A DNA stretch of 31,551 nt from a bacterium (GTDB taxonomy: Bacteria > UBA8248), in assembly GCA_965213685.1 (NCBI GenBank), contig CBDBZY010000034.1, positions 1 through 31,551 of the forward strand, written 5' to 3'. The notes beneath the pieces are model-generated. The model was not told the origin of the DNA, did not search any database, and was given only the letters and a program-made list of their open reading frames with translations. Made by a program: the position numbers and the translations under genes. Positions 1-31,551 of the stretch are shown piece after piece (the first letter of the stretch is position 1; every line of letters begins with the position of its first letter).

Positions 1-61
1 GGGACGGCCGCCGCCCGTTTTGGGGGATCGCCATGTCCTTGATGGGTTTGGGTTTCGCCAT
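1..61 (-). CDS. 5' end of a gene running off the window (MAKPKPIKDMAIPQNGRRPS...), product unknown
   Basis: ATG at 61-59 preceded by purine-rich GGGAGAGAGG; frame open to the window edge. Confidence 0.5.
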   Translation of the reverse strand, partial: MAKPKPIKDMAIPQNGRRPS

Positions 62-146
62 GCTCGCCTCTCTCCCGCGCCGCCGCGCACAAGATAGAAG
101 ATAAAATGCGAGAGGCCGACCGGCGGCGGACGCGGGCGGGAAGCCA

Positions 147-629
147 TTACGCCCCGAAAACGAAATCCCCGCTTTTTCCGCCCGTCTTGCGCACCAGCCG
201 AACCTCCGAGAGCACCATGCCCCTGTCCACCGCCTTGCACATATCGTAGACGGTAAGTCCCGCCACGCTGACGGCCGTCAGCGCCTCCATCTCCGCGCCC
301 GTCCTGTCTTGGGCGCGCACGGACGCCTCGATGCGGAGCGCACCGGCCGGCGCGTCTGCGGAGAAGCCTATCTCCACGCTCGATATGCGCAGTGGATGAC
401 ACATCGGAATGAGGTTCGCGCACCCCTTGGCCGCCATGACGCCGGCGACGCGCGCGACGCCCAAGACGTCGCCCTTGGGCAGGCCGCCCTCGAGGATGAG
501 GCGCAGGGTCTCGGGCGCCATCTCCAGGCGGCCGCGCGCCACGGCTTCGCGACGGGTGACCCGCTTTCCGCCCACGTCCACCATACGGGCGCGGCCTTCC
601 TCGTCGAGATGAGAGAGTTCGCGAGACAC
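147..629 (-). CDS. moaC: Cyclic pyranopterin monophosphate synthase MoaC
   Basis: LSHLDEEGRARMVDV, KGDVL, LIPMCHPL, TGAEMEAL, YDMCKAVD and KTGGKSG motifs; GTG start at 629 inferred. Confidence 0.96.
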   Translation of the reverse strand: MSRELSHLDEEGRARMVDVGGKRVTRREAVARGRLEMAPETLRLILEGGLPKGDVLGVARVAGVMAAKGCANLIPMCHPLRISSVEIGFSADAPAGALRIEASVRAQDRTGAEMEALTAVSVAGLTVYDMCKAVDRGMVLSEVRLVRKTGGKSGDFVFGA

Positions 630-768
630 CCGAAGCGCCCTCCCCGCGCGGAATCCTCGAAACGAGCTGCTCCCCTTCTGGAGCGAAATCATACAGCAAG
701 GGCGGGAAATGGCAAGGAGGAGGACGCTAGCCGCGCGCAGGCTTTCGGGAAGGATGAGGAGGGGGGGA

Positions 769-797
769 TTGTCCGCCGCCCGCCCGCCTGCTAGAAT
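769..797 (+). promoter_or_regulatory. Sigma70-type promoter for mod-res
   Basis: TTGTCC-17 bp-TAGAAT with extended -10 TG; AGGAG RBS before GTG at 842. Confidence 0.55.
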
Positions 798-841
798 CTG
801 CGACAAACATTCGGGGAAACAGAGACAGGAGAATCCAGCCC

Positions 842-2577
<1,736 letters not shown>

Positions 2578-2584
2578 CGCGCGC

Positions 2585-5119
2585 ATGGAGCTCAAAGAGT
2601 ATCAAAGCGCCGCCCTGGAGGCCTTCGCCCGCTGGCGGGACGCGCTGGAGACGGCACAAGCGGAATCGAACGAAGCCGTGGGCGCCCTGGAAGAGAAAGG
2701 GGTGAACGTTCCCGGTGAGGTGCGCGACTACCCCAGGGCCGCATGGGAGAAGCTCAAACAATCCGGCGGCGTGGCGAAAACCGCCAGCGCATACGTGGGC
2801 AGAAAGGACGGCGCCAGGCGTCCCATCCCGCACGTCTGCTTCAAGGTGCCGACCGGCGGGGGCAAGACGCTGCTGGCCGCAGCCGCCCTGGAGAGGCTGA
2901 ACCGGCAAACCGGCCTCACTATCTGGATAACGCCCACCCGCGCCATCTACGGGCAGACGAAGGCGGCTCTCTGGGACAGGGAGCACCCCTACCGGCAGAC
3001 GCTGGAGCGCGCCAGCGGCGGGCGGGTCAAGCTGCTGGAGAAGGACGACCGCTTTACGGCGGCGGACGTGGCCAACCACCTGTGCGTGATGCTGCTGATG
3101 CTGCCCGCCGCCAGCCGGCGGAAGGACAAGGAATTCTTGCGGATGTTCCGCGACTCCGGGCGGTATCCCGCCTTTTTCCCGGACGGAGACGACGCCCTGG
3201 GCGACGGCCGCCTGTTGCGCGACCACCCCGATCTGGAGCGAACCGCCAAGGGCGGCCCCGTGAAGCACAGCCTGTTCAACGTCTTCAAGATGCTGCGCCC
3301 GGTGGTGGTGCTGGACGAGGCGCACAAGGCGTACGGACAAAAGAGGAAGGGGGCGAACGAGGATTTCGTGTACGCCGTGAACCGCCTCAACCCGTGCCTG
3401 GTGATCGAGCTGTCCGCCACGCCCAACCGGGGCATCAGCAACCTGCTGGTGGACATCACGGGAGTGGAGCTGAAAAAAGAGGAGATGATCAAGCTGCCCG
3501 TGCAGGGTGACCTCCTTCACCAACGCCGAATGGCAATACACGCTGGGGCAAGCCCACGAGGAGATGGAGAGGCTGGCCGGGGAGGCGCAGTCGCTCGCCC
3601 ACAGCGCGGGCCGCTACATCCGCCCCATCGCCGTGGTGCGGGTGGAGCGCACCGGCAAGAACCAGCGCGACGGCGAGCGCGTCCACGCCGAGGACGTGCG
3701 CGAGCACCTCGTCCGGAACCTCGGCGTCCCCGCCGACGCCGTGCGCGTGAAATCCGCCGAGAACGACGAGCTGAGCGTCGAGAAGGACCTGCTCTCCGAA
3801 CAATCGCCGGTGCGGTGGATCATCACCAAGGCGGCGTTGATGGAGGGCTGGGACTGCTCCTTCGCGTATCTGCTGGTGATGCTGGACAACGCGCAGAGCC
3901 AGCGCGCCATCACCCAGCTGGTGGGGCGGGGTGATGCGCCAGCCCCACGCGCGCAGGACGGAACGGGAGCGGCTCGACCAGTGCTACGTGTATTGCTGGA
4001 ACACGGACGTGGGCGAGGCGGTCGACCACGTAAAAAAGGGGCTGGAGGAGGAGGGATTGACCGGCCTGGGAGGCGAGGTGACGTCAAAGACGGAATTGCT
4101 GCGCCGCGTCACCGTGAAGCGGCGCGAGCAGTTTCGGGATGCGTCCATCTTCCTGCCGCGCGTGCTGCACGAGGATGGCGACGAATGGGCGGAGCTGGAC
4201 TACCAGCGCCATATCCTGCCCGGCATCGACTGGGAGTCCATCGCGGAGCCCGGCCCGCAAGACGCATCGGCGGAGGAGGCCCGGCGGAAAACGGCGACAG
4301 TGGATGTGGGCGCGCCCGTTTTTCACGGGCCCCAGAAACTGTATGTGGACAAAACGGTGGAAATATCCTGGTTCGCACGCCGCTTGTCCGACATCATGCC
4401 CAACCCCTGGCAGGCGGCCCGGGTCGTTCGGCGGATGCTCGATCGGCTGCGCGCCGACGGCAAGACGGACGATGAAATCCACGACAGGCGCTCCGGTCTG
4501 GCGTTCCATCTGAGGGATCACGTGGCGAGGGAGGTGGAGCGGCGGGCGGAGCGGGTGTTTCGCGAAAAGCTGCGCCGAGGGGAAATCCGCTTTGACCTGG
4601 AGGCGGGGGAGGCCAATTTCCGGATGGTGAAGCGTTACGAAATACCGGCCCCACGAAAGCGACCCCATATTGCTCAGGTATGGGAAACCCATGCAGCTGA
4701 ACCTGTTCGAGCCGATATTCGAGCGCGAATTCGACAGCAAACTGGAGCGCGACTTCGCCCGCTACCTGGACGAGCAAAAGGCGTTGCGGTGGTGGCACCG
4801 GGTGGCCGCGCGCCAGCGCGGGGATTACTACCTGCGAGGCTGGAAAAAGTATCGTATCTGGCCCGACTTCGTGGCGATGGGCTGCGAAACCAACGGCAAC
4901 AGGCGCCATCTGCTGATTTTCGAGACGAAGGGGGAGCATCTGCGGGACAACCCGGATACGGATTACAAGCAGCGGGTGCTGGAGACCCTCGAGAGCGCCT
5001 TCAATAATAACTGCGGAACGATGCGCGTGCGCGAGGGGCCGATGAGAGGCACCTTCCGCCTCGTGTTCCAGGAGCAAGGGTTCGGGGAGGCGTTGAGTGG
5101 CCTGAACGGCGCCTCCTAG
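2585..5119 (+). CDS. res: Type III R-M restriction subunit (Res; SF2 helicase plus PD-(D/E)xK nuclease), three +1 frameshifts near 3505, 3930 and 4650
   Basis: MELKEYQ start, Walker A VPTGGGKT, VVVLDEAH, ELSATP, WIITKAALMEGWD, QLVGRVMR across the shift, C-terminal WPDF...FETKG. Confidence 0.9.
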
Positions 5120-5210
5120 GAGAGGGAGGAGGAAAGAGGAGGTTCCGCCGTGCGCCCCGCGCGCCCTAACGCGCCCGCCCCCGCGAAAACGCCTGCGCCC
5201 TCCCTCCCCC

Positions 5211-5765
5211 CTACAGCTTCGGCAGGGTGAGTCCCTTCTGCTTCTGGTACTTGCCCTTCTTGTCGGCGTAGGAGGTCTCGCACGGCTCGTCGCTCTCGAA
5301 GAACAGCACCTGGGCGATGCCCTCGTTCGCGTAGATTTTGGCGGGAAGGGGGGTGGTGTTGGATATCTCGAGGGTGACGAAACCCTCCCACTCCGGCTCG
5401 AAGGGGGTGACGTTGACGATGATGCCGCAGCGCGCGTAGGTGCTCTTGCCGACGCAGATGGTGAGCACGCTCCTCGGAATCCGGAAGTATTCCACCGTCC
5501 GGGCGAGGGCGAAGGAGTTGGGCGGGATGACGCAAGTCTCGGCCTGGACGCGCACGAGGGAGCTCTCGTCGAAATTCTTCGGGTCCACGATGGTGGAGTT
5601 CACGTTCGTGAAGATCATGAACTCATCGGCGACCCGAATGTCGTAGCCATACGAGGAGACGCCGTAGGAGATGGCCCCCGCGCGCACCTGCGCGTCCGCA
5701 AACGGCGCGATCATGCCCCTCTCGCGCGCCATCCGGGTTATCCACCTGTCCGATTTGATCGACAT
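5211..5765 (-). CDS. dcd: dCTP deaminase
   Basis: [56 protein letters not shown]. Confidence 0.97.
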
Positions 5766-5893
5766 CCGCTGGACCTCAGGCGCAGGCGGGGGTGCCCCCG
5801 CGCAACGCCGTATGATGTCCCGGCCGCCCGCCCGAGTGAACGCTCCCGGAAGTCGCCGGCGACGGAGGCGAACGATAATCTCTTTAGCGTCGT

Positions 5894-5922
5894 ATTATAG
5901 CGTAAAATCTGAGATGTGTCCC
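5894..5922 (-). promoter_or_regulatory. Sigma70-type promoter upstream of dcd
   Basis: Minus strand GGGACA-17 bp-TATAAT. Confidence 0.55.
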
Positions 5923-5948
5923 GGAACGGAACTCGGCGGGCATGAATA

Positions 5949-6026
5949 TCCGGGGGCGAGAGGAGGCCAACTCCCCCCGCCCCCGGAATAATCGCCCCTG
6001 TCCGCCCGAAACGGGGGCGATTTTTT
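5949..6026. other. Two adjacent GC-rich hairpins; the second is followed by T6 on + (terminator-like)
   Basis: TCCGGGGGCG/CGCCCCCGGA (5949-5987) and AATCGCCCC/GGGGCGATT (5990-6022). Confidence 0.6.
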
Positions 6027-6145
6027 CAGCTTATCAGCAAAGCCTTCCATCAGCGTTCGTTCGTCAAAGAGAGGGACCCGGCGCCGAAGCACTCAGGGAA
6101 CCGCGTCCATCCCTCCACCCCTCATCCAAAACCGAGACCATAAGA

Positions 6146-6203
6146 CCACAACATATAGTGCCATGTCAACACTTTTTTCGGAAAAAAATACCATTTGTTG
6201 TGG
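6146..6203 (-). promoter_or_regulatory. Tandem NrdR boxes flanking a TTGACA -35 element
   Basis: CCACAACATATAGTGC (6146-6161, 13/16 to acaCwAtATaTwGtgt) and ATACCATTTGTTGTGG (6188-6203, 11/16), 42 bp apart; minus-strand TTGACA at 6169-6164. Confidence 0.72.
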
Positions 6204-6404
6204 ATAGCGTGTGCGCGGAGCGGGGGACAGACGGGGGAGAACCTGTGCGTAAGATGTGGACAACGTCCCAGCGACGACGGAAGGAGGAGGAGGCGCGCGC
6301 TGTGCCTCGCCGTCGAGTCACGGGACACGGGAATGCCTGCTGTGAGGGAGGAGAGAATATGGAGGCGGGCGCGAGGGGGACGCGCGCCTCCCGTACCAAA
6401 ACTT

Positions 6405-7271
6405 CTACCGGAACTTCTCCGGGAACACCTTGATCTTCGCTTTTTTCCGCAAGCTCCCCAGCAGCGCCTCGTAGCTCTCCCGGCGCCTGATCTCTGCGTG
6501 CAGGAGCCGCACGTCGTCCTGGACGTCCTCGTATTTCGCGTCCGCCGCCCCGACGCGCTCCGTCACCCGGATGATCTGCCAGCCGGCCGACGTCTTGATA
6601 GGCTCGCTCGGCTGGCCGATGGGCAGCTGGAACGCCACGTCTTCCAGCGCTTTTTCCAGCGTCCCCCTATCGGCCGTTCCCATGGCGCCGCCCGCATCCC
6701 GCGTGGACTCGAAGATGGAGCGCCGCCTCGCCACCTGCCCGAACGGAATCCCCCGCCGCAGCTCCGCCACGGCGTCCCACGCCTCTTTTTCCGTCTCGAG
6801 CACGATGTGGGCGAGGGTGACCGACTCCTTGCGCCGAAACCGATCCTTGTTGACGGCGAAGAAGTCCCGGAGCTGCTCTTCGGACACGTTCGCCGTCTCC
6901 ACGTCCCGCTTCAGGAACTGCTCGATGACGAGTCTGCGCTTCAAGCGCTCCACCCGCTTTTGAATGCGGGGCGACTTGTCGACCCCCAGCCGGACCGCCT
7001 CCTGATACAGCAGCTCCGCCTGCACCAGCCCCTCCAGAAACTGCTCCTTGTTCTCCCGGATGCGAATGCGCACGGCGGGAGCCAGCAGCCGCAGGCGCTC
7101 CTCTATTTCCCCCAGGGTGATCTGCTCGCCGTTCACCTCGACCACCACCTGGCGCATCCTCTCCCCGGGGGCGTCCTTCCTCTCGGCCGCCCCGCCGGCG
7201 AGGGGATACCCCAACAGCAAGACCACCGCCATCAGCGTCAACGTTCTTTTCATGCCCATCGATTTTCTCAT
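6405..7271 (-). CDS. Exported parvulin-type peptidyl-prolyl isomerase/chaperone (PrsA/PpiC-like)
   Basis: Signal peptide; VVEVNGEQIT; LAHIVL..EKEA, FGQVARRRS, GGAMG, SEPIKTSAGWQIIRV. Confidence 0.88.
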   Translation of the reverse strand: MRKSMGMKRTLTLMAVVLLLGYPLAGGAAERKDAPGERMRQVVVEVNGEQITLGEIEERLRLLAPAVRIRIRENKEQFLEGLVQAELLYQEAVRLGVDKSPRIQKRVERLKRRLVIEQFLKRDVETANVSEEQLRDFFAVNKDRFRRKESVTLAHIVLETEKEAWDAVAELRRGIPFGQVARRRSIFESTRDAGGAMGTADRGTLEKALEDVAFQLPIGQPSEPIKTSAGWQIIRVTERVGAADAKYEDVQDDVRLLHAEIRRRESYEALLGSLRKKAKIKVFPEKFR

Positions 7272-7396
7272 CGCTCCCCAGACCTAGAACAAACGGGCGG
7301 GACAAAACCGGCCCCGACGCGCAATATACCGGGAAAGGGCTGCGAATGAAAAGGAACGGCTCCTCCCGGGGGCGCCGGAGCGCGCTTTCGGCCCGC

Positions 7397-8353
7397 CTAG
7401 ACGAAACGCGCGAACATCAACGACAGATAACATACATATCCGGAAAGAAAGGCGCATCCCGTCGCGCGCCCGACGCCGCGCCCCGATACAACCAGAAGCA
7501 GGAACACCGCCATCATCAGGAGCATAAACGGGAAATCCAGAAGAAACGATTGCCGCTGAATCCCCAGGGGAGCGATGACGGACGCCCCGCCCAGGACCCA
7601 CGCGATGTTCAGGACGTTCGCGCCCACCACATTGCCGACGGCTATCTCCCCATGGCCATGCAAGGACGCGGAAATGGCCGTGATCAGCTCCGGCAGCGAG
7701 GTGCCGACGGCGACGAGCGTGAGGGCGATGACCAGTTCGGGAACGCCCAGGGCGCGCGCCAGATGCGCCGCGTTCTGGACGAGCAAGACGCTGCCCAGAA
7801 CCACCAGAACGGCGCCCGCCACAAACCGCAGCGCGACCCGTTGCGTTTGCGGGCCCGCCGTCGTGCCGCCGAAATCCGACCATTGCGCCCCCCGCACGCC
7901 GAGCCACAGATAGACGGGCACCAGCCCCAGCAGCACCAGGCCCTCCGCCCCGTCGAGTTTCGCGTCCCGCCCCAGCAAAACGAGCAGCGCGCCCAGAGCG
8001 AGCATGAACGCGCTCTTGGGGGCGACGTTCGCCCTGGGCAGGGAAACGGGGGCGATCAGGGACGCCACCGCCAGAATCAGGCCAATGTTGCAGATGGTGG
8101 AGCCCACCGCGTTTCCGATGGAGGTGGCCGGATGGCCGAGATACGCCGCGGTGGCGGAAACGCTGAATTCCGGGGCCGTCGTCGCCAGGCTCACCAGGGT
8201 GGCGCCGACGACCATTTTAGGAATCCCCGTTATCTCGGCGATGCCGACCGCGCCGTGGGTGAACCAATCCGCCCCTTTCGTGATGAGGGCGATGCCCAGA
8301 AAGAACAAGAGGAGATTCACCCAGAGGGGAAAACCGGCGAAATAAGCCTCCAT
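7397..8353 (-). CDS. Calcium/sodium antiporter (CaCA, YrbG-like)
   Basis: Two alpha repeats: ATTAPE..GNAVGSTICN and GTSLPE..GNVVGANVLN; start MEAYF at 8353. Confidence 0.93.
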   Translation of the reverse strand: MEAYFAGFPLWVNLLLFFLGIALITKGADWFTHGAVGIAEITGIPKMVVGATLVSLATTAPEFSVSATAAYLGHPATSIGNAVGSTICNIGLILAVASLIAPVSLPRANVAPKSAFMLALGALLVLLGRDAKLDGAEGLVLLGLVPVYLWLGVRGAQWSDFGGTTAGPQTQRVALRFVAGAVLVVLGSVLLVQNAAHLARALGVPELVIALTLVAVGTSLPELITAISASLHGHGEIAVGNVVGANVLNIAWVLGGASVIAPLGIQRQSFLLDFPFMLLMMAVFLLLVVSGRGVGRATGCAFLSGYVCYLSLMFARFV

Positions 8354-8408
8354 ATGCGAGAAGCGTCCCTTATGGCGGAGCGGGGGAGAAGGCCCGCGCG
8401 GCAGATGG

Positions 8409-9194
8409 CTACCTGCCCAGGAAGCGGGGCTCTCTTTTTTCCAGAAAAGCGCGGAGGCCTTCCTGAAAATCCAAACTGGCGCTCGTCTCGGCCTGCGCCT
8501 CCGCCTCCGCGCGAAGCGCCGTCCGCACATCCAGGACGCCTGATTGATGAACGAGTTTCTTCGCCGCCCGAAGCGCGACGGAGGGGCCGTCCGCCAGCTT
8601 GCGGCCCAGCGCCATCGCCGCCTGCAACAGGGAATCGTCCGGGTGGACGGAGCGAACGAGACCGATGGACAGCGCCAACTTCGCATCGATGATCTCGCCC
8701 GTCAATATCAGCTCCATCGCTTTCGCGCTGCCCACGACGCGCGGCAGGAAAAACGTGCCTCCGCAATCGGGCGCCAGGCCCACCCGAGAATACACCTGCC
8801 CGAACGACGCGCTCGCCGCGCACAGGCGAATGTCGCAGGCCAGGGCGATGTCGCACCCTGCTCCCACGGCGAAACCCTGGACCGCCGCCACCGTCGGACA
8901 ACGCACCTCATAGAGGCGCGCCAGGGATTTCTGATAGTCCGGCCAAAGGAATTCCTCCATCCTCTCGCCTCCCCGGACGCGCGCCTCGATTTCCTTCAAA
9001 TCCCCGCCGCCGGAAAAGGCGCGCCCCTCGCCGGTGAGGACCATGGCGCGGATGTCCGGCTCGTCGCACCTTCCGCACACCTCGTACAAGTCCCGGGCCA
9101 TCTCTCGGTTCAGGGCGTTCAGCGCCCCGGGACGGCACAGCCGCACGAGCGCCAGGCCGTCCTTTTCCTCAAAGCGTATGGTTTTCCAGGGCAC
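8409..9194 (-). CDS. Enoyl-CoA hydratase/isomerase family protein (PaaG-like)
   Basis: RPGALNALN, AFSGGGDL, AAVQGFAVGAG, GLAPDCGG, DFQEGLRAFLEKREP; GTG start after GGAGGAG. Confidence 0.92.
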   Translation of the reverse strand: MPWKTIRFEEKDGLALVRLCRPGALNALNREMARDLYEVCGRCDEPDIRAMVLTGEGRAFSGGGDLKEIEARVRGGERMEEFLWPDYQKSLARLYEVRCPTVAAVQGFAVGAGCDIALACDIRLCAASASFGQVYSRVGLAPDCGGTFFLPRVVGSAKAMELILTGEIIDAKLALSIGLVRSVHPDDSLLQAAMALGRKLADGPSVALRAAKKLVHQSGVLDVRTALRAEAEAQAETSASLDFQEGLRAFLEKREPRFLGR

Positions 9195-9406
9195 TGTGAT
9201 ATTCTCCTCCCGCATGTCCATGACTGGCAAAAGATTTTCATTTTTCCTAAAATATGGCATATAATCGCCGGCGAGAAGAAGCCGGATGCCCCTGAGCCTG
9301 TAAACATTCGGGGTTACGCGCGCCGGGGTGAAGCGCGAAGGAATCCATCGCCCACCAAAGCCCTGCGCATCCACAGGGATGAGAAGCCTACGGTAGGAAC
9401 CACAAA

Positions 9407-10030
9407 ATGGAATCGCCAGACGCCGTTGTGAAGATATATGATCGCTGGGGCAAATTCTACGATTTCGTCTTCAAGCACATATTTCACGAAGGCAGGAACG
9501 TCGGCGTGGACCTGCTCAACCTCAAACCAGGCGAGAGGCTTCTGGAAGTAGGGGTGGGCACCGGGCTTTCCTTGCCGCTGTATCCGCCGACTTCCGAGAT
9601 TGTCGCCATCGACATCTCCTCCAAGATGCTGGAAAGAGCCAGGGAAAAGGTGAAAAAGATGGGGCTCCGGAACGTCGAGATCGGCGTGATGGACGCGCAA
9701 AACATGGCCTATGAGGACAACAGCTTCGACTGCGTCACCGCCTGCTACGTGGTGAGCGCAGCCCCCGATCCGCACAAGGTCGTTTCGGAAATTTGCCGCG
9801 TCTGCAAGCCGGGCGGGCGCATCGTCTTTATCAACCACTTCAAGAGCAACAACGTTTTGCTGGCGAAGTTCGAGGAGCTCGTCAACGGCATCTGCAAGAA
9901 ATTCGGCTGGGAGACCACCCTGGATCTCGAACCGTTGCTCGAGGCGAACAACCTCATTCTCAAGCGCCAGGAGCGCGTCAACATCTTTGACTATTGGCGC
10001 GCCGTGCTTTGCGTGAACCCTGAAAAATAA
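9407..10030 (+). CDS. Class I SAM-dependent methyltransferase, PmtA-like phospholipid N-methyltransferase
   Basis: YDRWGKFYD, LLEVGVGTGLSLPLYP, RVCKPGGRIVFINHF. Confidence 0.8.
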   Translation: MESPDAVVKIYDRWGKFYDFVFKHIFHEGRNVGVDLLNLKPGERLLEVGVGTGLSLPLYPPTSEIVAIDISSKMLERAREKVKKMGLRNVEIGVMDAQNMAYEDNSFDCVTACYVVSAAPDPHKVVSEICRVCKPGGRIVFINHFKSNNVLLAKFEELVNGICKKFGWETTLDLEPLLEANNLILKRQERVNIFDYWRAVLCVNPEK

Positions 10031-10093
10031 CCCCCCCTTGTCCACACATCGACACCCCGCCCGCGGCGGGGGCGCCCCCATGGCCCGCCTCCC

Positions 10094-11002
10094 GTGAACG
10101 TCGAATCCAACGCCTACGGCGTGCTGCTGGCCTCGGTGGCCTCCCTCTCCTGGGCGGCGTTCGCCTATTTCATCAAGATGGCGCTCGCGGACGCTCCCGT
10201 TCTCAAGGTCACCTCCGCCGTAACCACGATCAACGCGGCGCTCGTCACGCCCGTCGCCCTCTATTTCGCGCCCATGGACGACTTCCTGAACGCGGGCGCG
10301 CCCACCCTCCTTTTCAGCGCACTGGCGGGATTTCTCCACATTGGCGTGTCGCGCTCCTTTTTCTACCGCTCCATCCACCGAATCGGGCCGAACCGCTCCA
10401 TACCCATCGCCATGACCTATCCCGTCGTCACGGCGATGGCCGCCGCCGTCGTTCTGGGGGAGGCGCCCACCGTCTCCATCATCATCGGCCTTTTGATTCT
10501 CCTCGCCGGGATACAGTTGATCGTCCAGGCGGAGCCAGGCCGGCCCGCGCAACCGGATTCCCGCGGCACCGAGTGGAGGCTGTTCGGCTGGGTCTCGGCG
10601 GGCGTCACGTCGATCCTCTGGGGGGTGTCCGCCGTGTTCTTCAAGAAAGCGTCCCTGCACCTCCACCCGCTCGCCACCGCCTCCGTCGCGCTCTGGGTCG
10701 GCGCCATGACGACCCATCTCATCGTCCTGTTCAGCAAGGGCGAAGAGGCGCAGGGCACCATTCCCTCCGCATCCTGGCCGTGGCTTCTCGCCGCCGGCCT
10801 GTGCCAAACCGTCGCGGTGCCGTTTTACAATTTCGCGTTCATACACGCCATGGCCGTGCGCGTGACGGCCATCGTCTCCCTCCAGCCGCTCGTCGTCATC
10901 CTCCTCGGCTGGTTCTTCATGCGGGAGGCGGAGAACATCACCCCCCGCCTCGCTTTCGGCGCGTTGCTCACCGTGACGGGCACCATATTCGTCATCACCT
11001 AG
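10094..11002 (+). CDS. EamA/DMT family transporter
   Basis: About ten hydrophobic segments in two repeats; YPVVT..LGEAP and LQPLVV..MREAE. Confidence 0.87.
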   Translation: MNVESNAYGVLLASVASLSWAAFAYFIKMALADAPVLKVTSAVTTINAALVTPVALYFAPMDDFLNAGAPTLLFSALAGFLHIGVSRSFFYRSIHRIGPNRSIPIAMTYPVVTAMAAAVVLGEAPTVSIIIGLLILLAGIQLIVQAEPGRPAQPDSRGTEWRLFGWVSAGVTSILWGVSAVFFKKASLHLHPLATASVALWVGAMTTHLIVLFSKGEEAQGTIPSASWPWLLAAGLCQTVAVPFYNFAFIHAMAVRVTAIVSLQPLVVILLGWFFMREAENITPRLAFGALLTVTGTIFVIT

Positions 11003-11123
11003 CCCGCAGCCTTCCGGCAGGGCGCGGCGCCTGCCCCCAACCCGTCCGGGTGTGCTATTCTCAGGGCCGCACCCATCATCCGGGAGGGCTTCCGGAAACC
11101 TCATTTTCCGAAGGAGAACGTTC

Positions 11124-11600
11124 ATGAGCGAAGTGATTCACGTCACCAGGGCCCGCGTCGTGAAGGAGCCGGGCAGGGGGATGAAGACCGCATATTTCGA
11201 CGCGTTCCCCGAGGAGCCGGTCCCCTACGGCATCCACGGAGGGATCAAGAATTTCTACAAGGCGGAACCCGTAGAGGAGCGGCCGGCCACGCTCGATCAC
11301 CTGGCGGCCGCCGTCGCCGGCTGACTGACGGGCAACATGGGAGGCGCGCTGGATGCGCGCGGAATCAAGAGCAGCCCAGACAACCTGGTGGCGGAAGTCG
11401 AGGGCGTCATCGAGAACGTGGACGGCATGGCGCTGGTCACCAAGATCAAGGTGCGCTACAAATGCAGAATCCCGAAAGGAAAGCGCGAAGACGCCGAACG
11501 CGCACTCGCCGTGCATGAGAAGGGCTGCCCGGCCAGCCAGAGCGTGCAGCGCGGGATCGCCGTGGAATACACGGCCGAGTTCGAGGAAGTGGACGAATAA
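11124..11600 (+). CDS. OsmC/Ohr-like protein, probable selenoprotein (158 aa, TGA at codon 67)
   Basis: ORFs 11052-11324 and 11337-11600 share a frame and are separated only by TGA 11322-11324 in AAVAG-U-LTG; second Cys in GCPASQSV; AAGGAG RBS before ATG 11124. Confidence 0.85.
11344..11360 (+). promoter_or_regulatory. Putative bacterial SECIS hairpin
   Basis: GCGCGC-TGGAT-GCGCGC; loop starts 25 nt after the TGA and has G at position 2. Confidence 0.6.
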
Positions 11601-11617
11601 TCACGAAAACCATTCCG

Positions 11618-11670
11618 CGCCAGGGGCCCCCGGAGCGAATCGCCGGGGCCCCCTGGCGTTCCGGCTTTTT
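11618..11670. terminator. Long GC hairpin between the convergent osmC-like and SSS genes
   Basis: CGCCAGGGGCCCCCGG...CCGGGGCCCCCTGGCG, then a T5 run. Confidence 0.55.
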
Positions 11671-11683
11671 CATACGGCGCGCG

Positions 11684-13519
11684 TCATACGAACAGGATGC
11701 CATACCCGCATCGCCTCTCGATTCTCCAGGCCGCGCAAAGGGAGAAGCCCAGCAGCAGCGCGAGCCCGCTCGCCTGCGTCCATGTGCCGACAAGCATCGC
11801 GCCCAGCAGGAACATCGCGGAGAAGACAAACAGGCTCAGGGCGACCCACAGGCCGACGAGCGCGAGCACCGGTGCCGCGCGCCCGTCCGCACCGCGCACC
11901 CGGCCCCAGGCGCCCGGCGGCCGCACCTTTTCCCAGAAATTTCTCAGCACGTCCGCCCGGACGGGTCTGGAAAGAAAAGTCGCCGCCAGCATCGCCAGAA
12001 AGCCGACGCCCGCCTCTGCGGCCAGCAGCACGGGAAACGACGGCGGCTCCTCTCCTGCGTGCAGCACAACGGCCGTCGCGCCCGCGGCCAGCATCCCCGC
12101 GATTTCCGTCCAGGCGTTCGTCCGCCACCACAACCAGCGCAGGATCACCGGAAGGCCGAGGCCGGCTCCTAAGGACACGTTGAACTTCCACGCCCACTCC
12201 AGGCTGCTGATCCTGGACGCCACGGCAAACGCGCCGACCGACATCACCAGAACGCCGATGCGGCTGGCGATGATGACCTCCCGCTCCCTGGCGCCCCTGC
12301 GGACAAAGCGCGCATACACGTCGTTGACGAGATAGCTCGCGCCCCAGTTCAGGTGCGTGTCCACCGTGCTCATGAACGCGCCCAAAAGGCCCGCAATCGC
12401 CAGGCCCAGGACTCCCGCCGGCAGGAGATGTCCCATCAGGAGGGGATACGCCGCCTCCCGATCCGCCAGTATCCTGGCCTCCATCGTGCCGGGCAGGGCG
12501 TCCATCCCCCTTGGCACCAGAATCAGGCTCACCAGGCCGACGAGTATCCAGGGCCAGGGCCTCAGGACGTAATTTCCCACCGTGAACCAGAAAGCGCCCG
12601 CCTGGGCGTCCCTGGGCGTCCGCGCCGAGACCAGCCTTTGGCCGATGTAGCCTCCCCCGTCCGCGTTGTTGTGCGCCCACCAGACGACGAACAGGTAGAT
12701 GAGGATGACCTGCGCCCCCGCCCACGCCACGCCCTCGGGCGGCAAAAAGGAGAGGATGTCCGCCGCGCCCTTCGCGCCGTATATCTCCTGCAGCCTCGCG
12801 CCGATGCCGGATAGCCCGCCCACGGCGTCCACGGCATACCAGGCGAACAGGCAGCTCCCGGCCAGTGCGATGACGAACTGGAACAGATCGGTGAGCATCA
12901 CCCCGCGAATCCCGCCCGCACTCGAGTAGGCCGCTATCATGGCGACGAGCAGAACGACGGTGAGGCTCTCGTTGACGCTCCCCATCGTCAGGGCGGCGGG
13001 CCAGCTTCTCTCCACGGCCGCCCACAGCCCGGGAGGCAGAACCTCCTCCCACCGCAAAAACGGATTCGCTATCTTCGCCATGGCGCGAAACACCCAGCCC
13101 AGGACGATCAAATTCACGACGAGGGAGGCGTAGACGGCCTTGAAGCCCCGCAAAAAAGACCCGGGGCCGCTCCCGTATCGCAGCTCCAGGAGTTCGGCGT
13201 CCGTCACCACGCCCGCCTTTCGCCACAAGGGGGCGAAGAAGACCGCGACGCCTACGTTCCCGATGACCCAGGCCCACCAGAACCAGTTTCCGGAAATGCC
13301 CCGATTGGCGACGATGCCGGCCACGACGAGAGGCGTATCCGACGCGAACGTCGTCGCCACCATGGAGGTTCCTATCCACCACCAGGGGAGGCTGCGCTCG
13401 GCCACAAAATAGGAAGCCAGGCTTCTCGAGGCGGATCGGGAGGTCAGCGCCCCGACGCCCATGGCCAACGCGATGTACGCGAGGATGAACGACCAGTCCA
13501 ACGGCGAGAGCATAGTCAT
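11684..13519 (-). CDS. Sodium:solute symporter family protein
   Basis: YFVAERSLPWW, SMVATTFASDTPL, GVMLTDLFQF, AFMSTVDTHLNWGASYLVND. Confidence 0.93.
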   Translation of the reverse strand: MTMLSPLDWSFILAYIALAMGVGALTSRSASRSLASYFVAERSLPWWWIGTSMVATTFASDTPLVVAGIVANRGISGNWFWWAWVIGNVGVAVFFAPLWRKAGVVTDAELLELRYGSGPGSFLRGFKAVYASLVVNLIVLGWVFRAMAKIANPFLRWEEVLPPGLWAAVERSWPAALTMGSVNESLTVVLLVAMIAAYSSAGGIRGVMLTDLFQFVIALAGSCLFAWYAVDAVGGLSGIGARLQEIYGAKGAADILSFLPPEGVAWAGAQVILIYLFVVWWAHNNADGGGYIGQRLVSARTPRDAQAGAFWFTVGNYVLRPWPWILVGLVSLILVPRGMDALPGTMEARILADREAAYPLLMGHLLPAGVLGLAIAGLLGAFMSTVDTHLNWGASYLVNDVYARFVRRGAREREVIIASRIGVLVMSVGAFAVASRISSLEWAWKFNVSLGAGLGLPVILRWLWWRTNAWTEIAGMLAAGATAVVLHAGEEPPSFPVLLAAEAGVGFLAMLAATFLSRPVRADVLRNFWEKVRPPGAWGRVRGADGRAAPVLALVGLWVALSLFVFSAMFLLGAMLVGTWTQASGLALLLGFSLCAAWRIERRCGYGILFV

Positions 13520-13693
13520 TTTCCCGTAAGGGCGGGCGCTTCCCGTATCCTATCAGGGAAAGGAAAACGCGGCGCAACGGATTTTTGACGCCGCCTCCGG
13601 GCGACCCGCAGAGAAGCCCTCCCCGCTCGCACCCGGCGGCGGCCGGACCGGGGAGGGCGGCTGACCCCTCGTCTCTCGCCGCAGCGCGCGATC

Positions 13694-13728
13694 AAAAAAC
13701 GCCCCGCGACGAACCCCCCGGGGCGTTT
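13694..13728 (-). terminator. Intrinsic terminator after the Mo-hydroxylase gene
   Basis: Minus strand AAACGCCCCG...CGGGGCGTTTTTT. Confidence 0.65.
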
Positions 13729-13761
13729 CCTGTGGCGAGAGGCGCTGTGCGGCGCGTTCGC

Positions 13762-16011
13762 CTAGCCGCGCGCGCCATTCCCCCGGAGACGGCCCAGCGC
13801 CTCCATGACATGATCGGGGGTGATGGGTATGCGCGTGATGCGCGCGCCGATCGCCTGGCCAACCGCGCAGGCCACCGCCGCGGCCGCCGCCGTGCAGGGC
13901 GGCTCGCCGATTCCCTTGGCCCCGTAAGGCCCGAGCCCCTCGCCGGATTCGAATATGACGTTGTCCCACTCGGGCGTATCGACCGAGGTGGGAATGAGGT
14001 ATCCGTGAAACTCGTTGTTGAGCAGCGCGCCTTTTTGCGTGAGCACCTCCTCGGACAGGGCGTGGCCAACGCCCATCATCGCGCCGCCCTCGAACTGCCC
14101 CTCCACGTGCTGCACGTTGATGGCCTGGCCGACGTCATGGCCCGACCAGTAGTTGAGCACGCGAAGCTCGCCCGTCTCGACGTTCACCTCCGCCTCTGCG
14201 GCGTGCACGCCAAACACGTAATCCATCCAGCCGCCGGCGTCGCCATATTGCTCATTCCCCTCGAACTCGTGGACGCCTATCTTCATCTTGCCCACCGTGT
14301 GCAGGTCGACCCCCATCTTCTTGCAGTGGGCCACGGCCTCGACGAAATCAACGCCGCGCTCCTCGGCGGCCTTGACGAAAACCCTTCCGTCGCCAACGTC
14401 CAAATCCTCCGGCGCGACCTCGAGCAGCTCGGCGGCCCCCCGCAGCACCCTGTCCCGCAGCTCGGCCGCCGCCCGGTAGCAGGAGCCCCCCGAAATCATC
14501 GTCTGCCGGCTGCCGGCCGTCACCCCCACGAGCGGGGTGACGTGCGAGTCCGACATCGTCACCGTCACGTCCTCCAGACGGACGCCCAGGGCCTCCGCCG
14601 CGATCTGGCGATTCGTCTGCGTCTGGCCCGCACCGACGTCGGAGGCACCCGTGCGCACGCTCACGCTGCCGTCGGCGTCGATGGACACATACACCTCGCC
14701 CTCGTTGCGGGGCCTCCCATAGCCGCCCACATTCGCGACGACCCCGACGCCGGCGCGCCAGGGGCCGTGGTCTTTCTCCGGGGCGCGGCCCGCCGGGCGG
14801 CCGATGAGCGCCTTGATCGCCTCGGTCAGCTCGGGCAACATCACCCGCGAGGGCACGGGCTGGTTTTGCATGAGGGTCGCGCCCTTTGTGATGAAATTCC
14901 TCTCGCGAAACTCCAGGGGGCACATCCTCAGACGGTCCGCCAGCGCATCCATCTGCGCCTCGTAGGCGAAACACACCTGGTTCGCCCCCACCCCGCGCAT
15001 CGCCTCGGTGAAGGGGTTGTTCGTCCGCACCGCGCGGGAACGGCCCCTCGCGTTCGGAATCTCGTAGGGCCCGCCGCTCACGACGAGCGCACCCAGAAGC
15101 AGTCCCTTGCTGTTGGCCGCATATCCGCCCGCATCGCCGATGATGTCCACCTCTATCGCGGTGAGCTTTCCCTCTTTCGTGGCCCCGGTCTTGTAGCGCA
15201 TCAGGAAGGGATGCTTCTTGCTGCCGCTGTCCATGGTCTCTTCGCGCGAATAGGCCATGCGCACGGGCCGTCCCGTCCGGATGGCCAGCAACGCCATGAA
15301 GGCGCCCAGGAGCGGGTGCTCCTTCCCGCCGAAGGCCCCGCCCAGCATCGGGCATTCATATCGAACGCGGCTCAGCGGCAGGTCCAGCGTCCGCGCCACG
15401 TTCTGGTAGTTCTCTATCATCTGGGTGGGCACGCGGATGTTCACCACGCCGCGCTCGTCCACCCAGGCCACCCCGCCTTCCGGCTCGATGAACGCATGGT
15501 CGAGGCAGGCGGAAAAATAGGCGTTCTCCACGATCACGTCCGCCGCCTCGAAGCCGGCGGCCACGTCTCCCTTCTCCGTTTTCCAGTCGCAGACCACCTC
15601 CCCCTCCTCCAGGGAGGTGAAGTCGTACGCACCGGGCATCGGCTCATACGCGACGTCGACGAGTGCGGCCGCCTCCTCCGCCAGGTCCCGGGTATCCGCA
15701 GCCACGAGGGCTACCGCATCGCCGATGTCCACGACGACGTCCTCGGCGAGGACCGGAAAATCCGGATACCGCCCGGCGTTTTTCCCCGGAATGTCCTTCG
15801 CACTCAAGACACAATGCACGCCTGGCAGCGCGAGGGCCTTGCTCGCGTCTATCTTCTTGATTTTCGCCGGCGTCATCGACGCGCGAACGACCTTCCCGTA
15901 AATCTCGCCGGGCATATGGAAATCATCGCCATACACGGTATCGCCGACGACCTTCGCCAAGGCGTCGTCTTTTGTCGGCGACGTGCCGACATGCGTCATC
16001 CGAGCCATCAT
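13762..16011 (-). CDS. Xanthine dehydrogenase family molybdopterin-binding subunit
   Basis: Hammerhead N-terminus, HAFIEPE, PTQ, LGGAFGGK, AMRGVG, TAGSR, GAKGIGEP. Confidence 0.93.
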   Translation of the reverse strand: MMARMTHVGTSPTKDDALAKVVGDTVYGDDFHMPGEIYGKVVRASMTPAKIKKIDASKALALPGVHCVLSAKDIPGKNAGRYPDFPVLAEDVVVDIGDAVALVAADTRDLAEEAAALVDVAYEPMPGAYDFTSLEEGEVVCDWKTEKGDVAAGFEAADVIVENAYFSACLDHAFIEPEGGVAWVDERGVVNIRVPTQMIENYQNVARTLDLPLSRVRYECPMLGGAFGGKEHPLLGAFMALLAIRTGRPVRMAYSREETMDSGSKKHPFLMRYKTGATKEGKLTAIEVDIIGDAGGYAANSKGLLLGALVVSGGPYEIPNARGRSRAVRTNNPFTEAMRGVGANQVCFAYEAQMDALADRLRMCPLEFRERNFITKGATLMQNQPVPSRVMLPELTEAIKALIGRPAGRAPEKDHGPWRAGVGVVANVGGYGRPRNEGEVYVSIDADGSVSVRTGASDVGAGQTQTNRQIAAEALGVRLEDVTVTMSDSHVTPLVGVTAGSRQTMISGGSCYRAAAELRDRVLRGAAELLEVAPEDLDVGDGRVFVKAAEERGVDFVEAVAHCKKMGVDLHTVGKMKIGVHEFEGNEQYGDAGGWMDYVFGVHAAEAEVNVETGELRVLNYWSGHDVGQAINVQHVEGQFEGGAMMGVGHALSEEVLTQKGALLNNEFHGYLIPTSVDTPEWDNVIFESGEGLGPYGAKGIGEPPCTAAAAAVACAVGQAIGARITRIPITPDHVMEALGRLRGNGARG

Positions 16012-16035
16012 TCCCTCCAGGCAACACCCCGAAAA

Positions 16036-17034
16036 CTACCCGCGAACGGACGCCACCTCCACCACCTGCCCCGTGTTCGCGCTCCTCACAACCGCCTCCA
16101 GCACGGAGACGACCTCGAGCCCCTCCGGCCCGCCCGTTTCGGGAGTCGCCTCTCCCCGGATGCATCTGCAAAACTCATCCATCTCATCCGCCAGGGCGTC
16201 GCCGCCCACGACGTCGACCTCGCTCCGCGCCTCCTCGCCCGCCTTGGCCACATACAGCTTCGCGCCCTCCTCGACGCTGTAGGCCCGCATCTGCGTGCCG
16301 AAGGCCGCCGTATCGCAGATTTTGGGGACCACGAAAGAGGTTCCGATATAGCCCAACGGGCCGCTTTCATATTCGATGATGATGCTCGTCATGTCGTCGA
16401 GATTCGTTTTCCCCAGCAATTTTTTGCTGAACGCGCACACCCTTTTTGCGGCGCCGGCCAGATACTGCAAGTTATCGACCATGTGGACGCCAAGGCCCGT
16501 CATCGAGCCCGCCGGACACTCCTCGGCGTCATTGCGCCAGCCCTGCTTGGGCGCGAATCCCATGGGAAGCGAGAGGTTGGCCTCCACCTGGTGCAGCATC
16601 CCCAACGCGCCGCTGTCGATCATCTCCCGAATCTTCCGGTTCGCACCGAACCGGCGACGGTGATGCCCCACCTGCAGGGTTACGTTCGCACCCGAGGTCG
16701 CCTCCACCGCCTTTTTCGCCTCATCGGCGGTCAGGGTAAGCGGCTTTTCGACAAACACGTGCTTGCCGGCCGACGCCGCCTGGGAGATGATGTCGAGATG
16801 CGTGGAGTGAGGCGTCGCGATGAGGACGCCGTCCACCTCCGGGTCCTTCCATATGTCATCCAGGCTGGCCGCCGCCCGGCAACCGTATTTCTCGGCGAAC
16901 GCCTTGCGGGCGTCCTCACTGCGCGCGAAGCCCGCAACCACCTCGCCGGAACCACTCCGATTCAACGCATCCGCCAAAACGCCGGCCCACCAGCCAAGCC
17001 CGATAGAGGCGAGGCGCACCTTGTCCGTAGCCAT
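16036..17034 (-). CDS. Gfo/Idh/MocA family oxidoreductase
   Basis: IGLGWWA, IATPHSTH, GKHVFVEKPL, VGHHRR, LGVHMVD. Confidence 0.93.
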   Translation of the reverse strand: MATDKVRLASIGLGWWAGVLADALNRSGSGEVVAGFARSEDARKAFAEKYGCRAAASLDDIWKDPEVDGVLIATPHSTHLDIISQAASAGKHVFVEKPLTLTADEAKKAVEATSGANVTLQVGHHRRRFGANRKIREMIDSGALGMLHQVEANLSLPMGFAPKQGWRNDAEECPAGSMTGLGVHMVDNLQYLAGAAKRVCAFSKKLLGKTNLDDMTSIIIEYESGPLGYIGTSFVVPKICDTAAFGTQMRAYSVEEGAKLYVAKAGEEARSEVDVVGGDALADEMDEFCRCIRGEATPETGGPEGLEVVSVLEAVVRSANTGQVVEVASVRG

Positions 17035-17175
17035 GTTTGATCCCTCATTTCTGGAATGTGCGAATTCCCAACGCCTCGTAGACGCCGCGTAGCTCCCATG
17101 CGGGATTCACCATAACCCAACATGGTGCGATTGAAAACCGCGCGGGGGGCATGGCGTCGACGAAAATCGAGCCCC

Positions 17176-17206
17176 AAAAAAAATCTCCCCCCCTTGCGGG
17201 GAGGAG
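17176..17206 (-). terminator. Intrinsic terminator
   Basis: 9-bp stem, GCAA tetraloop, U8 tail. Confidence 0.8.
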
Positions 17207-17330
17207 GTTCTCGCGGGGAGGATGCGTGCGAGGGGTATGATGGCGTGGCGGAGGAGCGCCGACCCAATCAGCGACTCCTCGCGCCGGCCGACCAGGTCGT
17301 GCCGCCTATGAACGCCCTGACCAGCGCTCC
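17176..17330 (-). ncRNA. Candidate sigma54-dependent small RNA (~155 nt), family not recognised
   Basis: Predicted +1 at 17330 from the -24/-12 promoter; successive hairpins; ends in CTCCTCCCC-GCAA-GGGGGGGAG + A + T8; no credible ORF. Confidence 0.65.
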
Positions 17331-17340
17331 TCACAAAGGA

Positions 17341-17356
17341 AGCAAACGCCGTGCCA
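17341..17356 (-). promoter_or_regulatory. Sigma54 (-24/-12) promoter
   Basis: Minus strand TGGCACG-GCGT-TTGCT, an exact match to TGGCACG-N4-TTGCW. Confidence 0.85.
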
Positions 17357-17383
17357 TTTTGCTTGAATTGACAACCCCTTTTA

Positions 17384-17465
17384 TATCAACAAGATAGAAG
17401 GACACAGCAAAGATGGAATTGTCATTTTGTCATATGCGGGATGCGGAGCGTGACAAATTGTCACG
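17384..17465. promoter_or_regulatory. IHF-like site plus two putative enhancer (UAS) sites for a bEBP
   Basis: TATCAACAAGATA (17384-17396, one mismatch to WATCAANNNNTTR); TGTCATTTTGTCA (17420-17432) and palindrome CGTGACAAATTGTCACG (17449-17465), cores 31 bp apart. Confidence 0.6.
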
Positions 17466-17501
17466 GCGCGCCGTCATGAGTCCGGGCGGAATCTCCCGTT
17501 T

Positions 17502-18110
17502 TTACCTGGAGCGGGACGCCTTGTCGGGGAACGCTGCGAACGCACCCTGGACGGCGGCTCTCATCTCATCCCCCTGGGAAAGTACCGTGGCTGCGCGGCC
17601 CTCCGACCTCCACAACTCCTCCCCGGTGCCGACATCGAGCAGAAGGACGCGCACCGTCGCCGCGCACGAGTCCACGTCGCCACACCGGCGGCCGCCCCCC
17701 GCGAGCATGACGGCTCCCGCACCGGCGTCTCTGAGCGAACGCAGAAGGGCTTTCGGCACCTTGCCTCCCGGGCGCGGCGAATCGCCCAACGCGCCGCCCT
17801 TCCATTCTCCTCGCAACGCAACGGCTTCATAGCCTTTGGCGGCGATGGCGTCGCGAATCAAGAACGTTCCCTCTATCGACTCGATCTTCCTGCCTTCGGG
17901 GACTTTCAGGCCCGCTCTCCTGTAGATGTCGCGGAAAAGCCCCGTCCAATCGCTCGAATACCGAAACGGGGCGATGGCGATGCGCTGAAGCGTCCGTATT
18001 TTCTCCGGCCTGGAGACGCCCTGCGTCCCGGAAACGCCATAGGCGCAACCCGAAATCAGGACGAGAGAGAAAACGAGCCGGCAAGCCCGGCATCGCGTCA
18101 CGAAAGCCAT
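17502..18110 (-). CDS. Putative lipoprotein of unknown function
   Basis: MAFVTRCRACRLVFSLVLISG/C lipobox; RIAIAPF and VRVLLLDVGTGEELW resemble CsgG/LpoB-like alpha/beta lipoproteins. Confidence 0.65.
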   Translation of the reverse strand: MAFVTRCRACRLVFSLVLISGCAYGVSGTQGVSRPEKIRTLQRIAIAPFRYSSDWTGLFRDIYRRAGLKVPEGRKIESIEGTFLIRDAIAAKGYEAVALRGEWKGGALGDSPRPGGKVPKALLRSLRDAGAGAVMLAGGGRRCGDVDSCAATVRVLLLDVGTGEELWRSEGRAATVLSQGDEMRAAVQGAFAAFPDKASRSR

Positions 18111-18114
18111 GCGC

Positions 18115-18838
18115 TCAGGAGCCCGTCCAGCAGGATCCGCCCCATCCAGCCAAAGAAAAACGCATACGCCCCCCAACTCTCTCCGCCAGAATGGACTTGC
18201 CGTAGGAAACCGCCGCGCCCCAGCCCCCCGTCGCGGCGAGCGCCGCGCCGCCCACAAAAACCATGCCCCCGAAAAAGATGAGCGCCAGGGAGAAAACGCG
18301 CCCGCCGCGCGCGATGTCGGGCTGGGAGGCGCCCAGGGCGCGGAGAGTCATGAGCACGTGCAGGCAGAGCGTCAGGCCGGAGAAAAACGCCGTCGCCCAA
18401 CGAATCTGCCGGTGGCCGAACCCCCAGCCGATCAGCGTGCCCAGAATCAACACCACCACCGTCAAAAGAGGGAAAAAATAGGGCGCCAGGGTGATGAGGG
18501 GGTTCGTGCCGCTCAGGGCCACCTTCCCGCTCCCGCGCGCCACCTCAAAGCGGCTCACCCTCTTTCCCGAGAGCAGGGCAAACACGAGATGCGTGAACTC
18601 ATGCGCGAAAGCGTAGAGAAACGCGGGCGGCCAGAATCGATGCCAGACGACATACGCCGCGGCCCCCAGGAGGAAGGCCCAGCCCTCCGGTGCGGGAAGG
18701 CGCGGGTGGGCGCCCGCCCCCTCCGGGAGAAAAGCGGCCGGGAGCATCCGGCAGAACGAGAGGGGCCGCCGCCCAGCAGGCGGGCAGAAGAAACGCGGCG
18801 GCCATCCAGGCCAGAGGCCGGTACAACATAGCTATCAT
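18115..18838 (-). CDS. M50B-like membrane metallopeptidase, +1 frameshift near 18762-18765
   Basis: FAHEFTH (HExxH), ITLAPYFFP, QPDI, several TM segments; the hydrophobic N-terminus lies in the adjacent frame. Confidence 0.72.
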
Positions 18839-19055
18839 ATGCGCTCTCGACGTTTCGCGTCCGCACCGGAAATCATAGCCCTCCCCGCGGCCCATCCACA
18901 ACGAAAGGCCGCCGCGAGGCGCGCGGGGGCATCAGAGGCGAGGCGCTCGCGGGCCAGACGAGCCGGAAATCTCTCCGGGGTCGGCGTGGCCCGTCGCCAC
19001 GGGAGGGGAGGGGGGGCGAATGGCGGGTGTGCGCGGACGGGAAGCCGGACGTTCG

Positions 19056-20077
19056 CTATGGCCGCTCGGCCTTCGGCGGCCTTGACATCAGGGAGGCCAA
19101 CGCATCTTCTGTGTTGCGGCCATCAAACAATATGGCGTTGACCTCCCGGCACAGGGGCATATCCACGCCAAACGCATCCGCCAGCCCCACGGCGGCGGGG
19201 GCCGTGGACACCCCCTCGGCGACGGCCGTCATGGACGCCAGGATTTTCTCCAACGGCTCGCCTCTGCCCAGCCGCAGGCCCACGGTCCTGTTTCTGCTCA
19301 AATCGCCCGTGCACGTGAGCACCAGGTCTCCCATTCCCGCGAGGCCTGCGAACGTCTCGGCCTTCGCGCCCATCGCCAGGCCGAGGCGCGTGATTTCCGC
19401 CAGGCCGCGCACGATGAGCGCCGTCCGCGCGTTATGGCCAAGCTCCATGCCGTCGGAGACGCCCGCCGCCACGGCGATGACGTTCTTGAGCGCCCCGCCC
19501 AGCTGCGCGCCGGTGGGGTCCGCGCCCGTGTACACCCGGAAATGGGGGACGGAAAACGCCTCCTGAATCACCTGCGCCGCATCGGAGTCCTCCGACGCCG
19601 CCGTGATGGCCGTGGGCTTTCTTTCCGCGAGCTCGCGGGCGAACGTAGGTCCCGAGAGGCAAGCGAGCGCGCCCCGCTCCCTGCCCGCCGCACGGACGCA
19701 CTCGGAGATAATCCGGGTGGGCAGGCACAGGGTATTCTCCTCCACGCCCTTGGTCGCGCTCGCGAGGATCGCCCCCCTCGTGCACCGAGGGCGCCAGCCG
19801 CGTCCACACCCCCCGCACCACGTGGCTCGGCATCACGCTCACGAGAATGTCCTGGCCCGCCGAGGCCGCCTCCGCCAAATCGGACGTGAAGCGCAAGTTT
19901 TCATGGAGGGGGGACGCCCGGCAGATACATCGGATTTTCACGGCGCGACGCCATGCGAGCGCAAAGGTCCGCCTCAAAAACCCACAGCGCGACCTCATGG
20001 CCGGCGGCGGAAAGCAAATCCGCCAGCGCCGTCCCCCAGGCGCCCGCGCCTATCACCGAAATCCGCCGCAGCGTCAT
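19056..20077 (-). CDS. gpsA: NAD(P)H-dependent glycerol-3-phosphate dehydrogenase, two +1 frameshifts (~19910, ~19775)
   Basis: [66 protein letters not shown]; ATG overlaps the upstream TAA (TAATG). Confidence 0.93.
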
Positions 20078-20628
20078 TATTTCGCGCGCCCCGCTTTTTC
20101 CCGGGACGCGGCTCTTTTCTCCTCCAACGCTCGCTTTCTGGCCATATCTCCCTCGGCCACGGCTTTTTTGCCCTCAGCCGTCCTCGCCTCCCATTCCAGT
20201 TCGTGCTGGAGCAGCGCATCCTCCTCCCAGACGTGCTGCGTGCCATCGCCCATGAACACGACGAACACCTCGCACCCGTCGGGGTACTCATAAGGGCCAT
20301 GCGGCAAATCCCACCCGAAAACATAATCGCCCGGCCGCAAATCCTTGCCCGCCACGCACATCCTGCCCTGGGTCACCAAAATGGAGTGCCAGCTCTTGTG
20401 CGTATGCCGGGGCTCCACGTAGCCCTTGGGAAATTTCACCTTCATGTCGATGCGCTTCATCACCGGGTCGTGGGCGAAAATCTTCACCTTCACCCCTTTC
20501 GGCAAGGTGAGGAGGTCGGTGGTCACGTCCTCGCGCCACTCGACGTCTTTGTCATGGATCGCGCGGAAGCGGTGGTCAAAATCTTCTGGGGGAGTCGTTT
20601 CCCCGGTTGTTTTCTTTTCCGCAGGCAT
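20077..20628 (-). CDS. Cupin-domain protein (ChrR-like cupin)
   Basis: [12 protein letters not shown]...[14 protein letters not shown]; GGGAG RBS before MPAEKK. Confidence 0.75.
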
Positions 20629-20693
20629 GTTTTCTCCCAAATAATGAAGAGTCCCGAAACTTTCACGGCGGGGGCTGCGATGGGCGGATGGGC

Positions 20694-21365
20694 CTATTCG
20701 TTGAGCGCGAAAATCCGGGAAGCGATATCGCGGCCCAACACGTGCTCATCGCCATTCACCAGCAGCCTCACCGTGCCGGCGAGAGGCGATTGCTCTATGA
20801 CTTCGATGGGCACTTCCGGGAAGAAACCGAGTTTGCCCAGGTATCGCAAGACATTCGGGTCATCCTGCAGGACGCGCGTGATTTTTGTGGCCCGGCCCGC
20901 CTCGAGAGCGACGAGAACGATTTCTTTCGTGTCGATCATGGTGCCGTCTTTTGCGGGAATCGGATCGCCGTGGGGGTCCAGGGTAGGATAGCCTAGCGCC
21001 TTGTCCAGAATGGCCTCCAGCTCATCGCTCAACACGTGCTCCAGCTCTTCCGCCTCCACATCCACCTTGTCCCAGTCAATGCCCATCTTCTGGTTGAGAT
21101 ACAACTCGAGCAACCGGTGATGCCTGATGATTTCCAGAGCGACCTTCTCCCCTTTTCTGCTGAGAACAACCCCCTTATACGGCGTATATGCGAGCAGACC
21201 CAGATGGTGGAGCTTCTTGAACATGCTCGTCACCGACGCCGCCGACACCTCCATGCACTCGGCGATGGCTCTCGTCGAGACGGGAGACGCCTCCTGCTGG
21301 AGCTTGAAGATATTTTTCAGATAATCCTCAATCTGCTTGCTCAAGCGGGGCGCGGACTCGGACAA
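20694..21365 (-). CDS. DtxR/MntR family metal-dependent transcriptional regulator with FeoA-like C-terminal domain
   Basis: EDYLKNIF, VSAASVTSMFKKL, IIRHHRLLELYL, EAEELEHVLS, DPHGDPIP. Confidence 0.94.
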   Translation of the reverse strand: MSESAPRLSKQIEDYLKNIFKLQQEASPVSTRAIAECMEVSAASVTSMFKKLHHLGLLAYTPYKGVVLSRKGEKVALEIIRHHRLLELYLNQKMGIDWDKVDVEAEELEHVLSDELEAILDKALGYPTLDPHGDPIPAKDGTMIDTKEIVLVALEAGRATKITRVLQDDPNVLRYLGKLGFFPEVPIEVIEQSPLAGTVRLLVNGDEHVLGRDIASRIFALNE

Positions 21366-21406
21366 GGAACCACCCTCTCATCGATTGTTTCACATCAAGG
21401 AGAAGA

Positions 21407-21435
21407 ATCCTAAAATCAGCGTTCTCCGGTGTCAA
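21407..21435 (-). promoter_or_regulatory. Sigma70 promoter for the DtxR/MntR gene
   Basis: Minus strand TTGACA-17 bp-TAGGAT. Confidence 0.65.
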
Positions 21436-21499
21436 CCAATTCACATGGACGGGAAAAGACGCGCCCGCCCCCCGGTTCCGTCATGCGCAAACGTGGCCG

Positions 21500-22967
21500 C
21501 TATCGACGCTCATACGTGAACGTCGCCTGTATCGGCTTGCGCGCAATCCCCGGAGGAAACGGATTGAACGGCGCCGCCTTGGTGACGGCGGCCATCGCCA
21601 AATCATCCAGAATGCGAACCCCCGCCGACCGCAGCAGACGCACCTCCTGCAAAGTCCCGTTCTCCCTCAACGCAAAACGCAACAACAGACTTCCCCCGTA
21701 CTTTTGCGCCTCCGCAGGCCATATCCATTCGTTCTGGATTCTCCGTTTGATGTGGGCAAAATACGAAGCATACCGAAAATCGCGCGTATCGAGCGAGATG
21801 GCCTCCCCCGCCGCCTCTTTCTCCCGCTCCTTGTCCAGCAAACTTTGCTTTGCGATTCGATCCGCCGCCTCATCCGAGAGGGCGAGAACCGGCGCGGCGG
21901 GCCTGCCTTTGGGCCGGGGCTTCGCCCGAAACATCGCCAACGGGTCCTGCGGCGGAGTCGGCCGGGGGCGACGCGGCAGAGTCGGCCGAGGGGGGCGATT
22001 TCAGCGCGGCCACCTCCTTCATCTTCTTCCTCCCCCGTTTTTTCCAGGCGTCCACTTTCTTAGCGACTCGCCTCCGCTCCCGTTTCCTCGGCACAGGCCC
22101 GGCACGCCCTTTCACGAATGGCTTGGGCGCGGCTCTCCTCCCGCCGGTTTCGGGAACCGCCCCGGGCGCGCGCTCGGGGGGCATCTCTTCTCCTCCGGCA
22201 GCGGGCGATGGGCTTTTCGGCGCAGGGACGGACGCCGGCGCGCGTCCCGCCGCCTCCGCCGGCCCGGGGGGTTCCCGCTTCTCCGCCAGACGGCGCGCCC
22301 CCTCCTCTGCGCCCGATCCCGCCGCTTTTACCGGCCCAGGGGGAGAGGGCCGCTTCTCGCGCGATGTTTCCGGGGGCTTTCCCCCCCTCATTTTTTCCGG
22401 TTTTTCCGCTACTTTCGGCTCCAACTGCTTTGGCGCCCGGGGAGCTGCCGGCGGCGCCGCCTCCCTGTCCCCGGGCTCCGGCGCCTCGGCGGGAGGAGGG
22501 GCCGGCGCATCCTCCAGAATCGCGGGCGGGGGCGGGCGCGTCGTTTCTATCCGCGGCGGTTTCGGCTCCTCCCCGGGTTCGGCCGTCCTCTCCGGCCTCG
22601 GCGGCGCAAGCGGGACGGGAGGCGGTGCTTGGGAGGGGAGGGCTGGCGACGCGGCCTGGGGAACAGGCGCGCCCCGGCGGGATGGGAGCCGATCTTCGCG
22701 TTCGCGCTTCAGGCGCGGTCTCTCGCCAGGCTTGCCGGAGCCGCTTTCCCTTCGGTTGGCGTCCGACAGGAACCGGCTTTCCGGATTCGGCGGAAGCAGC
22801 TCCCTGGGCGATTCGACGGATACAAGGCGAAACCTCGGAGGGCGGCTCGCCCGCGTCCGCTCGGGAAGGACGTACTCATGGCTCAACGCCGCCAAGACGA
22901 GCAAGTGCAGAAACAACGAGGCCAGGAAAAGGGGGAAGCGGCGCTTTTCCGACGCATTCCTCGCCAT
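21500..22967 (-). CDS. TonB family protein with a long Pro-rich linker, +1 frameshift near 21960-21995
   Basis: TM anchor SLFLHLLVL (S-x3-H), Pro/Ala/Glu-rich linker, C-terminal ISLDTRDFRYASYF..WIWP..SAGVRILDDLAMAAVTKAAPFNPFP. Confidence 0.85.
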
Positions 22968-23669
22968 ATGTCCCCCTCTGCCCGCTCCCCGTCGTCGCCT
23001 GCGCGTGCGCAAGGCGAACCAGCGGCGGGAGTGCCCCGAAACTCCCCGCGTGCGTTGATTTTATGTGACGCGCAACCTCGCTTCAAGACGCCCGGAGGCG
23101 CGCGTTCCCGCAAAAAAGACTTCATCCCCCCGCGCGCGCAGGGCAGGGCGCGACCGCGAACGACCAGACGCCAGACCTTCAGGCGTTTCCTTTGCCAGCG
23201 TTTTTCGCAATGTATATCAAGGGCGGGCATCATCTCGAGGGCGCGGTATTCAATATGTTCTTTGCTTTGCGAGACTTCGCGCCAGCCCTTGGTTTGAATG
23301 CGGATTGTATGCTTTCCGCCGTCCTTGAGAATTGAGATCGGCGCGCGCCGTATGACCATCCCGCACGCCAGCGTAAAACCAAAGGAGGAAGGACGCCCGA
23401 ATGTGTGGGCTATGGGCAGCGACCGCCCAAGAAACGCGCCCAAGGCACGCCATTCGTCCGCAGCGCAGAACGCGCATATGACGCTTGCGAGGTATGTCCC
23501 GCCAGGCGAGAGCAGCCTGTCAGGGCGCGGGCGCCAGGACACAGCCAGGGGGCCCGCGAACGCGGGCGCGCGGATCGGGAGACCGCCAAAGCACAGCCAG
23601 CAGCGGGCAGGGCAGGCGCGTTTCAAGCCCGCCGGCGCGTAGTAGATTGCGCGCTTTCAGGCGTTCGCA

Positions 23670-23945
23670 TCATTGCGCAAGCCCGCCCGGGATAATTCCC
23701 GTATAAGCCAGCAAGCCATAACAGATCAGCGCAAGCAGAAGCACGAAGGGCGTAAGGAAAACCGTCAGGAAGGGCCTTGCGCGGGCGAAGCGCGCCAAAT
23801 AAGGAAGCAGGCGTTGCGGGCGCAAGCGCACAATCGCAACCAGCGCGCCCACTATTTGGGACATCCCCTACACAAACCCCAACAGCAACAGCGCAACGGA
23901 AGCGAATAGCGCAATAATTGAATAATCAAGCGCAGAATCAAGCAT
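23670..23945 (-). pseudogene. Small membrane protein (91 codons) interrupted by an in-frame TAG at 23870-23868
   Basis: MLDSALDYSIIALFASVALLLLGFV*GMSQIVGALVAIV...LLLALICYGLLAYTGII in a single frame; GGAG upstream. Confidence 0.5.
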
Positions 23946-24062
23946 TACGCCACTCCCGAGGTTTGCTAGACCAGCGATAGCAGGCGCGCCAGAGAACGCC
24001 CGCCCGATCCGCCCAGGAACGCGCCAGGCATCAAAATGACGCTCGCGCCCAGGGCGCAAGGG

Positions 24063-24103
24063 GAAAGAGAAAGAGGGGGGCCCCTCTCTGAGAGCCCCCC
24101 CTC
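24063..24103 (-). terminator. groL intrinsic terminator
   Basis: Minus strand GAGGGGGGGCTC...GGGCCCCCCTC followed by TTTTCTCTTT. Confidence 0.7.
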
Positions 24104-24127
24104 CCTTGCAGCGTGAAAAGGAACAAC

Positions 24128-26105
<1,978 letters not shown>

Positions 26106-26258
26106 CAGTGTCTCCCTCCTTTGTGAAAAGTGAAAAAAAGAAACGCCGCCACGCAGCCGACGGCCTGACGGGAAGGAAGATGATGAACGCTTTCTGCAGC
26201 CCGTCACCTCGGGGTCATATGCGTGCGCCCTTCCTCCCGCCCGGCTCCCTGATGCGGA

Positions 26259-26320
26259 TATATAAAGAAAGGGGAAATGGTTGTCAAGCGAAATTAGCAC
26301 TCAACCCGTGATGCTGCTAA
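26259..26320 (-). promoter_or_regulatory. groESL sigma70 promoter and CIRCE (HrcA operator)
   Basis: TTAGCACTC-N9-tgcTGCTAA at 26294-26320; minus strand TTGACA (26287-26282)-17 bp-TATATA. Confidence 0.85.
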
Positions 26321-26563
26321 CAAGGGAGCGAACATACAAACCCGTTGATTTTTATGGGTTTATTTCCATTTCCCGGATGGCCGCGGGAGTCGGCGCAAGA
26401 ATTTTTTCAAATTTTCACAAAAAATCGCCCCTATCTCCCATCGCGCGGGGCCAGGTGACGGATTTCGCCGCATGGGCTATCTTCCCACCGCATCCCCGCC
26501 CCGGTCTCTCCTCCTCCATGGAGGGTTCATCGAGAAGCATCCGCCCAGAAGGAGCCGCATGAA

Positions 26564-27340
26564 ATGCCACACGAGAATCTGCTGGTCGAGAAAGCAGCGG
26601 GAATCGCGCTGCTCACCATCAACCGACCCGAGAAGCGCAACGCGCTCGACCCCCGGACCTGGCGCGAGTTGGACGCCACGGCGAAGGGGCTGGAATCCGA
26701 CGGGGAGGTTCAGGTCGTCATCATCACGGGGGCGGGGGAGAAATGCTTCGCCGCCGGCTCCGACATCGCCCAAATCAGGGAGCGAAACCTCCTCGACGGG
26801 CTTGCCGCCCCCTCCCAGCGGGCGCTGACGCGGCTGGAGGCCATCGAGAAGCCGACCATCGCCGCGGTGAACGGCTTCGCCCTGGGCGGCGGCTGCGAAC
26901 TGGCGATGGCGTGCGACGTCCGCATCGCGAGCGAGACCGCCAGGTTCGGGCAGCCGGAGGTGAACCTCGGCATCATGCCCGGAGCGGGCGGCACCCAAAG
27001 GCTCGCCTCCCTGGTGGGCGTCGGCAAGGCCAAGGAGCTGATCCTGACGGGAGACGTCATCGACGCGGAGGAGGCCCATCGCATCGGGCTCGTGAATCAG
27101 GTCGTCCCGGGAGATCGGCTCCTCGACGCCGCCCGGGCGTGTGCCCAGAAGATGATGCGCAAGGGCCCGCTGGCGATCCGGATGGCGAAGATCGCCATCC
27201 ACGCGGGGCTCAAGTTCGGCCCGGAGGCCGGCATGATCGCCGAGCGCCTGGGGCAGGCCTGCCTGATGACCACGGCCGACAAGACCGAGGGCACCTCCGC
27301 GTTTCTGGAGAAACGGGAGGCCGACTTTCAGGGGAGGTGA
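26564..27340 (+). CDS. Enoyl-CoA hydratase (crotonase)
   Basis: INRPEKRNAL, FAAGSDI, GFALGGGCELAMACD, FGQPEVNLGIMPGAGGTQRL; both catalytic Glu present. Confidence 0.94.
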   Translation: MPHENLLVEKAAGIALLTINRPEKRNALDPRTWRELDATAKGLESDGEVQVVIITGAGEKCFAAGSDIAQIRERNLLDGLAAPSQRALTRLEAIEKPTIAAVNGFALGGGCELAMACDVRIASETARFGQPEVNLGIMPGAGGTQRLASLVGVGKAKELILTGDVIDAEEAHRIGLVNQVVPGDRLLDAARACAQKMMRKGPLAIRMAKIAIHAGLKFGPEAGMIAERLGQACLMTTADKTEGTSAFLEKREADFQGR

Positions 27341-27402
27341 ACCGTTTCGGCGCGTTGCCTCCCCTCCGGCGGTACGACTTTACCCCGCATGGCGCACTCT
27401 CC

Positions 27403-27693
27403 CTATGACGCCTCGTCGTAGGAGAGGAACGTGATGTCCGCCGCCTCGTTGCGGGCGGGAATCAGGGACTGGTAGGCGTCCGAGTCATACCATTTGCTCA
27501 CCGCCTCCTGGTCGGGGAACTTCAGGAGGACGAACGTGCTCCTTTCGTGCTTGCCGTTGAGAACCCTGGCGAGCTCTCCGCGCATCACGAACTCGCCCCC
27601 GACGGAGGCGACGATCTCGAGTCCCTTCTCGGCGTAGCTGTTGAACCCTTCCTCGTCCTTGATCTCGATGTGTCCGACCACGAATGCGCTCAT
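27403..27693 (-). CDS. DUF1330 domain protein
   Basis: MSAFVVGHIEIKD, GGEFVMRG, LLKFPDQEAVSKWYDSDAYQ..R. Confidence 0.88.
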   Translation of the reverse strand: MSAFVVGHIEIKDEEGFNSYAEKGLEIVASVGGEFVMRGELARVLNGKHERSTFVLLKFPDQEAVSKWYDSDAYQSLIPARNEAADITFLSYDEAS

Positions 27694-27902
27694 GCTCACT
27701 CCCTCCGGAAACGGGCCGCCCGCCCGGAAGCGGCCCGGGCCGCGCGACGCTAGAAACAAGGATTTCACGCCCTGGGCTCCGCCGCGTCTCCCATCCCTCC
27801 GGGCCTTTTCCGGATTTTTTGCGGAGGAGACGTCATGAAACCCTCAGGCCATCCCAAGGTTCCACAAACGGGCTTCGGGATCAACACCGCCCGGGCGCGT
27901 CC

Positions 27903-30900
27903 CTACCCCCCTCCCGCACCGAGCGATTCGTTCTCCAGACGGCTCCGCACCTCGCCGAGCGGCCCGCTGTCGGCCACGAGACCGTCCCGATAGAGGATGA
28001 CGTCGCGCGAGCGCATGGAAACCCTGTCGCCCGGGGCGATCACGCCCGCCAGGTTCATCGGGTCGCTCGCATGAACGATGGTCGGCTTCCCCCGCTTCGG
28101 GATGCGCCGGACGGCGCGCAGGGCCTCCACCGCCTCCGGCAGGGCGAACTGCTCGCCCATGAAGCCCGAGACGAAGCGGCCCGCCGCGCACCTCCCCCCT
28201 CGCCTCCATGCGCCGGAGCGTCTGCGCCATCTCGCGCCAGCGCGGGGCGGGGGACTCGCGAACGGCCAGCTCCCGCATCACGACGCCATACCGCCGCAGC
28301 CAGCTGCCCGCGCGCGGGCCTCGCGCCTTCCTTCCGCATCCCGCCGGTGGGCGTCGTCCGCCGGCTCCCCAGAGCGACCAGCGGCCGACGGGCATGAACC
28401 GCCGCCGCGCCTCGCGGGACGCCGCCCTTCCCCCCCGGCAGGGCGCGCAGCCGCCGCTCCCCCCTCCTCTTCTCGTTCGCGCCCACGATCAAGGCGCGGA
28501 GGCCGGCCACGCCGTCCCCCCGTCACCAGCCCATGCGCCACCAGCTCCCAGAGCGCCCCCTCGACCTCCGTCCGCAGCCTGCCCGTCGCCTCCGTGATGT
28601 CCGCCAGGAAGGACGCCCCCCGATCTCCCAGAAAATCCAGCACCTCGACCGCCCCCCGCGAGAGGCTCCTCCGCCATTCCCCGCTCGCGTCGGGGGGGCG
28701 CAGAAACAGTCCCATATCCTCCCGGAGCAGAAAGGCCAGGAGCGCCCGGCGCGTGGGCCGCGCGTTCGGGTGCGTCCTCGGGCGCGCATCGTCCGCCGTA
28801 TCCCCGGTCGGTTCGGATGCGGCGCCGGGCCGCAGCCGCCCCCACGCGACGACCCCCGACAGGCAAAGTTGCTCCAGGTCCGCCGGGTCGTAGTTCTGGA
28901 TTCGCGCGGGAAGAACCCACTCCTCCCAGGCGGGCGCCGGCAGCTCGAGTCCCTGCAGTTGGCGAATCACCTCCAGGACGCCGTCGCGCCCGTGCAGCCT
29001 GCTCTCCTCGTGCACGTGCTGCCAGCGCAGCAGATAGCGGATGAAGTCCGCCGCCGTCGCGGGCGCGATCTCGCGCCGGAGCCTCCCGAGCGTCATGCGG
29101 TGGATGCGGCCCAGCAGAACGCGGTCGCACCACTCGGCTTCTCCCCCCGACGCGGCGTTCCCGAAGCGGCCCCGCAAAATCGCCCCCTCGCCCTCTAGGG
29201 CGGCCAGGGCGATTTCGACGTCAGAGGACGCGAGACCGATGCGCTCGGAAATCTCCCGCGCACTCACGGGGCCCACGCTCGCCATCCAGCCCCGCAGGAG
29301 GGCGAGGACAGCCCCATCCGGGCTTGGGGTTTCCTCCCGGGCGGGCGCCTTCGCCGCACCCGCCCGCAGGGGGATTTCCTCCGGTGCGAGGCGAACCCCC
29401 GGAATCGCCGCGCGCACGAGCGCCATCCGCTCCGCCGGCACATAGCCCTCCCGCTCGACGCCTCCCCACTCCCACGTCGCCCGCGCCAGGCGGCCACAGG
29501 CGCGCAGCGCATCCGCCCACGCGGCCCACTCCCCCGCCTCCCCGACCGGAAGCACGCACAGGCAGAGCAGCGCGTCGTGCAGCTCGTCCGCGTCGCGCGG
29601 AGCCGGCCAGGCCCCCCGGCGCACCTCCTCGATGACGTCCGGGTCCAGACGGGCATCCGCCGCGTCTTCGGGCAGGGTGCGCCTGAGCGGCACGGCGCGC
29701 GAGCGGCGCTCCTCGAGCGGGGCGTCGTCGATGAAGGCGTAGGGGTTCGCGTTCAGTATCTCATGGGACATCGGCGAGGGCGCGGGCGTCTCCACGGCGA
29801 AGGTGCCGACCCGCCCGCGCTCGATGTCGCCGATGAGGGCGCGCAGATTCCCGATGTCCATCGCCTCGGCCAGGCAATTCTCCACCGTCTCGTTCACCAG
29901 GGGGTGGTCGGGCGGCTCTATCGGGCCGTGGTGGTTGTCCTGGCAGGCGAGCTGGGCCGGAAAAACCGCCGCGAGCAAATCCTCCGCGCGCATCCGTTGA
30001 ATCGCGACCGGCACCTTGCGTCCCCCGCTGTAGCGGGGCAGCGCGAGGGCGCGCGCCGCGTTCCAGCGCCAGCGGTTGGCGAACATGGGCGACTGCAGGG
30101 CGGACTGGAGCATGTCCTTTCGCAGGGAGGCCAGGCGCGCGAAGCCGAAAATGGCCTCGAGGGGAAAGCTGTGCCCGGAGGAGAGCGAGAGCACGACGCC
30201 GTCGTCCGTCGCGGCGGCCTGGAGCTCGAAGTCGAACGTGAGGCAAAAACGCTTTCTGAGGGTATGCCCCCACGCCCGGTTGACGCGGCCGCCATAGGGG
30301 GAGTGAATCACCAGCTGCATCCCGCCCGCCTCGTCGAAAAACCGCTCCGCCACGATTTCGCCCTGCGTGGGCACGCGCCCCAGAACCCGCGCCGTCTCGC
30401 CCGCATACGCCAGAAGCTGCGCCGCCCCCGCCCCGCACAGTCCGCACGCCTCCCGCATCCACCGAACCGCCTCCTCCGGCGCGTCCAGGCGGCGCGCAAG
30501 TTCGCCCCGAAGGTCGGAGACGGCTTCCGAGAGTTCCGCCGTGCGCGAGGGCGCCTCGCCCAGCCAGAAGGGGATGTTGGGGGGGAGGCCCTTCGCGTCC
30601 TCCACCCGAACGCGGTCGCGCTCCACCCGCTTGACGCGCCAGGAGTGGTTGCCGAGCAGAAAAATGTCGCCCGCGTTCGACTCCACGGCGAAATCCTCGT
30701 TCACCTTGCCGACGAACGTCTCGGCGGGCTGCTCGATCACGTCGTAGTCGGCCGTGTCCGGAATCGCACCGCCCGAGGTGATGGCGCTGAGCCGCGCACC
30801 GCGCCTGGGCCGCAAAACGGCGTTCACGCGATCCCTGTGCAGATGGGCGGAGCGGCGGCCCCGGCTGGTGGAGACGCCCTCGGAGAGCATCTCGAGCACA

Positions 30901-31551
30901 TCCTCAAAAGCGCTCCGCGCAAGCCGCGCGTAGGGCTGCGCCCGCCGGACGAGCGTCCAGAGCGCCTCCTCCTCCACCGCCTCCGTCGCGGCGACCTCGG
31001 CCACAATCTGCTGGGCCAGGATGTCCAGCGGCGCCCGGGGGAAAATCACCGCGTCGAGCGCGCCCCGCCTCACCGAGCGCACGGCGGCGGCGCTCTGGAG
31101 AAGCTCGTCTCTCGTCAGCGGGAAGACCACGCCCCGCGGCGTCGCGCCCCGCCAGTGGCCGGAGCGGCCCACGCGCTGCAGCAGGGAGGCGATGGCCCTC
31201 GGAGCGCCCAGGTGGCAGACGAGGTCAACGTGCCCGACGTCGATGCCAAGCTCCAGCGACGCCGTGGCGACGATGGCGGACAGCGCGCCCGACTTGAGCC
31301 GCTCCTCGGCGTCGAGGCGGATTTTTCGGGACAAGGAGCCGTGATGCGCGGCGGCGCGCCCCTCGCCGAGCCTGGCCGTGAGCTGGTGGGCGACGCGCTC
31401 GGCGAGCCGCCTTGTATGGACGAACACGATGGTCGTCCGGTTTCGCTCGATGTGGCCCGCGAGGCGGTCGAACACCTCGCCCCACAGCTCGTGCGAGGCG
31501 ACGGGGCCAATCTCCTGGTCGGGCACCTCGATGGAGAGCGCCATCCGCCGC
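27903..31551 (-). CDS. lhr: Lhr-family DEAD/H helicase, long form, 5'-truncated by the window; +1 frameshifts near 28518, 28432 and 28180
   Basis: IVFVHTRRLAE, HHGSLS, ATASLELGIDVG, LQRVGRSGH, GGAIPD, IPFWLGE, RGGRFVSGFMGEQFALPEA. Confidence 0.92.

Follow-up and report, generated by a model that had tools for sequence, protein, structure and literature searches.

The window, by which we mean the whole stretch of 31,551 nucleotides of DNA that was analysed, carries on its minus strand a cluster of genes that begins with a Gfo/Idh/MocA oxidoreductase gene, and, upstream of this gene, a predicted structured RNA of about 155 nt with a control region of its own. The promoter candidate ahead of the oxidoreductase gene is conserved in alignments, and the extent of the RNA is predicted from the spacing to its promoter, its fold, its terminator and a covariance model.

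11684-13519 (-): SSF symporter gene
13762-16011 (-): gene for an XDH-family Mo-subunit, after the Gfo gene
16036..17034 (-): Gfo/Idh/MocA oxidoreductase gene, the first gene downstream of the RNA
17109..17137 (-): sigma-70-like promoter candidate of the Gfo/XDH operon (TTTTCA, 17 nt, TATGGT)
17176..17330 (-): predicted RNA of about 155 nt that reaches from the presumed +1 to the last U of the terminator

Among the open reading frames scanned in the cluster (11684-17034, minus strand) there is no gene for an Fe-S or FAD subunit, and no gene of the cluster reaches an NCBIfam cut-off. Elsewhere in the window, a gpsA-like gene for an NAD-dependent glycerol-3-phosphate dehydrogenase (19056-19998, minus strand) is divided over two overlapping frames, the N-terminal part at 19432-19998 and the C-terminal part at 19056-19745, a split that could reflect a frameshift or a sequencing error. 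On the plus strand, a DNA methylase gene followed by a gene for a type III restriction Res-like helicase (942-5007) likely forms a restriction-modification unit. The assembly as a whole (G000, in which the window is contig C34) contains 49 contigs with a G+C content of at least 0.58, which total 3.07 Mb and thus come to about the size of the relatives' genomes, and a further 22 contigs with a G+C content of 0.33-0.54, which total 4.9 Mb and carry repeated elements; this low-G+C fraction does not look as if it belonged to the window's organism.

Structure and conservation of the RNA

Five elements make up the RNA, here given from its 5' to its 3' end, with the pairing figures taken from an alignment of 39 copies.

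17287..17325 (-): P1, a long 5' hairpin with apical AGGCGGCAC; 94.2% paired, with compensatory changes in 9 of 16 pairs
17247..17285 (-): P2, hairpin GGCG-GAGGAG...CUCCUC-CGCC with apical CGAUYGGNUCG; 95.2% paired
17233..17246 (-): single-stranded linker ACGCCAUCAUACCC, of which ACG..UYAUY is kept across the family
17210..17232 (-): P3, CUCGC/GCGAG with a C-rich 13-nt loop ACGCAUCCUCCCC, in the window's genus only
17176..17206 (-): intrinsic terminator CUCCUCCCC-GCAA-GGGGGGGAG, followed by A and U8; compensatory changes in 6 of its 9 pairs

A first reading of the window, made from the sequence alone, had described at this place a complete, unannotated, non-coding unit of about 155 nt, and this description is supported by the terminator, by the fold and by the conservation of the unit. 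Against the covariance model, the RNA of the window scores 147.5 bits over 17174-17331, and folding of a 156-nt stretch gives -78.7 kcal/mol (z = -3.68), a stability that is equalled by none of 200 shuffled sequences. The GCAA-loop terminator with U8 that the sequence-only reading had proposed is present as a stem of nine pairs, seven of them G-C, at 17206-17185, followed by an A and then by T8 at 17183-17176; it is conserved in 39 of 39 copies, where it is 99.1% paired, and its U tract is long in every one of them. Likewise present is the long hairpin that had been drawn as GAGGAG-CGCUGA/UCGGCG-CUCCUC, which lies at 17280-17251 inside P2. Both strands of P2 are nearly invariant, such that 7 of its 17 pairs never vary and 3 are changed on both sides, and the apical CGAUYGGNUCG is conserved as well.

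Two other parts of the earlier picture had to be revised. The hairpin GAGCGCU/GGCGUUC, with which the transcript had been thought to open, is 76.2% paired across the 39 homologues, which is below its own shuffles, and only 1 of its 7 pairs is changed on both sides; we therefore dropped it, and its place is taken by the longer covarying hairpin P1, whose helix GCUGGUCAGGGCG/CGACCUGGUCGGC pairs 17325-17313 with 17299-17287 around the loop UUCAUAGGCGGCA, and whose apical AGGCGGCAC is invariant throughout the family. The CUCGC/GCGAG hairpin, to which an exposed anti-Shine-Dalgarno loop had been ascribed, survives in part: the stem (17232-17228 with 17214-17210) and the C-rich loop (17227-17215) do exist in the window, but they are confined to the window's genus. 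Nowhere in the RNA is conservation lower than in this loop, and in other genera the corresponding segment is unalignable, variable in length or missing. What all 39 copies do share in the 3' third of the RNA is a run of 8-14 nt that consists of pyrimidines only and that mostly coincides with the 5' arm of the terminator, which in the window is pyrimidine throughout.

In the same 39 copies, 95.8% of the cells of the alignment are in standard pairs and compensatory changes, i.e. changes on both sides, are seen in 23 of the 49 pairs, values that must be read in the knowledge that the alignment was fitted to the covariance model and hence leans towards this structure. None of 500 shuffles reaches the observed values, and controls in which the pairing was slid along the alignment are 43-53% paired.

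The homologues that provide this covariation extend over the family to which the window belongs. By BLASTN, the query 17040-17480 matched every one of the 22 further genomes that belong to the genus, and it had no match in 18 genomes from elsewhere. The covariance model, which was built from 28 copies of the RNA, gave hits in 37 of the 51 phylum genomes, and every hit falls within the window's family; with the window's own genome excluded, the count is 36 of 41 genomes of the family and 0 of 9 genomes outside it, and by this measure 7 of the 9 genera of the family possess the RNA. In the five family genomes without a match, the best hit around the Gfo orthologues has E = 0.31 with the filters of the model switched off. 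One genus without the RNA comprises four small genomes of low G+C content, in which the Gfo orthologue is present and in which no RNA appears even with the filters off. The second no-match genus is represented by a single genome (L090), in which the contig breaks off at 220 nt upstream of the Gfo orthologue, within an apparent 3' half of the terminator (a G-rich arm and a U tract). Since this contig ends in terminator-like sequence, the genus may have the RNA after all.

Beyond these genomes, a scan of a species-level genome collection for exact 20-mers returned 33 stretches, among which 23 loci carry the RNA and the others are chance matches in unrelated taxa. A scan with a gapped motif added at least 3 RNA-bearing loci, among the 78 new loci that were listed and checked with the model, and all 3 are labelled Nitrospinota, Nitrospinae or Tectomicrobia. 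The records bearing the RNA are labelled Nitrospinota, Nitrospinae, Candidatus Tectomicrobia or simply 'bacterium', among the matches listed. The sequence had not been recognised in the sequence-only reading, and it corresponds to no Rfam family: over the whole window, no Rfam match reaches its gathering score in a set that comprised Qrr, GlmY/GlmZ, CrcZ, Pxr, AbcR and 4227 others, and the best match below threshold (17.4 bits against a threshold of 49.5) covers the terminator alone.

The control region and its candidate activator

Upstream of the RNA, the following elements can be discerned, the first as an exact motif match that is borne out by alignments of relatives, the next two from the alignment of relatives, and the last from an alignment by eye.

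17341..17356 (-): sigma-54 -24/-12 promoter TGGCACGGCGTTTGCT, TGGCACG-N4-TTGCT
17420..17432 (-): proximal upstream activator element TGACAAAATGACA, candidate
17451..17463 (-): palindromic distal upstream activator element TGACAATTTGTCA, at which the enhancer-binding protein may bind
17377..17390 (-): conserved A+T-rich block GTTGATATAAAAGG, mostly ATTGATAAATAAGG in relatives

The exact minus-strand TGGCACG-N4-TTGCT on which the first reading had built is found at 17356-17341, and a motif scan with TGGCACG-N4-TTGCW yields it as the single match in the window at one mismatch or fewer. Given that 0.22 such matches are expected in the window by chance, and that 20 of 100 shuffles contain at least one, the motif is not significant alone; we count it as real because it is kept in relatives. 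The -24/-12 pattern TGG[CT]A[CT]-N5-TTGC stands ahead of 38 of the 43 RNA copies, and the distance from promoter to RNA is constant in these 38, bar one with an intervening partial duplication. The five copies that lack the promoter are the second copies near the SSF symporter gene, to which we return below. From the usual spacing to the GC of the -12 element, transcription of the RNA would begin at about 17330. The unit and its structure, together with the conservation of its promoter and its terminator, are directly visible in these alignments. In one genome of the genus (L018), the assembly of which contains the RNA locus twice, the sigma-54 promoter is separated from the RNA by an insertion of about 70 nt that duplicates the RNA's 5' end.

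One or two elements of the form TGAC-N5-TG[TG]C are located 65-121 nt 5' of the promoter in 34 of the 38 promoter-bearing copies, and the remaining 4 have close variants of it; within the high-G+C contigs of the window's genome, the pair of upstream elements is unique to the RNA locus. Between these elements and the promoter sits the A+T-rich block, which may resemble the IHF consensus and could be a bending site of the IHF type. Judged by its sequence, the control region of the RNA is the standard layout of a sigma-54 promoter.

A promoter of this kind calls for its sigma factor and for an enhancer-binding protein. The rpoN gene, the presence of which had been left for checking, is found in the window's genome and in 41 of 42 genomes of the family. 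True enhancer-binding proteins in the window's genome number two. The first is an NtrC-type response regulator of REC-AAA-HTH architecture, encoded away from the RNA locus and adjoining a dCache/PAS histidine kinase. The second, of GAF-AAA-HTH architecture, has its gene some 6 kb upstream of a further sigma-54-like motif, TGGCATCCCTTTTGCA (L097, at about 94152 of contig C13 of the assembly), behind which come genes with Usp and RimK domains; this second motif is probably the target of the GAF-type protein.

An orthologue of the response regulator, with 70-85% identity over nearly the full length, occurs in 36 of the 37 RNA-bearing genomes, and it is present also in the genome whose RNA has possibly been lost at the contig end (L090). 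In the RNA-less genus, all four genomes retain rpoN as well as the GAF-type protein and have no orthologue of the response regulator, their best match to it being 47-48% identical in the AAA part only. By elimination, there being two candidates, and because of its co-occurrence with the RNA among related genomes, the NtrC-type response regulator is thus most likely the activator of the RNA promoter. As to RNA-binding proteins, Hfq, ProQ and CsrA were not found in the window's genome, which is 94% complete; a check for hfq, which the first reading had asked for, thus returned no match.

Proposed mode of action and its alternatives

On balance, we lean towards the view that the RNA is a stand-alone regulatory RNA, driven by sigma-54 and activated by a response regulator, that acts post-transcriptionally on other transcripts; of this, the activator's identity, the RNA's autonomy from the operon downstream and the way in which it acts are what we infer. 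In the mechanism that we propose, a kinase/response-regulator pair encoded elsewhere in the genome would drive the RNA, with the response regulator binding to the two upstream TGAC-N5-GTC-like elements and thereby switching on the sigma-54 promoter. Transcription would stop at the strong intrinsic terminator, and the product would fold into P1, P2, the linker, a variable C/U-rich part (in the window's genus, the hairpin with the C-rich loop) and the terminator. Either the pyrimidine-rich 3' segment or the invariant AGGCGGCAC loop would then, most probably, pair with purine-rich ribosome-binding regions, and it would do so without Hfq.

Such pairing would be in keeping with the way in which the RNA appears to be built, namely like a trans-acting regulator with a universal pyrimidine tract complementary to Shine-Dalgarno sequences, and a repression of translation in trans is plausible on these grounds. 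The anti-Shine-Dalgarno idea is, however, weakened by the fact that the pyrimidine tract lies mostly inside the terminator stem, that the exposed loop is specific to one genus, and that Hfq, ProQ and CsrA were not found. When the Gfo leaders of 34 genomes, Gfo being the sole target tested, were searched for perfect complementarity of at least 7 nt, we obtained scattered matches with no recurrent site, and RNAduplex, run with whole RNAs against the Gfo translation-start regions, gave long meaningless duplexes.

The invariance of both P2 strands and of the P1 loop would fit a fold that binds a protein or a ligand at least as well as it would fit a pairing seed. It is therefore conceivable, if to our minds unlikely, that the RNA stands alone but does not work through base pairing at all, its invariant two-hairpin core titrating a protein or sensing a small molecule in the manner of GlmY and CrcZ. 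That the P2 strands and the P1 apex are nearly invariant across genera, where simple helices could covary, speaks for this possibility, as do the failure to find Hfq and ProQ and the fact that no conserved pairing to the neighbouring Gfo mRNA was seen. Nevertheless, no partner protein is known, CsrA was not among the proteins found, and the GGA motifs of the RNA are inside stems. The universal pyrimidine tract is, moreover, more typical of pairing RNAs. Elements of both readings could perceivably be combined, the RNA being the single direct output of a dedicated kinase/regulator/sigma-54 pathway, with the P1/P2 core as a new protein- or ligand-binding module and the pyrimidine tail as the effector, a proposal that we put forward as speculative.

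A stand-alone gene, whether or not it acts by pairing, has to be weighed against a role in cis. We initially favoured a riboswitch-like leader, because second copies of the RNA sit upstream of the SSF symporter gene, and we now hold it to be quite improbable. The sigma-54 promoter would in this case regulate the Gfo/XDH(/SSF) cluster through a cis-acting leader or attenuator, in which the structured RNA and its terminator constitute a riboswitch-like or protein-controlled transcription stop, and the terminator would be read through under inducing conditions. In every primary copy, genes for an M50B-like membrane protein and for a hypothetical protein of 251 codons are found upstream and the Gfo/XDH operon downstream, and all primary copies lie on the same strand as Gfo, with a spacer of 106-279 nt between terminator and Gfo, as a leader would; some read-through from the RNA into the operon may take place. 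In five genomes of the genus, the second copy follows after about 5.5 kb and immediately precedes the cluster's SSF gene, a pattern that would be expected of a cis element. The sequence conservation of P1 and P2 is, furthermore, aptamer-like, and there is a likeness between the P2 3' arm (CUCCUCC) and the terminator's 5' arm, with alternative pairings to G-rich strands that can be drawn.

Although the window's genus allows these antiterminator-type pairings to be drawn, they are, in an alignment judged by eye, not kept in the most distant genus, where the 5' arms of P2 and of the terminator are not complementary. No helix closes the putative aptamer between its 5' and 3' ends, and the long U tract of the terminator in every copy likewise argues against a leader. 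An objection of another kind comes from another genus, in which an extra copy (L078) is complete with upstream elements, promoter and terminator of its own, yet is followed by no co-directional gene. It faces instead a convergent gene, which we judge to be real because its third-position G+C is 0.915 as against 0.743 in the opposite frame. This complete copy facing a convergent gene is the reason why we read the RNA as a stand-alone gene and not as a leader.

Two further observations demoted the leader, and the first of them concerns the very copies that had suggested it. The second copies (L022-L026) follow an inserted gene with an ARPP-1 domain or, in L026, a DDE transposase gene in its stead, and between them and the SSF gene come a further hairpin that looks like a terminator and a variable stretch of 120-670 nt. 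In these copies the -24 GG at the right spacing has been lost, and the body of the RNA is kept, with compensatory changes in P1.

The second is that a promoter-like motif of the operon's own is conserved between terminator and Gfo, in a spacer that itself varies in length (106-279 nt): in the genus it reads TTTTCA-17 nt-TATGGT, and in the other genera TTGATCTATTGT and similar sequences are found in the spacer. In the window, the motif at 17109..17137 stays below the threshold of a consensus scan. The genus that has Gfo and no RNA carries, at the corresponding place and directly after the upstream gene, the near-consensus TGTTATAA, and because this motif persists where the RNA is absent, we consider it very likely that the Gfo/XDH operon has its own promoter of the sigma-70 type. 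The motif conserved between terminator and Gfo is followed by a covarying hairpin. In the 5' leader of Gfo (17040-17108 of the window, minus strand, and the spacers of L002-L029) this hairpin is accompanied by a conserved GGGAATTCATCCATTCAG-like block before the ribosome-binding site, and the two may form a separate regulatory element of the operon. Altogether, the comparative data speak for a gene that stands alone rather than for a leader that belongs to the Gfo/XDH operon.

That the transcript codes for a small protein is scarcely credible, for although three ORFs (75, 101 and 91 codons long) run across the RNA region and have TBLASTN matches in relatives, these matches are explained by nucleotide conservation, the ORFs extend through the terminator, their G+C is flat over the codon positions (0.57-0.70 at the third position, as against 0.82-0.86 in neighbouring genes), and the homologues differ by indels of 1, 2 and other non-triplet lengths that break every frame. 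The flat G+C and the non-triplet indels make the RNA unit non-coding, in agreement with the earlier statement that it contains no credible ORF.

Significance and comparison with known systems

We thus return to a stand-alone, sigma-54-driven regulatory RNA as the reading that we prefer. It would be the first well-supported regulatory RNA for an uncultured and poorly studied lineage, and among the publications searched none links Tectomicrobia with an sRNA or a non-coding RNA, nor did a broader search show anything on the lineage among the matches listed. Its sigma-54 control region is complete and conserved, a plausible dedicated two-component system stands above it, and since the genome has two enhancer-binding proteins, a full elucidation of the sigma-54 network is within reach. 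In addition, the alignment of 39 sequences allows the RNA to be added to RNA family libraries.

The principle as such is already known, in that small RNAs under the joint control of a response regulator and sigma-54 occur in Vibrio, in enterobacteria, in Pseudomonas and in Desulfovibrio. The sigma-54-dependent small RNAs under regulators of the NtrC class include Qrr with LuxO, GlmY with GlrR, NrsZ with NtrC and CrcZ with CbrB. Qrr of Vibrio consists of several hairpins with an intrinsic terminator, is the main output of its signalling pathway and depends on Hfq. The likeness to the Qrr/LuxO pair is considerable in outline, an NtrC-class response regulator and sigma-54 leading in both cases to a short RNA of several hairpins with a terminator, and the response regulator of the window's genome scores against the LuxO model, albeit below its cut-off. 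Nonetheless, the RNA described here has no Rfam match, it differs from Qrr in sequence, size and lineage, and Hfq, which Qrr needs, was not found.

GlmY of enterobacteria is a target of GlrK/GlrR and sigma-54 and acts by titrating a protein. In both cases, a small RNA is the target on which a two-component system acts through a sigma-54 activator; in contrast to our RNA, however, GlmY is not known to be linked to a Gfo/XDH cluster, there is no match between the two in sequence or model, and no RapZ-like partner is known here. A third comparison concerns RsaE/RoxS, RepG and AbcR, the exposed C/U-rich stretches of which pair with purine-rich ribosome-binding sites, and in some hosts such pairing through C-rich loops does not strictly need Hfq. 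These RNAs differ from ours in that the hairpin with the C-rich loop is here restricted to one genus, the tract being elsewhere mostly the 5' arm of the terminator.

The remaining parallel is drawn from Desulfovibrio vulgaris Hildenborough, for which four sigma-54-dependent non-coding RNAs are reported, with no function assigned to them (PMC3333781, PMC4641369). Some of these are controlled by the response regulators DVU0653 and DVU0679, and they adjoin genes (PMC3333781, PMC4641369). In those cases the RNA directly follows the gene of its regulator, whereas in the window's genome the regulator is encoded elsewhere. By their descriptions, the Desulfovibrio RNAs are the same kind of unit as the RNA described here, each in a little-studied lineage.
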